Assembly: GCA_963797555.1 (NCBI GenBank)
Contig: CAWCPV010000003.1
Location: 672,001-736,000 of the forward strand
Source of the DNA: an uncultured Gammaproteobacteria bacterium
Lineage (GTDB): Bacteria > Pseudomonadota > Gammaproteobacteria > CAWCPV01
Length of the DNA stretch: 64,000 nucleotides
Reading direction: 5' to 3'
The notes beneath the pieces were generated by a model. The model did no database searches. It saw nothing but the letters and a program-made list of their open reading frames with translations, and was not told the DNA's origin. How positions within the stretch are numbered: the stretch's first letter is position 1; every line of letters begins with the position of its first letter. A program made the translations under genes and the position numbers. Positions 1 to 64,000 of the stretch are shown piece after piece.

Positions 1-937
1 ACCAGGTCATTGGTGTCGAATTTCCCGGAGGGCAGCCGTTCGATATCGAGGTCGGTCTTGAACTCGCTGTGGCGCTCGGCGCGCTCCAGCCAATGGGCAG
101 GGTCCTCGCCCCGAGGGTTCCACTGGATAATGAAGTCCACCTCCTCTTCGAGGTAGCGCAGCCGGTTCTCCAAGGCGTCGTGGGCGCTGTCCTGGCGCAC
201 CAGCAGCGGCAGTTTGGTCAGGCGCCTGGCCCGCGGCAGGATGCGCTCCCAGACCTAGCCGAATTCCTTCTGACTGTGCTGCTTGCCTTCTCGCAGCTCA
301 CAGCCGACGCACCACCCTTCGGTTCCCACGTAGGTCGCGATCGGCGCATAACCGTCATAGCCGTGGTAGGTGCGCGAGACTCCTTCTTGCTTGGTCCCGG
401 AGTTGTCCATGGGAAAGACATCGATGTCCACCGGCACATGACCGGTCTTGAGCGCACTGACCGGTGCCTTGGCGTTGACCATGAACTCGATATCGGCCTC
501 GTCAATGACCTCCCGCAGGACCGCTGCGTGCTCGTCGAGACGCTGCCTCAGCGTTTCTGGCGAGGGTACCCGCTCCAGCCCCAACGCCTGGCGGAAGAAA
601 TCGTCCTCTCGGACGTTGGAGACCGCTTCGAAGTCACTCTTGCCCAAACACATCAACCCCAGATAGCTCTTGGCTACGTCTTCATGGGAGATGCCGTGGC
701 GTAGCGGGATCGCCTGCTTCAGCGCCTTGCCCAGGCCGCTGAAGCGGTTGACGCAAAGACCGACCAAGGCCAGACCAGAATGGGAGGTGTAAAATTCCTC
801 ATCGGACTGCTCCAAGGTGAACCGCTTCATCGTTCACCTGCCGGGTGAGCTGGAGTGCGGCCCGATTTTAGCTGAACTGCAATGATAAATCAGCAGGTTG
901 CGGCCATCCGCTGAGACGCGAAGTCACGGAATCAGGG
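1..937 (-). mobile_element. IS1380-family element, degenerate; transposase starts at 830 and runs off the window start
   Basis: ORF MKRFTLEQSDEEFYTSHSGLALVG...VDIDVFPMDNSG...LREGKQHSQ; in-frame TAG at 255-257; frame continues (VRQDSAHDA) then jumps to HSEFKTDLDIERLPSGKFDTN, implying an internal deletion; probable left end CCCTGATTCCGTGAC near 937. Confidence 0.85.
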
Positions 938-1757
938 CTATGCTTTGGGGTTGGGCGGCAAGGATTGGCGGTGCAAGACGACATATGGTCCCTTCTGACC
1001 TGTTCAGATTCGCCAATTGATGCCAATGTGTTCAGGCGCGGCGGAGTGAATGTCTTTCCACTTTTCCTGTACCCGTCTGCTATAACGGACTTGTTCGAGG
1101 AAAGCCAATTAGCCACCGCGATGACGCGCCGCCGTCCGAACTTTAGCAGAAGGTTTTGTCGCGGCGTTCTCGACGCGCCTCGGACTGACCTTCGTCCCCG
1201 ACGGCCAGGGCGATCTTGCGAAAACCTTCGGCCCCGAAGACGTGTTCCACTACGCCTACGCGGTGTTCTACTCGCCGATGTACCGCACGCGCTATGCCCA
1301 GTTCCTCAAGAGCGATTTTCCGCGTCTGCCACTTACCACCAACCTTAATCTATTCCGTCGTCTGTGCGCACTAGGGCGGCGGCTTGTCGCGCTGCATCTG
1401 ATGTACGAAGATGCGAAGGAGCGCTCGCGCTACCCGGTGCCCGGCAGCAACGAGGTGCGGAAGGTGAGCTTTGCCACCGATGCCGACCGCCTTGGAGATC
1501 AGAACCCACCCGGTTCCCCCGACATGGGCCGGGTGTATATCAACGCCGAGCAATACTTCGAGGGCGTGCCCGCGCGCGTATGGACCTATCACATCGGCGG
1601 CTATCAGATGTGCCACAAGTGGCTGAAGGATCGCAAAAGCCGGCTGCTTTCGTATGACGACATCAAGACCTACCACCGGATCGTCGCCGCGCTCGCCGAG
1701 ACAATCGAGCTGCAGGAAAAAATCGACGACGCAATTCCCGGCTGGCCCCTGGGATAA
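938..1757 (+). pseudogene. C-terminal fragment of a Type ISP-like restriction-modification enzyme
   Basis: FGPEDVFHYAYAVFYSPMYRTRYAQFLKSDFPRLP...IGGYQMCHKWLKDRK; frameshift near 1150; 5' part cut off at the IS1380 end. Confidence 0.8.
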
Positions 1758-1969
1758 ACACCGCTGGCGCCATCGGCGCTCCGCGGAGCCTTCTTGTGAC
1801 CGTGGACGGCTTGGCGTCTCGGCGCAGGCGGCGCTGGCGGGGGAAGAACTTTCGCGGTCGGTTATCGACCACGAAAACCGCGCGCTTCCCATGGAAGCCA
1901 GGGTCTGACAGAATTTTCACATTAGCGACGACCCATGCAGGCCCCTGAGATCCCGGAGGGTAAAATCAA

Positions 1970-4579
1970 ATGACGCGCCCAATCTCCAGTCACCCCGTGA
2001 CGCGCTGGCTTATCGGTCTCGCGCTGCTCACATTAGCGGTTCCGGCGCGGGTGTCGGCGGCCGACGACCCCTGGCCGCGGGAGATCAAGAGCCCCAAGGG
2101 CACGCGGGTGGTCATCTACCAACCGCAGATCGAGTCGTTCAAGGGCGACACGGTCAAGGCCCGGGCCGCGGTCTCGGTGCGGACGAAGGACATGAAAGCC
2201 CCCGTCTTTGGGGTCGTATGGTTCAACAGCGCCGTGTCGACCGACCGGGACACGCGGGTCGTCACTTTCGAGCAGGTCAAGGTCGACAAGGTCAAGTTTC
2301 CGAACGCCAAGCCGGAGGACGAGAAGAAGCTCGCCGGATTCTTGGAGGCAGAGATCGCCAAGTGGGACCAGCGGACCATGTCGCTGGACCGGCTGCTGGC
2401 CTTGCTCGCCGCGGTGGAGAAGCAAAAGGCCGGGGCCAAATACGGGAACGAGCCGCCCAAGATCCTGTTCAGGACCAAGCCCTCCGTGCTGGTCAACATC
2501 GCCGGCAAGCCCATCCTGCGGGATGTGGAGGGCTCGTCGGTCAAGCGGGTGGTGAATACCCCGTTCGTGCTGCTGATGGACCCCTCGGACAACAAGTACT
2601 ACCTGACGGGGAGCGCGCTCTGGTTCGTCGCGCCGGACGTCCTGGGGCCTTGGCAGCTGCTCGACGCTCCGCCCGCCTCGGTGGCGAGTGTCGCCCAGCG
2701 CATCGCGGAGGCCGAGGTGCCCACGAAGGTCACTCCGGACATTCTCAGGGCCGAGACCGTGCCCGAGATCATCGTCGCCACCGAGCCGACCGAGCTGATC
2801 GTCGCCGATGGCGAGCCCGAGTTCGCGCCCATCCAGGGCACGGACCTGTTGTCCATGACCAATACCGCTCGGGACGTGTTCCAGGTGGTCGGCTCTCAGC
2901 AATACTACGTGCTGCTCTCGGGCCGGTGGTTCGCCGGTCCGTCCCTGGAAAACGGTCCGTGGTCTTACGTGGAGCCCGAGAAGCTGCCCGCGGCCTTCTA
3001 CCGCATCCCCCCGGACTCCGACCAGGGCTATGTGCTCGCCTTCGTGCCGGACACCCCCCAGGCCGAGGAGGCGGTGGCGGACGCCCAGATCCCCGTGACT
3101 GGGGCTATCCCCCGCAACGCAACGACCCAGGTGAGCTACGACGGGGCGCCGAAGTTCGCGGCCATCGATGCCACCGACCTGCAGTACGCCACCAACACCC
3201 AGACCCCGGTCATCAAGGCGCAGGACAAGTACTACGCCGTCGATCAGGCGGTCTGGTACGAGTCCGACAAGCCGGACGGTACCTATCAGGTCGCGAGTTC
3301 GGTCCCGAAAGAAATCTACGACATGCCGCCCAGCAGCCCCGTGTACAGCGTGAAGTACGTGCAGGTGTACGACTCCACCCCGGATACCGTCTACGTCGGC
3401 TACACGCCGGGATACACCGGGACCTACGTCTCGGGCGGCACGGTGGTGTACGGATCGGGCTACGTTCACCCGCCCTATGTCTCGAGTGCGGTGTACTACC
3501 CCGCGCCGGTCACCTATGGCTATGCCCCGGTCTACGATCCCTGGTACGGCGCCTGGAATTTCCTGGCGGGTGCCACCTTCGGTTTCGTGGCGGGCGCGGC
3601 GGCTTCGAACTGGTGGGGCTGCGGCTGCTGCGGCTGGCGCGGCGACATGCACGTCGACATCAACCGTAACGTCAATATCAGCCGCGACTACATGCGAAAC
3701 CTCAACGTCAACAGGTCGGATTTCAGGAACGTCTCCCGGAATCGCAACGACTTCCAGAGCCTGCGCTCCGACCGAAGCCAGTTTCGCAACAACGTGTACA
3801 AGGACCGGGGTAACTGGGGTCGGCAGATCGAGAACAATCGCCGGGCCCAGCTCGACCAGCGTTTCTCCGCCCTGGAGCGAGGCCAGCGGCCGAACGCCGG
3901 CCTCGAACGGCGCGTCGCGGCGCACGAAGGTACAAAGGGCGCAGGGGCGCGTCGGCCGGAAGCGGCTCAGCAAGCTCGGCAAGCTCGCGAAGGGGCGCGC
4001 ACCAAGCCGGCGACCCGCGAGGCTGGCGCTGCTCAGCGCGCGCCGCAGGCCCAGACTCGAGCCGCGGAGCGTGCCGCTGCGAGCGGTAAGGCGGGCGAGG
4101 GTCGTGCAGCCACGCGGGAGGCTGGGCCGGCCGGACGAGCGCCTCAGCGCACCGCAGCGGCGGAGCAGCGCAAGGCGACCCCGCAAGCAACGACGAAACA
4201 GCCCCGCTCCGCGAGTGAGCGAGCCCAGTCTCGAGAAGTGGGAAAAAACAACGTGTTCGCCGGTCGGGACGGCAACGTGTACCGCAGCACCGGGAGCGGT
4301 TGGGAGCAGCGGCAATCCAGCGGCTGGTCCAAGCCGGAGTCCCGTTCCCAGTCGAACTTTTCGCAGAACCGCGCCAGTCTGGATCGCGACCTCGGGGCGC
4401 GTGCCCGCGGTACAGAGCGGACCCAGAGCTTCCAGTCGGCGCGACCCTCCGGCGGTAGTGCCAGCCGTGGGGGCGGCGGGGGTGGCCGCAGCTACGGCGG
4501 GGGCGGTGGCCACGGCGGCGGGGGCCGCGGAGGCGGGGGCCGCGGAGGCGGGGGCCGCGGAGGCGGGTCCAGGCGGTAG
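1970..4579 (+). CDS. Large exported hypothetical protein with signal peptide and Arg/Gly-rich low-complexity tail
   Basis: 869-aa ORF, GGAGG RBS, hydrophobic N-terminus ending in VSA, hydrophobic Gly/Ala segment at about aa 530-550, GGGRG-repeat terminus. Confidence 0.85.
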   Translation: MTRPISSHPVTRWLIGLALLTLAVPARVSAADDPWPREIKSPKGTRVVIYQPQIESFKGDTVKARAAVSVRTKDMKAPVFGVVWFNSAVSTDRDTRVVTFEQVKVDKVKFPNAKPEDEKKLAGFLEAEIAKWDQRTMSLDRLLALLAAVEKQKAGAKYGNEPPKILFRTKPSVLVNIAGKPILRDVEGSSVKRVVNTPFVLLMDPSDNKYYLTGSALWFVAPDVLGPWQLLDAPPASVASVAQRIAEAEVPTKVTPDILRAETVPEIIVATEPTELIVADGEPEFAPIQGTDLLSMTNTARDVFQVVGSQQYYVLLSGRWFAGPSLENGPWSYVEPEKLPAAFYRIPPDSDQGYVLAFVPDTPQAEEAVADAQIPVTGAIPRNATTQVSYDGAPKFAAIDATDLQYATNTQTPVIKAQDKYYAVDQAVWYESDKPDGTYQVASSVPKEIYDMPPSSPVYSVKYVQVYDSTPDTVYVGYTPGYTGTYVSGGTVVYGSGYVHPPYVSSAVYYPAPVTYGYAPVYDPWYGAWNFLAGATFGFVAGAAASNWWGCGCCGWRGDMHVDINRNVNISRDYMRNLNVNRSDFRNVSRNRNDFQSLRSDRSQFRNNVYKDRGNWGRQIENNRRAQLDQRFSALERGQRPNAGLERRVAAHEGTKGAGARRPEAAQQARQAREGARTKPATREAGAAQRAPQAQTRAAERAAASGKAGEGRAATREAGPAGRAPQRTAAAEQRKATPQATTKQPRSASERAQSREVGKNNVFAGRDGNVYRSTGSGWEQRQSSGWSKPESRSQSNFSQNRASLDRDLGARARGTERTQSFQSARPSGGSASRGGGGGGRSYGGGGGHGGGGRGGGGRGGGGRGGGSRR
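4517..4561 (+). repeat. 15-bp tandem repeat x3 (GGCGGGGGCCGCGGA) encoding GGGRG
   Basis: Read directly from the sequence. Confidence 0.9.
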
Positions 4580-4688
4580 GACCCAGGGCGGTGCTCGACC
4601 CCGCCCTTGTCCTCGTGGGTTGCCCGGCGCGATGGGAGCAGCCGCGTCTGGAGCGCCGCGCGTACGGGAAATCACGGGAGGTGAGAAC

Positions 4689-5213
4689 ATGCGAAAGATG
4701 ACGCTGAGTCTGCGCATGGCCCTGCTGGCCGCTGCTGCCGCCGCTGGTTTGCGTTCGAGCGCCACCGTCGCCGACGAGGTCGGCAAAGCGCCTGACGGAT
4801 ACGTGGGAGACGCGGGGGGCACTGCGGTAACCGATAGTTCGGGAGGCTGCGTGCGCACCGGCAGGTGGTCGGAGTCGACCACCCTGCCGTGAGCTGCCGC
4901 CAGTGGCCAAGGCCGAACCCGTTGCCCGACCCCTCGGGCGCTAAAGCGAATCACGCTGTCGGGGAAGACCCTGTTCGACTTCGACCAAGCCACGCTGAAG
5001 CCGGAGGGCTAGGAGGCTCTGGACGAGGCCATCTCCCGCGTCCGCCCGGCGATCGCAGCTAGCGACGTGGAGGATCGCCACATCAGCGTCATCGGTCACA
5101 CCGACAGCACCGGGAGCCCGGCATACAACCAGCGCCTGTCCGAGCGGCGGGCCGAGACCGTCCGAGACTACATGGTGGAGCGGGGAGTAGACCCGCACGT
5201 CATCGACCTCCAG
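4689..5213 (+). pseudogene. OmpA-family protein, disrupted and 3'-truncated
   Basis: Signal peptide, [49 protein letters not shown]; stops at 4890 and 5010. Confidence 0.8.
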
Positions 5214-5258
5214 CACCACGTGGTCCCGGATCAGCTCTGCAACGTTTTTGGCTATCAT
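5203..5258 (-). mobile_element. N-terminal stub of a probable IS-like ORF that truncates the OmpA gene
   Basis: [18 protein letters not shown] resembles the start of a recurrent transposase-like family; overlaps the OmpA break point. Confidence 0.4.
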
Positions 5259-6209
5259 GACTCCTGGGCTCCGAGTGTCACTTCCTTGACCCACAGAGTC
5301 CAATCGCTCAAGCGATCTACGCAGCGCGTACACACTACTACACTCTGCAACACTCGGAGCCGTCCCTCTGTCCTCCCATGCCTCGCCGGCCTGAGGCGAA
5401 GCCTCGTTAGCAGAATGATCCTAGATTCGGCAGTCGAATCAGTAATTTCCCGGCAAGTGGCTGATCGCAGTGGACGTCCTTATGACTCGGGCATCACCCA
5501 AAAGTAACTGCTCCGCAGCTGCTCGAAAGCCTCGGAATGCCGCACCAATACTGGCTTTCAGCGATTCATGGCCTCGGTCAACTGCCGAATTTAGGATGAT
5601 TCCATCTTCTCCATGCATCAGAAGACGTTCATGGTGTACGAGCGCCATTTACACTGGGAAAAGACCGCAAACCGCAAGCACGCTTACCTGATGGGACGAC
5701 CAGTCACCCGTTCTATTCTATCCGGCGGGCTATCTGCGGGGACGCCTGGGAAAAGGTCAGTACAGTTTCGAAGCTGCAGAAGATGCCAGTGGGTTCCCGG
5801 AAAAAATCGGCTGCTGGCGGCGATCCCAAGCCCCAGTCACACTTTTCAGCCGCCGGCCAGCAGATACCGCCCCTCTCCGATTTCTCCGGACACGCAGCAG
5901 GGACGATACCTGAATTCTCGCGGACGAGATCGGCTCCCCCAGCCGAAACCGTCCACGCCTACGGGGCAAGCGAGGAAAAACCCACCGCCTTCCCGAGTCC
6001 CTCCCGGTCTCTAAACGACCCCGTGCTAGAATGCCGTTTCCGGGAGGAGCGTCCGACGGATCTTCCCCCAAGGATCGCACTGCGAAGCGGCGTGAAAGCT
6101 GCTGGCTGAGCGGGCTTCAGGGTAGTTTCGCACATCGTGAAGTACCCATGGAAGTGGTCGGTATCGTCAGGTGAGTACATTGACATGCTGGTAAGTATGT
6201 GGAATAGTA

Positions 6210-7802
6210 GTGGCCATGTACATCAACGTCGTGCCCAATCGCCAATCGCCTCCCGCCGTGCTGTTGCGCGAGTCCTATCGCGAGCAGGGCAAGGTCAAGA
6301 AGCGCACTTTGGCGAATCTGAGCAAACTACCGAGGGAGGTGATCGAGCACATTCGCCAGGCCTTGGCAGGGCAGGCCATGGCGGTCAAGGAAACGATCTG
6401 TGGCGCCATCTATGGGCTGTTATTCGTGCTGAGGGAGCTGGCCCGCCAGGGCGCAATACAGGAGTCTTTGGGGGACTCCCGGATGGCGAAACTGGTGCTG
6501 TTTTTGGTGCTGGCGCGCATTGGGCATCAGGGCTCGCGACTGTCCGCTGTCCGCTGGGCGCTCGATCACGCGGTGCAAGCCGTGCTTGGGCTAAGCGCTT
6601 TCGATGAGAACGCACTCTATGAGGCGTTGGATTGGGCGGCCTCACAGCAGCAGGCCATCGAGGATCGACTGTATCAGGACGCGGTGCGCCGCACGGGCGA
6701 GACGCCGGCTCTGATGTTATACGATGTCAGCTCCTCTTACTTGGAAGGCGAGCAAAATGAGCTCGGGGCCTATGGCTATCACCGCGACGGCAAGAAAGGC
6801 AAGCCGCAAATCGTCATCGGCTTGCTCACCGCCAAAGATGGCGAACCGCTTAGTGTAGAGGTCTTCGAAGGCAATCGCACCGACCCCCAGACGCTCGGCT
6901 CTCAAGTCGAGAAGCTCACCGAGCGCTTCCACGTGAAAGAGGTGGTTCTAGTGGGCAATCGGGGCATGATCAAGGCCCAAGGCAAGGAGCGCCTGAATCA
7001 AGCGCATCTGAAGTACATTACGGCGCTCACCGACCCGCAGATCCGAAAACTCATTAAACAGGACGTCCTTCAGCCCGATCTCTTCGATGAGCATGTGGTG
7101 GAGGTCCATCACCAGGGAAAGCGCTTGGTACTTCGCTGTGATCCGGCCACCCAACGCAAGGAGCGTCATCGCCGCGAGGATAAGCTGCAGCGGTTGAGGG
7201 GGCTCATTGAAGAGCGCAATGGCTTCGTCGCGCAGTCGCCCCGAACCAAGCCCGAGGCGGGATTGAAAAACCTGCAGGGCTGGGCACGTCGCCATAAAAT
7301 CGCCGGGTGGGTCCACTTGACACTGAACGGTAGAACCCTCGAACTGCAAATCGATGCGCAAGCCAAACAGGACGCTGAGTTGTTGGACGGCTGTTATTGT
7401 ATTGAAAGTGATGTGCCGTCGGCTGACCTCACCAAAGACGAGATCCATGATCGCTACAAAGATCTGCAAACCGTGGAGCGCAACTTCAGACGACTCAAGA
7501 CCGGCTTCTTGGAAGTCAGACCCATCTCTGTGCGCAAAGCCCCCAGAACGCGCGGGCATGTCTTTATCGCCATGCTCAGCCTCAAGGTCCTGCGCTTGAT
7601 GGAACAACGACTGCACGCCGCCTTTGGCACTACCCACGACAATGACCAGGCCGAAACCGTCGACAGCGCCTTAACGGCGCTGTCGCGATTGTGTCTACAA
7701 CACTACCCAATCGGTGAGCAGGAGATCGTCGGCCTGCCCCGCCCCGATCCCCGCCAGCAACAAATCCTCTCCGCCCTGCAAGTCACACTCACCGCTCCTT
7801 GA
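6210..7802 (+). mobile_element. IS1634-family transposase (second catalytic Asp appears replaced by Asn)
   Basis: LLRESYREQGKVKKRTLANLS, LYDVSSSY, GYHRDGK, VGNRGMI, VERNFR; no clear pair of terminal IRs found. Confidence 0.9.
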
Positions 7803-7916
7803 TCTCCTTTTGATCTCCTTGTAGCCAGGCAAAACCTCCTGCTGTTTGGCTAAAGTCCTTTGTTCCCAGTCTGTTAGACCCATTCGCCGGCTCTACGCTG
7901 GGGGAAGATCCGTCTG

Positions 7917-8595
7917 ATGACCAACGTCGAAGAGCGCGTGGACCGCCTGGAGGAGGCATTGCAGGCCTTCGTCCGCGATGTAGGCATCGAGTTCAACAAA
8001 GTCTACAACGCCCAAATCAGGGGCGAGATGGAGACTCAGGGCGCTCCGCGAGGAGATGAAGGCATTCAAGGACGGGATGGCAGACTTCAAGGACGAGATG
8101 GGAGACTTCAAGAAGGAGATGGCAGACTTCAAGGAGGAGGCACGGGCCCAGAACCGGGAGATGAATCGCCACTGGGCGGAGATCGCCCACAAGATGGGGA
8201 CCCTGGCCGAGGACATCGTCGCCCCCAACCTCCCCAGACTGGCGAGGGAGTTGTTCGGTTGCGAGGCCGTTGATCTCTTCGCAGTGCGGATGCGGAAGAG
8301 GTGGGACGGCGAGACGAGGGAGTATGACGTGATCGTCGCCTGCGGTGACCATGTGCTGGTCAACGAGACCAAGAGCACCCTGAAGAGCGCGCACGTGGAC
8401 CAGATGGTGGGGGTCCTGGAGGAGTTCCGGGAGGTCTTCCCCGAGTACCGGGACAAGAAGCTCATCGGCATTCTGGCCAGCCTCTACGTGGACGAGGGGG
8501 TGGTGCGCCGTGCCAGCTCCAAGGGCATCCTGGTGATGGGCATGGGCGAGGAGACCCTGGAGGTCCTGAACAAGGAAGCGGCGCGCCCATACTGA
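7917..8595 (+). CDS. Coiled-coil plus PD-(D/E)XK-like protein (DUF3782-like), frameshift near 8035
   Basis: MTNVEERVDRLEEAL, heptad repeats, MGTLAEDIV, REYDVIV, VNETKSTL. Confidence 0.7.
8053..8136 (+). repeat. 21-bp coding tandem repeat x4 (consensus GAGATGGCAGACTTCAAGGAC; EMADFKD)
   Basis: Four adjacent imperfect 21-mers read directly. Confidence 0.9.
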
Positions 8596-8764
8596 GGGCT
8601 GCTCGCGGGTGGGCTGCATCGGGGACTGTCCGCTGCGGGATGCGGGCTGCCGCGAGATCTACCGGAGTCACGAGGTATTCGTCCTGCCTTCCTTCGCCCC
8701 GACGAAGATGGGCTTTGCTGTCACCTTCTCCACATAATTGCGCTACCGCATCAATCTGATTTTA

Positions 8765-9100
8765 GGGCACCTCGAATAATTGGTTTTGGCGCCGGTCGGT
8801 CCCTCTGATCGAGTCACGGATGAGGGAATTGGGGCGAAGCGAGTGGTTTTTGAGGGGTTTTGGGAGGGCTCCCGCTCGCCTTCCGACCGCCGGCCGGAGG
8901 TTCCTGCGGTCCTCAGGCCGGTGCCGGCATCGGACCTTTACCGCCTGAGCTGACCAGGTAGCTCAGCCGGGGCATGTTGTAGACGAGATTCATGAGCCCT
9001 ATCTTGGCCCTCGCACGCACCCCTCCGATGGTTCGCACGAGCTTGCCGCCTTGCTCGTTGTGCTGGGAGCCGAAAACATGCTCGACGCGCACCCGGATGC
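8765..9100 (-). mobile_element. IS5-family 3' remnant
   Basis: IRVRVEHVFGSQ...VRTIG...ARAKIGLMNLVYN ending in TGA at 8913; end TTATTCGAGGTGCCC followed by TAA. Confidence 0.8.
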
Positions 9101-10204
9101 TTGAGCGGCGAAGCGCGTGACCCGGTGGTGCCGCTCAAGTCCGCCTGTGCGGCCCTGGGGCTTGCGCGGGCGACACTTTATCGGCACCGCCGACCGCAGG
9201 TGTCGCAGTCTGTTAGCGGTCCACGGCGTAGTCCACGGCGCCTGAGCGAGGCGCAGCGCCGGGAAGTGCTCGAGGTGCTCCACGAGGAGCGCTTCATCGA
9301 CCAGCCCCCGGCTGAGGTCTACGCCAAGCTTCTGGACGAGGGGCGGTATCTGTGTTCTGTTCGCACCATGCATCGGCTGTTGGCCGAATCCGCAGAGTCG
9401 GGCGAGCGGCGCGCCATGCGCCCCAAAACTCACCATCCCGTGCCGCGCTTGGAGGCAAGCGCCCCCAACCAGGTCTGGACCTGGGACATCACCAAGCTCG
9501 CCACCCTGAGCCGAGGCGTGTTCCTGAATCTCTACGTGGTGCTCGACCTCTACAGCCGCTTCGTGGTGGCTTGGCTGGCGGCCCGCGAGAACAGTGCACT
9601 CGCCAAACAACTGCTGGCAGAAGCCATCCATCGCCATGGCATCGAGCCACGCAGCCTGCGGGTCCACCAGGACCGCGGTGCCCCCATGACCGCACGGGGC
9701 TTTCTCGACCTCCTGGCGGAGCTGAAGGTGGAGCCCTCTCACTCCCGCCCCAGGGTGAGTAACGACAATCCCTTCTCCGAGTCTCAGTTCAAGACCCTCA
9801 AGTACCAGCCGGACTTTCCCGGTCGCTTCCGAGGTCTCGAGCAGGGGCGGGCTTGGTGCACCGAGTTCTTCGACTGGTACAACCACCACCATCAGCATTC
9901 GGGGCTCGCCCTGTTCACGCCGGCTGATGTGTTTCACGGACGGGGCAAGGAGACTCTGGCGGTGCGCCAGGCGGCGCTCGATGCCGCCCACCAGGCACAT
10001 CCCGAGCGCTTCGTGCGGGGGCGCCCAGTCGCAGCCCAGCCCCCCAAGCTGGTCGCCATCAACCCGATAGTCCCCGAGCAGGATCTGCCCACGACCAGTA
10101 CCCTGCTCCTCGAGCAAGCCAACACGCTCGGCCAATGCGAGATGGCGGCAATGACAACTTAGTTTCCAACCACCCGTGTCTCAAAGTTGTTGACACGTTC
10201 CGCA
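9101..10204 (+). mobile_element. IS3-family remnant (OrfB 9101-10162; OrfA missing)
   Basis: PNQVWTWDIT, HQDRG, SNDNPFSESQFKTLK; end TGTCTCAAAGTTGTTGACACGTTCCGCA. Confidence 0.9.
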
Positions 10205-10207
10205 TCC

Positions 10208-10525
10208 TAGTGTGGCGTCTCACAAATAGCTATGCACAGATCTGCTCCACCCGGTTTCGGGCCGCGACGATCTTGCGCAGGATGTCCTCGCCCTTGGCGT
10301 TCCAAACATAGCGCTTGGGGTGGGCGTTACGCTCAGCGAGAAAGGCGATGATAGCCTCGGCGAGCGCCTTGACGGAGCCAAAGCTGCCTTCGGCGAGAAA
10401 ATCGCCCAGATCGCGGAAGAACCGCTCGACCAGATTCATCCAGGACGAAGAGGTGGGGGTGAAGTGCAGGTGCATGCGCGGGTGCTTCGCGAGCCACGCC
10501 TTGACCGCCTGATGCTTGTGGGTGG
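10208..10525 (-). mobile_element. IS630-family transposase C-terminal remnant
   Basis: HKHQAVKAWLAKHPRMHLHFTPTSSSWMNLVERFF. Confidence 0.85.
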
Positions 10526-10535
10526 GGCCTTTGCC

Positions 10536-12551
10536 CTAGCCCGACTTCGCGGATTCGCGCGGCGATTGGCCCGCTGGCCAGGGGTAAGTGATTGTTTGTG
10601 GGGACCGTGGTGGGCCAAAAAGGGTCGAAATGCGCTGTAGTGAAGACCTTGCTTGTTTTCAAGGGGAAAAATCTGCGGATAATGATGTTCCATCATGTTT
10701 CTAAGGGCCACGACGCGGAAGAAAGACGGCAAGGAGCACCGTTACTGGAGTATTGTCGAGAATAGGCGCCTGAGCGGTGGGCGCGTGCTGCAACGGCATG
10801 TGCTGTATTTGGGTGAGATCAACTCCTCGCAGGAGTTGGCGTGGCGCAAATCCATTGAGGTGTTCGAAGACGGGGCGCTGACACCGCGCACGATGTCGTT
10901 GTTTCCCGAGGAGCGATCTGAAGAGCTGTCGAGGGATGCTTCGGTGGTACGTTTGCGGCTGAAAGAATTGCGGCTGTGCCGACCGCGGCAGTGGGGTGCG
11001 TGTTGGCTGGCGCTGCAACTGTGGGAGGAATTGCAGTTAGATCGCTTCTGGTGGGAACGGTTAACGCCGAGTCGCAAGGGCACTCGGTGGGATCAGGTGT
11101 TATTCGTGCTCGTGGCCTATCGGTTGCTGGCACCGGGCAGCGAGTGGCGGTTGCACCGGGAGTGGTTTGGCCGTACGGCCTTGGCGGATTTGCTCGGAGT
11201 GGATGCGGCGCTCTCCGACAGCCACCGGCTGTATGTCTGTCACGACCGCTTGCTGGAGCACAAGGCGGCGGTCTTTGACCATCTGGTGCGGCGGTGGCGG
11301 GATCTGTTCAATGCCACCTTCGAGGTGCTGCTCTACGACCTCACGAGCACCTACTTTGAGTGTGAGCCCCCGCAGTCGGAGCAGGACAAACGACGATTCG
11401 GCCACTCGCGCGATAAGCGCAGGGACTGTGTGCAGGTGGTGATCGCCTGGGTGGTGACCCCGGAAGGCTTGCCCTTGGCCTATGAAGTGTTGGCGGGCAA
11501 TACGGCCGACAAGACGACGTTGAAGGAGTTCCTCGCGCGCATTGAGCGTCAGTACGGAAGAGCGCAGCGGATTTGGGTGATGGACCGCGGCATTCCGACC
11601 GAAGCGGTGCTGGAAGAGATGCGCGCAAGTCGCCCGCCAGTGCACTGACCTGGTGGGCACGCCCAAGGGGCGGCTCAGCAAATTGGAGAGCGCGCTGCTG
11701 CTCAAGCCGTGGCGGGAAGCGCGCCCCGGCGTAGCCGTGAAACTGTTGGCGCAGGATGGGGAGCTGTATGTGTACGCGCAAAGTGAACAGCGCGTGGCGA
11801 AGGAGCGTGCGATACGACGGCGCAAGCTGAAGTGGCTGTGGGCGCGGTTGAAGAAACTCGCGACCATGCAACTCACCCGCGAGCAACTGCTGATGAAGCT
11901 CGGTGCGGCGCGCCAACACGGCCCGGCGGTATGGCGCTTGGTTCAACTGGAGGTCGACCCCAAGGACGCCACGTTTAGCTACCGCCTGCGCCGCGATAAG
12001 CTGCGTGAAGTGCGCCGGCGCGAAGGACGGTATCTGCTGCGCACCAATCTCACCGACACCGATCCCGCCAAGCTATGGGGGTTTTACCTGCAACTGGTGG
12101 CGGTGGAAGAAGCATTCAAGAATCTCAAGGGGGATTTGGCCATTCGGCCAATCTTTCATCAACACATCGAGCGTATCGAAGCCCATATCTTCATTGCCTT
12201 TCTTGCCTATTGTCTGCATGTCACGCTCGGGCGACGTTTGCATGCGCTCGCGCCTGGATTAACCACGCGCAGCGTGCTGGAGAAATTCGCCGCCGTGCAG
12301 ATGGTCGACGTACAGGTGCCGACCACCGATGGGCGCGAATTGACGTTCACCCGCTACACCCAACCTGAGCCAGAACTGCAACTGCTCCTCGCGCAGTTGA
12401 AGCTCGAACTGCCCGCACCACCAGCTCCGAAAATCAGCACCGCCCACACTGCCTCAGCCGCCGCGATGTAGTGCAGACCTTGCCAGGCGCCCTCTCGCAA
12501 TTTCAACCACTTACGCTATCCCTACCCCGCGAATCCGCGAAGTCGGGCTAG
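10536..12551 (+). mobile_element. IS1634-family element with 24-bp terminal IRs; transposase 10695-12471 with +1 frameshift near 11647
   Basis: IRs CTAGCCCGACTTCGCGGATTCGCG and CGCGAATCCGCGAAGTCGGGCTAG; LYDLTSTYF, MDRGIP, VEEAFK; flanks do not match (no TSD). Confidence 0.9.
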
Positions 12552-12880
12552 CGCTCTGCCTCGTCTCGTCGCTGGTAGTCGTGACCGAAGTCCTGCTGGC
12601 AGCGAAAGGGTATAAACCGACCGTCGTGGATTCGAAGGAACTCTGGATCGCGGAGCGGCAGCGCGCCAGTCGCCTGGGCGGGCAGGCGCTGATCCTGGTG
12701 GGCGCATCGCGCATTCAGCTCGGTATGGACCTCGATGTGTTGCGTGATGAGACCGGGCTGGAACCGATCCAGCTCGCCATCGACGGGAGTTCCTTCATGC
12801 CTATACTGGAGGGTCTTGCGCGCGATTCGTCCGTCACGGGGACCGTCGTCGTCGACTTCGCCGAGGGAGTCGTCGGCGGT
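12552..12880 (+). pseudogene. Fragment of a membrane-anchored SGNH-like hypothetical protein
   Basis: ILVGASRIQLGMD...QLAIDGSS; begins at the IS end, then degenerates. Confidence 0.45.
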
Positions 12881-13249
12881 CCGTCCGATTCGTCCCGCGC
12901 CATCGTGGTCAAGGCGGGGGTGTGTCGGCGTCGGCGCGTCCGCCCCAAACCCGCGCGTGGCGGAAGACTTCCGCCCGGTCTTCTCCCAGCCCAGAGGCCA
13001 TACAATACCTCACCCCGAAGCCGCCCACGTCGAGCGGTAGCGTCTTCCATGTCCCGCCGCTGGCCCCGACATCCTGCACCGCAGCCGAAACGGTCGTTTG
13101 CGTCCTCGGTCAGGCTGCGGCTCTCGGGGCGCCGGCGGCGTTCACCCGTCGAAGCCCGAGATGGAGACTGCGTGTGAGAATTTACCGCAGAGAACCTGCA
13201 TGACCGCCGGCACGAGGCTCGACGTGCGCCAATTGCTCGTATGGCTGCT

Positions 13250-13607
13250 GGGTCCGCTCGCAAGACGAAGAAAGCGCACAGTACATCCTCGCGTTCGGCG
13301 ATCCACGCGACCGATTCCACGTGCTGAGGATGGACGGCGAACAGGGCAGCGTCGCTGGGCAGACGCGGAGGCGCTATACCGCCGCGCCTTGGCGGTCGAC
13401 CCTGACCACCGGGACGCGACGCTCTGGCTCGCCATTCTGTACCAACGAGCGGGGAGGCTTTGCGCCGCCGCAACCGAATATCGGCGCACCCTGCGACTCG
13501 ACCCGGGCAACCGGGTGGCGCAGGCGAACCTCGCGTCCGTTCTGGCGTCCCCGTCGGTAAATGCGAAGCAGGCTGCGTGTCAGAGGAACGCAGCACCCCA
13601 TGACTGA
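13250..13607. pseudogene. Back-to-back fragments of a TMTC-like (TPR-containing glycosyltransferase) gene
   Basis: Minus strand AALFAVHPQHVESVAWIAEREDVLCAFF; plus strand TPR repeats AEALYRRALAVDP...YRRTLRLDPGNRVAQANL. Confidence 0.6.
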
Positions 13608-14125
13608 CCCGCCTTGCCTGCAGCTACGCCCATGTCGCGATGCCGACCGGATGCCGCTTTTGCGCGCGGTACAAAGAGTGGATCGGGCTGGGGTCTCGGC
13701 GCTGAGACACTAAGCCAGTTCAGCGCTTTGCATCGCGTTCACTCGAACCCGGCCACTGAGCCGATTCCCCCCCAGTGGATCTGGTTTGCGAACTCAACCG
13801 GACGGCCGTGCGGGCAGCCGACCTGGAATTGGCCGAGGGTGGGTCGACCGCCAGCGGCGACAACGGCGGGTCAGGCGCGTGGCACCCTCGACGCGCTACG
13901 CACCTGCCACAGGGGCTGCCGCTTGATGAGAAACAAGATGAGGGTCGGGTGGAGCAGGGTGCAGGCTGTATAGAGCCACAGAGGCAAGTACCCCAGAACA
14001 CGCCGCAGCGGTTCTGGCACTTCAAGCTCGTAGTCCGCCGGGCGCCGGCATACTCGGTCGCTCCAAACCGCGATGCGGAAGAAAGGACCTGCGAGTCTCC
14101 TCAGGGCCGGCCACGACAGAAGCCT

Positions 14126-14921
14126 CCGCCGTAGGGACGGCGGTCACCCGCCGCCCCCGGCACAGACCCGGACGTGCAGTTTTTCCGCATCCGGTTCCTC
14201 GGTTGTACTCGCTTCCGCGCAGACGGCCACTCGCCGTCTGTTGGCTATTGCCCGCAGTGAGGTTCGCTTGCGTTCTCCGGCCCGACTCTGTCCGGCGCAA
14301 GTTTCCTATACGGGCTGCGTACTTCCGCCAGGTCCTTCCCCTTGTAACGGGCTTTCCCCGTCTCCGAGTACTATGCCTGGTAAGACTCCCCACCAGCATA
14401 CGGCGGGCGTTCCCTTTGACAGTACTTCTCCGCCTGCCTGCTCCGAAGTTCCCTTCGTCCACTTAGGTTCCGGCTTAACCCTGTGTCCGGGTTTCCCCTT
14501 CCGTGCCTCAATAGCCGTATACCGTATGACCGAGCTTCCCTCCGGCCAGGAGCCGATGGGGCCTCCTGGGTTCTCCGACGCCTCTCTTCCTGCATGCCAC
14601 GGCCTGAGGACTCCGGCGGACCTCCACGCCCTCGCCAAAACGGGCGCTTCGTGTAGCCTTCGGGCACGTTAAAACCCTCGGCATCCGCAACAAGCTTATC
14701 TCGAAGCTGTACCAGCACTTCAGGGAGCGCGGCCTCCCCTACGGCCTACAGGATACTCTGCCTACGCTTAGCCCGTCTTGTTCGCAGCCTCTCGGCTACT
14801 CCGCCACGGACCCAAGGCTTCGATACGGGTGGGTGGCTAACCCTTATGAAGATGCCTTACGACCTCTTCTCCCGACAGGGACTCTCACCTGCAAGAAGCG
14901 CCGAGCTTTGCCCAGCGCGAT
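14126..14921 (-). ncRNA. Group II intron lacking nearly all of its RT ORF (~796 nt)
   Basis: Domain V/VI GAGGAACCGGATGCGGAAAAACTGCACGTCCGGGTCTGTG...CCCTACGGCGG; 5' end (A)TCGCGCTGGGCAAAGCTCGGCG; removal rejoins the host frame. Confidence 0.85.
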
Positions 14922-15355
14922 AACGTCCTCCCGATACTTGCCGAGGCGTCTCAACATCCAGTGGAAAACCGCGTGGGGCAGGTAGTGGAGCAGCGGCACC
15001 TTATTGTGTACCTCCCACGGCCACAGGCGGTTTGGCGTGGCGAGGCAGGCGACCCCCGTGAGTTTCAGCACTCACGCCACCTCTCTTACGTGGGCCCGCG
15101 CATCGCCAACGTGCTCGATGACGTGGTTGGATACGACCACGTCGAAGATCCCGTCCGGAAACGGAAGGGCCTCCGCGCAGCGGACGAAGCCGTATCCCCC
15201 GGTGCAACTTCGCAGGTCCCGCACGTCCACGCTAACGACCTTGAACTCTTCTGCAAGCAAGGCCGCGATCTCCCCAATTCCGGTCCCGATATCGAGCAGG
15301 AGGCCCGAGGGTGTCGATAGGGCGCCAGATTCAGCCAGCACCCGGAGGATCTTAC

Positions 15356-16870
15356 GGCTCTTTCGGTAATTGTGTGGATCGTGGTGGTCGAGTAGCATCC
15401 GTTCTGAGCAATCGTCTATCACAACATCTTGTGGTTGGGCCTGTGGGGTTGTGGGCGAGAGGCCCGCGAGTGTGGGCAACCGGGAGGTTGTCCACACGGT
15501 CCTTGGGACGCGGGCCGCTCCGCAGGACTCGTCCACAAATCCACAGGCCATCAAGGGGGGAGCGCCATGGAGCCAACGCATCTATTCACGACGGCACTGG
15601 GCCTCACGGCGCCTTGGGAAGTCACCGGCGTACGCTTTGACCCCGAGGCTGGGCGCATCGACCTCGAGGTGGCCTTTGCCAAGGGGAGCCGCTTCGCCTG
15701 CCCGGCGTGCGGAGCGCCAGGCCAGCCGGTGCATGATACCCGCAAGCGCAGCTGGCAGCACCTGAGCTTCTTTAAGTCACGGGCAGACCTGCACGCGCAT
15801 CTGCCGCGAGTGCGCTGTGAGAGCTGCGGCAAGACGACTCAGGTCGAGCCGCCGTGGGCGCGCGCACAGAGTGGCTTCACGGCGCTGATGGAGGCACTGG
15901 TGGTGACGCTGTGCCAGGCGATGCCGGTGGCGACCGTCGCCCGGCACCTGGGCGTGGGCGATGAGCGCCTGTGGGGGGTGCTCGAGCACTACGTGGAGGC
16001 GGCCCGCGCCCAGGAGGACCACTCCCCGGTGCGCGCCGTGGGCCTGGACGAGACCGCCGCCCGGCGTGGGCAGCACTACATCAGCCTGTTCCATGACCTC
16101 ACGGGAAAACGCCTGCTGTTCGCCTGCGAGGGCCGCGACCAGAGCACCGTGGCGGCCTTTGCCGCCGACCTCCAGGCGCACGGGGGCGACCCGCAGGCCA
16201 TCGAGCAGGTGTGCATCGACCTGTCCGCCGCTTATCTCGCCGGGGTGACCAAGCATCTGCCTAAAGCCACGGTGAGCTTCGATGCCTTCCATGTCATCCA
16301 GCTCGCCAACCAGGCCGTCGATACAGTGCGCCGCGAGGAGGTCAAGACCGAGCCCGCCCTCAGGGGCACCCGCTGGACCTGGCTCAAAGACGCCCACGAC
16401 TGGACCTGGGAGCAGCTCACCGACTTTCACTGGCTCTCCCGCGCCCGCCTCAAGACCGCCCGCGCCTGGCGCCTCAAGGAGGCGCTGCGCGATATCTACG
16501 CCACGGCCAGCACCCTCGAGCAGGCCGAGACCGCGCTCACGCGCTGGTATAGCTGGGCACGGCGTAGCCGCCTGCAACCCATGAAGCACCTCGCTGCCAC
16601 TCTGAAAGACCACTGGGACGGTGTGCTCGCCGCGTTCGACTCCGGCCTCACCAACGGCCGCGCCGAGGGCATCAACTCCCTCATCCAGGCCGCCAAAGCC
16701 CGCGCCCGGGGCTACCGCACCACGCACTCGCTCATCACCATCGCCTACCTCATCGCGGGCAACCTGGCCCACTTGCCGGCCTCGCCGTTCAACACACGAT
16801 CTTGTGTCAGACCTCAGGCAGAGGCTGCCGCAGCGTAAGCATATCTACCCACACGATTCCGGTAAGAACC
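15356..16870 (+). mobile_element. ISL3-family element, apparently complete; transposase 15567-16838
   Basis: CPACG/CESCG zinc finger, VGLDET, FDAFHV, TNGRAEGINS; imperfect IRs GGCTCTTTCGGTAATTGTGTGG and CCCACACGATTCCGGTAAGAACC; 8-bp TSD GATCTTAC at 15348 and 16871. Confidence 0.95.
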
Positions 16871-17244
16871 GATCTTACGCGCCTTCCGCGGCCGACTCGA
16901 AGTCGCCGAGAACCCAGGGCGGTGGGCAAACGAACCGAACTGGGACGGCCCAATCCCTGCCACGATGGCGGACAAAGGCACCTCGCGAGGCGTTAAGGAA
17001 ACTCTGGTGAGCGCGGCGTCTCGTTCTCCGGTATAGCCCGCCCGTGCATCAGCGGACGCCGGCACGATGTTGGTCCGTCCGCTCCGGGGGCGTTCCGGCG
17101 CCTGGCACGCCCGCACTTCAAGCCCGCTTCGCGCATCGCGTTCCTGGTTCGCAAAAAAGACTCCTCTTCACCATCGCTTACTCTCCCGCAAAACGGAGCG
17201 CGATCGCAGGTGCTGACGCCGCCAGCGCGTATTCGGGCGATCTT

Positions 17245-17932
17245 CTAGTCCTGAAAGCGGAACTTGACGATAGCGTAAAGTGCGGCGATCCCGTCGCGCC
17301 AGGTAATTTTCTTTCCCTCAGCGTAGCTTCGGCCGCTGTAGCTTATAGGAACCTCATAAATTCTAAGCGGGCGCTTGGCGACTTTCGCGGTAAACTCCGG
17401 TTCAAAGCCAAATCGATTTGAGCGCAGGGTGATGCTGCGGACCACTTCCGCGCGAAAGGCCTTGTATCCCGTCTCCATGTCGGAGAGATTGATGTTGTTC
17501 AGCGCGTTCGAGAGCAGCGTGAGCAGTCTGTTGCCGACATAGTGCCAGAAGAACAGGACCCTGTGGGGTCCACCCAGGAACCTGGAACCGTACACTACAT
17601 CGGCGCGGCCGTCCACGATCGGCTGCATGAGCGTAGGGTATTCGGCAGGGTCGTACTCGAGGTCCGCGTCCTGGATGACAACGATATCGCCCGTGACCGC
17701 GCTGAAGCCGGTCCGCAACGCAGCCCCCTTGCCCCGGTTTTCGGGATGGAAGAGGACCACGAGGCCCTCATCGTTCTGTGCAGCCTTCTGCAGCCGCTCC
17801 CGGGTCCCGTCCGTCGATCCGTCGTCCACCACGATGACCTCTTTGTCGACGGGCACGGCGCGCACTCGCGCCAGTATGTCCTCGATAGTCGCTTGCCTCG
17901 TTATAGACGGGCATTACCACGGAGAGCTTCAT
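17245..17932 (-). CDS. Glycosyltransferase family 2 (DPM synthase-like), +1 frameshift near 17897
   Basis: MKLSVVMPVYNE, VVDDGSTDGT, NRGKGAA, IQDADLEYDP, DMETGYK. Confidence 0.85.
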
Positions 17933-18000
17933 CCGGACGTGTCCAGTTGGTCAATTCCCACGCTGCTGACGGCCATCGGCATATGTGCCGTCCGGCAGTA

Positions 18001-18771
18001 TTACCCGATTGAAGGAACTGAATTTCTTCTCAGAACGATGAGTACACTCTGCCCGAAGGGCTACGGCCACTTATCCAGGCCCTGGACTAACGGCATCAAT
18101 CTCTCCATGACCCGCACGTCCCGGTCAGTGATCGCCCGTTTGCCTGATACCTTCATTCTGAAGAACCACCCCAGTGCCCCGATGGGATTGAGAAAACGGT
18201 ATTCCACGATTGAAGTCTGGCCGCCCTTTAAAGCCTTAGCAAGCCTGATCCTGTCCTTCCTCGTGTATCTTCGGTAGTGACCGATTCTCCGATCGAAACC
18301 GGAATATAGCCACATACCCGCAGGCACCCAGGCGACGAAGCAACCGTTCGGCTTCAGAATTGCCGCTCCGTGCTCGATGACCGCAATGTCCTCGTCGATA
18401 TGCTCGAGAACATTTGCCGAATAAACACAATCTATGCTATCCGGTTTATCCACCGCGCGAATATCCCCGATCGGTTCACACACTGTCGCGGTGTCCTTGA
18501 AGCGCCGCCTGAGGTGTTGGCGGTTATCTTCTGAAAGCTCACACGGGACCACCGCAAAGTCCCTGGCCACGAGCTCCGTTAGGGTACCCGTGCCGGCGCC
18601 CAGCTCGACGTTCATCGCACCCAGGTACGGTCTGATGTGGGAATACACCCAAAGATTGTACTTCCGTGCATCGTCCAAGATCTCCAATACGGTGTTGCCG
18701 ATGCCTCCAACGCGGTATGCGCCGGCGCCGTCATGGAATCTTTCCGGCGGTGGAACGCCGTGGCCCCACAT
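18001..18771 (-). CDS. Class I SAM-dependent methyltransferase; in-frame TAG at 18061-18063 before the PFGQS tail; start uncertain
   Basis: VELGAGTG, NVLEHIDED, VPAGMWLYSGFDRRIGHYRRY. Confidence 0.75.
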
Positions 18772-19053
18772 CAAGGCAGCCGACCGATGATGCCCCGCCA
18801 CACTCGCCGTGGGCCGTTCATCACTGCCATCGGAACCCTGGGAGGGGGCGGCCAAGTCGACTTCATGGATTACCTGTCCTCCGGGCAACTCGGGTTGGCA
18901 AGGGACCCGCGGGCGACCGCTCCAGGCAGACCCCGGCGTCGGTCAATCGGCACCTTGCCCGCGCAGGAAACCACGGCCCTCTTGCCGCTGTCAAGCCGGC
19001 CGACTTTCTCACGCTATAATCGACTCATCCTGGACCCCCTCGGGTGACCGCCG

Positions 19054-19677
19054 ATGCCGACGACTGCCCCTCGCCCTGAGCGCCTGACCCACGAGCAGTA
19101 TCTCGCGCTCGAGTCGTCCGAAGACCAGCGGTACGAGTACCTCGGCGGGGAGGTGTTTACCTTGGCCGCCGGCTCGGAGCGGCACGCGCTCATCGCTGCG
19201 AACACGGTGGGCGCGCTCATCGACGCCACACGCGATCGGCCCTGTCGCGTCTATGGGTCGGACGTGAAAGTGCATATCTCCGCGCTGGACAAGTTCTGCT
19301 ACCCGGATGTGATGCTGGCCTGCGAGGACAGCCGCCGCTCGGAGCAATACGTCGAGAATCCGCGGCTGGTCGTCGAGGTGCTCTCGCCCCAAACCGAGGC
19401 GTATGACCGGGGACTCAAGTTCGAGCACTACCGCGCGATCCCGGCTCTGCGGTACTACCTGCTCCTCGACCAGAACCGCGTTCACGCGGAACTCTTCCTT
19501 CGGAGTGCGGAAAGCGCGTGGGTCCTCAACGAGGCGCGCGGCATGGACGGAGTACTTGACCTTCAGGTCGACGGCATCCAGCTTGCCCTCGCGGAGCTAT
19601 ACCGCCAGGTGGTTTTCCCGCGGGGGCCGGATTCCCCGGGACCCGTCGCGGCAGGCGAGACTGGGTCGAGCGCTTGA
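19054..19677 (+). CDS. Uma2-family PD-(D/E)XK endonuclease
   Basis: RYEYLGG, YPDVM, VVEVLSPQTEAYDRGLKFEHY. Confidence 0.9.
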   Translation: MPTTAPRPERLTHEQYLALESSEDQRYEYLGGEVFTLAAGSERHALIAANTVGALIDATRDRPCRVYGSDVKVHISALDKFCYPDVMLACEDSRRSEQYVENPRLVVEVLSPQTEAYDRGLKFEHYRAIPALRYYLLLDQNRVHAELFLRSAESAWVLNEARGMDGVLDLQVDGIQLALAELYRQVVFPRGPDSPGPVAAGETGSSA

Positions 19678-19742
19678 GCGCGAAGGCGAGGTGGCCGGCG
19701 ATCGGCGCTGGGCTCAAGGTGACACGCCCAGACCGAGTGAGG

Positions 19743-20414
19743 TCAATCGTGGGCCCTCTTCAGGGCCAGCGTCAGTCCGTCTGCGATCGGCACCAGACTC
19801 AGGGTGATCCGCTCGTCGTGCAGCAACCGCTCATTGAATGAACGCAGTGCCGTGGTATCCCGATCGGCGACGGCCGGGTCCGCGACCCGGCCGGACCACA
19901 GCACGTTGTCGACCGCGATCAGACCTCCGGGCCGCAAGAGCTGCAGCGCACGCTCGTAGTAATCCGCGTAGCCCTCTTTGTCAGCATCTATGAAGATGAA
20001 ATCGAACGTCCCAGCCTGACCGGAGGCCAGCAGATCGTCCAGCGTCTCCTTCGCGGGCGCAAGCCGCAGGTCGATCTTGTCCGAAACACCGGCTTCCTCC
20101 CAGTAACGGCGGGCCACCGAGGTCCATTGCTCGCTCACGTCACAGGCCACGATGCGGCCGTCGTCCGGGAGCGCGAGGGCACACCACAGGGAGCTGTAGC
20201 CAGTGTATACCCCGACTTCGAGCAGGCGCTTGGCACCCATGAGCTGCACCAGCAGCGCCATGAACTGCCCTTGCTCCGGGGCGATCTGCATGCGCGCCAT
20301 GGAGTCTTGCGCAGTCTGTTCACGCAGCCGGCGCAGCACCTCCGGCTCCCGCAAGGACACCGACAACAGGTAGTCGTAGAGGGTGTCGCTGAGACCTATG
20401 CTTCGGTTCGACAC
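19743..20414 (-). CDS. SAM-dependent O-methyltransferase (caffeoyl-CoA OMT-like)
   Basis: MQIAPEQGQF, LEVGVYTGYS, FIDADK, VDNVLWSG; probable GTG start at 20414. Confidence 0.9.
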   Translation of the reverse strand: MSNRSIGLSDTLYDYLLSVSLREPEVLRRLREQTAQDSMARMQIAPEQGQFMALLVQLMGAKRLLEVGVYTGYSSLWCALALPDDGRIVACDVSEQWTSVARRYWEEAGVSDKIDLRLAPAKETLDDLLASGQAGTFDFIFIDADKEGYADYYERALQLLRPGGLIAVDNVLWSGRVADPAVADRDTTALRSFNERLLHDERITLSLVPIADGLTLALKRAHD

Positions 20415-20462
20415 GTTCCGCTCCGTCTCCGTGCAGCGTGAAGAGTCCAATGAAGTCGGGGA

Positions 20463-22505
<2,043 letters not shown>

Positions 22506-23423
22506 TCAATGCCTCAGCGGCCGATCCAGGTCGCGCTGCCGGGCCTCGAAATCCAGCACCTTATCCCACAGGGTGCGGAACCCGCGGTGATCCAGCGGAC
22601 GCCGATTGGCGTCGTACACCTCTGCATCCAGCCTGGAGGCCAGCCGGTCTGCGGTCGCTACCAACTGCTTGAACGTGGAGGTGCTCTCGCCAGGCCCCGG
22701 GAGACGCATGAACAGAGCCACGCCGGGCGTCGCCACCTCGTCCATGTGGTCCAGATCGAAGGTACCCGGCTTCAGCACGTTGGCCGCACTGTACAGAGGC
22801 GCATCACCCTGCGGACTCGACGCCATCTTGTGGAAGATTCCCATCTCGCCGTGCACCATACCGGCCTCCTGGAACGCCGACAGCAGCTCCGCACCCCGCA
22901 TGTGCCGGCCGTTCCTGCCGAGAACGGTGAGGGCGATGACCAACTCGTCCTGTTGGTCTCCCCGGGACGGCGTCTCCTGCCCCGGCGGGCGGCCTGTTTC
23001 AGGCGGTGCCACGTTCGCCTCGACTTCTGCCGATGGTCCATCCGACGGGGCGGGCGGTCGGCCCGCCACAGCCTCTGACTCAGCCATCAACGTCGGCTCG
23101 ACCGCCGATGAGGAACGGCGGTCGCCCCCCGGGGGAAGGTCGCCGAGCGCTCCGAGCGTGTGTCCGTTGGGCCGTTCGAACGCCGGGAAAGCCCGGTCGT
23201 CGTCGGACGGCCCTCGATCATCCACCAGGTCGTTCTGCCGGGCCGCTGCGAGCAGGTTACTCAGCCTCTGCAGCTCGCCTGCGAGCTGCGCGTCATCGGC
23301 TGATTCCATCCTGTAGCGTGCGTCGACCAGCCGTCGGCTGCGGCGCTTCTCCCACACGTAAATCGCCAGGATGACGAGCGCCCCGACTCCGAGCAATATC
23401 CAACGAAGCACATCCATCGCCAT
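22506..23423 (-). CDS. zipA: Cell division protein ZipA
   Basis: N-terminal TM, acidic/Pro linker, C-terminal GEMGIFH...KPGTFD...FMRLPG; lies between smc and ligA. Confidence 0.85.
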   Translation of the reverse strand: MAMDVLRWILLGVGALVILAIYVWEKRRSRRLVDARYRMESADDAQLAGELQRLSNLLAAARQNDLVDDRGPSDDDRAFPAFERPNGHTLGALGDLPPGGDRRSSSAVEPTLMAESEAVAGRPPAPSDGPSAEVEANVAPPETGRPPGQETPSRGDQQDELVIALTVLGRNGRHMRGAELLSAFQEAGMVHGEMGIFHKMASSPQGDAPLYSAANVLKPGTFDLDHMDEVATPGVALFMRLPGPGESTSTFKQLVATADRLASRLDAEVYDANRRPLDHRGFRTLWDKVLDFEARQRDLDRPLRH

Positions 23424-23520
23424 GTGACTTCTCGCAATGTGGCCGGGGATCCAACAGAACCATGCGCGGTCTGGTCCCCAACCGTCCCCCCAAATCCAGC
23501 CGCGAATGGTGCCCTTTAGC

Positions 23521-26500
23521 TTACGCCTGCATCGCCGCCATCGCCATGGCCTCTTCCATGTCCACCGCGACCAGGCGCGACACCCCCGGCTCGTGCATCG
23601 TCACCCCGGTCAATTGGCCAGCCAGCTCCATGGTGACCTTGTTATGGGTCACGAACACGAACTGGGTGCGGGCGGACATCTCCTTGACCAGTTGGCAAAA
23701 GCGGCCGACGTTTGCATCGTCCAACGGAGCGTCTACCTCGTCCAACAGGCAGAAGGGCGCCGGGTTCAGCTCGAACATCGCGAACACCAGCGCCACAGCC
23801 GTGAGGGCCTTCTCCCCGCCCGAGAGCAGGTGGATATTGCTGACCCGCTTTCCGGGCGGGCGAGCCATGATGGCGACGCCCGCATCGAGCAACTCCTCCC
23901 CGGTGAGTTCCAGATACGCCTGCCCGCCCCCGAACAGCCGCGGAAACAGCGCCTGCAGCCGTTCATTGACACGGTTGAATATCTCCACGAAGCGTTGCCG
24001 CGTCTCTCGATCGATCGTGCGGATAGCACCCTCCAGCGTCGTCACGGCCTCTTCGAGGTCCGCGACCTGCGCGTCCAAGTACTCCTTCCGCTGCGATTGC
24101 GCGCGGAACTCGTCGACGGCGGCGAGATTGACGGGACCCAGGCGCTCGATTCGGTCTTGAAGCCGCTCCAGCTTCAACTGCCACGTGCCTGGCTCGGCTT
24201 CATCCGACAGCTCCGCCAGCAGCGCCTGGCGCTCGAAGCCCGCGGCGGTCAAATCTTCCTCCAGCGTCCGCGCGCGCACACTGAGCTCCTGCCAACGCAG
24301 GCGTAACTGCTCCTGGGATGCTCGTAGCCGCTCCGACTCGGAGGCGGCCGTCTGCCTCGCGTGCTCGTTCTCGGCAAGCTGCTCCTGGAGCTCTTCGACA
24401 CGCCGGCGGGAAGCGGCCAACGAGCTCTCGGCATTCCCTCGGCGTGTCAGCCACCCCTGCAACTCCGCCCGCATGTCCTCGATGGGCTGGATACTCTCCT
24501 CGCATGCCTGCTGCAGCTCATCCCGCCGTGCTCCTTGTCGTTCCAGCCGCTCGTGCAGCCTGATCAGCGTGTTGCGCGCGGAATCCAGAGCACTGCTCAA
24601 GGATTGGGCGTGCAATGCCGCCCGATGCACCCCTTCCTGCTCCTCCCGGGCCAGAGCCCGGGCCGCATTCAATACCGTCAGCAGTCCCTCGCGCCGGTCG
24701 CGCATGGCCTCTCGGCGCCCAGCCAGATCTTCTGCCGCGGCCGTGGCGTTCTCGAGTCGAGCGGCTGCGCCGGCCATCTCGGTCTGCAGGTGACCGATCT
24801 GCCCCGCCAGCTCGTGGGATTCCGCGCCAAGCGCGGCCAGGCGTGCGCGGGCATGATCGAGTCGCGTCTCCTCCCCTCGGCACCGGGCCTGTAGCTCGGC
24901 GACTCGGTGGTGGGTCTCGCGCACTTCTGTTGCGAGAGATTCGCGGCGTGCTTCCAGCGCATGCAATGCCTGCCGTGCCTCCTCGAGAGACCTCTCCTCG
25001 TCGGCCAACCGCTCCGCCAACGCTTGTTCGTGCCTCTCCAGCTCCCGTATCTCGCGGGCCCTGCTCAGCACGCCAGCGCGCGGATCAGCGCCGCGCACGA
25101 CGCGCAGCCAGTTGGGCCCCAGACGGATGCCCTCGCGCGTGACCAGCGACTCATGAGCTGCCAGTCTCGTCTTCAGGCGCAAACCGTCGCCCAGGCTTTC
25201 CACTGCGTAGATCCCGTCGACTAGCCCGTCCACCCGCCAGGGCGCCTGGATCTTCTCCCGTAGAAGTCCGACGGCGGTCTGTCCCGCCTCAGCGTTCGCA
25301 GACGCGCGGGTGTCGAAAAATACCAGCCTGCCGCCGCTGAAGTCCTGCAACGCCCCCTCGATCGCCTCCAAGCCGGCCAGGCACAACGCCCCCAGGTGGT
25401 CACCCAGGGCCGACTCGGCCGCCTGTTCCCAGCCTGGCTCCACTTGGAGTTGGTCGGCCAGCCGGGGCGCATCCGCGAAGCCCTGTCGTTCCAGCCAGCG
25501 CGTCACCGCCTCCTCCCGGCCGTCCATCGCTTCCTGCTGCAGTGCACGCAGGGACGCCAGCCGCCCGCGCAACTCGTGGAGCCCCCCGCGCAGGCCGTCC
25601 GCTGAGCGGGCTAACACAGCGTTGGCCGTGCGCTGCTCCGTCGTGCCCGCAGTCACCTCGGCCAAGTCGTGGTCCAGCCGGGACATCTCCAACTGTGCCT
25701 CGCCCAGCTCGGCCTGGCTCTCGGCGAGCGCCTCCGAGGCAGGAGCCACTGCGATCCCTTGCTCTTCCTCGCGCAGCCGCGCCGCACGCTGCTCCAGTTG
25801 CTGACACTGTCTCTCCAACTGCTGCAGCCGGGCGCGCTCCACCTGAACGGTCTGGGTCGGCCCGGCCGTCTCCTGGGTCAGGTCTTCCCAAGCACGCTGC
25901 CAGCCGTGCATAGCGTCTTCGGCCTGCGCCAAGGAGGACGTAGCCTCCTCGGCGCGCGCCGCCAGTCGCTCGTGCTCCGCGCGCCCCGTCTCCAGGCCCT
26001 GCGACAGCTCGACGCACTTCTCCTCGTCCGCCTGTATTTCGGCACCGGCGGCGGCGATATCGCGATCGAGAGCATCGAGGTCCCTCAGCCGCTGCTGCCT
26101 CCCCTCCTGCGCGCTCTTGATCGCCTGCTCCTGGCGCGCGATCTGTGCACCGAGCCCGTAGAACTCCGCCTGGGCGGCGTTGAACCCGCGGCTCGCCGAT
26201 TCATGCTCCAGGCGCAGCCGCTCGACGGACGCGTCTCGGCTGCGGACCTCCGCCATACATGCTTCCACCCGCGTCTCCAACTCCCGCAGGCCGCGCATCT
26301 CCGCCTGCGCTTGTTGGTCAAGGCTGCGCCAGCGCAGAGCTTGCCCTTGGGCCTTGAGCAGCCGCTCCTGATCCTTCAGGCGCGTGTACTTGCCCGCCGT
26401 CTCCGCCTGCTCCTCCAGGTGCTTCAACTGAGCCACAAGCTCGGAGCGGATGTCATTGACCCGCGCGATGTTTTCCGCAGTCGTTCGCAGCCGCAGCTCG

Positions 26501-27038
26501 GTCTCTCGGCGGCGCTCCTTGTACCGGGAGATGCCGGCAGCCTCCTCCAGGAACAGGCGTAGGTCGTCTGGGCGCGCCTCGATGAGACGTGAAATCATGC
26601 CCTGCTCGATGATGGCGTAGCTGTGGGGGCCGAGACCGGTGCCCAGGAACAGGTCGGTGATGTCGCTGCGGCGGCAGCGGGTAGCGTTCAGGAAGTAGCT
26701 GGACTGGCCGTCGCGCGACACCACGCGCTTGATCGAGATCTCGGCGTACTGGGCATATGCCCCGTCAATCGGCCGTCGCTGTTGTCAAAGATCAGCTCCA
26801 CCGATGCCTGTCCCACCGGCTTTCTGGACGCGGACCCGTTGAAGATCACGTCCGCCATGGACTCACCGCGCAGGTGACGAGCCGACATCTCGCCCATCAC
26901 CCAGCGCACTGCATCGATGACATTGGACTTGCCACAGCCGTTGGGGCCCACACACCGCGCCAGGGCGCTCTTCAAGGGGATGGTGGTCGGGTCCACGAAG
27001 GACTTGAAGCCCGCCAGCTTGATTCTGGTCAGGTGCAT
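23521..27038 (-). CDS. smc: Chromosome segregation protein SMC, frameshift near 26760 (possible sequencing error)
   Basis: [29 protein letters not shown], long coiled coils and hinge. Confidence 0.95.
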
Positions 27039-27098
27039 CGGGGGTGTTAGAATCGTGGCGGACCATAGCTAAACAGACGCCCGCGACGGTAGCAACTA

Positions 27099-27492
27099 GT
27101 GACCGACACGCGCACCCAGCCAGACGCCTCGAAACCTTCCCCAATCCCAATCCCGAGCGGGACTACACGTCCGGATGAGCATCCCGGAGTTTACCTGTCT
27201 GTGCCCGAAGACCGGCCAGCCCGATTTCGCGACCCTGTACATCGACTACGTCCCAGAGTAGCTCTGCATCGAGCTCAAGTCCCTGAAACTGTACGTGTGG
27301 TCTTTCCGGGACGAGGGCGCCTTCCACGAGGCGGTGACCAACCGTATCCTCCAGGATCTGGTAGACGCCTGCAGCCCGCGATTCATGCGCGTCCGTGCCC
27401 AATTCAACGTCCGCGGAGGCATCTACACGACGGTGGTCGCCGAGCACCGGGGGTCCGGCTGGCGCTCGCCGGAGCCGGTAACCTTGCCCTAA
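27099..27492 (+). CDS. queF: PreQ0 (7-cyano-7-deazaguanine) reductase, with frameshifts and a TAG at 27259
   Basis: [46 protein letters not shown]. Confidence 0.9.
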
Positions 27493-27731
27493 GGGGCGAT
27501 GATCGGTGTACCGCGTGGGCACGTTCCTTCTGACTGTGCCGAGATCTTCCGCCGGCTGTGACGGGTTGCGAATAAAATCGTCGCCTGGAGGCCTCCCATA
27601 CGAGGCACCCCGGAGCGAGACGCGAGACATTTTCAAGGAAGCCGGGTAAGCGGCGAGCGAGGGCGCGACCCGACCAATGAGCCGAAAAGCTGCCTAATTC
27701 ACGACCTCGCAGCTCTCCTGCCCCTGTCTAC

Positions 27732-29048
27732 GTGGGGATAGACCTGGGCACGTCCGGCTGCCGTACACTCGCCATCGATGCGCGGGGTCGCGTTCGTGCC
27801 CAGAGCCGCGCCCCGCTGCCTGCTCCCCGTCGCCGCGGCTCTGCCGTGGAGCAGGATCCCCAGCTCTGGTGGGAGGCAGTTGCGGCCGCTTTGCGGGCGC
27901 TGTTCACACAGTCTCCGCCCGCTGCGGTTGCTGCGCTGGCCGTGGACGCCACCTCCGGCACCGTGCTTCTCGCCGACGCCACCGGCCGCCCGCTGGGACC
28001 CGCCCTCATGTACAACGACGCCCGCGCCACGGCTGCGGCCGCACGAGTAGAGCGCGTCGCTCCCCCGGAGGCCGTGGTGCATGGCCCGACCTCCGGACTC
28101 GCCAAGATCTTGCACCTGCAGCGACTACGGCGCGCGTGTCGGACCCGTTACGCGCTGTCCCAGGCCGATTGGATCGCAGGGCGGCTCGCCGGCTCCTTCG
28201 GTGTGAGCGACGACAACAACAGCCTGAAGCTCGGCTTCGATCCGGTGAGCCGTTCGTGGCCCCCGTGGATCGAGCAGCTCGGTTTGGATCTCGCCCTGTT
28301 GCCGCGGGTCGCTCGGCCGGGGACAGCGCTGGCCCGGGTAGGACGGGAAGCCCAGGAGGTCATCGGCTTGCCGCCCACGACCCTGGTAGCAGCGGGCACC
28401 ACGGACAGCACGGCGGGCTTTCTCGCCGCAGGCGCGCAGCACCCGGGTGAGGGGGTCACCTCCCTCGGCTCGACGCTCGTCGTCAAGGTGCTCTCGCCCA
28501 CGCCGCTGTTCGCCGCGCCGCATGGCGTGTACAGCCAGCCCCTGGGTTCCCTGTGGCTCGCGGGCGGAGGCTCCAACACGGGAGGGGCAGTCCTGCGGCA
28601 TTACTTCAGGGACGAGGAGATCGACCGCCTGAGCCGGTCCATCTCGCCCGATCGGCCCAGCGGCCTGCACTACTATCCCCTCCTGACTCCCGGCGAACGT
28701 TTTCCCGTAAACGACCCGCGCCTTCCTGCGCGGCTCTCGCCACGCCCCGCCGACGACAGCCGCTTCTTGCACGGGCTCCTGGAAGGCATCGCCGCCATCG
28801 AAGCGCGAGGATACCGCCTTCTGACCGAGATCGGGGCGCCCAAACTGAGATCGGTGCGCAGCATCGGAGGCGGGGCATCCAATGCGCTGTGGCTCACCAT
28901 CCGGGCGCGCCTGTTAGGGGTGCCCCTGCTCCCTCCGCTGCACACCGAGGCTGCATACGGCGCGGCCCTCCTCGCCAGACAGGCGGCGCGGGGCGAGCCG
29001 GGACCGAGCTTCAGGGGTGTTCAGCCTGCGAACGCCGAGGGGCTATAG
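27732..29048 (+). CDS. FGGY-family carbohydrate kinase; true start probably slightly upstream
   Basis: GIDLGTSG, DATSGT, GTTDSTA, LGSTL, GGGASN. Confidence 0.9.
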   Translation: MGIDLGTSGCRTLAIDARGRVRAQSRAPLPAPRRRGSAVEQDPQLWWEAVAAALRALFTQSPPAAVAALAVDATSGTVLLADATGRPLGPALMYNDARATAAAARVERVAPPEAVVHGPTSGLAKILHLQRLRRACRTRYALSQADWIAGRLAGSFGVSDDNNSLKLGFDPVSRSWPPWIEQLGLDLALLPRVARPGTALARVGREAQEVIGLPPTTLVAAGTTDSTAGFLAAGAQHPGEGVTSLGSTLVVKVLSPTPLFAAPHGVYSQPLGSLWLAGGGSNTGGAVLRHYFRDEEIDRLSRSISPDRPSGLHYYPLLTPGERFPVNDPRLPARLSPRPADDSRFLHGLLEGIAAIEARGYRLLTEIGAPKLRSVRSIGGGASNALWLTIRARLLGVPLLPPLHTEAAYGAALLARQAARGEPGPSFRGVQPANAEGL

Positions 29049-29341
29049 GCTGGGCACGGGCGCCGGCTGCACGTAAGATCCTTGCGTAGTGAGTTTGCGT
29101 GTCCGGTGGGGATCTCCGCCGGGACGCACGGGGCGCGACTTCGCCCCGAACACGACGTCCCAGAGCTTGTGAAGCTTGTGAAAAATCGTCGCCAGCAGCC
29201 CGAGAGCGAGGCGCACGGAGCGCAGCGGCGAGACCTATCGAATAGACAGGCGAGGGACCAGCCCGGCGGGACGCCCCTTACGGGATCCGCAGCCGACTGG
29301 TTGACAAGCCCACGGCTAAATGGAGTCCGGGTCTGCAAACC

Positions 29342-30463
29342 TTGAACACGGAGAGGGTCCTCATCACCCTCGGCAGCAACCTGGAGCGGGAGCACAACCT
29401 GCCGGCTGCCGTCGCGCGACTGCGTCACCACCCGCGCCTCGCTCTGCGGGCGCTGAGCCCCGTATACGAGAGCGCACCGGTCGGCGGTGCCCCGAACCAC
29501 CCTCACTACTTCAACGCCGCCGCGCTCGTAGAGACCGACCTGACACCTTCGGCCCTACGCGACACCCTCCGGGCGATCGAGCGGGACCTGGGACGGGTAC
29601 GGACAGCGGACAAGCACGCGCCGCGTACCATCGACCTCGATATCGCCCTGTACGGCGACCAGATACTGACCGTCGAGGACAAACACATTCCCGACCCGGA
29701 TATCAGCGTCTTCCCGCATCTCGCCCTACCCCTCGCGGACATCGCCCCCGGCTGGAGGCATCCGCAGACAGGGCTGACCCTGCGCGAGATAGCCGCCGGC
29801 ATGTCGTATTCCACTGGGGAGATCCGGAAACTCATGGCGAAGGTCATCGAGCACTTACCCACCAACGGCCACTATGCCACCACCTTGGACGGCGATCCCG
29901 GCGAGGTGTATGACCCCGAGTTCGAATCCCTGGTCAGGCAGATGTTGGTTCAGCTCGGGGAAGACCCCGAGCGCGAAGGCTTGCAACGCACCCCTTTACG
30001 TGTGTCCAAGGCTCTGGATTTTCTGACCGGCGGCTACCGGATGTCGCAGCACGACGTGGTGCGCGATGCACTGTTCTCGGACGACTGCGAGGAGATGGTG
30101 GTGCTCAAGGACGTGGAGTTCTACTCGCTGTGCGAGCACCACATCCTGCCCTTCTTCGGGCGGGCACACGTAGGCTATCTGCCAAACGGGAAGGTGATCG
30201 GGCTGAGCAAGATCCCGCGCGTCATCGACCTGTTCGCGCGCCGGCTGCAGCTTCAGGAACGCCTCACCAATCAGGTCGCCGACGCTTTGATGGAGATCCT
30301 CGACGCCCACGGCGTCGCGGTGGTCATGGAGGCGAGCCACTTCTGCATGATGATGCGCGGCGTCCAAAAGCAGAACAGCCTGACCGTTACCAGCGCCATG
30401 CGCGGCACATTCCGCCGCGATGCCCGCACTCGCGCCGAGTTCACTCAACTAATCCGAGGCTAG
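29342..30463 (+). CDS. folK-folE: Fused HPPK (FolK) and GTP cyclohydrolase I (FolE)
   Basis: N-half [18 protein letters not shown]; C-half [42 protein letters not shown] in one frame. Confidence 0.92.
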
Positions 30464-30660
30464 CGGCAAGGGACTGCGTGGCCTTGGAGCGCCGCCATCC
30501 ACGGACGAGCGCGGGGGCCCCACATCCGCTGGAGGCGCCGCATCTTGTTCTGGGGTCGCCGAGGCTCGCGGATGCCTCTCATGCCTTTGCCCGATCGATG
30601 GGGCGGTGGAACATTGCTTAGATGTAATAAGTCGATGCCAAAAGGTAAGGAACGAATGAC

Positions 30661-30842
30661 ATGCCCACTGCCACATTGACTGCGAAGAGCCAAACGACCG
30701 TGCCCAAGGAAATCCCTATCAACGTCGACGCGGCGGACCTCGAGGAGATACTGCCCCGACCGGAGCAGCCCGTCACCCTCGAACAGATGAATGCAGCCAT
30801 TGTAAGCCGCGGCGGGTTCAGTTGAAGGGGCTCGACACGGGG
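30661..30842 (+). pseudogene. Remnant vapBC-like pair: internally deleted AbrB-type antitoxin (30661-30825) and the first codons of a PIN toxin
   Basis: MPTATLTAKSQTTVPKEI joined to ...VTLEQMNAAI; overlapping TTG-KGLDT start. Confidence 0.6.
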
Positions 30843-31063
30843 GGTGACTGGTGTTGCTGCGGACCCTCGACCGATGCGGTGAGTCGTCCTCGCCCGAGCC
30901 CGCACCCGGCGCTGGTCGGACGCCGGGGGCGGCGACGCAGTGTCTTCCTGGCCGATGCCACGCACGACCACTGCCCTGGGGTTTCCATGCCGCCGGGCAA
31001 GCGGCGTTTCTCACCTCCCGACCATCATTCCCCACACGGCGAGGGTCCGAAACCTTCGCGGCG

Positions 31064-31657
31064 CTACGGAGGACCCGCAGCGCCGCCCGCCTCCGGCCCG
31101 GGCAGCTCGAACACTTCCCACAACGCCACTTCGAGGCCCTCCAGCGTCGCGAAAACGAGCTTCTCGTCCGGGCCGAACACGGTGCCCTTGTCGAAGCCGT
31201 CTGGGCCGAGCAGGAAGCGCATGACGTACTGCTCCAGCGGGTCCACTACCACGTATTCCCTCACGCCGGTGCGCTCGTAGAGCACTTTCTTCTGACGCAG
31301 GTCACGGGTGGCGGTTGCCGGGGAGAGTACCTCCACGACCACGTCCGGTGCGCCTTCGACGTGGGTGGGGGTGACTTTCGACCGATCGCACACCACCAGG
31401 ATGTCGGGCTGCACCACGTCCATTTCGGAAAGGCGCACGTCGGTGGGCGCGATGAAGGGTCGGCAGGGCTTCCCCGAGAGAGTTTGGAGCAACCTGGCGA
31501 ACAAATTCCCGGCGACCGCTTGGTGGCGAGGGGAAGGCGCCGGGGACATGGCGTAGGCCACACCGTCGACGATCTCCCAGCGCTGCTCGTCGCCCCAACT
31601 GCGGTAGTCGCTCCAAGTATAGCGGGTGTTTGCGCCCGTCTTGGCCGGTGTGGACAT
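31064..31657 (-). CDS. Uma2-family endonuclease
   Basis: RWEIVDG, MSPAP, VVQPDI, VVEVLSP, GVREY. Confidence 0.9.
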   Translation of the reverse strand: MSTPAKTGANTRYTWSDYRSWGDEQRWEIVDGVAYAMSPAPSPRHQAVAGNLFARLLQTLSGKPCRPFIAPTDVRLSEMDVVQPDILVVCDRSKVTPTHVEGAPDVVVEVLSPATATRDLRQKKVLYERTGVREYVVVDPLEQYVMRFLLGPDGFDKGTVFGPDEKLVFATLEGLEVALWEVFELPGPEAGGAAGPP

Positions 31658-31891
31658 GGCTGATATTCGGGTGCCTGTTGTCGACACAGGATACCTCATG
31701 ATACCGATCGCCGAAGTCGTCCGGCCTTTCCGGCATCCGACACGCAGTGGCACAGAACCTTCCGACACTTACTGGTAACCGTTCACCCCCCTGGAATATT
31801 TTGACCCGGAGGGCTGGACAAAACGGTTCCAGCGTGAGACAGTTGGGTGCCCTTGGCAGGATGTTCCTCGACCTCACTGTCACACACAATC

Positions 31892-33458
31892 ATGGTGCTC
31901 AAGGAGCACGACCTTCGTCAGCTCAGCGAGGAGCGCATTCTGGAGCTGAGGCAGAAGGATCCCGATGCGCTGGCAGCGCTGAGCATCCGCCTGCTGCAGG
32001 ATCTCAAGGAAGCGTGGGAGCGGCTCAATCAGAGTCCCTCCAATAGCTCTCGTCCGCCGAGCAGTCAAGACCCCTGGCTGCGTGCGCGGGAGGACGAAGA
32101 GGCCGACGCCGGTCCTGAGGACGAGGAGGCCAAGAGCCGTTCTGAGGAGGATGGCCTCCCCGGGGCTGGCGGCCAGAAGGGCGCAAAGGACACGAGTGGC
32201 AAGACCTCAGGGACGCAGCGCCGAGCGGGCCGGCAGCCTGGCTCCCAGGGATTCGGGCGCGCCCAGAAGCTGACAGTCACCGATTGGGACCATCATCGGC
32301 CGGGAAGTTGTGCGCTGTGTGGTGGGGCGCTCAATCCTGAGCAGGCGAAGCCCTACACCGCCTTTGATAGGCTGGACTTGGTCTTTGGCGATGAGCAGGC
32401 GCCGGGGCTGCGCCTGACCTGCACGCGGCAGGTATACTACCAGAGCCGTTGCGACTGTGGTCATGAGACCCGGCAGGCGCCGCACCGCGCGCCCGAGCAC
32501 TTGGGATGCTGGCGAGGGGTGGAGCTTGGCGAGTGGCGCCTGGTGGGGCCGGGATTGTGCGCCTTCATCGTCTGGCTGCGGTTTCGGATGCGCCTGTCCA
32601 TCCGCCTGGTCCGGGAGTTCCTGCACGAGGTGTTTGGGCTGGCGCTCGGCATCGGCACCCTCCACCAATGCGTGATGGAGACCGCCCGTGCCTGCGAGCC
32701 GGTCGAGGATGAGCTGGTGACCCAGTTGCTGGAAGCGGCCCTCATGCATGCCGATGAGACACCGCACAAGCAATGGGGAGAGCCCTTGTGGTTATGGGTG
32801 TTCATCTCGGCCTCGACGGCGCTGTTCTTGGTCGGCTCTCGCGCCAAAGAGATGTTTCAGAACCTCATCGAGGATCTCTTCTGCGGCTATCTGATGAGCG
32901 ATGGGTACCAGGTCTATCGGGACTATGCCAAGCGCCTGCGTTGCTGGGCGCATCTCATTCGCAAGGCCCGGGGCCTGAGGGATTGCCTCTCGCCCACCCT
33001 CCAGGGCTACGGCCAGGCGGTCTATGACCTGCTCGATGCGCTGATGCAGGCCGTCTATCACGCCCGCGAGGGACCGGGCGGCTCCCTGCGGCAAGCCCAC
33101 CCGGGCGAGCTCAACACTCACGGCCCTGTGTGAACGCATGAGCTGCTGCCCTTATGACAAGGCCCAGGCGCTGGGCAAGGAGCTGCTCAACGACTGGGGG
33201 GCGATCTTCCGGGTGTTGGATGAGCCTCAGCTGCCGCTGACCAACAACGTGGCGGAGCGGGCGCTGCGTCACTGGGTGATTCTGCGTCGCATCAGCCAGG
33301 GGACCCGCAGCGAACAAGGCAGCCGGGCGCTGGCGCTGCTCGCCAGTGTGATCGAGACTTCTCGGCTGCGATTGAGCTCCCCGCTGTGCTATCTCAGAGA
33401 TGTCCTCGCCCACCGACGCCGCGGCTTTGAGGCACCGCCGCTTCCTGCGCCCGCTTGA
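31892..33458 (+). CDS. IS66-family transposase (TnpC-like), frameshift near 33115
   Basis: NSSRPPSSQ, HADET, SDGYQVY, CWAHLIRK, TNNVAERALR. Confidence 0.9.
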
Positions 33459-33460
33459 GT

Positions 33461-34369
33461 TCAGCGCTCACCGCGCAGGCGCTCTCTGGCCTGCGGGTGC
33501 AGAGCGTAGAGGAAGACCCGCTTTATCGCTCTGCCATGGCGTTGGTGCGCACGGTCCATGCGCCCGCGTCCGCTGGTCTCGCCCACCTCGCACCAGTTGG
33601 CCGCCCGGTAGCAGGTCCCGGCAAAGCGGGCCGGGTCCACCAGGGTCTCCAGCAGCCAGGGACGCAGCCCATAGTGGCGCTCCCAATCCCCTACGATGCG
33701 CCGGCTGCCCAAGGCCAGCACGTGGCTCGCCAGATGAGGCACTTTCACCCAGGGCAGAATCAGGAAGCGCCCCTGATTGACGATGCGTGCGAGGTGCGCT
33801 TTGCGCGCTCTCTCGTCCCAGCCGATCCACGCATCGCGGGCCTGCATGCGCCAGGCCGGGCTGGTGTAGGTGAGCCCGCCCAACACCTCCCCCTCCCGGC
33901 GCTGGGAGCGGATGAGATAGACCAACTGGGCCCCAAAGGGTGTGGCATAGCCCAAGTAGTGATAGCGCGCGAGAAGCTCGCGCCACAATGCCCGTCCCTC
34001 GGCCTGGCGCACTAACTGAAGCTCCACCGGGGCCACCTCCTGCAGCGCACCGGCAATCTCGCCGCGGCGTTCGCCCCGATCGGTCTGCGCAGTGCAGGTG
34101 CGCCGCCCCTTGGGCCTGCCCGTGCGCTTGGCGGGAAGCCTCAGATCCCCCCGAGCTTCCAACCGCTCCAGTAGATCCCGACACTCGCGGGACTTCAGGG
34201 CTCCGTTGTCCCGTCTCCACCCCAGCAGCTCACAGATGGTCTGCGCCAGCTCAAAACGACTCAGGCCCACGCACATCGACACCATTCGGACGATGGCGGA
34301 GATCTCCTCTTCGGTAAAGCTCCGGCCGCTCGCCGTGATCGCCTGCGGAATAGAGGGCTCTTGATCCAT
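33461..34369 (-). CDS. DUF4338 / Druantia DruA-like domain protein
   Basis: YHYLGY, RDAWIGW, NQGRFLILPWV, LASHVL, LLETLVD, GTCYRAANW, GRGRMD. Confidence 0.85.
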   Translation of the reverse strand: MDQEPSIPQAITASGRSFTEEEISAIVRMVSMCVGLSRFELAQTICELLGWRRDNGALKSRECRDLLERLEARGDLRLPAKRTGRPKGRRTCTAQTDRGERRGEIAGALQEVAPVELQLVRQAEGRALWRELLARYHYLGYATPFGAQLVYLIRSQRREGEVLGGLTYTSPAWRMQARDAWIGWDERARKAHLARIVNQGRFLILPWVKVPHLASHVLALGSRRIVGDWERHYGLRPWLLETLVDPARFAGTCYRAANWCEVGETSGRGRMDRAHQRHGRAIKRVFLYALHPQARERLRGER

Positions 34370-34485
34370 GAGCCGGGAGTGTACGACAAGCCGAGCGGCT
34401 CTGCTGCGCTGGACGCGCTCTTAACGCATCGATCAACTGGTGGGAGGGTCTGAACGGTTACCACTTACTGTGGTCGGGAAAGGGC

Positions 34486-35865
34486 ATGCCGGTCCGCATC
34501 TCGGAGGCCATCGTGCAGAGCCGTCCCCGTGCCAGTGCGGTGCCGGGCGCCCAGTCGAGAGCGAGGCGCGGGGCACTGGTGACTGCTGGCGGGACCCCGC
34601 ATCGAGGACGAGAAGTGTCGCAAGCGTTCTTGACCGAGCCGAGCGAAGTGCAGGCAGCCATCGACCGGCTGCTGATGGAGCAGGGCGAAGTAGCGCCCGT
34701 GGAGGTGCTCCTGGCGATCGGCTGCCTCGCCTATCGAGACTACGAAGCATGGCGCGAGGGCCGCGTGGCTTTCCTGGAGGACGTGCTGCAATGCTCTCCG
34801 GAGGAGGTGCGACGGCTGCTGCAGGAGGTCGGCGCTCGGGCGCTGGCCCATGGGCTCAGGGCCGAAGAGCATTCCTACGCCCACTGGGCCGGGCCGCAGC
34901 CACTCCGTTGTTCGCGCGGCAGCGAGGAACCGCTGTTCCTCACCCGCTACCGTCCTCCGTCCGACCGGGCGCAGCTCGACCTCTTCTACGACAGCCGCGA
35001 GGCGGTGCTGGTGAACGGATTGCGGCTGGCGCTCGCCGCACGGCGGACCGACGAGGCGGCGCGGCTGCTGGGCGAGATTCGCCGCGCCCTTCCGGGCCAC
35101 CGGCAGAAGGGTCTGTTCGAGTGTCTGGTCGCTGCCCAGGCCGACCTCGGAGCGCCGGTGGGCGACCCCGCCGCGGAGCTGGAGCAGTTGCTCAGCCGCA
35201 TCGAGCCCGCGGCGCGAGAGGCGCTGGGACCCCAGGCCCGCGACTTTCTGGTGCCGCACTGGCGGCGCCTGGCGGGAGCGCTCGCCGGTCGCCCGTTCGA
35301 CGCGGAACGCCCCGAGATCCACGGGAGCTTCGCGGCCGCCCGCGCAGAGGACTCGGATGCTGCGCGCCAGGCAGTGGAGGCCGAGTCGGCCTGGCGGTCC
35401 GAGCCGGTCTTGATCCAGCGCCATGCCGTGGCCTGCGAGCGCCTGGGCGAGAGGCAAGCAGCCCTCGCCGACTGGTGCCTGCTGTGCTGGGACTTCCCGG
35501 CTTCTGCTCCGGATGCGCTCCCGGAGAGCGGACTCCTCGGAGCAGCCTGGGCGGACTTTCAGGACCTGGAACCGCCCCTGGAAGCCCCCGACTTCCCCGC
35601 CTGGCTGGTGCTTCAGGGCACTGCCTCCTTCGCTCCCCCACAGGCAGCCAACGCCGCAGCGCGGGAGACCTTCGAGCGCATACAGTGGCTGGCCGCACAG
35701 CCGGCCGCCGCGCCCGATGAGCGGGTGCTGGCCGCCCGACGCGAGCTTCGGGCGAGGCATCCGCGCCTGTTCGACCTCTACATGGCCGCCGTAGCAGCGA
35801 GCCGAGAGGCCGACCCAAAACAGAGCTGCCGCCCCCGGCGGGTGGGGGTCTCCGCCGTCCCATGA
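34486..35865 (+). CDS. Hypothetical helical protein; start may be GTG at 34615
   Basis: 459-aa ORF; [15 protein letters not shown]...[12 protein letters not shown]; no family recognised. Confidence 0.65.
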
Positions 35866-36180
35866 CTGACCAGCTCGACCTGCCCCTGCCCTTTCCTGAG
35901 CTGGCGCGCGACCTGCCGCTGATGCCCGCGCGCATGGTCAACGAGTACCAGTACTGCCCCCGGCTCGCGTACCTGGAGTGGGTGCAGGGCGAGTGGGAGG
36001 ACTCTTCGGATACCGTGGAGGGCCGCTACACGCATCGCCGCGTGGACAAGCCGGGAGGCGAGCTGCCGCCTCCCAAAAGAGCTGGAGTCCGGCGACCGCG
36101 TCCACGCACGCTCCCTCACGCTTTCATCCAACCGCCTCGGGCTCATCGCGAAGATCGACCTCATCGAGGGCGAGGTGCTG
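35862..36180 (+). pseudogene. cas4: N-terminal stump of Cas4, resembling the Cas4-Cas1 fusion of type I-G
   Basis: [24 protein letters not shown]...TVEG...H; after a frameshift [24 protein letters not shown]; then truncated. Confidence 0.8.
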
Positions 36181-36216
36181 TGGAGAGGGCGGGCTAAACA
36201 CGCGCCCTTCTTCTTC

Positions 36217-36773
36217 TCATAGCTTGCATTTGAACGTCCATCCACCTTCTCCGGGGGTGATGGCCTCCACCACCGCGTCCTCTAGGTACAGGAGCTTCGG
36301 CCAAGGCCCCAAATCGCCATTGTTCGCCAAGTCCTTGTAAAGAAATAGATTACAGACGAAGAGCCCAGCCATTGAGTTGAGAACGTTTTCGAGATTCCCC
36401 TTGGTGTACTGTAAGTCCCGGTGATGCTTGACCTTGTTGTATGCTGTCCACCACGCTGGCGTTTTGTCAGCCCCCCAATCGGTCCATGGGGTGACGTTAG
36501 TTCGTAACTAGGGACCTCGACCTTCATATCGGCAAAGCTCGGGACATGCTGCGTCATCGTTCTCCGGTAAGCACGTTCTGAAGCAGCGTCAGGATTATGT
36601 GGTCTGCAAAGCAGCTTGAGAATAACGTCGGATTCTGACGAGGAAGCAAGAAGGAGATGAACCATCTCCAGCGAAAAGGTCTTGTAGTTCGCCCTGGAAA
36701 ACTCAACGAACCTGGCAAGTCGCAATAGATCCTCCTCCAAGGCAAGTAAGTAACTCCAGTGAAAAAGCCTCAT
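36217..36773 (-). CDS. Hypothetical protein with HEPN-like WWTAYNKVKHHR motif, frameshift near 36495
   Basis: HWSYLLALEEDL...FVEF...; PW...PAWWTAYNKVKHHR...NLENVLN; lower GC than flanks. Confidence 0.6.
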
Positions 36774-36851
36774 CCGCCGTTCCTTCTCCTCTTTATCACT
36801 CGCATGCGGGCGTGCTGTGGGATCCGGGGAGAGGACCCTCCGGCGAGCCGG

Positions 36852-37103
36852 TTACGGATACGCTTCACCTCTCGAAGTGAACTTGATGAGGACGATTCTT
36901 TTTGTAGCGGCATCTGGACGATAGATCAGACGATAGTCACCGATCCTACAGCGCCAGTGCCCTTTCGGCTCACCCTCAAGCGGCTTCACCGTATCTCCGT
37001 GAGGCTCAAGAGGTGCATCACAAAGCGCAGCCAAAGCTTCCAGAATACGTCCTTGAGTTTTCTTATCAACGTGTGAGATCGATTGGCGGAAAGTATGCGA
37101 CAT
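36852..37103 (-). CDS. RelE/ParE-family toxin domain
   Basis: VKPLEGE, WRCRIGDYRLIY. Confidence 0.75.
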   Translation of the reverse strand: MSHTFRQSISHVDKKTQGRILEALAALCDAPLEPHGDTVKPLEGEPKGHWRCRIGDYRLIYRPDAATKRIVLIKFTSRGEAYP

Positions 37104-37123
37104 GCCAAAACTCCATTCCTCTT

Positions 37124-37426
37124 CTACTTCCGCAGCATCGAAAGCTCGACGCTGTCGGCGCCAGTCTGCCGGATCTCCGCGCTCGCGATGTCGACCCAGC
37201 CCGGCTGGTTCTTGGACATTCGCGTGCCGAGGGTGCAGGGCTTGCTCGGCTGGGTCCCCTCGCAGTTCACGAGCTGCAAGTCCCCCGCCGCGTCGCGCAC
37301 CATGGTGGTGCCCGGCTCGGAGGTCGCGATCTCCGAGGCGCCGGCCCGCGGCCCCGCCGCGAGGAGCGCCAGCGCCGCGAGGCCGGCGCAGAGTCCAAAG
37401 GAGCGAGCGGACATCATCGCGACCAT
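37124..37426 (-). pseudogene. N-terminal part of a secreted protein, apparently truncated
   Basis: Signal peptide (LAALALLAAGPRAGA); ends where the low-GC segment begins. Confidence 0.4.
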
Positions 37427-38143
37427 CCCTAAGGATAAAAGCATAGGAAAACCCAATCGCCCCAACGTTCGTTGCTCGCGCACTTCAACGGGCCGCCGCC
37501 GCGAAGGTTGCGACCAATAGAAGGCACGTCGCGATGTGTCGCAAGAGACTTCCACCTGGCCCACTGCTGCAAAATCCTTCCCGCGCGCCTTTCAACTCCC
37601 GCTCAACTCCCGCCCCTTCCGGAGCATATACCCCGCCTGCTGCCATTTTCAAACCCGTGGCGCTCGACGGCGCTTGACAGCGCGAGTGGTGCCGCCCGAT
37701 GCCAAGGTTGGGGGTCCTGCGGGTCCTGCTCCTTCTGTTTGTGCCGACCGAGGTCGGGCTTGCCGGGCTCGCGAACTTCGTGGGCGGATTTCTGGTTCTG
37801 TCGGGAAGCGTCGAGACCGACCTGATGCGAGCAGCTACCGCCACGGCGCGGCACCGTGGTGAGCGTCGCCTACCAGCGCCGCATGCTGGGCTCCCTCCGC
37901 CTCCCGACCCTGCCGCGGTCCGTGGGCTTGCGCGGTGCGTCCGAGGAAGGGACCGAGCAAGTACTAAGGTCAGACCCTACCGCTGGCCGCGGCCTTCCGC
38001 CAGGAACGGCTCCTGCGCGTCTTGCTGCCCGGGCTCGCGGCAGGGTGACGATGGTGTGGGCAGCCCCCTGACCGATAGGCAGCCCGCTGCCGTTGGGTAT
38101 TCGGCGGCTGACCGAAGCCGCCCCAGGCCGTACAATCTCGCCT

Positions 38144-39971
38144 ATGAGCATCCCCGACCCGGTCACGGACGATATCTACGCTACGCTGCGCCGGGTGTAT
38201 GGCTACCACGCCTTCCGCCCCCACCAGCGGGAGATAGTCGAGGATCTCATCGCCGGCCGCGACGCCTTCGTGCTGATGCCGACCGGCGGCGGCAAGTCCC
38301 TGTGCTATCAGCTCCCGGCCATGCACCGGCCGGGGGTGGCGATCGTGGTCTCGCCGCTGATCTCGCTGATGAAGGATCAGGTGGACGCGCTGGTGGCCAA
38401 CGGCGTAGCGGCGGCCTTCTACAACTCGGCTCTGGGCTCCCAGGAGGCGCGCCAAGTGCTGGCCCGGCTGCACGCCGACGAGCTGGACCTGCTCTACATC
38501 GCCCCGGAGCGGCTGATGACCCCGGCTTTCCTGGAGCGCTTGGCGGACATCGACATCGCGCTGTTCGCCATCGACGAGGCCCACTGCGTGTCTCAGTGGG
38601 GTCACGACTTCCGCCCCGAGTACGTGCAGCTCGGCGCGCTGCGCGGGCATTTCTCCGATATCCCGCTGGTGGCGCTCACCGCCACCGCCGATCCCCAGAC
38701 GCGCGAGGATATCGTCGCGCGTTCTGGGGCTCACCAGGCGCGGCGCTACGTCACCAGCTTCGACCGCCCGAACATCCGCTACACCGTGCTGGAGAAGCAC
38801 AAGCCCTTCGACCAGTTGCTGCGTTTCCTGGGAGTCCACCGAGGCGAGGCCGGCATCGTCTACGCGCTCTCGCGCAAGCGGGTGGACGAGATCACCCACA
38901 AGCTGCGCGAGCAAGGCGTGCGGCCGACGCCTATCACGCCGGACTGCCCGCCGCCCACCGCCGCAGCGTCCAGGAGCGCTTCCTGCGCGACGAGCTGCAG
39001 GTGGTGGTGGCCACGGTCGCCTTCGGCATGGGCATCGACAAGCCCAATGTGCGCTTCGTCGTGCACTACGACCTCCCCAAGAACATCGAGGGGTACTACC
39101 AGGAGACCGGGCGCGCCGGGCGCGACGGGCTGCCGGCCGAGGCGCTGCTGCTGTACGGCGCCCAGGACGTGGCCACTGCCCGCGGGCTGGTGGAGAACAA
39201 CGCCAACCCGCAGCAGCGGCGCATCGAGCTGCACAAGCTCAACGCCATGATCGGGTTTCGCGGAGAGCGTTACCTGCCGGCGGCGGGTGCTGCTGGGCTA
39301 TTTCGGGGAGCGCTTGGAGGCCGAGTGCGGCAACTGCGACGTTTGCCTCAACCCGCCCGAGCGCTTCGACGCTACGGTGGACGCACAGAAGGCCCTGTCC
39401 TGCGTGTACCGGGTGAATCAGCGCTTCGGCATCAAGCACGTCGTCGATGTGCTGCGCGGCGCCGACACCGAGCGCATCCGCAGCCTCGCGCACCAGCGCC
39501 TTTCCACCTTCGGGATCGGCTCGGACAAGGGCGAGCAGGAATGGACCTCGATCCTCCGCCAGCTCATCCACCACGGCTACCTGGCCCAGGACATCGCCAA
39601 CTACTCGGTGCTCAAGCTGACCCCGGCGGCGCGTCCGCTCCTGCGCGGCGAGCAACGTCTGGAGCTGGCCCGGCCGCGCATCAAGGCTCCAGGTCCAGAA
39701 GAAAGCGCCGCGGGCGGCCGCCGACCACGGCCCATACGACGACGCCCTGTTCCAGCACCTCCGGGCGCTGCGCAAACGCCTGGCGGATGCGCAGGGCGTG
39801 CCGCCCTACATCGTCTTCGGCGACGCCACCCTGATTCAGATGACCCGCCTCAAGCCCATGCGCGAGGACGAGCTGTTGCGCATTACCGGCGTCGGGCAAA
39901 GCAAGCTGGAGAAGTACGGCGCAGATTTCCTGGACGCCATCGCGGAACACTGCCGGGGCAAGCGGGACTGA
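38144..39971 (+). CDS. recQ: DNA helicase RecQ, several frameshifts (about 38925, 39255, 39690)
   Basis: [71 protein letters not shown]. Confidence 0.93.
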
Positions 39972-40201
39972 GCCGTCGACCTGGGCCCGGGGCCGCGCAC
40001 CACCTCGCTGGCACCACAGTCTCTCCCGCTGCCGCCGTATCGGCTACAATTAGCACCGGCGCGACGCCGGCTACCGCGTCTGCGCCTCTGAGCAGGGACC
40101 GAACTACCCAAGGCAGCCTGGCGTCGGGCTCGAGCCGTGGGGGCAGCGAATGACGGCGTTCCGCGCCGTTCGGTTACGCCGTAGGAATGGAGGCTGCAGC
40201 A

Positions 40202-40441
40202 ATGGGTTTTTCGGGGGCATTCAGCTTCTGGCACTGGGTCATCCTCCTCATCGTGGTGGTCCTGGTCTTCGGCACCAAACGCCTAGCCACACTCGGTACG
40301 GACGTGGGCGAAGCCGTCAAGAGCTTCCGCCACGCCGTGCGCGCTGCCACGGAAGATGAGGCGAGCGCCGAGCACGAACGGAGCAAGCTGCCTCCTGACC
40401 CCGACGGTCCTGACGCCCGCGGCCCTACCCTCCCCTCCTAA
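40202..40441 (+). CDS. tatA: Twin-arginine translocase TatA/E subunit
   Basis: [22 protein letters not shown]...[11 protein letters not shown]. Confidence 0.9.
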
Positions 40442-40479
40442 GGCACCCCGCCCTCCCCTGACGCCTCGGTCACACCGGC

Positions 40480-41931
40480 GTGCGTCCCGCTGCGATCGCT
40501 TTCGTACTCGGCGTTCTGCTGATGATGTTCTCCCCCACACTGCTGGTCCCGGCGGTGGTGGGATCGTGGTATGGGGACGGCGCCGTCTTGCCTTACCTGC
40601 TGGCAGCGGTGATCTGCCTGGCGGGCGGCCTCGCCTTCTGGTTTCCGAACCGTCAGCGCCGGCCGGATCTGGGCACCCGCGACGGCTTTGCGATAGTGGT
40701 GCTGTTCTGGGTGGTGCTATCCCTGGTGGCGGCACTGCCTTTCATGTTCGCCGAGCACCCCCACATGCACCTGGCCCGGGCGGTGTTCGAGGCCGTCTCG
40801 GGCCTGACCACCACTGGCGCATCTGTGCTGTCGGGCCTAGACAAGCTGCCCCACGCCATCCTCTATTACCGGTCCCAGCTCAACTTCCTGGGCGGAATGG
40901 GCATCGTGGTGCTGGCCGTGGCCATCCTGCCGATGCTCGGGGTCGGAGGGATGCAACTCTACCGGGCCGAGACCCCCGGCCCGATGAAAGACGAGAAACT
41001 TACTCCGCGCATCGCCGAGACCGCCAAATCGCTCTGGTACGTTTACTTGGGACTCAATCTCCTGTGCACCACGGCGTTCTGGGTCGCCGGCATGAACCTG
41101 TTCGACGCGGTGAACCACAGCTTCGCGACCATCGCCCTTGGCGGCTTCTCCACCCACGACGCCAGCCTCGGCTACTTCCGAAGCCCCGCGGTGGAGATCG
41201 TTGCCGGGCTGTTCTCGCTGATCGCGGGCGTCAACTTCTCGCTGCACTTCATGGCGTGGCACAACCTCAACCCGAAGGTCTACTTCCGCGACCCGGAGTG
41301 CAAGGCATACCTGGGCGTGGTCACTGTCCTGGTGGGCGTGACCTGCACGTACCTCTACCTGTCCGGGACCTTCCCTCTCTGGGAGTCGATCTACCACGGG
41401 TTCTTCCAGAGCCTCTCGGTGACTACCGACAACGGCCTGTCGACGACTGGCTACCCTTCGGACTGGCCGATGTTCCTGCCGGTGCTGCTGGTGATCGCGA
41501 GCTTCTTCGGGGGCTGCGCCGGCTCCACCTGCGGCGGCATCAAGGCCATGCGCTTCCTGCTCCTCTACAAGCAGGGCCTGCGCGAGGCAAAGCTGCTCAT
41601 CCACCCGCGCGCCCAGATGACGCTCAAGATCGGCCAACGCACCCTGCCCGAGCGGGTAGTCAACGCGGTTTGGGGCTTCGTCTTCCTTTACGTCGGGAGC
41701 TACCTCGGCTTCTCTCTGGCCCTGATGGCCATGGGCCTGGACCCGATGACCGCATTCGGGTCCGTGGCGTGCTGCATGAACAATATGGGCATCGGCCTGG
41801 GCGGCACCGCCTCCAACTTCGCCGGGCTGAGCAACGGCGAGATCTGGGTGCTGAGCGCTTCCATGCTGGTCGGCCGCTTCGAGGTGTTTCCGCTGCTGCT
41901 GCTGCTCCTGCCCGACTTCTGGCGCAAGTGA
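40480..41931 (+). CDS. trkH: Trk potassium uptake membrane protein
   Basis: FEAVSGLTTTG, LGGMG, KLTPRI, GGFS, GGCAGSTCGGIK, GRFE. Confidence 0.93.
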   Translation: MRPAAIAFVLGVLLMMFSPTLLVPAVVGSWYGDGAVLPYLLAAVICLAGGLAFWFPNRQRRPDLGTRDGFAIVVLFWVVLSLVAALPFMFAEHPHMHLARAVFEAVSGLTTTGASVLSGLDKLPHAILYYRSQLNFLGGMGIVVLAVAILPMLGVGGMQLYRAETPGPMKDEKLTPRIAETAKSLWYVYLGLNLLCTTAFWVAGMNLFDAVNHSFATIALGGFSTHDASLGYFRSPAVEIVAGLFSLIAGVNFSLHFMAWHNLNPKVYFRDPECKAYLGVVTVLVGVTCTYLYLSGTFPLWESIYHGFFQSLSVTTDNGLSTTGYPSDWPMFLPVLLVIASFFGGCAGSTCGGIKAMRFLLLYKQGLREAKLLIHPRAQMTLKIGQRTLPERVVNAVWGFVFLYVGSYLGFSLALMAMGLDPMTAFGSVACCMNNMGIGLGGTASNFAGLSNGEIWVLSASMLVGRFEVFPLLLLLLPDFWRK

Positions 41932-42220
41932 GCGCGCATCCTGTTTAGCTTGGAGAGACCCCGGGGCCGCGCGGGCGCGCGCCCGGAAACGGCATTGCAC
42001 GGGTTCGCCTCCGGCCTAACGCCCCTTCGCGCAGCAAACTGGCACCCGCCGACTGGGAGGACATGGTCCCGCCGGACGAGACGGGTGCAGTACTCCCTGC
42101 CCTGCCGCTCGGTCCGTGGATTATACTTTTTCAGCCGTTCCGCGCAGCCGCCGGGTGTCCGCCAGCGTCTAGCCCATACCTTCTTTCCCCGCGCACACTC
42201 GCGCGTCCAGTGGAGGCAAC

Positions 42221-43126
42221 ATGAAGGTGTTCATTACCGGAGCCACCGGCTACATCGGCTTCAACGTCGCCTGTGCTTACCGCCGCGCCGGCCATGAGGT
42301 TTGGGGGCTGGTACGCAGCGCGGAAAAGGCTCGGACCGTGGCACGGCACGAGATCCGGCCCGTCATCGGCAGCCTGCAGGAGCCGGGAAGCTTTCTGCCC
42401 GTCGTCGAACGGTGCTCCGTGCTGATCCACGCCGCGGTCGATTACGCGGGCGATGCCTTCGAGCTCGACCGCAAGACCGTCGAGGCGCTGCTGTCCGCGG
42501 GATCTCAGGGTCCTGGGCCGAAGACGCTCATCTACACGGGCGGAGCCTGGGACTACGGGGATACGGGAGGCAAGCTGGTGGACGAGACCTCTCCGCTCTC
42601 GCCGCCCAAGCTGGTGGCGCGGCGCATCGCCACCGAGCGGATGGTGACCGAGTCCTCGGCCGTGCGCGGACTGGTGGTCCGTCCGGGCTGCGCATACGGC
42701 CGGCAGGGCGGCCTCACGGGGATGTGGTTCAGCGCAGCGGTCAAGGACAAGGCGCTGCAGGCCGTCGGCGACGGCACCGCTCGCTGGGCCGTGGTCCACG
42801 TGGACGACCTCGCCGACGGCTACCGGCGCGTGGGCGAAAGCGGTCTGTCCGGGGAGGTCTTCAACCTGACTGACGGCTCCCGCTTCACCGTTGCACAGAT
42901 GGTGCACGCGGTCGCCCAGGCCGCAGGCTACCGCGGCGAAGTGCGTTTCGTGCCCGTCGCGGAGGCTGCCGAGCGCATGGGCGACTTCGCCGAGTGCCTG
43001 GCGCTCGACCAGCACGTGGATGGACGCAAGGCGGTGCGTCTGCTCGACTGGCAGCCCGCGCACGGAGGCTTCGTGGACGAGGTCGACGCCTATTACGAGT
43101 CGTGGAAGGCGGCTCAGGACGCGTGA
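42221..43126 (+). CDS. NAD-dependent epimerase/dehydratase family protein
   Basis: VFITGATGYIG, VHVDDLAD. Confidence 0.9.
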   Translation: MKVFITGATGYIGFNVACAYRRAGHEVWGLVRSAEKARTVARHEIRPVIGSLQEPGSFLPVVERCSVLIHAAVDYAGDAFELDRKTVEALLSAGSQGPGPKTLIYTGGAWDYGDTGGKLVDETSPLSPPKLVARRIATERMVTESSAVRGLVVRPGCAYGRQGGLTGMWFSAAVKDKALQAVGDGTARWAVVHVDDLADGYRRVGESGLSGEVFNLTDGSRFTVAQMVHAVAQAAGYRGEVRFVPVAEAAERMGDFAECLALDQHVDGRKAVRLLDWQPAHGGFVDEVDAYYESWKAAQDA

Positions 43127-43426
43127 GCGGAGCGACGACGGACGGAGCGGGCGCAAGCCCCGCTTAGCGGGTCCATGGGAGGCGACCTGCGCTCCGCGTA
43201 GGCCGATCCGGGAAGACTCGTCGGGCCGGAGCAAGCGCTGCGAGAGTCCCGAATATGCACTGCGGCGCCGTTCGAATCACCGTGCACCCTACGGCGGTCG
43301 CCGAGCCGTCCCGTTCGAGGGGGACCTCGCGGCCCCCCGAAGCTCTCATCGCTCCAACAGCGGCGCGCCCCCGTAGATGAGGCCGTCAGTCTGCGGTGGG
43401 TTGGACACGCCTGCGCGCGCCCAGCT

Positions 43427-44305
43427 TCAAGCCGACAGGCGCTTTCCCATGAGGCGTTCGAGGACCCGCAGGGGTGCGGTCTGCTCGTCGCGGAGGCCGG
43501 CGAGGGGCAAGTGAAAGGTCTGCTCCAGCATGTACTGACCGGACATGGCGGCGTGCAGGACTTGGTCGCTGAACACGATCCAGGTGCTCCCCGGGGGCAG
43601 CGCGACCTCCTGCTGCGGCGCATCCCGCTGGTATGCGGCGTCGGCCTTTGCCAAGTCGTGAAGCTGGAGCATGACGTGGTCGTACCGGGTACGTTTTCCC
43701 TTCGTCACCCCCAAGGTCCGCAACAGCCAAGCCGAGGCTGGCCAAGGCGCGCGTACCCTGGGGAGGTAGCGCTGCGCCATGGCCGCGAACGGCTCGCCGA
43801 GGCGCCATACTCGGGGACGTCCCTCGGGGTCGACGTTGTTGAAAACTCGCAGAATGCGCTCGCCCCCGGTGGGGCTCGACGGGAAGGCATCGACATGCAG
43901 GCGTTTGTCGTCCTTCTTGAAGGAGCTGACCCGCTGCTGGACCTCGAACAGGCGCAGGCTCGTGCGCGCCCTCCGCAGGGTCGGAACGTAATCGGGCAGG
44001 AGGCTGCTCACGAGCTGGGTGGCTTGGTCGGCGAAGCGCGCCATCGCAGCCCGGAGCCGTTCCAGATCTTGCGCCGGCCCACGGGCACCGCGCAGCGCTT
44101 GCTGTCCATCCAGGCTGACATTCTTCGACTTGCCGTCTGACCAAAACGGGGAAAGGAATTGCCTCTCGCGCTCCGACATCTCGAAGCCGAGCCGGGGAAA
44201 GAACAACACTTCACCCCGCTCGAGGGACGTGATCGCTTCCCGCTGCAGCTCGCGGCTGACGCATGGGTCCCACCGGTCGATGGAAAGTTCGTGGAGGATA
44301 TTCAC
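43427..44305 (-). CDS. Kdo hydroxylase (KdoO) family protein
   Basis: LERGEVLFFP, DDKRLHVDAFPSSP, RILRVF, YDHVMLQLHD, HAAMSGQYMLEQTF. Confidence 0.85.
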   Translation of the reverse strand: MNILHELSIDRWDPCVSRELQREAITSLERGEVLFFPRLGFEMSERERQFLSPFWSDGKSKNVSLDGQQALRGARGPAQDLERLRAAMARFADQATQLVSSLLPDYVPTLRRARTSLRLFEVQQRVSSFKKDDKRLHVDAFPSSPTGGERILRVFNNVDPEGRPRVWRLGEPFAAMAQRYLPRVRAPWPASAWLLRTLGVTKGKRTRYDHVMLQLHDLAKADAAYQRDAPQQEVALPPGSTWIVFSDQVLHAAMSGQYMLEQTFHLPLAGLRDEQTAPLRVLERLMGKRLSA

Positions 44306-45137
44306 GCGCCGTTATCTCTCGTGACTGCGAGGAGCCGCCGCTAACAGCCGACCCCGCGCCGCGGGCCACGTATCGCTGCTCCGCCCGACGACTTACGACC
44401 ACCGCAGCTCATTCCGCTCCGACAGTCCCGGGGTGCGGTGCCGAACAGGACACCAAGCCGCTCGTCCAGCACGCGACGGCGTATTCTCCCTCACCGGCGT
44501 GACGGCCGTAAAGGATGGGCCGTTTCCAACGCGCTGTGACTCCGAGGCGCGCCCGCGCGGGGTCGAGCGACGCGTGCGGAGCGATCGACCTGAGCGAAGC
44601 AATCCTCCCCGCCTTCATGCAGCTCAATCGGTTCTTTACAGGCAGCGCCGATAGCCCTCGATTCCGCGAAGCTCCATCGAGGCTACGGAGTCCAAAACCT
44701 TGCGTCGTCCACGAAGCGACGACGGCGGTGAGGGTGCTCCCCAAATCAGGAGACTGCCGGAGCCGGCGGCCAGGGGACCCCGCACCCTCACCGCCTGCAT
44801 CGGGCGTGAGTCGCGGCCGGGGGCCTGTGCGGACCCCGGCCCTGCTCTCAGGCGGCATGCCGCCGGTATGGCTCCGCCAGCTCCTGCAGCAGCTCGTCGC
44901 GGCGTGCCTCGAGATGCGCGGCCAGTGCGTCGTAGGGCGCACCCTGCCGCTCGACGCCCTCGCAGCCGGCACGGGCCGCGAGCCGGGCGTGCTGGTCTCG
45001 GGCCATGTTCGAGGCCGTGGTCACGCACGCCAGGGAAACCAATCGCGGCGGCGACCACTGAGCCGCCGACAGCGGGGCGCGCAAGCGGTTGACCGCAGCG
45101 GAGATGCGTTGCGGCAGCCTCCAGGAGTCTCCGCCGG

Positions 45138-45734
45138 CTACGGGTGGCCGGCGTCTGCGGCCGCCTCGTCCGGGCCCGCTACCTCGAACACCTCCCACAA
45201 CGCCACCTCCACCGCCTCCAGAGTGGCGAAGATGAGCTTCTCTTCCGGGCCGAACACGGTACCCTTGTCGAAGCCGTCGGGGCCGAGCAGGAAGCGCATG
45301 GCGTAGTGCTCCAGGGGGTCCACCACCACGTATTCCCTGACACCGGTGCGCTCATAGAGGGTCCTTTTTTGGCGTAGGTCCTTGGTCGCGGTGGCAGGCG
45401 AGAGAATTTCCATCACCACGTCCGGCGCGCCTTCGACGTGGGTGGGCGTGATCTTCGCCGCGTCGCACACCACCAGAATGTCGGGCTGCACCACGTCCGT
45501 ATCCGAGAGGCGCACGTCCGTGGGCGCGATGAAGGCGCGGCAGGGTTTGCCAGCAAGGGCTTGCTCCAGTCGACTGGACAGGCGCAACACAACGGTCTGG
45601 TGCCGGGTGGACGGCGCCGGCGACATCGCGTACGCCGTGCCGTCGATGATCTCCCAGCGGTCCTCTTCGCTCCAGTTCCGGTAGTCGCTCCAAGTGTAGC
45701 GGGTGTCGGGGCGTTCCTTGCTCGATGTCGGCAT
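45138..45734 (-). CDS. Uma2-family endonuclease, close paralog of 31064-31657
   Basis: RYTWSDYR, VVQPDILVVCD, GVREYVVVDP, FDKGTVFGP shared with 31064-31657. Confidence 0.9.
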   Translation of the reverse strand: MPTSSKERPDTRYTWSDYRNWSEEDRWEIIDGTAYAMSPAPSTRHQTVVLRLSSRLEQALAGKPCRAFIAPTDVRLSDTDVVQPDILVVCDAAKITPTHVEGAPDVVMEILSPATATKDLRQKRTLYERTGVREYVVVDPLEHYAMRFLLGPDGFDKGTVFGPEEKLIFATLEAVEVALWEVFEVAGPDEAAADAGHP

Positions 45735-46253
45735 GGCGGCTTTCCACTTTGCTGTTCCAGGCGGGACAGAATGCTCCCATGATAGCCATCGGCAACGCTA
45801 TCGCCAAAGCCGCTCCGACTCACGAGCGTCTGGTGGGCACGCAGAGCTTGTCAAATCTCTGCCCCGACGGCATAACACGAGGGCCGGACAGTGGCTCATC
45901 TCGCGTTTCACGCCTCGGGGAGTGACACGGCCGCGGCTCGGGTGACACGCTGCACGAGGACTCTGGGCCTCCCACGCGCCCGGGCTACCGGACGACGCGC
46001 TTTTGTGTCAGAGCCCCGGCCGATGCCCCGCAGCATGAGCCCGGCGACTCACAGGATTCCGGCAACAGCCCAGCAATGAAGGCCCGAGCAGGAGGTGGAG
46101 AGCTCGCTTTCCGACTGTTCCAGCCCGAAGCGTTGCATGTCGATCACCTGCGCGGTGAAGTGTAGAATGCCGGCAGCTTATCCGAGATCCATTTCACAAT
46201 AAGCAAGCAGGCCACGCCTAGGTCGCGGGCAGGGAATTCACCGGATCAGGACG

Positions 46254-47111
46254 ATGGTAGAAATCAGACACCGAAAGACCGGAGAGATACTGGCTACGGT
46301 GGACGCCGATAGCCTGGCGGGAGCGGACCTGCGCGAGATGCGGCTGGAGGGTGCCGACCTTGCGGGCGCCGACCTCGAAGGTGCGCGCCTGAATTACGCG
46401 AACTTGGTGGGTGCCGACCTCAGGGGAGCGAACCTGTCCGGCGCGACCCTGGTCCGCGCCCATCTGAACGGTGCCGATATGGAGGGGTGCAGACTGATCA
46501 GGGCACGCCTGGGCGATGATGCACACTCCAATGCCGCGATGCTGCTGGGGTGCAACCTCAAAGGCGCTGACCTGACCCGCGCCGATCTGCGCCAGGTCGA
46601 GCTTCGCAACAGCGATATGCAGGGCGCCATCCTGACCCGTGCCGACATGCGCGGCGCCGACCTCTATCAGTGCAATCTCAGCAGCGTGACCGCTCACAAC
46701 ACCCTGATGATCAAGGCCAGCCTGAGAGAAGCGAACCTTAGCGGCGCGGACATCTCCGACAGCCACCTCAACGATGCCAACCTGATCAAGGCCAACCTGC
46801 AGGGCGCACGCCTCGAAAGCCAGCACGAGGGCGGCTACACCGTCATCAACGGGGCCAGTATGGAGGGAGCCAATCTCGCCAATGCGAGGCTGCGCAATGT
46901 CTGGGCGGAGGACACCAACCTCAGGCACGCCAACCTCAGCCACGCGGACCTCTCCCACGCGGTGATGGGCGGCGCTATCCTGCGAAGCGCCAACGTCGCC
47001 GGCGCCAACTTCGAAGGGGTCGACCTGACGACCGTCTCCATGGACTTCTCCAACTTCTCCGAGGCGCTGAACGCCGTTACCACCCCTTTGGACAACGGCA
47101 ACCTGCGGTAG
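46254..47111 (+). CDS. Pentapeptide repeat protein
   Basis: Continuous A(D/N)LXX repeats. Confidence 0.92.
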   Translation: MVEIRHRKTGEILATVDADSLAGADLREMRLEGADLAGADLEGARLNYANLVGADLRGANLSGATLVRAHLNGADMEGCRLIRARLGDDAHSNAAMLLGCNLKGADLTRADLRQVELRNSDMQGAILTRADMRGADLYQCNLSSVTAHNTLMIKASLREANLSGADISDSHLNDANLIKANLQGARLESQHEGGYTVINGASMEGANLANARLRNVWAEDTNLRHANLSHADLSHAVMGGAILRSANVAGANFEGVDLTTVSMDFSNFSEALNAVTTPLDNGNLR

Positions 47112-47196
47112 CCGAGCCGGCGCGGTCGCTCGAACAGGTCGAGTCGCTGCCGCCCTGCAGACAACAAGACCCGAGCGAGGGTCCGCTTCCGCGAGG

Positions 47197-47577
47197 TCAG
47201 GCATCTTCCGCCGTCTGCCGCAACCGGCGCACCAGCAGCACGCCGTACACCCCGGCGTTAACTGCGACGACCGCGACGCCGAGGACGACTTGCAGTCCGC
47301 GGGTCAGGCCGGCCGGGTAGACAACGGGCATGACGTAGTGATCGATGAATCCACCCGAGAAACCCGGGCTTCCGCCCGCCGCCCTAAGCCGGTTCTCGAG
47401 CGGCGTCAGAGGGCAGATCCAGCCCGAGAACTCGATGAATGCGCCCCAGACGGCGGCAGGCACATGGACCCACACGACCTTCGGCCACCTCAGGGCCAAC
47501 AGGCCACCCAAGACGACGAACACAATAAAGCCCAGGTGGAACAGAACGACGGCATCTGCGGCAAGCCTTGCAAGCAT
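47197..47577 (-). CDS. DUF2784-like membrane protein
   Basis: ADAVVLFHLGF, ICPLTPLENRLR, GFIDHY. Confidence 0.85.
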   Translation of the reverse strand: MLARLAADAVVLFHLGFIVFVVLGGLLALRWPKVVWVHVPAAVWGAFIEFSGWICPLTPLENRLRAAGGSPGFSGGFIDHYVMPVVYPAGLTRGLQVVLGVAVVAVNAGVYGVLLVRRLRQTAEDA

Positions 47578-47920
47578 GTTGCGCTAATCGATGATGGTCG
47601 GTTCCTTGGGAGGAGGTCGAGGTAGGATGCATCGCAGCCCGACCGCCTTCGCCCATATCCCGGCGCGCAGCATTACCGCGCCGGGCTCCTGCGCCGCGTC
47701 GAGCCTCTCCGCTCGACTTCCCCCACCGCGAGCGGTCTTCCCATTCAGGCAGCGACGGGCGCACCGGGGACGCCGCCGCCAGCCCATGGCCCCCGCAAGT
47801 GCGACTATACCGCCCGAAATCGCCGGCCGGAACGGGTGTCCCAAGCACCATCAGCGCCTGCGTGCCCACAGCACGCGGCGGGTTCTGCGGCTCGTCATGC
47901 TGATAATGCTGGTCCCCTGT

Positions 47921-48316
47921 GGCCTGGCGACCTCGCTCAACAACCTCGCCAAGTTCCTCAGCGACCTCGGGCAGCGCGAGGAGGCCCTCCAGGCCGCCCA
48001 AGAGGCCGTGGCGATGCGCCGGGAGCTCGCCGCCCAGCGCCCCGACGCCTTCCGCCCGGACCTGGCGACCTCGCTCAACAACCTCGCCAACTTCCTCAGC
48101 GAGCTCGGGCAGCGCGAGGAGGCCCTCCAGGCCGCCGAGGAGGCGGTAACGCTTCTGTCGGCTTACTTTTTGGCGCAGCCCGGCGCCTTCGGCCAGTGGA
48201 TGGCGGTGTGCTTACGGAATTACCTGACGTATGCCGAAAGGGTTGGCATCCAGCCGGACGTTCAGCTCATCTCACCCATTATCGAGGTGTTCAACCGCGC
48301 CCCGCCCGAGCGATGA
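47921..48316 (+). pseudogene. C-terminal TPR fragment with two 138-bp-spaced repeats
   Basis: LATSLNNLA.FLS.LGQREEALQAA twice (47923, 48061); upstream sequence unrelated. Confidence 0.75.
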
Positions 48317-48615
48317 CGCGGGCGGCAGCGGCAGCAAGACCGTGGGTCAGGGATTCTCCGAGACCTGGGGAGACGAATGCCCGTCGATGTGCAGGGGCGG
48401 CGCTTGGCCCATTGGATCACCTATTCACGTGGGATCAGCCAGAATCCGGCGAGCAGTTCACGGTGCGGAGAACTGGATGCGCGCGCCCTCCGCGCTCCGC
48501 TAAACCCCACTGGCCGCAAGTAGCACGGCCGAACAATCTTTTCCCTGTCGGCGCTCCCAACTTCCCGAAATGCCGAGCCCCCCGGATCGGTACGGTGCGC
48601 CCGCCCTGAGGCGCC

Positions 48616-49845
48616 TCAGTCGTCGATCGCCTGGTAGGCCAAGGTCCAGAAGTCGCGACAGACGCGCGGAGGACTGGGAGAAATCCAGGCGGCCTGGGTC
48701 ATCAGGATTCCGATCAGGTCCTCCGCGGGGTCCGAATACCAGGAGGTGCCCAAACCGCCGTCCCAGCCGAACTTTCCGACGGGCCCGGCCGGATCGTCGC
48801 GCCGGGTGACGACAGACACGCCGAACCCCCAACCGTGGCTGTCGAAGTAGCCGGGGACCAGACCGGACACCGCCTTCTGCCCGGGCGTCAGCTGATCGGT
48901 CGTCATGGTCTCGACCGAAGGTCTGGACAGGACGCGTTCGCTGCCGTATTTGCCCTGGTTCAGCATCATCTGACCGAAGGCCAGACAGTCGTCGATGGTC
49001 GAGACGAGCCCCGCGCCGCCGTCCGGGAATGCAGGCGGGCGGCTCCACTGGCTGCCCTTGGCCGCGTCGTAGAGCTCGAGCGCTCCGGTTTCGGGCTGGG
49101 TCCAGTAGCTCGCCGCCAGGCGGTCGATGCGGCTGGCCGGCAGGCTGAAACCGGTGTCCTTCATGCCGAGCGGCTCGAACAGACGTTCGCGGAAGAAGGT
49201 CTCCAGCGGCTGACCGGCGGCGCGCGCGATCAGCACGCCCAATACGTACGACCCCGTGTTGTACATCCACCTCGCGCCCGGCTGGTGCATCAGCGGCAGC
49301 TCGCCTAAGCGGCGAATCCACTCATCCGGCGGGTGCGGCGCCAATGGGTTCGGCGGCCCGAAACCCACGATCTGCAGGTCGCCCACCGCCTCCTGGATCG
49401 GATAGGTGCCTGGAGGCGCCATGACGATGCCCAACCCCATACGGAACGTGAGCAGGTCGCGCACGGTGATCGGCCGGTGCGCGAGCACGGTCTCGTTCAG
49501 CGGCCCGTCGAGCCGCTTCAGCACCTTGCGGCCAGCCAGCTCGGGCAGCAGCCGATCCACCGGCTCGTCCAGCCGCAGCTTGCATTCCTCCACCAGGATC
49601 ATGGTCGCCGCAGCGGTGATCGGCTTGGTCATCGAGGAGATGCGGAAGATCGTATCGCGCCGCATCGGCCCATTCCCGATGGTTTCGGGGCCGCCGACCG
49701 CCTTCATGCCGATCGCATCGACACGCACCTCGCCGTGCCGGCAGATCAGGGCGACGATACCGGGCACCTCGCCGCGCTCGACATAACCGGCCATGACATC
49801 GTGCATGCGGCCGAGCCGGGCCTTGGACAATCCTCCGATACCCAT
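48616..49845 (-). CDS. Serine hydrolase (beta-lactamase class C / EstB-like family)
   Basis: FRISSMTK (SxxK), QPGARWMYN, GAGLVST, FGWDGGLGT. Confidence 0.9.
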   Translation of the reverse strand: MGIGGLSKARLGRMHDVMAGYVERGEVPGIVALICRHGEVRVDAIGMKAVGGPETIGNGPMRRDTIFRISSMTKPITAAATMILVEECKLRLDEPVDRLLPELAGRKVLKRLDGPLNETVLAHRPITVRDLLTFRMGLGIVMAPPGTYPIQEAVGDLQIVGFGPPNPLAPHPPDEWIRRLGELPLMHQPGARWMYNTGSYVLGVLIARAAGQPLETFFRERLFEPLGMKDTGFSLPASRIDRLAASYWTQPETGALELYDAAKGSQWSRPPAFPDGGAGLVSTIDDCLAFGQMMLNQGKYGSERVLSRPSVETMTTDQLTPGQKAVSGLVPGYFDSHGWGFGVSVVTRRDDPAGPVGKFGWDGGLGTSWYSDPAEDLIGILMTQAAWISPSPPRVCRDFWTLAYQAIDD

Positions 49846-50592
49846 TGCCTGGTCCCTCCTTCCCGTCTCATCCTTTGCCTGCCTGCGCTTGCGCAGCCCT
49901 GTAACCCACTGCGGTCGCGTGAGACCTTGCCAATGAATCTGCTGCGCGTCCCGACAGCGGCGTTGCGCGGTGCGCATGGCGTACCTCCCTGTACGCCACC
50001 TCCCTGGGGCGCCCGCCGGACGTACCGAATGGCTGTCCTGCCATTCGGTCGGTCCTCGTGTATCGACTCGATAGCTGTCGTCGCTGCGGTACGTGCGCCT
50101 TGCTCTTGGTCCGCTCGGGACCATTTCTTCGCAAGTTCCGAAAGCATCCGCCTCGCAAACTCGGCGCACCAGCGTATTGGAAGCCAGGGCTCCTGCCGCC
50201 GCCGCTCCGCATTCGCTGGTGCATCCTCCGTGAACCGCCAGCGCCCAGCAGTCTATCCCAATGGTGTGGCGGGAGCACCCGACTGCCGCCGGCAGAAGGG
50301 TGTTCCGCTGGCATGCGGCGGATCTGGCGGCCCTGGCCCTCAGTCTGCCGCCGCCCGCCCACCGGCGAGGTAACCTTCGTCCTGACGGCGGTACCCTCCG
50401 CGTCCTCTACCGCAACGGGGAACTGAAGGTCCGGCTGGACCAGAAAGCGCATAGGATGCAGTGAACACATGGAAACCCGAATGAGGCCGGTCGGCCACCC
50501 GCCGACCCCATCCGTGTTTTGCCGAATTCCAATGGATATAGTCCACGTGCCGGTTGAAGTACATGCCATTACAGACAACTCCTGGTCTCGAC

Positions 50593-50666
50593 CGTCATTC
50601 CGGCTGGGAAGCCGGGATCCAGAGGCCATGGACGGCATAGGTCGGCATCCTTGCCCCTGGATTCCG
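50593..50666 (+). repeat. Truncated palindromic GTCATTCCGGC-type repeat
   Basis: CGTCATTCCGGCTGGGAAGCCGGGATCCAG...CCCTGGATTCCG. Confidence 0.55.
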
Positions 50667-50805
50667 TACAGTCTTTGCCAAACGCGCTCGCCCGGTTCGA
50701 TGGCACGGGAAAGGTAACCGTTCAGACCCTCCCACCAGTTGATCGATGCGTTAAGAGCGCGTCCAGCGCAGCAGAGCCGCTCGGCTTGTCGTACACTCCC
50801 GGCTC

Positions 50806-51715
50806 ATGGATCAAGAGCCCTCTATTCCGCAGGCGATCACGGCGAGCGGCCGGAGCTTTACCGAAGAGGAGATCTCCGCCATCGTCCGAATGGTGTCGAT
50901 GTGCGTGGGCCTGAGTCGTTTTGAGCTGGCGCAGACCATCTGTGAGCTGCTGGGGTGGAGACGGGACAACGGAGCCCTGAAGTCCCGCGAGGGTCGGGAT
51001 CTACTGGAGCGGTTGGAAGCTCGGGGGGATCTGGGGCTTCCCGCCAAGCGCACGGGCAGGCCCAAGGGGCGGCGCACCTGCACTGCGCAGACCGATCGGG
51101 GCGAACGCCGCGGCGAGATTGCCGGTGCGCTGCAGGAGGTGGCCCCGGTGGAGCTTCAGTTAGTGCGCCAGGCCGAGGGACGGGCATTGTGGCGCGAGCT
51201 TCTCGCGCGCTATCACTACTTGGGCTATGCCACACCCTTTGGGGCCCAGTTGGTCTATCTCATCTGCTCCCAGCGCCGGGAGGGGGAGGTGTTGGGCGGG
51301 CTCACCTACACCAGCCCGGCCTGGCGCATGCAGGCCCGCGATGCGTGGATTCGGCTGGGACGAGAGAGCGCGCAAAGCGCACCTCGCACGCATCGTCAAT
51401 CAGGGGCGCTTCCTGATTCTGCCCTGGGTGAAAGTGCCTCATCTGGCGAGCCACGTGCTGGCCTTGGGCAGCCGGCGCATCGTAGGGGATTGGGAGCGCC
51501 ACTATGGGCTGCGTCCCTGGCTGCTGGAGACCCTGGTGGACCCGGCCCGCTTTGCCGGGACCTGCTACCGGGCGGCCAACTGGTGCGAGGTGGGCGAGAC
51601 CAGCGGACGCGGGCGCATGGACCGTGCGCACCAACGCCATGGCAGAGCGATAAAGCGGGTCTTCCTCTACGCTCTGCACCCGCAGGCCAGAGAGCGCCTG
51701 CGCGGTGAGCGCTGA
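50806..51715 (+). CDS. DUF4338 / DruA-like protein, +1 frameshift near 51351
   Basis: Near-identical to 33461-34369; TGGATTCGG here versus TGGATCGG in copy 1. Confidence 0.85.
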
Positions 51716-51717
51716 AC

Positions 51718-53286
51718 TCAAGCGGGCGCAGGAAGCGGCGGTGCCTCAAAGCCGCGGCGTCGGTGGGCGAGGACATCTCTGAGATAGCACAGCGGGGAGC
51801 TCAATCGCAGCCGAGAAGTCTCGATCACACTGGCGAGCAGCGCCAGCGCCCGGCTGCCTTGTTCGCTGCGGGTCCCCTGGCTGATGCGACGCAGAATCAC
51901 CCAGTGACGCAGCGCCCGCTCCGCCACGTTGTTGGTCAGCGGCAGCTGAGGCTCATCCAACACCCGGAAGATCGCCCCCCAGTCGTTGAGCAGCTCCTTG
52001 CCCAGCGCCTGGGCCTTGTCATAAGGGCAGCAGCTCATGCGTTCACACAGGGCCGTGAGCTCGTTGAGCTCGCCCGGGTGGGCTTGCCGCAGGGAGCCGC
52101 CCGGTCCCTCGCGGGCGTGATAGACGGCCTGCATCAGCGCATCGAGCAGGTCATAGACCGCCTGGCCGTAGCCCTGGAGGGTGGGCGAGAGGCAATCCCT
52201 CAGGCCCCGGGCCTTGCGAATGAGATGCGCCCAGCAACGCAGGCGCTTGGCATAGTCCCGATAGACCTGGTACCCATCGCTCATCAGATAGCCGCAGAAG
52301 AGATCCTCGATGAGGTTCTGAAACATCTCTTTGGCGCGAGAGCCGACCAAGAACAGCGCCGTCGAGGCCGAGATGAACACCCATAACCACAAGGGCTCTC
52401 CCCATTGCTTGTGCGGTGTCTCATCGGCATGCATGAGGGCCGCTTCCAGCAACTGGGTCACCAGCTCATCCTCGACCGGCTCGCAGGCACGGGCGGTCTC
52501 CATCACGCATTGGTGGAGGGTGCCGATGCCGAGCGCCAGCCCAAACACCTCGTGCAGGAACTCCCGGACCAGGCGGATGGACAGGCGCATCCGAAACCGC
52601 AGCCAGACGATGAAGGCGCACAATCCCGGCCCCACCAGGCGCCACTCGCCAAGCTCCACCCCTCGCCAGCATCCCAAGTGCTCGGGCGCGCGGTGCGGCG
52701 CCTGCCGGGTCTCATGACCACAGTCGCAACGGCTCTGGTAGTATACCTGCCGCGTGCAGGTCAGGCGCAGCCCCGGCGCCTGCTCATCGCCAAAGACCAA
52801 GTCCAGCCTATCAAAGGCGGTGTAGGGCTTCGCCTGCTCAGGATTGAGCGCCCCACCACACAGCGCACAACTTCCCGGCCGATGATGGTCCCAATCGGTG
52901 ACTGTCAGCTTCTGGGCGCGCCCGAATCCCTGGGAGCCAGGCTGCCGGCCCGCTCGGCGCTGCGTCCCTGAGGTCTTGCCACTCGTGTCCTTTGCGCCCT
53001 TCTGGCCGCCAGCCCCGGGGAGGCCATCCTCCTCAGAACGGCTCTTGGCCTCCTCGTCCTCAGGACCGGCGTCGGCCTCTTCGTCCTCCCGCGCACGCAG
53101 CCAGGGGTCTTGACTGCTCGGCGGACGAGAGCTATTGGAGGGACTCTGATTGAGCCGCTCCCACGCTTCCTTGAGATCCTGCAGCAGGCGGATGCTCAGC
53201 GCTGCCAGCGCATCGGGATCCTTCTGCCTCAGCTCCAGAATGCGCTCCTCGCTGAGCTGACGAAGGTCGTGCTCCTTGAGCACCAT
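51718..53286 (-). CDS. IS66-family transposase, intact frame
   Basis: HADET, SDGY, TNNVAERALR. Confidence 0.92.
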   Translation of the reverse strand: MVLKEHDLRQLSEERILELRQKDPDALAALSIRLLQDLKEAWERLNQSPSNSSRPPSSQDPWLRAREDEEADAGPEDEEAKSRSEEDGLPGAGGQKGAKDTSGKTSGTQRRAGRQPGSQGFGRAQKLTVTDWDHHRPGSCALCGGALNPEQAKPYTAFDRLDLVFGDEQAPGLRLTCTRQVYYQSRCDCGHETRQAPHRAPEHLGCWRGVELGEWRLVGPGLCAFIVWLRFRMRLSIRLVREFLHEVFGLALGIGTLHQCVMETARACEPVEDELVTQLLEAALMHADETPHKQWGEPLWLWVFISASTALFLVGSRAKEMFQNLIEDLFCGYLMSDGYQVYRDYAKRLRCWAHLIRKARGLRDCLSPTLQGYGQAVYDLLDALMQAVYHAREGPGGSLRQAHPGELNELTALCERMSCCPYDKAQALGKELLNDWGAIFRVLDEPQLPLTNNVAERALRHWVILRRISQGTRSEQGSRALALLASVIETSRLRLSSPLCYLRDVLAHRRRGFEAPPLPAPA

Positions 53287-53694
53287 GATTGTGTGTGACA
53301 GTGAGGTCGAGGAACATCCTGCCAAGGGCACCCAACTGTCTCACGCTGGAACCGTTTTGTCCAGCCCTCCGGGTCAAAATATTCCAGGGGGGTGAACGGT
53401 TACACGGGAAAGTGTTTCTTGATCTCCAGCGGAGAGAACAATCCGTATCGCCGGGCGGCAGCGTCCAGACGCAATGCAAATGGTCCGACAGGGCCACCAA
53501 CGCCTCCAGGTGGAAGGGGTGCCGTACCCGAAAGCTATGAAACCCAGTTCGCAACACATCGGCCCGCTCGACCAATAGCCGATTCCCGTGTCGCGCGGCC
53601 AGATTCACCGTGAAAAACCACGCGGCTCGGGGAAGCCAGGCACGGCGGCACTCGGTCATCGATAACCTTCTCTCGTCCAGCTCTTTTCGCGAGC

Positions 53695-53724
53695 GATGCG
53701 GTTCCTTCGTTCACCGCATCCGAC
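53695..53724 (-). repeat. REP-like hairpin (copies also at 54366-54395 and 57609-57638; partial inverted copy at 50451-50466)
   Basis: GTCG/GTGG-GATGCGGTGAACGAAGGAACCGCATC on the minus strand; GATGCGGT/ACCGCATC stem next to the RAYT start. Confidence 0.75.
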
Positions 53725-53796
53725 GCGGGCTCGCCGCCTGCGCGGTGCGCCCCTTTCGCCCGGCTTGCCGTGCCGGGTGCTATACTCCAACGCGCG

Positions 53797-54342
53797 ATGT
53801 CCACGTTGAAGCGCAACGTCAGCCTCACCCCCGAGGAGTACATCGAGGCCGAGCAGTACGGCCCGATCCGGCACGAGCTCGTCGGCGGGCGGCTGTACGC
53901 CATGGTGGGGGCAAGCCGAGCGCACAACCTCATAGCGGGCAATCTGTACGCTGCCCTGCACACCCATCTGACGGGCAAGAACTGCCAGGTCTTCATATCG
54001 GACATGAAGGTGCGCGTGGGTGATGACTTCTATTATCCGGACATCGTCGTCGAATGCGATGCCTCCGATCCGGACCCGTACTATTGCCGCGAGCCGCGGC
54101 TCATCGTCGAGGTTCTGTCTGCCTCGACAGAGAAGTGGGACATGATCACCAAGCGCGTCGCCTACCAGTCCTTGTCCAGCCTCCAGGAGTATGTCGTGGT
54201 GGCACAGGATCGGCGAGAGATGCAGGTCTACCGTCGGGCCGGGGACACCTGGGACCTGGAGACCTACGCCCAAGGCGATGCCGTATGGGTGGCTTCGGTC
54301 GGACTGAGCCTGCCGATGGCGGCGGTCTATGAAGGCGCCTGA
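53797..54342 (+). CDS. Uma2-family endonuclease
   Basis: RHELVGG, YYPDIVV, IVEVLSASTEKWD, SLQEY. Confidence 0.9.
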   Translation: MSTLKRNVSLTPEEYIEAEQYGPIRHELVGGRLYAMVGASRAHNLIAGNLYAALHTHLTGKNCQVFISDMKVRVGDDFYYPDIVVECDASDPDPYYCREPRLIVEVLSASTEKWDMITKRVAYQSLSSLQEYVVVAQDRREMQVYRRAGDTWDLETYAQGDAVWVASVGLSLPMAAVYEGA

Positions 54343-54503
54343 AGCTCTTCGCAGGAAACGATCGCGAGCGGTTCCCTTCGTTCACCGCATCCCACACGGG
54401 CTTCGGCCTCCACCCGGCGACTGTCGGGGGATCGCCCGCAGGCGAATGGTAGAAGGGTGACCCCACGTGGTGATGCTAGACGCGATCGGTTCATGGGAGG
54501 GCC

Positions 54504-54582
54504 GCCCAACCACAAGATGGAGCTGACGAGGTCCACGCCGGTAAGGAACCGCGCGCCATCGCGGCTCATCTCGGCATTGAAC
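54504..54582 (+). other. attC site (degenerate R')
   Basis: GCCCAAC-CACAAGATGGAGCTGACG...CGCGGCTCATCTCGGC-ATTGAAC. Confidence 0.6.
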
Positions 54583-54631
54583 GGCAGAAACAACCGACGC
54601 CGAGATCGAACTAGTCAGCGAGAGAGCGATC

Positions 54632-55048
54632 ATGCTTTGCGCCGATAGCTACACAAAGGACTACGTGAGCGCTTGCCGAGCCAAGCTCGAGCAACAGGTT
54701 TCAGCGTACGAGCGCTTGATAAAGGCTGCGGGCAAGCCCGCCGAAGCGGCTGTCAAGGAATTTGAACCTCAGTTCTTCGGCAATATGATCCTGGCATTGG
54801 AGACCCGCTTCGTGCATAGGGCAAGAGGCAAAGAAGGAAAGGATGGCAATCCGCTGAATGAGGTGCGGATGATCAGTGCTTCAATGATTGCCAACGCCGA
54901 CACACTGCTTCCCGACAAGACCATCAAGTACGATCCGGCCAAGTCTATTCTGGGCTTGGAGATCGGCGACGAGATAAGGATAACGAAATCCGGGTACAGT
55001 GCCCTCTCCGAAGCGTTCCTGGCAGAAATCGAGGCAAAGTACCCGTAG
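54632..55048 (+). CDS. Hypothetical cassette protein
   Basis: 138-aa ORF starting shortly after an attC. Confidence 0.75.
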   Translation: MLCADSYTKDYVSACRAKLEQQVSAYERLIKAAGKPAEAAVKEFEPQFFGNMILALETRFVHRARGKEGKDGNPLNEVRMISASMIANADTLLPDKTIKYDPAKSILGLEIGDEIRITKSGYSALSEAFLAEIEAKYP

Positions 55049-55108
55049 CGGCATGAAAGCCACGACCTACCGTTAGTACATTCCCGCGGAAAGACCCGAG
55101 GAGGCCCC

Positions 55109-55483
55109 ATGCTGCAAAACGCCCCAATGTATTCATATATACCGGCGAAGGACCTCGCCCGCGCGCGTAGATTCTACGAGGAGAAGCTGGGCTTCAGGCC
55201 GAAGCGGGACACGGCGGGCGGCGTAGTCTACGAGTTCGGGAAGGGCACCGCGTGCTTTCTGTATCCGACGCCGAACGCCGGCACCTCCCAAGCGAGCCAG
55301 GCGTTCTGGCAAGTCGAGGACATCGAACGCGAGGTCGCGGAGCTGAAGGCGCGCGGCGTGAACTTCGAGATGTACGACACGCCCGAGATGAACGAGAACG
55401 GCATCTCGACCGCTGGCGATGCCAAAGCTGCGTGGTTCAAGGACACGGAAGGAAACATCATGGCGCTGATCCAGAGCGTCTGA
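55109..55483 (+). CDS. VOC / glyoxalase family protein
   Basis: DLARARRFYEEKLG, VAELKARGV, AAWFKDTEGN; GAGGAGG RBS. Confidence 0.9.
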   Translation: MLQNAPMYSYIPAKDLARARRFYEEKLGFRPKRDTAGGVVYEFGKGTACFLYPTPNAGTSQASQAFWQVEDIEREVAELKARGVNFEMYDTPEMNENGISTAGDAKAAWFKDTEGNIMALIQSV

Positions 55484-55575
55484 GTTCCGATTCCGGCATG
55501 TTCGCCGTTAGTCCTCGGTTAGATCACGCCCGAAGGAAATGTAGACTTCCCTGGGAACTCGTGAAAATTGATGCC

Positions 55576-55656
55576 GCATAACAACGCGATCGACTATGAC
55601 GCCTTACCAGTGCTAGATATTGTGCTGGTGGGCGCATGTCATCGCGAACTTTGGAC
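55576..55656 (+). other. attC site (degenerate R')
   Basis: GCATAAC-AACGCGAT...ATGACGCC...GGCGCATGTCATCGCGAAC-TTTGGAC. Confidence 0.6.
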
Positions 55657-55694
55657 CGCACAAGCAATTCCAGGGCGCGCGCGAGGATAGTTTC

Positions 55695-56180
55695 ATGGAT
55701 ATTCAGGCGCTATTTGGACTCAGCATCCTCATGTGTTTTGTAGCTTTTGGCTTGGTCACGAAGCTCTACATCTGGCCCCGTCTGCGGATGCTGGAGCGGG
55801 ACGATGCGCTCGCTCCATTGGTCTTGCCCCACACGTTTCGATTCATCGGCCTCAGCTTCCTGGTGCCGGGGGTTGTCTCTCCCTCGCTCCCGTCGGCCTT
55901 CGCCGCTCCAGCCGCATACGGCGATCTGGTTGCAGCCGTGCTCGCAGTCGCCGCTACTGTTGCGCTTTCCAGGCGTGCGCCAGTGGCCACCTTGCTCGTG
56001 TGGCTGTTCAACGTGTGGGGTGCGGCCGACCTCCTATTTGCGTTTTACCGAGGGTTGTTCGAGGTTCAGCTTGACCCGAGGATGCTCGGCGCCGCGTTCT
56101 TCATTCCAACAGCGATAGTGCCGCCCCTTCTGGTCACGCATGGCCTGATATTCTGGCTACTTGTCCGACCCAGGCATTAA
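55695..56180 (+). CDS. Hypothetical membrane protein (cassette)
   Basis: Several TM segments; HTFRFIG, AYGDL, FNVWG.ADL, VPPLLVTH. Confidence 0.8.
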   Translation: MDIQALFGLSILMCFVAFGLVTKLYIWPRLRMLERDDALAPLVLPHTFRFIGLSFLVPGVVSPSLPSAFAAPAAYGDLVAAVLAVAATVALSRRAPVATLLVWLFNVWGAADLLFAFYRGLFEVQLDPRMLGAAFFIPTAIVPPLLVTHGLIFWLLVRPRH

Positions 56181-56233
56181 AGCGCGGCATCGAACGTGGC
56201 GCCATTCAAACACTCGCCGATGACGAAGGTGCC

Positions 56234-56324
56234 GCCTAATCTTGCGCTCAACCGGACGGGCCGACATGCAGCTTCAACTTGGCGAGCATCGGCGCGGCGC
56301 GCCGGTTAGCTTGATGCGTTGGGC
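56234..56324 (+). other. attC site
   Basis: GCCTAAT-CTTGCGCTCAACCGGACG...CGCCGGTTAGCTTGATGC-GTTGGGC. Confidence 0.85.
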
Positions 56325-56357
56325 GAATCTATTGTGATCCGTAGATTAACTTTCAGC

Positions 56358-57422
56358 ATGCCCGTCTGGAGCCTTGTTGTACCGGTCGCAGTCTGCGCCA
56401 CGCTTGCCGCAGTTTGGGGTCGTCCGCTGGGCTGGATCCTTGTTTCCTTGGTCGCTGCCGCGCTAGCCGCAGCCGTAATCGTCGCCGTTCACCACGCCGA
56501 AGTCGTTGCGCTTCGTGTCGGCGAGCCCTTCGGCACACTGGTTCTCGCCTTGGCGGTCACCGTCATTGAGCTGTCGCTGATCGTCTCATTGATGACTTCC
56601 GGCGGGGCGGCGGCCAGCGAGCTGGCCCGGGATACGGTGTTTGCAACCGTGATGATCATCTGCAACGGCGTAGTGGGTCTGTGCCTATTGCTGGGGGCTT
56701 TGCGGCATCGCGTGCTCGCCTTCCGGGTCGACGCCGTCAACCCGGCGCTGTCGGTACTTGCCACCCTCGCGACCTTGACGCTGGTGCTGCCCACGTACAC
56801 GTCCTCCACGCCCGGACCAACGTTCTCCCCCGTGCAACTTGTTTTTGCCGGTGTGGTCTCGCTGACGCTCTACGCGGCTTTCGTCTTCGTGCAGACTGTG
56901 CGGCATCGGGATTACTTTCTGCCGGTCGGGGTGGCGTTCGAGGATGCGCACGCGACCCCGCCTCCGGTTTCCGTGGCGCTGATGAGTTTTACCCTTCTGT
57001 TTTTCTCGCTTTTGGCCGTCGTTGGTCTGGCCAAGACGCTTGCGCCAAGCATCGAAGGCGCTGTTAAGGCGGCATCGGCGCCGCAGGCTGTCGTTGGCAT
57101 CGTCATCGCGCTGCTGGTTCTGCTGCCCGAAACCTGGGCCGCCGTGCGGGCGGCCCTCCGCAATCGCATGCAGACCAGCTTCAACCTGGCGCTGGGCTCC
57201 GCGCTCGCCACCATCGGCCTGACCATACCGGCAGTGGCCATCACTTCCATTGTTCTGCGGTTGCCGCTGGATCTCGGCCTGCCCCCCAAGGAGATCACGC
57301 TGCTGGCGCTGACCTTGCTGATTTCGGCAATAACCCTTGCCAGGGGGCAATCCACGGTGCTTCAGGGAGCCGTGCACCTGATTTTGTTCGCCGTCTTTCT
57401 ATTCCTTGCGATCGTGCCGTGA
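56358..57422 (+). CDS. Calcium:proton antiporter (ChaA-like)
   Basis: VHHAEVVALRVGEPFGTLVLALAVTVIE, LLPE, LGSALATIGLTIP, LQGAVHL. Confidence 0.9.
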   Translation: MPVWSLVVPVAVCATLAAVWGRPLGWILVSLVAAALAAAVIVAVHHAEVVALRVGEPFGTLVLALAVTVIELSLIVSLMTSGGAAASELARDTVFATVMIICNGVVGLCLLLGALRHRVLAFRVDAVNPALSVLATLATLTLVLPTYTSSTPGPTFSPVQLVFAGVVSLTLYAAFVFVQTVRHRDYFLPVGVAFEDAHATPPPVSVALMSFTLLFFSLLAVVGLAKTLAPSIEGAVKAASAPQAVVGIVIALLVLLPETWAAVRAALRNRMQTSFNLALGSALATIGLTIPAVAITSIVLRLPLDLGLPPKEITLLALTLLISAITLARGQSTVLQGAVHLILFAVFLFLAIVP

Positions 57423-57482
57423 CGTATGGCGGGCAGCGAGCAGCACAAGTCAACTCTTGCGGGCATCGGCGAGAGTCGCCCA

Positions 57483-57551
57483 ATCGGGTAAGGGGGCTGC
57501 TAACCCTCCCTCCCCGTACCACCCGGCATGCGGGTCCGCACCGGGCGGTTC
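57483..57551 (-). ncRNA. Group II (IIC-like) intron 3' end remnant, domains V-VI
   Basis: GAACCGCCCGGTGCGGACCCGCATGCCGGGTGGTACGGGGAGGGAGGG...CCCCCTTACCCGAT. Confidence 0.8.
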
Positions 57552-57654
57552 AGGCATGGCGGTGTTCGGTCATCGATCACCTTCTCTCGTCCAGCTCTTT
57601 TCGCGAGCGATGTGGTTCCTTTGTTCACCGCATCCGACGCGGGCTCGGCGCCTG
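57551..57654. repeat. 104-bp imperfect copy of 53637-53740 (RAYT start codons plus REP)
   Basis: Colinear alignment at constant offset 3914. Confidence 0.85.
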
Positions 57655-59753
57655 ATGAGGCTCAGCCAGCTTGCAAGCAAACGGAACCTTGAGCTAGCGT
57701 GGAGGCGGATTACCACTGGCGGCAACTACCAGTACAAGCGGCTGTACCGCAGCATCTACTACGCCTATGAGGTCGCCCTCGACGCCAACTTGCGGGACCT
57801 CCGTCAACGGCTGCTGGGTGGCGCCTTTGAGGCCCGTCACCCGGAGCGAATCTACGTTCCGAAGGCTTCGGGCCTCCATCGCCCGTTAGCGCTGCTGAGC
57901 ATCGAGGACCAGGTCGTTCTGCAGGCATTTGCAAATCTCGCCGCGAATCGAATGCAGCGCCGCCGCGCCCAGCTTCAGTTCAAGGTCGTCTTCAGCAACA
58001 TCTTGGAGAAGCCCGACAGCATCTTCTTCTTCCGCCGCTGGCAGAACACTTACAGGGCCTTCCAAGGGCGTATCCGAAAGCACTACCAAGCGGGCATGCG
58101 ATGGGTCGGCGATTTCGACCTGGCAGCCTTCTACGACACGATCTCCCACGAACTCCTGGTGCGGACGATCTACCCGCGTATAACCAACGCTGACCTCGAT
58201 TGGATCGGGCAGTGTTTGCGGACCTGGAGCTCCGACCGAGCAGTTTCGGGGCACGGCCACGGCCTGCCGCAAGGACCCTTGGCGTCCGATTTTCTCGCCG
58301 AGTGCTTCTTGCTCCCCATCGACCTCGCGCTCCAGAAGCGGCGAGGGTACACGCGGTACGTCGACGACGTGCGGCTCTTCGGCGCCACCGAGAATGAGGT
58401 TCGAGCGGACCTGATCGAGATCGAACGCCACTGCCGCGAGCGAGGCCTCATCCCGCAGACGGGTAAGTTCGCCATCAAGCGCGCCCAAAGTGTCCAAGAG
58501 GCAATGGGGATGCTCCCCAGCATTTCGGACCCGCAGCACGGGGCGGGCGGCACCGAGACGATTGACAGGAAGCAGGCTCGGCGGGCGTTTCGCTCGGCGA
58601 TTGGCGGGAAGCCATACCAAGTCACAGACAAAACGCGGCTCCGGTACGTCCTCTATCGAGCAGAGCCCGACAGCGACCTTCTCAAGCTGGTGCTACGCCT
58701 CATTCCACACCACCCGGAGCATGCCGACGCGTTCTTCGCGTACCTTGGCCGCTTCGACTACAGGAAGCCGATCGAGCGGCTCTGCCTCAGCCTGGTGCAG
58801 CAGAATCCATACCCATACGTTCGAGGCGAGGCATGGCACGTTCTGGCCAAGTATCTCCGGGAGGCACGGTCCATGACGGCCGGCGATCCGACACCGCTCA
58901 CGACGAGGGCCATCAACATTGCGAAGCAGAGGACCCAGGAGAACTTCGTCGAGCGGTGGAGCGCCTGTCACTTCCTCTGCGTGTCGGAGGGCCTCACGTC
59001 AGCTCGACACAGCAGGTTTCTGAAGTACCAGGCACCGCTACTCCAGTCGCTGTTGGCCCCGGTGCTTCCTGGTACCGCGTTCGCAAAGGGAGAAGTGGTT
59101 GAGACCTACCTTGGGCGAACGACGCCGGAGCCAGGGTTGTCGGTGTGTTCAGCGATGCACGAGCGTGGCTTGACGCCCTCGACCTTCGGGCTGACCATGG
59201 ACCAGCTGCCATCGCAGTCGCCAACACGCTGCGGGAGCTGGGCGTCGTCTCAGCGCCCGGGCCCAAGGTCGATCCGATCGCCGAGATTCTCCACAGCCGA
59301 TACGCGGTGCCCCGCGGCAAGTCATGGCATCAGTTGCTTGGCGCCGAGTACGTGCACGCGCTGGGTCTTCTGAAGCAGGCCGAAGCCGCATTCGCGGGGG
59401 GCCTCTCTTTCTGGCTTGCCTGCCAGAACTCGTTCAACCAGACCGTATTCCTGGCCCTGTAGCGGCACCTCGCGGCGACGGGCCACGCGGCGGCTTGCAC
59501 GATCATCGACAAGAAGGGGCAGCTTGTAGACTTCGGGGTCACGCTGGACACGAACGGACCGTTCTCGAAGAACTGTCCGACCATCGGCAACTCCTTTCGG
59601 GACATGAACACGCGCCGCAACCAACTTCCGGTGTCGCACCCCTACGACAAGAAGACGGCGGCGCAGTCACGGCACCTCAAGGCCCAGGAGAGAAACCAGT
59701 TCGTGGCCAAGCTACGAACCGCCTATCTCAACTTGGTGGTGCTCATGCCGTGA
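57655..59753 (+). CDS. Reverse transcriptase of UG/Abi (defence-associated) type with helical region and C-terminal HEPN-like motif; frameshift near 59217 and TAG at 59460
   Basis: PKASGLHRPL, DLAAFYDTI, GLPQGPLAS, RYVDD (58357-58368); RNQLPVSH (59616-59639); about 699 codons when repaired. Confidence 0.85.
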
Positions 59754-59816
59754 GGGCGCATGGAATCCGACCGGTAGTGGTGATCGAGAAGCCGCATCCG
59801 CTAGAGTGGGAATGCT

Positions 59817-59876
59817 GCCCAACAACAGCATGGAGCGGACGGCGCTGCGCGCCGCCGCTGATGCGGAGCGTTCGCG
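59817..59876 (+). other. attC site (short, 60 bp)
   Basis: GCCCAAC-AACAGCATGGAGCGGACGGCGCTGCGCGCCGCCGCTGATGCGGAGC-GTTCGCG. Confidence 0.85.
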
Positions 59877-59900
59877 CGAGGGAGAGAATAGGAGATCACA

Positions 59901-61010
59901 ATGAAGGACATCGTGAAATGCATCGAGAATCTCCGGGTACAACTGGACCGTCACCGCAAGCAGGGGCTCAAAGAGTATCCGACTCGGACGATCTTCATTG
60001 ATCCCCTTCTCGCCGCCCTTGGCTGGGATGTTCGTGATCCTGACGAGGTAGAACTTGAGCATCCCACAGTGGATGGAAAGTCGGTGGACTACGCGATGAA
60101 GGTCAACCGAAGGGTTGTTCTCCACCTGGAGGCAAAGCAACTTGGGGATCCCCTTGACGACGTCAAGTCCATCACACAGGTTGTGGGCTACGCCGCCAAT
60201 GATGGAATTGAATGGTGTGTGCTGACGAACGGAGTCAAATACAAGGTGTATAAGGCATCGGAGAAGGCCAGCGCGCCGGACAAGCTCCTCTTCGAAGTAA
60301 GCATAGACCCAAACGACTCACGCGGGCTGACGCCTGAAGAATTGGCGCGGCAATTCAGCCGCCTGTCTCGAGAGTCCATGGCGAAGGGGCTGCTGGACCA
60401 ACTCGGAACCGAGATTTTCACGACAGGAAAAATACGGAAGGTGCTTGATCGCCTATTCGCCGAGACGCCAGCATCCTTCATCCGTCTGATTCGAAAGACT
60501 ATGAGCGATTCATCGGTGACACCATCCCAAATCGAACAGGCGCTGCACCGCATCTGGGACAGTGGCAAGGAACCAATTCCCTCGTCAGTAAGCCAATCGA
60601 AGGTTCAGCGACCGGAACGGACAGACTCCGGCCGTCGAACCACCGAATACCTGGAGAGCCACCACACAGACGGCAAACCAAACGAAGTCGTCGAACTCTA
60701 TCGAGGATTGGACAGATACTGCCAAGACCTTGCACCAGGGCGAGTCACCCGCGTCTACAAGGCCAAGTACATAACTTGGTCCCTGGATAAGGCGATCTTC
60801 TGTTGTGCTCATCTCCAACAAAGCGGACTCCGGGTATGGCTGAAGATTGATCCGAAGACGCTCGGGCCATCCCAATCTTTCGCCCGGGATGTCTCGAAGA
60901 TCGGACACTGGGGTGTTGGCGACGTTGAGCTTGCGATCAACAGCCTTGAGCGCTTGCGGGATTCGGAAGCGTACGTTCGCAAGTCGTTCGAGAACGTGAC
61001 CCAGGAGTAA
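59901..61010 (+). CDS. HsdR N-terminal-like PD-(D/E)XK nuclease with DUF5655-like C-terminal domain
   Basis: FIDPLLAALGW, VDYA, LEAK, YAAN, VLTNG; RDVSKIGHWGVGDVE. Confidence 0.8.
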   Translation: MKDIVKCIENLRVQLDRHRKQGLKEYPTRTIFIDPLLAALGWDVRDPDEVELEHPTVDGKSVDYAMKVNRRVVLHLEAKQLGDPLDDVKSITQVVGYAANDGIEWCVLTNGVKYKVYKASEKASAPDKLLFEVSIDPNDSRGLTPEELARQFSRLSRESMAKGLLDQLGTEIFTTGKIRKVLDRLFAETPASFIRLIRKTMSDSSVTPSQIEQALHRIWDSGKEPIPSSVSQSKVQRPERTDSGRRTTEYLESHHTDGKPNEVVELYRGLDRYCQDLAPGRVTRVYKAKYITWSLDKAIFCCAHLQQSGLRVWLKIDPKTLGPSQSFARDVSKIGHWGVGDVELAINSLERLRDSEAYVRKSFENVTQE

Positions 61011-61021
61011 TACTACAAGAT

Positions 61022-61092
61022 GGCGAACAAGGACCTCGCACCTTACCGGTGACCCGCCTCGGGTCACCGGAAGGTGAAGGCTGTCGTTAGGG
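61022..61092 (+). other. attC site
   Basis: GGCGAAC...CACCTTACCGGTGACCCG-CCT-CGGGTCACCGGAAGGTG...GTTAGGG. Confidence 0.8.
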
Positions 61093-61669
61093 CTTCGTGC
61101 ATGACGATTCCCATCTTCAGCGAGATTGAGCGTCTTATCACATCACAGAGAACGGGTCCGCTGTCGTTCTCAAGGAGCATCTTGGGCTTCTCAATACCAA
61201 GCTTGGCCTGCTCAAGCCCGTCAACCGCCTCCCAGTCACCGGACAAGCGCCTGACATTCAAGGCGAGCACCGGCGAGGCGAGATGCACCACCCCGAGGTC
61301 GGGCAGCGCCCGCGGTTCCGGGGACAGTATACGGGTTCCGCGGACAGTCTACGTGACTCGTCAGACAGGGAGCCGGCCTTGCACTCGTTTGCGGACGCCT
61401 GAAGGCGAAGCATCGATGTCTGGAATTGGCCGGAAGCCCACCGTTGCATACGGCGTCGCCGATCGCGATCCCGAGATAGCGGACGCTGTGAACTCAATAT
61501 GGGCCTCACAAGGAGGCGAGACGGGCTCAAACCCTCAGTCGGCCCCACTTTTTGCTTGATGCGCCAGTCACTTTTCAGCTGTCTCCGTCTTCTTCGGGGA
61601 GCCCGTCGGTAACGGCCCGGCCCGCGGCTCAGCAAGCGCTGCGACTTCTCATTCGAAGGATTCAGGCCA

Positions 61670-61936
61670 TCACCGGGCGGTGTGGTAGACGCGGAGAATT
61701 TGCAGCGCGTCTCCAACAATCCGGTAAGGGGCGATGTAGCGGGTTCCCGAAACCACCAGTTCGCGGGTGCCGGGCACGCGCCCGGGCCGCCCGATCTGGG
61801 GCGTGGCGGCCAACAGAAGGACGCACTCCCGGATGCGCTCGTGTAGCACCCTGGCGGCAGCGGGATTGTCCCGCACGATGTGAAAATAGATGCCCCGCAG
61901 GTCGCGGCGGGCTTGCGGTGACCAGAGGAGCTTCAA
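61670..61936 (-). CDS. RelE/ParE-family toxin
   Basis: WSPQARRDL, PQIGRPGRVPGTREL, ILRVYHTAR; overlaps the antitoxin stop. Confidence 0.9.
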   Translation of the reverse strand: MKLLWSPQARRDLRGIYFHIVRDNPAAARVLHERIRECVLLLAATPQIGRPGRVPGTRELVVSGTRYIAPYRIVGDALQILRVYHTAR

Positions 61937-62187
61937 GGTTTGGCATCGCGCCCGGACAGCAATGCCTCCATCTCGGCCATGACCTGCTCATGCGGGATCC
62001 CCTCGCCTTTGTCGAGGGAGACCATGGCTTCCTTGATGCCTTCAGTCTGCCAGGCCTGCGCTTCCACATACTGCCGGATCGCGTCTTCGATAACCCAGTT
62101 GCGAGACCGATCCATGGCGGCAGCGAGGGCTTCCACCTTGGCGACGAGCTCGGGGTCTGTGCGGATGGTTATGCTGGTGCCTGCCAT
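61933..62187 (-). CDS. CopG/ribbon-helix-helix antitoxin
   Basis: ITIRTD, LAAAMDRSRNWVIEDAIRQY, GIPHEQV. Confidence 0.88.
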   Translation of the reverse strand: MAGTSITIRTDPELVAKVEALAAAMDRSRNWVIEDAIRQYVEAQAWQTEGIKEAMVSLDKGEGIPHEQVMAEMEALLSGRDAKP

Positions 62188-62535
62188 GACGTAACCTCTA
62201 TGATTGCTTTGCACTCAACAGCATTCATAGCACAGGGGCCGGATCGTGGACAAGGGGTCCCTTTTGGGACCCTGGCCAGCTCACCGCCACGTTACCGACC
62301 CGCTGGCCCGCCGTGCTCGGCACTGTGCATAGCGCAGGCGGTTACCGAACAGCGAATGCAGGCCCGGGGTGTGATGCGCCCTCATGCGCGCATCGCAACG
62401 CCCCTGCAGCCCAAGCGGGCGTCACCGTCCATCCGGGGGATAGTTGACGGCTCCAGACTCAAGCCTTGGCCTGGGCGCGCACCTGTGTTACAAACTAGCG
62501 TGCTGCTCAGCCCTCCCAGGTTTGCGTCCCGCGCC

Positions 62536-64000
62536 ATGACCCGTAAAGCACGCCATCCCGATACTGCTGCTCTGGCCGAGTGTATCCGCGTGTCGCGCGG
62601 CGACGCGCCGGCAGACCTGGTCATCAAGGCCGCCTCGTTCCTGGATGTGTACACGGGCGCGTTTCTGACAGGAGACGTGGCGGTGCATGGCGGGTTCATC
62701 GTCGGGACGGGAGAGAGCTACCGCGGGGTCGAGGAGGTGGACGGGCGCGGCTTCTCGGTCGTGCCGGGGTTCATCGACTCCCATGTCCATATCGAGAGCA
62801 GCCTGGTCACCCCGGCGCGGTTTCAACAGGCAGTCTTGCCCCTCGGCACCACGACGGCCATCTGGGACCCCCACGAGATCGCCAACGTCCGAGGGGTGGA
62901 TGGTCTGCGCTGGGCACTGGAAGCCTCCGAGGGGCTGGTCCTCGATGTATTCGTGATGCTTTCGAGCTGCGTGCCCTCCACTAGCCCGGATCTCGCGCTG
63001 GAAACCAGCGGGGCGGAGCTGTCCGCCGCCGAGCTTCTCCGCTTCCGGGGACATCGGCGGGTCCTGGGCCTGGCGGAAATGATGAACTATCCGGGACTTC
63101 TCGCCGCGACGCCGGATGTGATGGATAAGCTGTACGCTTTCCAGGACATGCCGCGCGACGGCCACTGCCCGGGCCTGCGGGGGCGGGACCTCAACGCCTA
63201 CGGCGCCGCCGGCATCCATAGCTGCCACGAGTCGACCACCCTGGAAGAGGCGCGGGAGAAGCTGCACAAGGGCATCCACGTGCTCATCCGCGAAGGCTCG
63301 TGCGCCAAGGATGCCGACGTTTTGCTTCCGCTGCTCGACGATTACTCTTCGGCGGTCATCGCCCTGTGCAGCGACGACCGCAACCCGCTGGACACCGCAA
63401 CTCAGGGGCACATCAGCTTCATCGTCGACAAGGCGCTGCGCGCCGGCCATCGGCCGCAGAACATCTTCAGGGCCGCCAGTTTCGCCCCGGCCCAGGCCTA
63501 TGGCCTGCAGGACCGCGGCGTGGTCGCTCCGGGCTTCCTTGCAGACCTCTGTCTGGGCTCGCCCCGCGACGCTCGGGATTGGCGCTCCGGCCTCGCCATC
63601 CAGGGGGTCTACAAAGGCGGTCAACGGGTCTCGCCGGACGCGCTCGCCGCGTTCGCGGTGAGCCGGCCGGCCCCGCTCCACGATGCGGCCCGGGAACCGA
63701 ACATGCGCCTCGGACCCTGTGCCATCGAGGACTTCAGGGTCGAGACCAGCGCAGGCACGTCGCAGCGGCGGGCACGGGTGATCGGCGTGCGCGCCGGCCA
63801 GATCCTGACCGACTCCCTGCTCGCGACGCTCCCGGCTTCCGGGGGACAGGTGCTGCTGGATCCGGCACAAGACGTGCTCAAGATCGCGGTCTTCGAGCGT
63901 CACCACCGCACCGGGCGGCGGGCGATAGGCTTCGTCAAAGGATTCGGCCTCAAGCACGGCGCCATCGCCACGTCGGTGACCCATGACTGCCACAACGCCA
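62536..64000 (+). CDS. ade: Adenine deaminase (partial, runs off the window end)
   Basis: PADLVIK, VPGFIDSHVHIESS, DPHEIANV, LAEMMNYPG, DGHCPG, IREGS, SDDR, HDCHN; absent from the ORF track because no stop is reached. Confidence 0.93.
   Translation, partial: MTRKARHPDTAALAECIRVSRGDAPADLVIKAASFLDVYTGAFLTGDVAVHGGFIVGTGESYRGVEEVDGRGFSVVPGFIDSHVHIESSLVTPARFQQAVLPLGTTTAIWDPHEIANVRGVDGLRWALEASEGLVLDVFVMLSSCVPSTSPDLALETSGAELSAAELLRFRGHRRVLGLAEMMNYPGLLAATPDVMDKLYAFQDMPRDGHCPGLRGRDLNAYGAAGIHSCHESTTLEEAREKLHKGIHVLIREGSCAKDADVLLPLLDDYSSAVIALCSDDRNPLDTATQGHISFIVDKALRAGHRPQNIFRAASFAPAQAYGLQDRGVVAPGFLADLCLGSPRDARDWRSGLAIQGVYKGGQRVSPDALAAFAVSRPAPLHDAAREPNMRLGPCAIEDFRVETSAGTSQRRARVIGVRAGQILTDSLLATLPASGGQVLLDPAQDVLKIAVFERHHRTGRRAIGFVKGFGLKHGAIATSVTHDCHNA

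Follow-up and report, generated by a model that had tools for sequence, protein, structure and literature searches.

The gene at 57655-59753 (plus strand) of the window, the 64,000-nucleotide stretch of DNA analysed here, is best explained as a recently inactivated UG19-large reverse transcriptase (RT) gene with an AbiA-like three-domain layout, carried as the cargo of an integron-type cassette in a small attC cluster devoid of integrase; its intact relatives would be single-gene anti-phage systems. To this reading, taken as a whole, a probability of about three in four is assigned.

Gene structure, family placement and C-terminal domain

The extent of the gene was defined by tblastn, with the homologue P0003 as query: 699 residues are encoded across two frames. 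The first frame (57655-59217, 85% identity to P0003) encodes residues 1-521, and comprises the RT fingers and palm (residues about 1-300, YVDD included) and, according to the structure model, an alpha-helical repeat domain (residues about 305-520). Compared with all intact homologues, the window gene is one base short at 59217: the frame +1 and frame +3 matches share this position, where the same G both ends codon 521 and begins codon 522. The second frame (59217-59459) continues with residues 522-602, the first half of a HEPN-like domain, up to an in-frame TAG (59460-59462), which replaces Gln603, invariant in 40 homologues. The second half of the domain, residues 604-699, is found with the stop codon (59751-59753) at 59463-59753; residues 522-699 of P0003 match the second frame with 87% identity. 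Both lesions, hiding the C-terminus, had been recognized in the initial annotation, made from the letters alone, and tblastn places them as described. The length there inferred for the repaired gene is that of its relatives: among 726 database relatives, the top 120 (71-100% identical to the query) include the ORF of the window itself, and 107 of the other 119 measure 695-705 residues. The complete RT palm is equally evident: the translation of 57655-59373 contains HRPLALL, AAFYDTISH, LPQGPLAS and RYVDDVRLF, with the YVDD at 58357-58368, and is matched by Pfam RVT_1 (E 3.7e-14).

Among PADLOC profiles, RT_UG19 scores best with the window RT (468.7 bits, E 8.8e-141), followed by UG21 (172.9 bits). 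For an intact homologue the scores are 513.5 bits for UG19 and 174.3 for the next profile, and the UG19 profile, 562 positions long, is covered from 2 to 559 by residues 2-696 of P0003. UG19 is a Class 1 UG/Abi RT in the classification of Mestre et al. 2022 (NAR, PMC9226505), where forms with a fused C-terminal domain are named UG19-large and those with the domain in a separate gene UG19-small; the same source ascribes to this domain a very distant HEPN homology, and gives the defence role of UG19 as a prediction. Judged by its sequence, the window gene is a UG19-large of that paper, with the same architecture. The "possibly unclassified lineage" of the initial annotation is therefore abandoned: a family already described with this architecture was what that annotation itself had named as removing novelty. 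Its placement in the UG/Abi class, apart from group II intron and retron RTs, stands: the group II intron model TIGR04416 scores 85.9 bits (cut-off 300), the retron model NF038233 21.3 bits (cut-off 235), and no msr/msd or other RNA is matched by Rfam at E <= 0.1 across 53000-62500. AbiA is missing from the 25 best-scoring PADLOC families of the window RT (65 have a match), and its structure, 8oz7, from the 19 PDB sequences that the family profile retrieves at E <= 1; UG19 and AbiA are therefore taken as different RT groups.

The helical middle of the protein, proposed initially, is reproduced by the AlphaFold2 model of the intact P0003 (mean pLDDT 76.6), which from residue 305 to about 530 is nearly all helix, the block pLDDT there being mostly 80-96. 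The tail that follows defines a family with 205 cluster representatives at E <= 0.001. Among the 150 representatives listed, 51 are at least 600 aa long and 66 are shorter than 300 aa, many of the short ones being proteins of 160-270 aa, which align from their start.

A structure prediction for the C-terminal half had been suggested as a check, and its outcome favors the HEPN assignment. With the model of the tail domain (pLDDT 92.2), VIA-align returned at the top 2hsb (Z 9.2, rmsd 3.2, 117 aligned) and 5yep_B (Z 8.8), along with AbiA (8oz7_A, Z 8.8) and sacsin (3o10, Z 8.2); HEPN, HEPN-MNT, RnlA and MtlR entries are included in the top 16 of a second list. HEPN proteins lead both lists at Z 7-9.2, values which lie below the trust level of the tool for helical bundles. 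Other searches gave no such match: none by Foldseek with the tail model at E <= 0.001; none to Pfam HEPN families for window pieces, three intact homologues and 33 family members; none by Pfam, PADLOC or NCBIfam for two tail pieces taken alone; and, by hmmsearch of the tail/family profile against PDB sequences, no HEPN protein and chance-level rows only. On the basis of the models, at Z 8-9, the tail probably takes a HEPN-like fold, that of AbiA included.

The terminal Rx4-6H motif read in the initial annotation proves to be a family feature. In the window, RRNQLPVSH is encoded at 59613-59639, with R655 at 59616-59618 and H662 at 59637-59639. Both residues, at the R-x6-H spacing, are retained in 130 of the 135 representatives covering the motif (among the 150 listed), as well as in all of 40 close homologues, the family motif being RRNxLPxSHPY. 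The pair fits the HEPN motif by sequence. Modeled as a homodimer, the tail scores 0.73, against 0.22 for the best control; in the benchmark, the mark was reached by 20 of the 30 solved pairs and by 1 of the 23 single chains. Contact agreement is at least 94% and pLDDT at least 83, and the interface includes residues 159-167, the motif loop. The tail is accordingly predicted by the model to dimerise through an interface that takes in the motif loop, although, HEPN dimers having already been solved, the pass may reflect mere likeness to them.

Conservation and inactivation of the gene

At least 8 named lineages harbour close homologues, the range extending from Gammaproteobacteria to Ignavibacteria and Nitrospirales, and proteins of different lineages are 71-89% identical. 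When five intact loci are compared with one another and with the window copy, dN is 0.13-0.26 and dS ranges from 1.3 to saturated: these substitution rates reflect strong purifying selection on the RT subfamily.

Such conservation bears on whether the family serves defence. The unusually low dN/dS and the high identity across lineages are atypical for fast-evolving defence genes, and would suit a conserved cellular function, or that of a selfish retroelement; housekeeping-type neighbours (aldehyde dehydrogenase, CobA, PEPCK), present in several homologue loci among the neighbours checked, point the same way. To this may be added that the literature on UG19 reverse transcriptase, in which Mestre et al. 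2022 and a separate classification paper are the relevant ones found, yielded no experiment on UG19 members: the groups reported as assayed in Mestre et al. 2022 are UG12, UG10, UG7 and UG28, UG2 and UG15 serving as controls and UG19 not being included. A BrxL-like BREX gene, however, directly precedes the RT gene in two of nine full-length homologue loci; the gene is patchily distributed, carried in a cassette and often inactivated, as a costly accessory gene would be, and no Rfam RNA lies around the window copy. A non-defence function is, on balance, considered rather unlikely.

Many copies of the gene are inactivated. TGA nonsense codons are found in two homologue loci, L009 and L012; breaks occur in genome loci at residue 366, about 400 and 557; and in the proteins P0104, P0053, P0061 and P0002 out-of-frame tails start after residues about 476, 481, 491 and 517, respectively. 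The protein search covered products of 286-910 aa only, so that earlier breaks could not show. The window copy deviates at 3 of 186 invariant columns, the TAG counted, while intact homologues deviate from the same columns at 1.5 on average and 6 at most: since the loss lies within the range of intact genes, the damage would be recent.

Errors of assembly or sequencing, leaving the gene intact in the cell, might produce the same picture. The frameshift in particular could be an assembly error, since no contig from four sequencing runs spans either lesion in the allele of the window; these contigs come from near relatives, within any single run large parts of the gene lack cover, and no RNA data set carrying the sequence was listed among the runs. 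A change from GG to G is typical of long-read assemblies, and the remainder of the gene appears fully constrained. The nearest contigs of two metagenome runs, X1 and X2, both have C at 59460, and the near-identical one of X1 also has an extra G at 59216. These contigs, however, represent other alleles (10 differences in 890 nt for X1, 2 in 151 nt for X2), and the X1 contig carries a one-base loss of its own at 59195, which breaks it near residue 514. Moreover, a C-to-T change making a TAG is no typical assembly error, and the TGA codons mentioned above show that nonsense substitutions occur in other copies too. That both lesions are artefacts is thus held to be quite improbable. Two further candidate explanations were rejected: programmed frameshifting, as break sites vary between alleles and no slippery heptamer is seen at 59200-59225, and recoding of the TAG, as the neighbouring ORF 54632-55048 terminates with this codon.

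Alternatively, the frameshift may have turned the fused form into a working split system, an RT-helical protein plus a separate tail, similar to UG19-small. Fused and split forms of UG19 are both described in Mestre et al. 2022, short tail proteins abound among the representatives listed, as reported above, and several frame breaks cluster near the domain junction (about 476-517 in the four proteins, about 514 in X1, 521 in the window). Here, however, the TAG at residue 603 also removes the motif-bearing half of the tail, and the first start in the tail frame (GTG, 59145) gives 24 unrelated residues before the homologous part; the protein search was blind to earlier breaks, and the breaks in genome loci fall elsewhere. 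A functional split in the window is accordingly judged very unlikely. The HEPN-like half is severed from the RT and interrupted before its motif, and the system is therefore most likely dead in the window.

Cassette boundaries and neighbouring genes

The attC noted initially after the RT gene is present at 59817-59876 (plus strand): its R'' box begins 63 nt past the RT stop, not 64 as first given. The site is 60 nt long, with R'' GCCCAAC (59817-59823) and R' GTTCGCG (59870-59876); its stem has two mutations, and R' is off consensus in its last four letters. Depth reaches 696 at this site, where many contigs match 59817-59872 only and have unrelated flanks. The 60-nt attC family is carried by 80 metagenome loci, again with unrelated flanks: 40 of them end in GTTRRRY, 6 have an IntI-like gene, and the RT gene is absent from all 80. 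A canonical member of the family folds into a hairpin with a z of -4.1; the weak fold of the window copy (z -1.1) is attributed to the two stem mutations.

A strict scan (RYYYAAC...GTTRRRY plus hairpin) finds one site only in the window, an attC-like sequence located upstream, at 56246-56324 (plus strand; R'' GCTCAAC, R' GTTGGGC), the attC at 59817 having been missed because of its off-consensus R' box. The upstream site folds no better than shuffles (z 0.01), and is weaker than the attCs at 59817 and 61022; it is a possible 5' cassette boundary, since its R' exactly complements the R'' of the attC at 59817. The junctions 54343-54631, 55049-55108 and 55484-55695 show attC-like traits to the eye, but were rejected as attC sites, because of poor R' boxes and weak fold (z -0.46, -2.13).

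Between the upstream site and the RT lies a Ca2+/cation antiporter ORF of CaCA/ChaA-like type (56319-57422, plus strand; Pfam Na_Ca_ex E 2.7e-29, NCBIfam caca2 E 1.2e-67). It is followed by a dispersed repeat, "Y" (57478-57552, plus strand), with 11 other copies found by blastn on 9 other contigs of the genome and no Rfam match, and, at 57551-57654 (plus strand), by a REP element together with the initial codons of a REP-associated tyrosine transposase gene, read on the minus strand. The latter element has 17 blastn matches in the genome, itself counted; a fuller copy, at 53300-53662 (minus strand), is matched by NF047646 REP_Tyr_transpos (E 6.8e-20). The REP element abuts the RT start codon, in place of any former 5' cassette leader. 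A leader or ncRNA ahead of the start was considered and rejected, the repeat being the REP element with its transposase gene fragment.

Downstream, the nuclease cassette and the toxin-antitoxin pair of the initial annotation are both recognized. The nuclease-like ORF (59901-61010, plus strand) is matched by Pfam HSDR_N (E 5.8e-9) and, over its C-terminal third, by PADLOC PDC-S18 (E 2.3e-21). It has its own attC, read from the sequence at 61022-61092 (plus strand; R'' GGCGAAC, R' GTTAGGG), whose hairpin, with a z of -5.75, is equaled by none of 200 shuffles, and whose R'' complements the TTCGC at the 5' end of the cassette (59871-59875). A ParE toxin (61670-61936; ParE_toxin, E 9.9e-18) and an RHH antitoxin (61933-62214; RHH_1, E 2.3e-11) follow at 61670-62214 on the minus strand, as identified by Pfam.

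No integron integrase is encoded in the window, as would suit an attC cluster lacking integrase. The genome has a single complete intI, located on a different contig (C7:47556-48500); a remnant is found on the contig of the window (C3:989296-989835), about 253 kb away. Of ten full-length RT places, three have an attC-like site 3' of the RT (the window, L013 and L014), and a strict attC scan over the nine full-length homologue loci yields two doubtful sites. In the window, the RT gene is carried by an integron-type cassette ending in the 60-nt attC, with a 5' boundary which is only a candidate.

Comparison with known defence systems

UG19 is one of the UG/Abi groups with a predicted defence role. 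While the UG19-large architecture was already known, the likeness of the tail to HEPN and AbiA folds, the conservation of its motif, the dimer model, and the spread and inactivation of the genes are new here; they sharpen the description of the group by an AbiA-type HEPN-like tail with a near-universal RRNxLPxSHPY, lying at the predicted dimer interface. The broken window copy itself contributes nothing functional. The 699-residue subfamily, well conserved and with natural intact copies, is suited to phage assays and structural work, and the locus offers a clear single case of a 2.1-kb RT gene in an integron cassette, whose attC family occurs widely in environmental metagenomes.

By analogy with AbiA, AbiK, Abi-P2 and DRT4, the intact relatives would act as a single-gene anti-phage system, in which the polymerase may make protein-primed, untemplated single-stranded DNA, while the HEPN-like domain would dimerise, as the polymerase activity of AbiA requires, and might act as an RNase upon infection. 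A broader scheme is offered tentatively, and seems to us improbable as a whole: the UG19-large subfamily would be an AbiA-like single-gene system with a costly HEPN-like effector, which hosts repeatedly disable, either through nonsense mutations or by cutting the gene close to or at the boundary between its helical and HEPN-like parts; the tail would be fused and split off recurrently as a form of cost control, and the genes would travel between phyla as integron cassettes and by other vehicles.

The closest likeness is with UG19-large itself (PMC9226505), indicated by a best profile ahead by about 300 bits and by the end-to-end match of an intact homologue. The helical repeat domain and the fused, distantly HEPN-like C-terminal domain are common to both, and split forms exist; as differences, the window copy is broken, its subfamily is very tightly conserved, and the gene is cassette-borne, whereas "integron" occurs 0 times in the main text of Mestre et al. 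2022.

AbiA of Lactococcus lactis (PDB 8oz7; Gapinska et al. 2024, PMC11077055), with its RT-like, helical and HEPN domains, has the same three-domain order as UG19-large and the identical Rx6H spacing: RNSNPVSH in AbiA and RNQLPVSH in the window share the N at position 2 and PVSH. Dimerisation of AbiA through its HEPN-like domain is required for polymerase activity (PMC11077055), and the UG19 tail, too, is dimeric in the model. The two belong, however, to separate RT groups, and untemplated DNA synthesis and tyrosine priming would extend to UG19 by analogy only. No RNase activity was seen for the HEPN domain of AbiA, the one solved relative to carry a motif of this kind, and its R581A and H588A mutants retained an unchanged defence against the phages tested (PMC11077055). 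Of the RT-RNase defence module proposed initially, the RT and the HEPN-like tail thus hold, while the RNase part is weakened by the case of AbiA, the copy is broken, and the window has no integrase.

With the full-length model, the best Foldseek matches include UG15 (9l9s, E 2.8e-5), DRT4 (9vdv and 9vdo), Abi-P2 (7r08), DRT6 (9wy8) and AbiK (7r06), those to UG15, DRT4, AbiK and Abi-P2 covering 430-690 columns; TM-scores are low (0.25-0.33 on the query), and group II intron and G2L4 RTs reach similar scores in the list. The solved Class 1 RTs DRT4/UG15, DRT6/UG12, AbiK and Abi-P2 have the RT plus helical domain plan of UG19, and lack an appended HEPN-like domain of the UG19 kind; for DRT4, single-stranded DNA synthesis is described as coupled to an effector RNase.

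Finally, 783 anti-phage systems have been counted in integron cassettes (Darracq et al. 2025; Kieffer et al. 2025, as cited in PMC13434031), where the anti-phage proteins of SCI are described as tending to be small. Compared with these, the window gene is large (2.1 kb), dead and without a nearby integrase; the arrangement is nonetheless alike, with one defence-type gene followed by its attC, among other cassettes and a toxin-antitoxin pair.

Reverse transcriptase gene, its family and its state

The gene at 57655-59753 begins inside a long open reading frame (57406-59373), with an in-frame ATG at 57655, followed in the ORF list by two shorter frames. The translated product, started at the ATG, features the motifs HRPLALL, AAFYDTISH, LPQGPLAS and RYVDDVRLF, and matches Pfam RVT_1 (E 3.7e-14). 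When analyzed by PADLOC, the reverse transcriptase (RT) part scores best as RT_UG19 (E 8.8e-141, 468.7 bits), UG21 being next at 172.9 bits. For P0003, an intact homologue of 699 residues, the alignment with the UG19 profile runs from residue 2 to residue 696, and from position 2 to position 559 out of 562. RTs of group II introns and of retrons are ruled out by scores far under the respective cut-offs (TIGR04416: 85.9 bits, cut-off 300; retron model: 21.3 bits, cut-off 235); no Rfam match was found around the gene. The UG/Abi-class assignment of the initial annotation is thereby supported. The unclassified lineage, considered there as a possibility, is not: UG19 is described by Mestre et al. 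2022 (PMC9226505) as a Class 1 UG/Abi group with members bearing an "unknown domain", C-terminal, very distantly HEPN-like, and either joined to the RT (UG19-large) or encoded apart (UG19-small), and the architecture is therefore already catalogued, as also indicated by the PADLOC profile. In the same paper, a defensive role of UG19 is predicted by inspection of loci, and the groups reported as assayed are UG12, UG10, UG7 and UG28 (controls UG2 and UG15), UG19 not being among them. Later work on UG19 was not found by a full-text literature search for this name.

Two lesions interrupt the gene. By tblastn against the region, P0003 residues 1-521 map to 57655-59217 (85% identity) and residues 522-699 to a second frame starting at 59217 (87% identity): since the second frame opens on the same base where the first ends, one base is missing. 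The position of Gln603 is occupied by a TAG, at 59460-59462. Coordinates, length and both lesions had thus been correctly read at first. The nearest metagenome alleles have a C at 59460, and one of them also has the extra G; these are contigs from sequencing runs, not raw reads, and represent alleles other than that of the window. The frameshift at 59217 could be an assembly error, an explanation which is harder to apply to the TAG, a substitution. Lesions aside, the window copy differs at 2 of 186 invariant columns (L256I and G436S), within the range of intact homologues (mean 1.5, maximum 6): damage is therefore recent. The gene is a broken, newly found member of UG19-large, the fused-tail form of UG19, located inside an attC cluster without integrase.

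Relatives are numerous. The best 120 of 726, the window's own ORF counted, share 71-100% identity with the query; without that ORF, 107 of 119 have lengths of 695-705 aa. Of 170 candidate stretches, 13 were confirmed as genome loci, in hosts including Rhodothermales, Binatia, Korobacteraceae, Nitrospirales, Nitrospiraceae, Hydrogenedentota, delta-proteobacteria, Rhodanobacteraceae and Ignavibacteria. Pairwise comparisons within the set formed by the window copy and five intact loci give dS of 1.3 to saturated, with dN of 0.13-0.26; the likeness is thus old and held by selection, and does not result from recent spread. Contexts vary between loci. In two Binatia genomes (L010:4949-5971 and L015:5318-6001) an intact RT gene stands at the end of a BREX-type locus, immediately behind a gene for a BrxL-like Lon protease; other loci adjoin housekeeping-type genes. 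Two loci, L013 and L014, feature attC-like sites, with 5' halves similar to that of the window. In a Rhodothermales genome (L009:5800-8330) the homologue lies between inverted repeats of about 115 bp, which suggests a vehicle other than an integron.

Inactivation is common: of 11 close loci, 6 are intact, two contain a TGA (L009 at residue 366, L012 at residue 557), one several frameshifts (L014), and two are remnants (L016, L021). In database proteins, out-of-frame tails begin after about residues 476, 481, 491, 517 and 600, and a contig from metagenome run X1 has lost one base at 59195. Several independent frame breaks are found just ahead of the C-terminal tail domain, at positions 59195-59217 and in the database relatives P0002, P0053, P0061 and P0104. 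Breaks seem to cluster before the tail in a protein search which saw only products of at least 286 aa; the cluster is absent from the unbiased genome loci. It may stem from the way in which proteins were searched, or from recurrent fission of a fused gene.

Cassette limits and surrounding repeats

The location of the gene in an integron cassette, claimed on the basis of an attC following it, is borne out by a 60-nt element shared between unrelated flanks. This site (59817-59876) features R'' GCCCAAC, R' GTTCGCG and paired inner repeats with bulged bases. In four metagenome runs, depth over 59756-59900 is up to 58-696, against 0-6 over most of the RT gene. Many run contigs match 59817-59872 alone, with unrelated sequence on either side, and several go on with GTT, then AGGC. 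When a pattern combining the window site with those of L013 and L014 was run against metagenomes, at least 120 stretches fitted it, and 80 of these were taken as loci (L022-L101). In all 80, from many metagenomes, an almost identical element of about 60 nt is present between unrelated flanks. The canonical GTTRRRY end is found in 40, exactly 60 nt long in 34 of them; many of the other 40 have an R' off consensus in its last four letters (e.g. GTTCGGC), as in the window. An IntI-like gene is present in 6 of the 80 loci, the RT in none. A canonical member of the family folds into a bulged hairpin (z -4.1), while the window site, with two stem mutations, folds weakly (z -1.1).

The following cassette contains a nuclease-like ORF (59901-61010, + strand), with an N-terminal HSDR_N match (E 5.8e-9) and a C-terminal third assigned to the PADLOC candidate family PDC-S18 (E 2.3e-21). 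Its attC (61022-61092; hairpin z -5.75) has R'' GGCGAAC, complementary to the TTCGC with which the cassette begins: this accounts for the odd R' behind the RT. Upstream, an attC-like site (56246-56324), whose fold is no better than chance, has R' GTTGGGC, the exact complement of the R'' behind the RT. By this complementarity, the RT cassette may start at 56319 and include a CaCA antiporter gene. No integron integrase is present within the 64-kb window. The one complete intI of the genome is on another contig (C7:43755-48500 region), with canonical GCCTAAC...GTTAGGC attC sites alongside; a degraded remnant, with a TAG inside, is found on the window's contig, about 253 kb off (C3:989296-989835).

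The 232 nt ahead of the RT start are composed of two repeats. The first, dispersed and about 75 nt long (57478-57552), recurs in 11 further copies spread over 9 other contigs; an additional conserved 3' extension is common to three of these copies. It has no Rfam match. The second, which abuts the RT start codon, consists of a REP element and the opening codons of a REP-associated transposase gene. The REP hairpin has 17 blastn matches across the genome; REP-related matches in the window are at 53637-53740, 54362-54407 and 57540-57654. Next to an IS66-family transposase gene (51718-53328) lie a truncated gene for a REP-associated tyrosine transposase (53132-53659, - strand; NF047646, E 6.8e-20), abutting it, and an ORF (50806-51705, + strand) with a DruA (Druantia) domain match (PF14236, E 1.1e-18). 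The same accessory region contains two genes for Uma2-family putative endonucleases (45138-45731, - strand, E 3.9e-32; 53797-54339, + strand, E 2.8e-31), the latter flanked by REP copies.

Tail domain

With the C-terminal 198 residues of the homologue at L013 as query, 205 relatives at E <= 0.001 were retrieved from among 1.84 billion cluster representatives. Among the 150 listed, 51 are at least 600 aa long and 66 shorter than 300 aa; many of the short ones listed align from their own N-terminus, so that both fused and free forms of the tail exist. Near-invariant positions, in an alignment of 33 sequences (24-59% identity to the first row), include R154, R155, P159 and H162 of RRNxLPxSHPY. 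The Rx4-6H motif initially proposed is found to be conserved: R655 and H662 are both kept in 130 of the 135 listed representatives covering it, and in 40 out of 40 close homologues.

The tail is modelled with confidence (pLDDT 92.2, pTM 0.84). Foldseek found no match to the model at E <= 0.001. VIA-align against 48,161 chains ranked HEPN proteins at the top (2hsb, Z 9.2; 2jpu, 9.1; 5yep_B, 8.8; AbiA 8oz7_A, 8.8; sacsin HEPN, 8.2), with Roquin, RnlA, Csm6 and LsoA lower; in a second look, HEPN-type chains were among the first 16 rows. For helical bundles, Z below about 13 can reflect a common arrangement: as all these scores fall under this mark, membership of the HEPN fold, predicted from the model, is short of proven. 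Curated sequence models (Pfam and others), run on window pieces, homologues and family members, gave no support for a HEPN tail. The homodimer model scores 0.73, against 0.22 for the best control; the mark that it clears was reached by 20 out of 30 solved pairs and by one single chain out of 23. Contact agreement is at least 94% and pLDDT at least 83, and the motif loop (residues 159-167) is at the modelled interface. Since solved HEPN dimers exist, the passing score may merely mirror likeness to them.

Comparison with AbiA and related systems

The best Foldseek matches of the full-length model include UG15/DRT4, Abi-P2, DRT6 and AbiK, RTs of group II introns and G2L4 scoring alike. The long, random DNA made by AbiA, AbiK and Abi-P2 requires neither template nor primer (Gapinska et al. 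2024, PMC11077055); in DRT4, ssDNA synthesis is reported to be coupled to an effector RNase. Taken with the structural matches, these activities favour an AbiA-like mechanism as the most likely one for intact UG19-large. The protein would act as a protein-primed polymerase, its product enclosed by the helical domain; the tail would dimerise and, possibly, act as an RNase upon infection.

The initial interpretation stands, on the whole, as to kind and context, not as to novelty, and is optimistic in its RNase reading. For the tail, motif and top-ranking HEPN structures agree with it, while the RNase role is weakened by AbiA itself: its HEPN domain had no RNase activity on four substrates, and R581A and H588A left defence unchanged against the phages tested (PMC11077055). 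The "RT-RNase" label is therefore hypothetical. Yet AbiA needs its HEPN domain both to act as a polymerase and to form the dimer, according to the same paper. The AbiA motif, RNSNPVSH, has six residues between R and H (PMC11077055); RNQLPVSH, in the window, has the same spacing and, like it, carries N as second residue and ends in PVSH.
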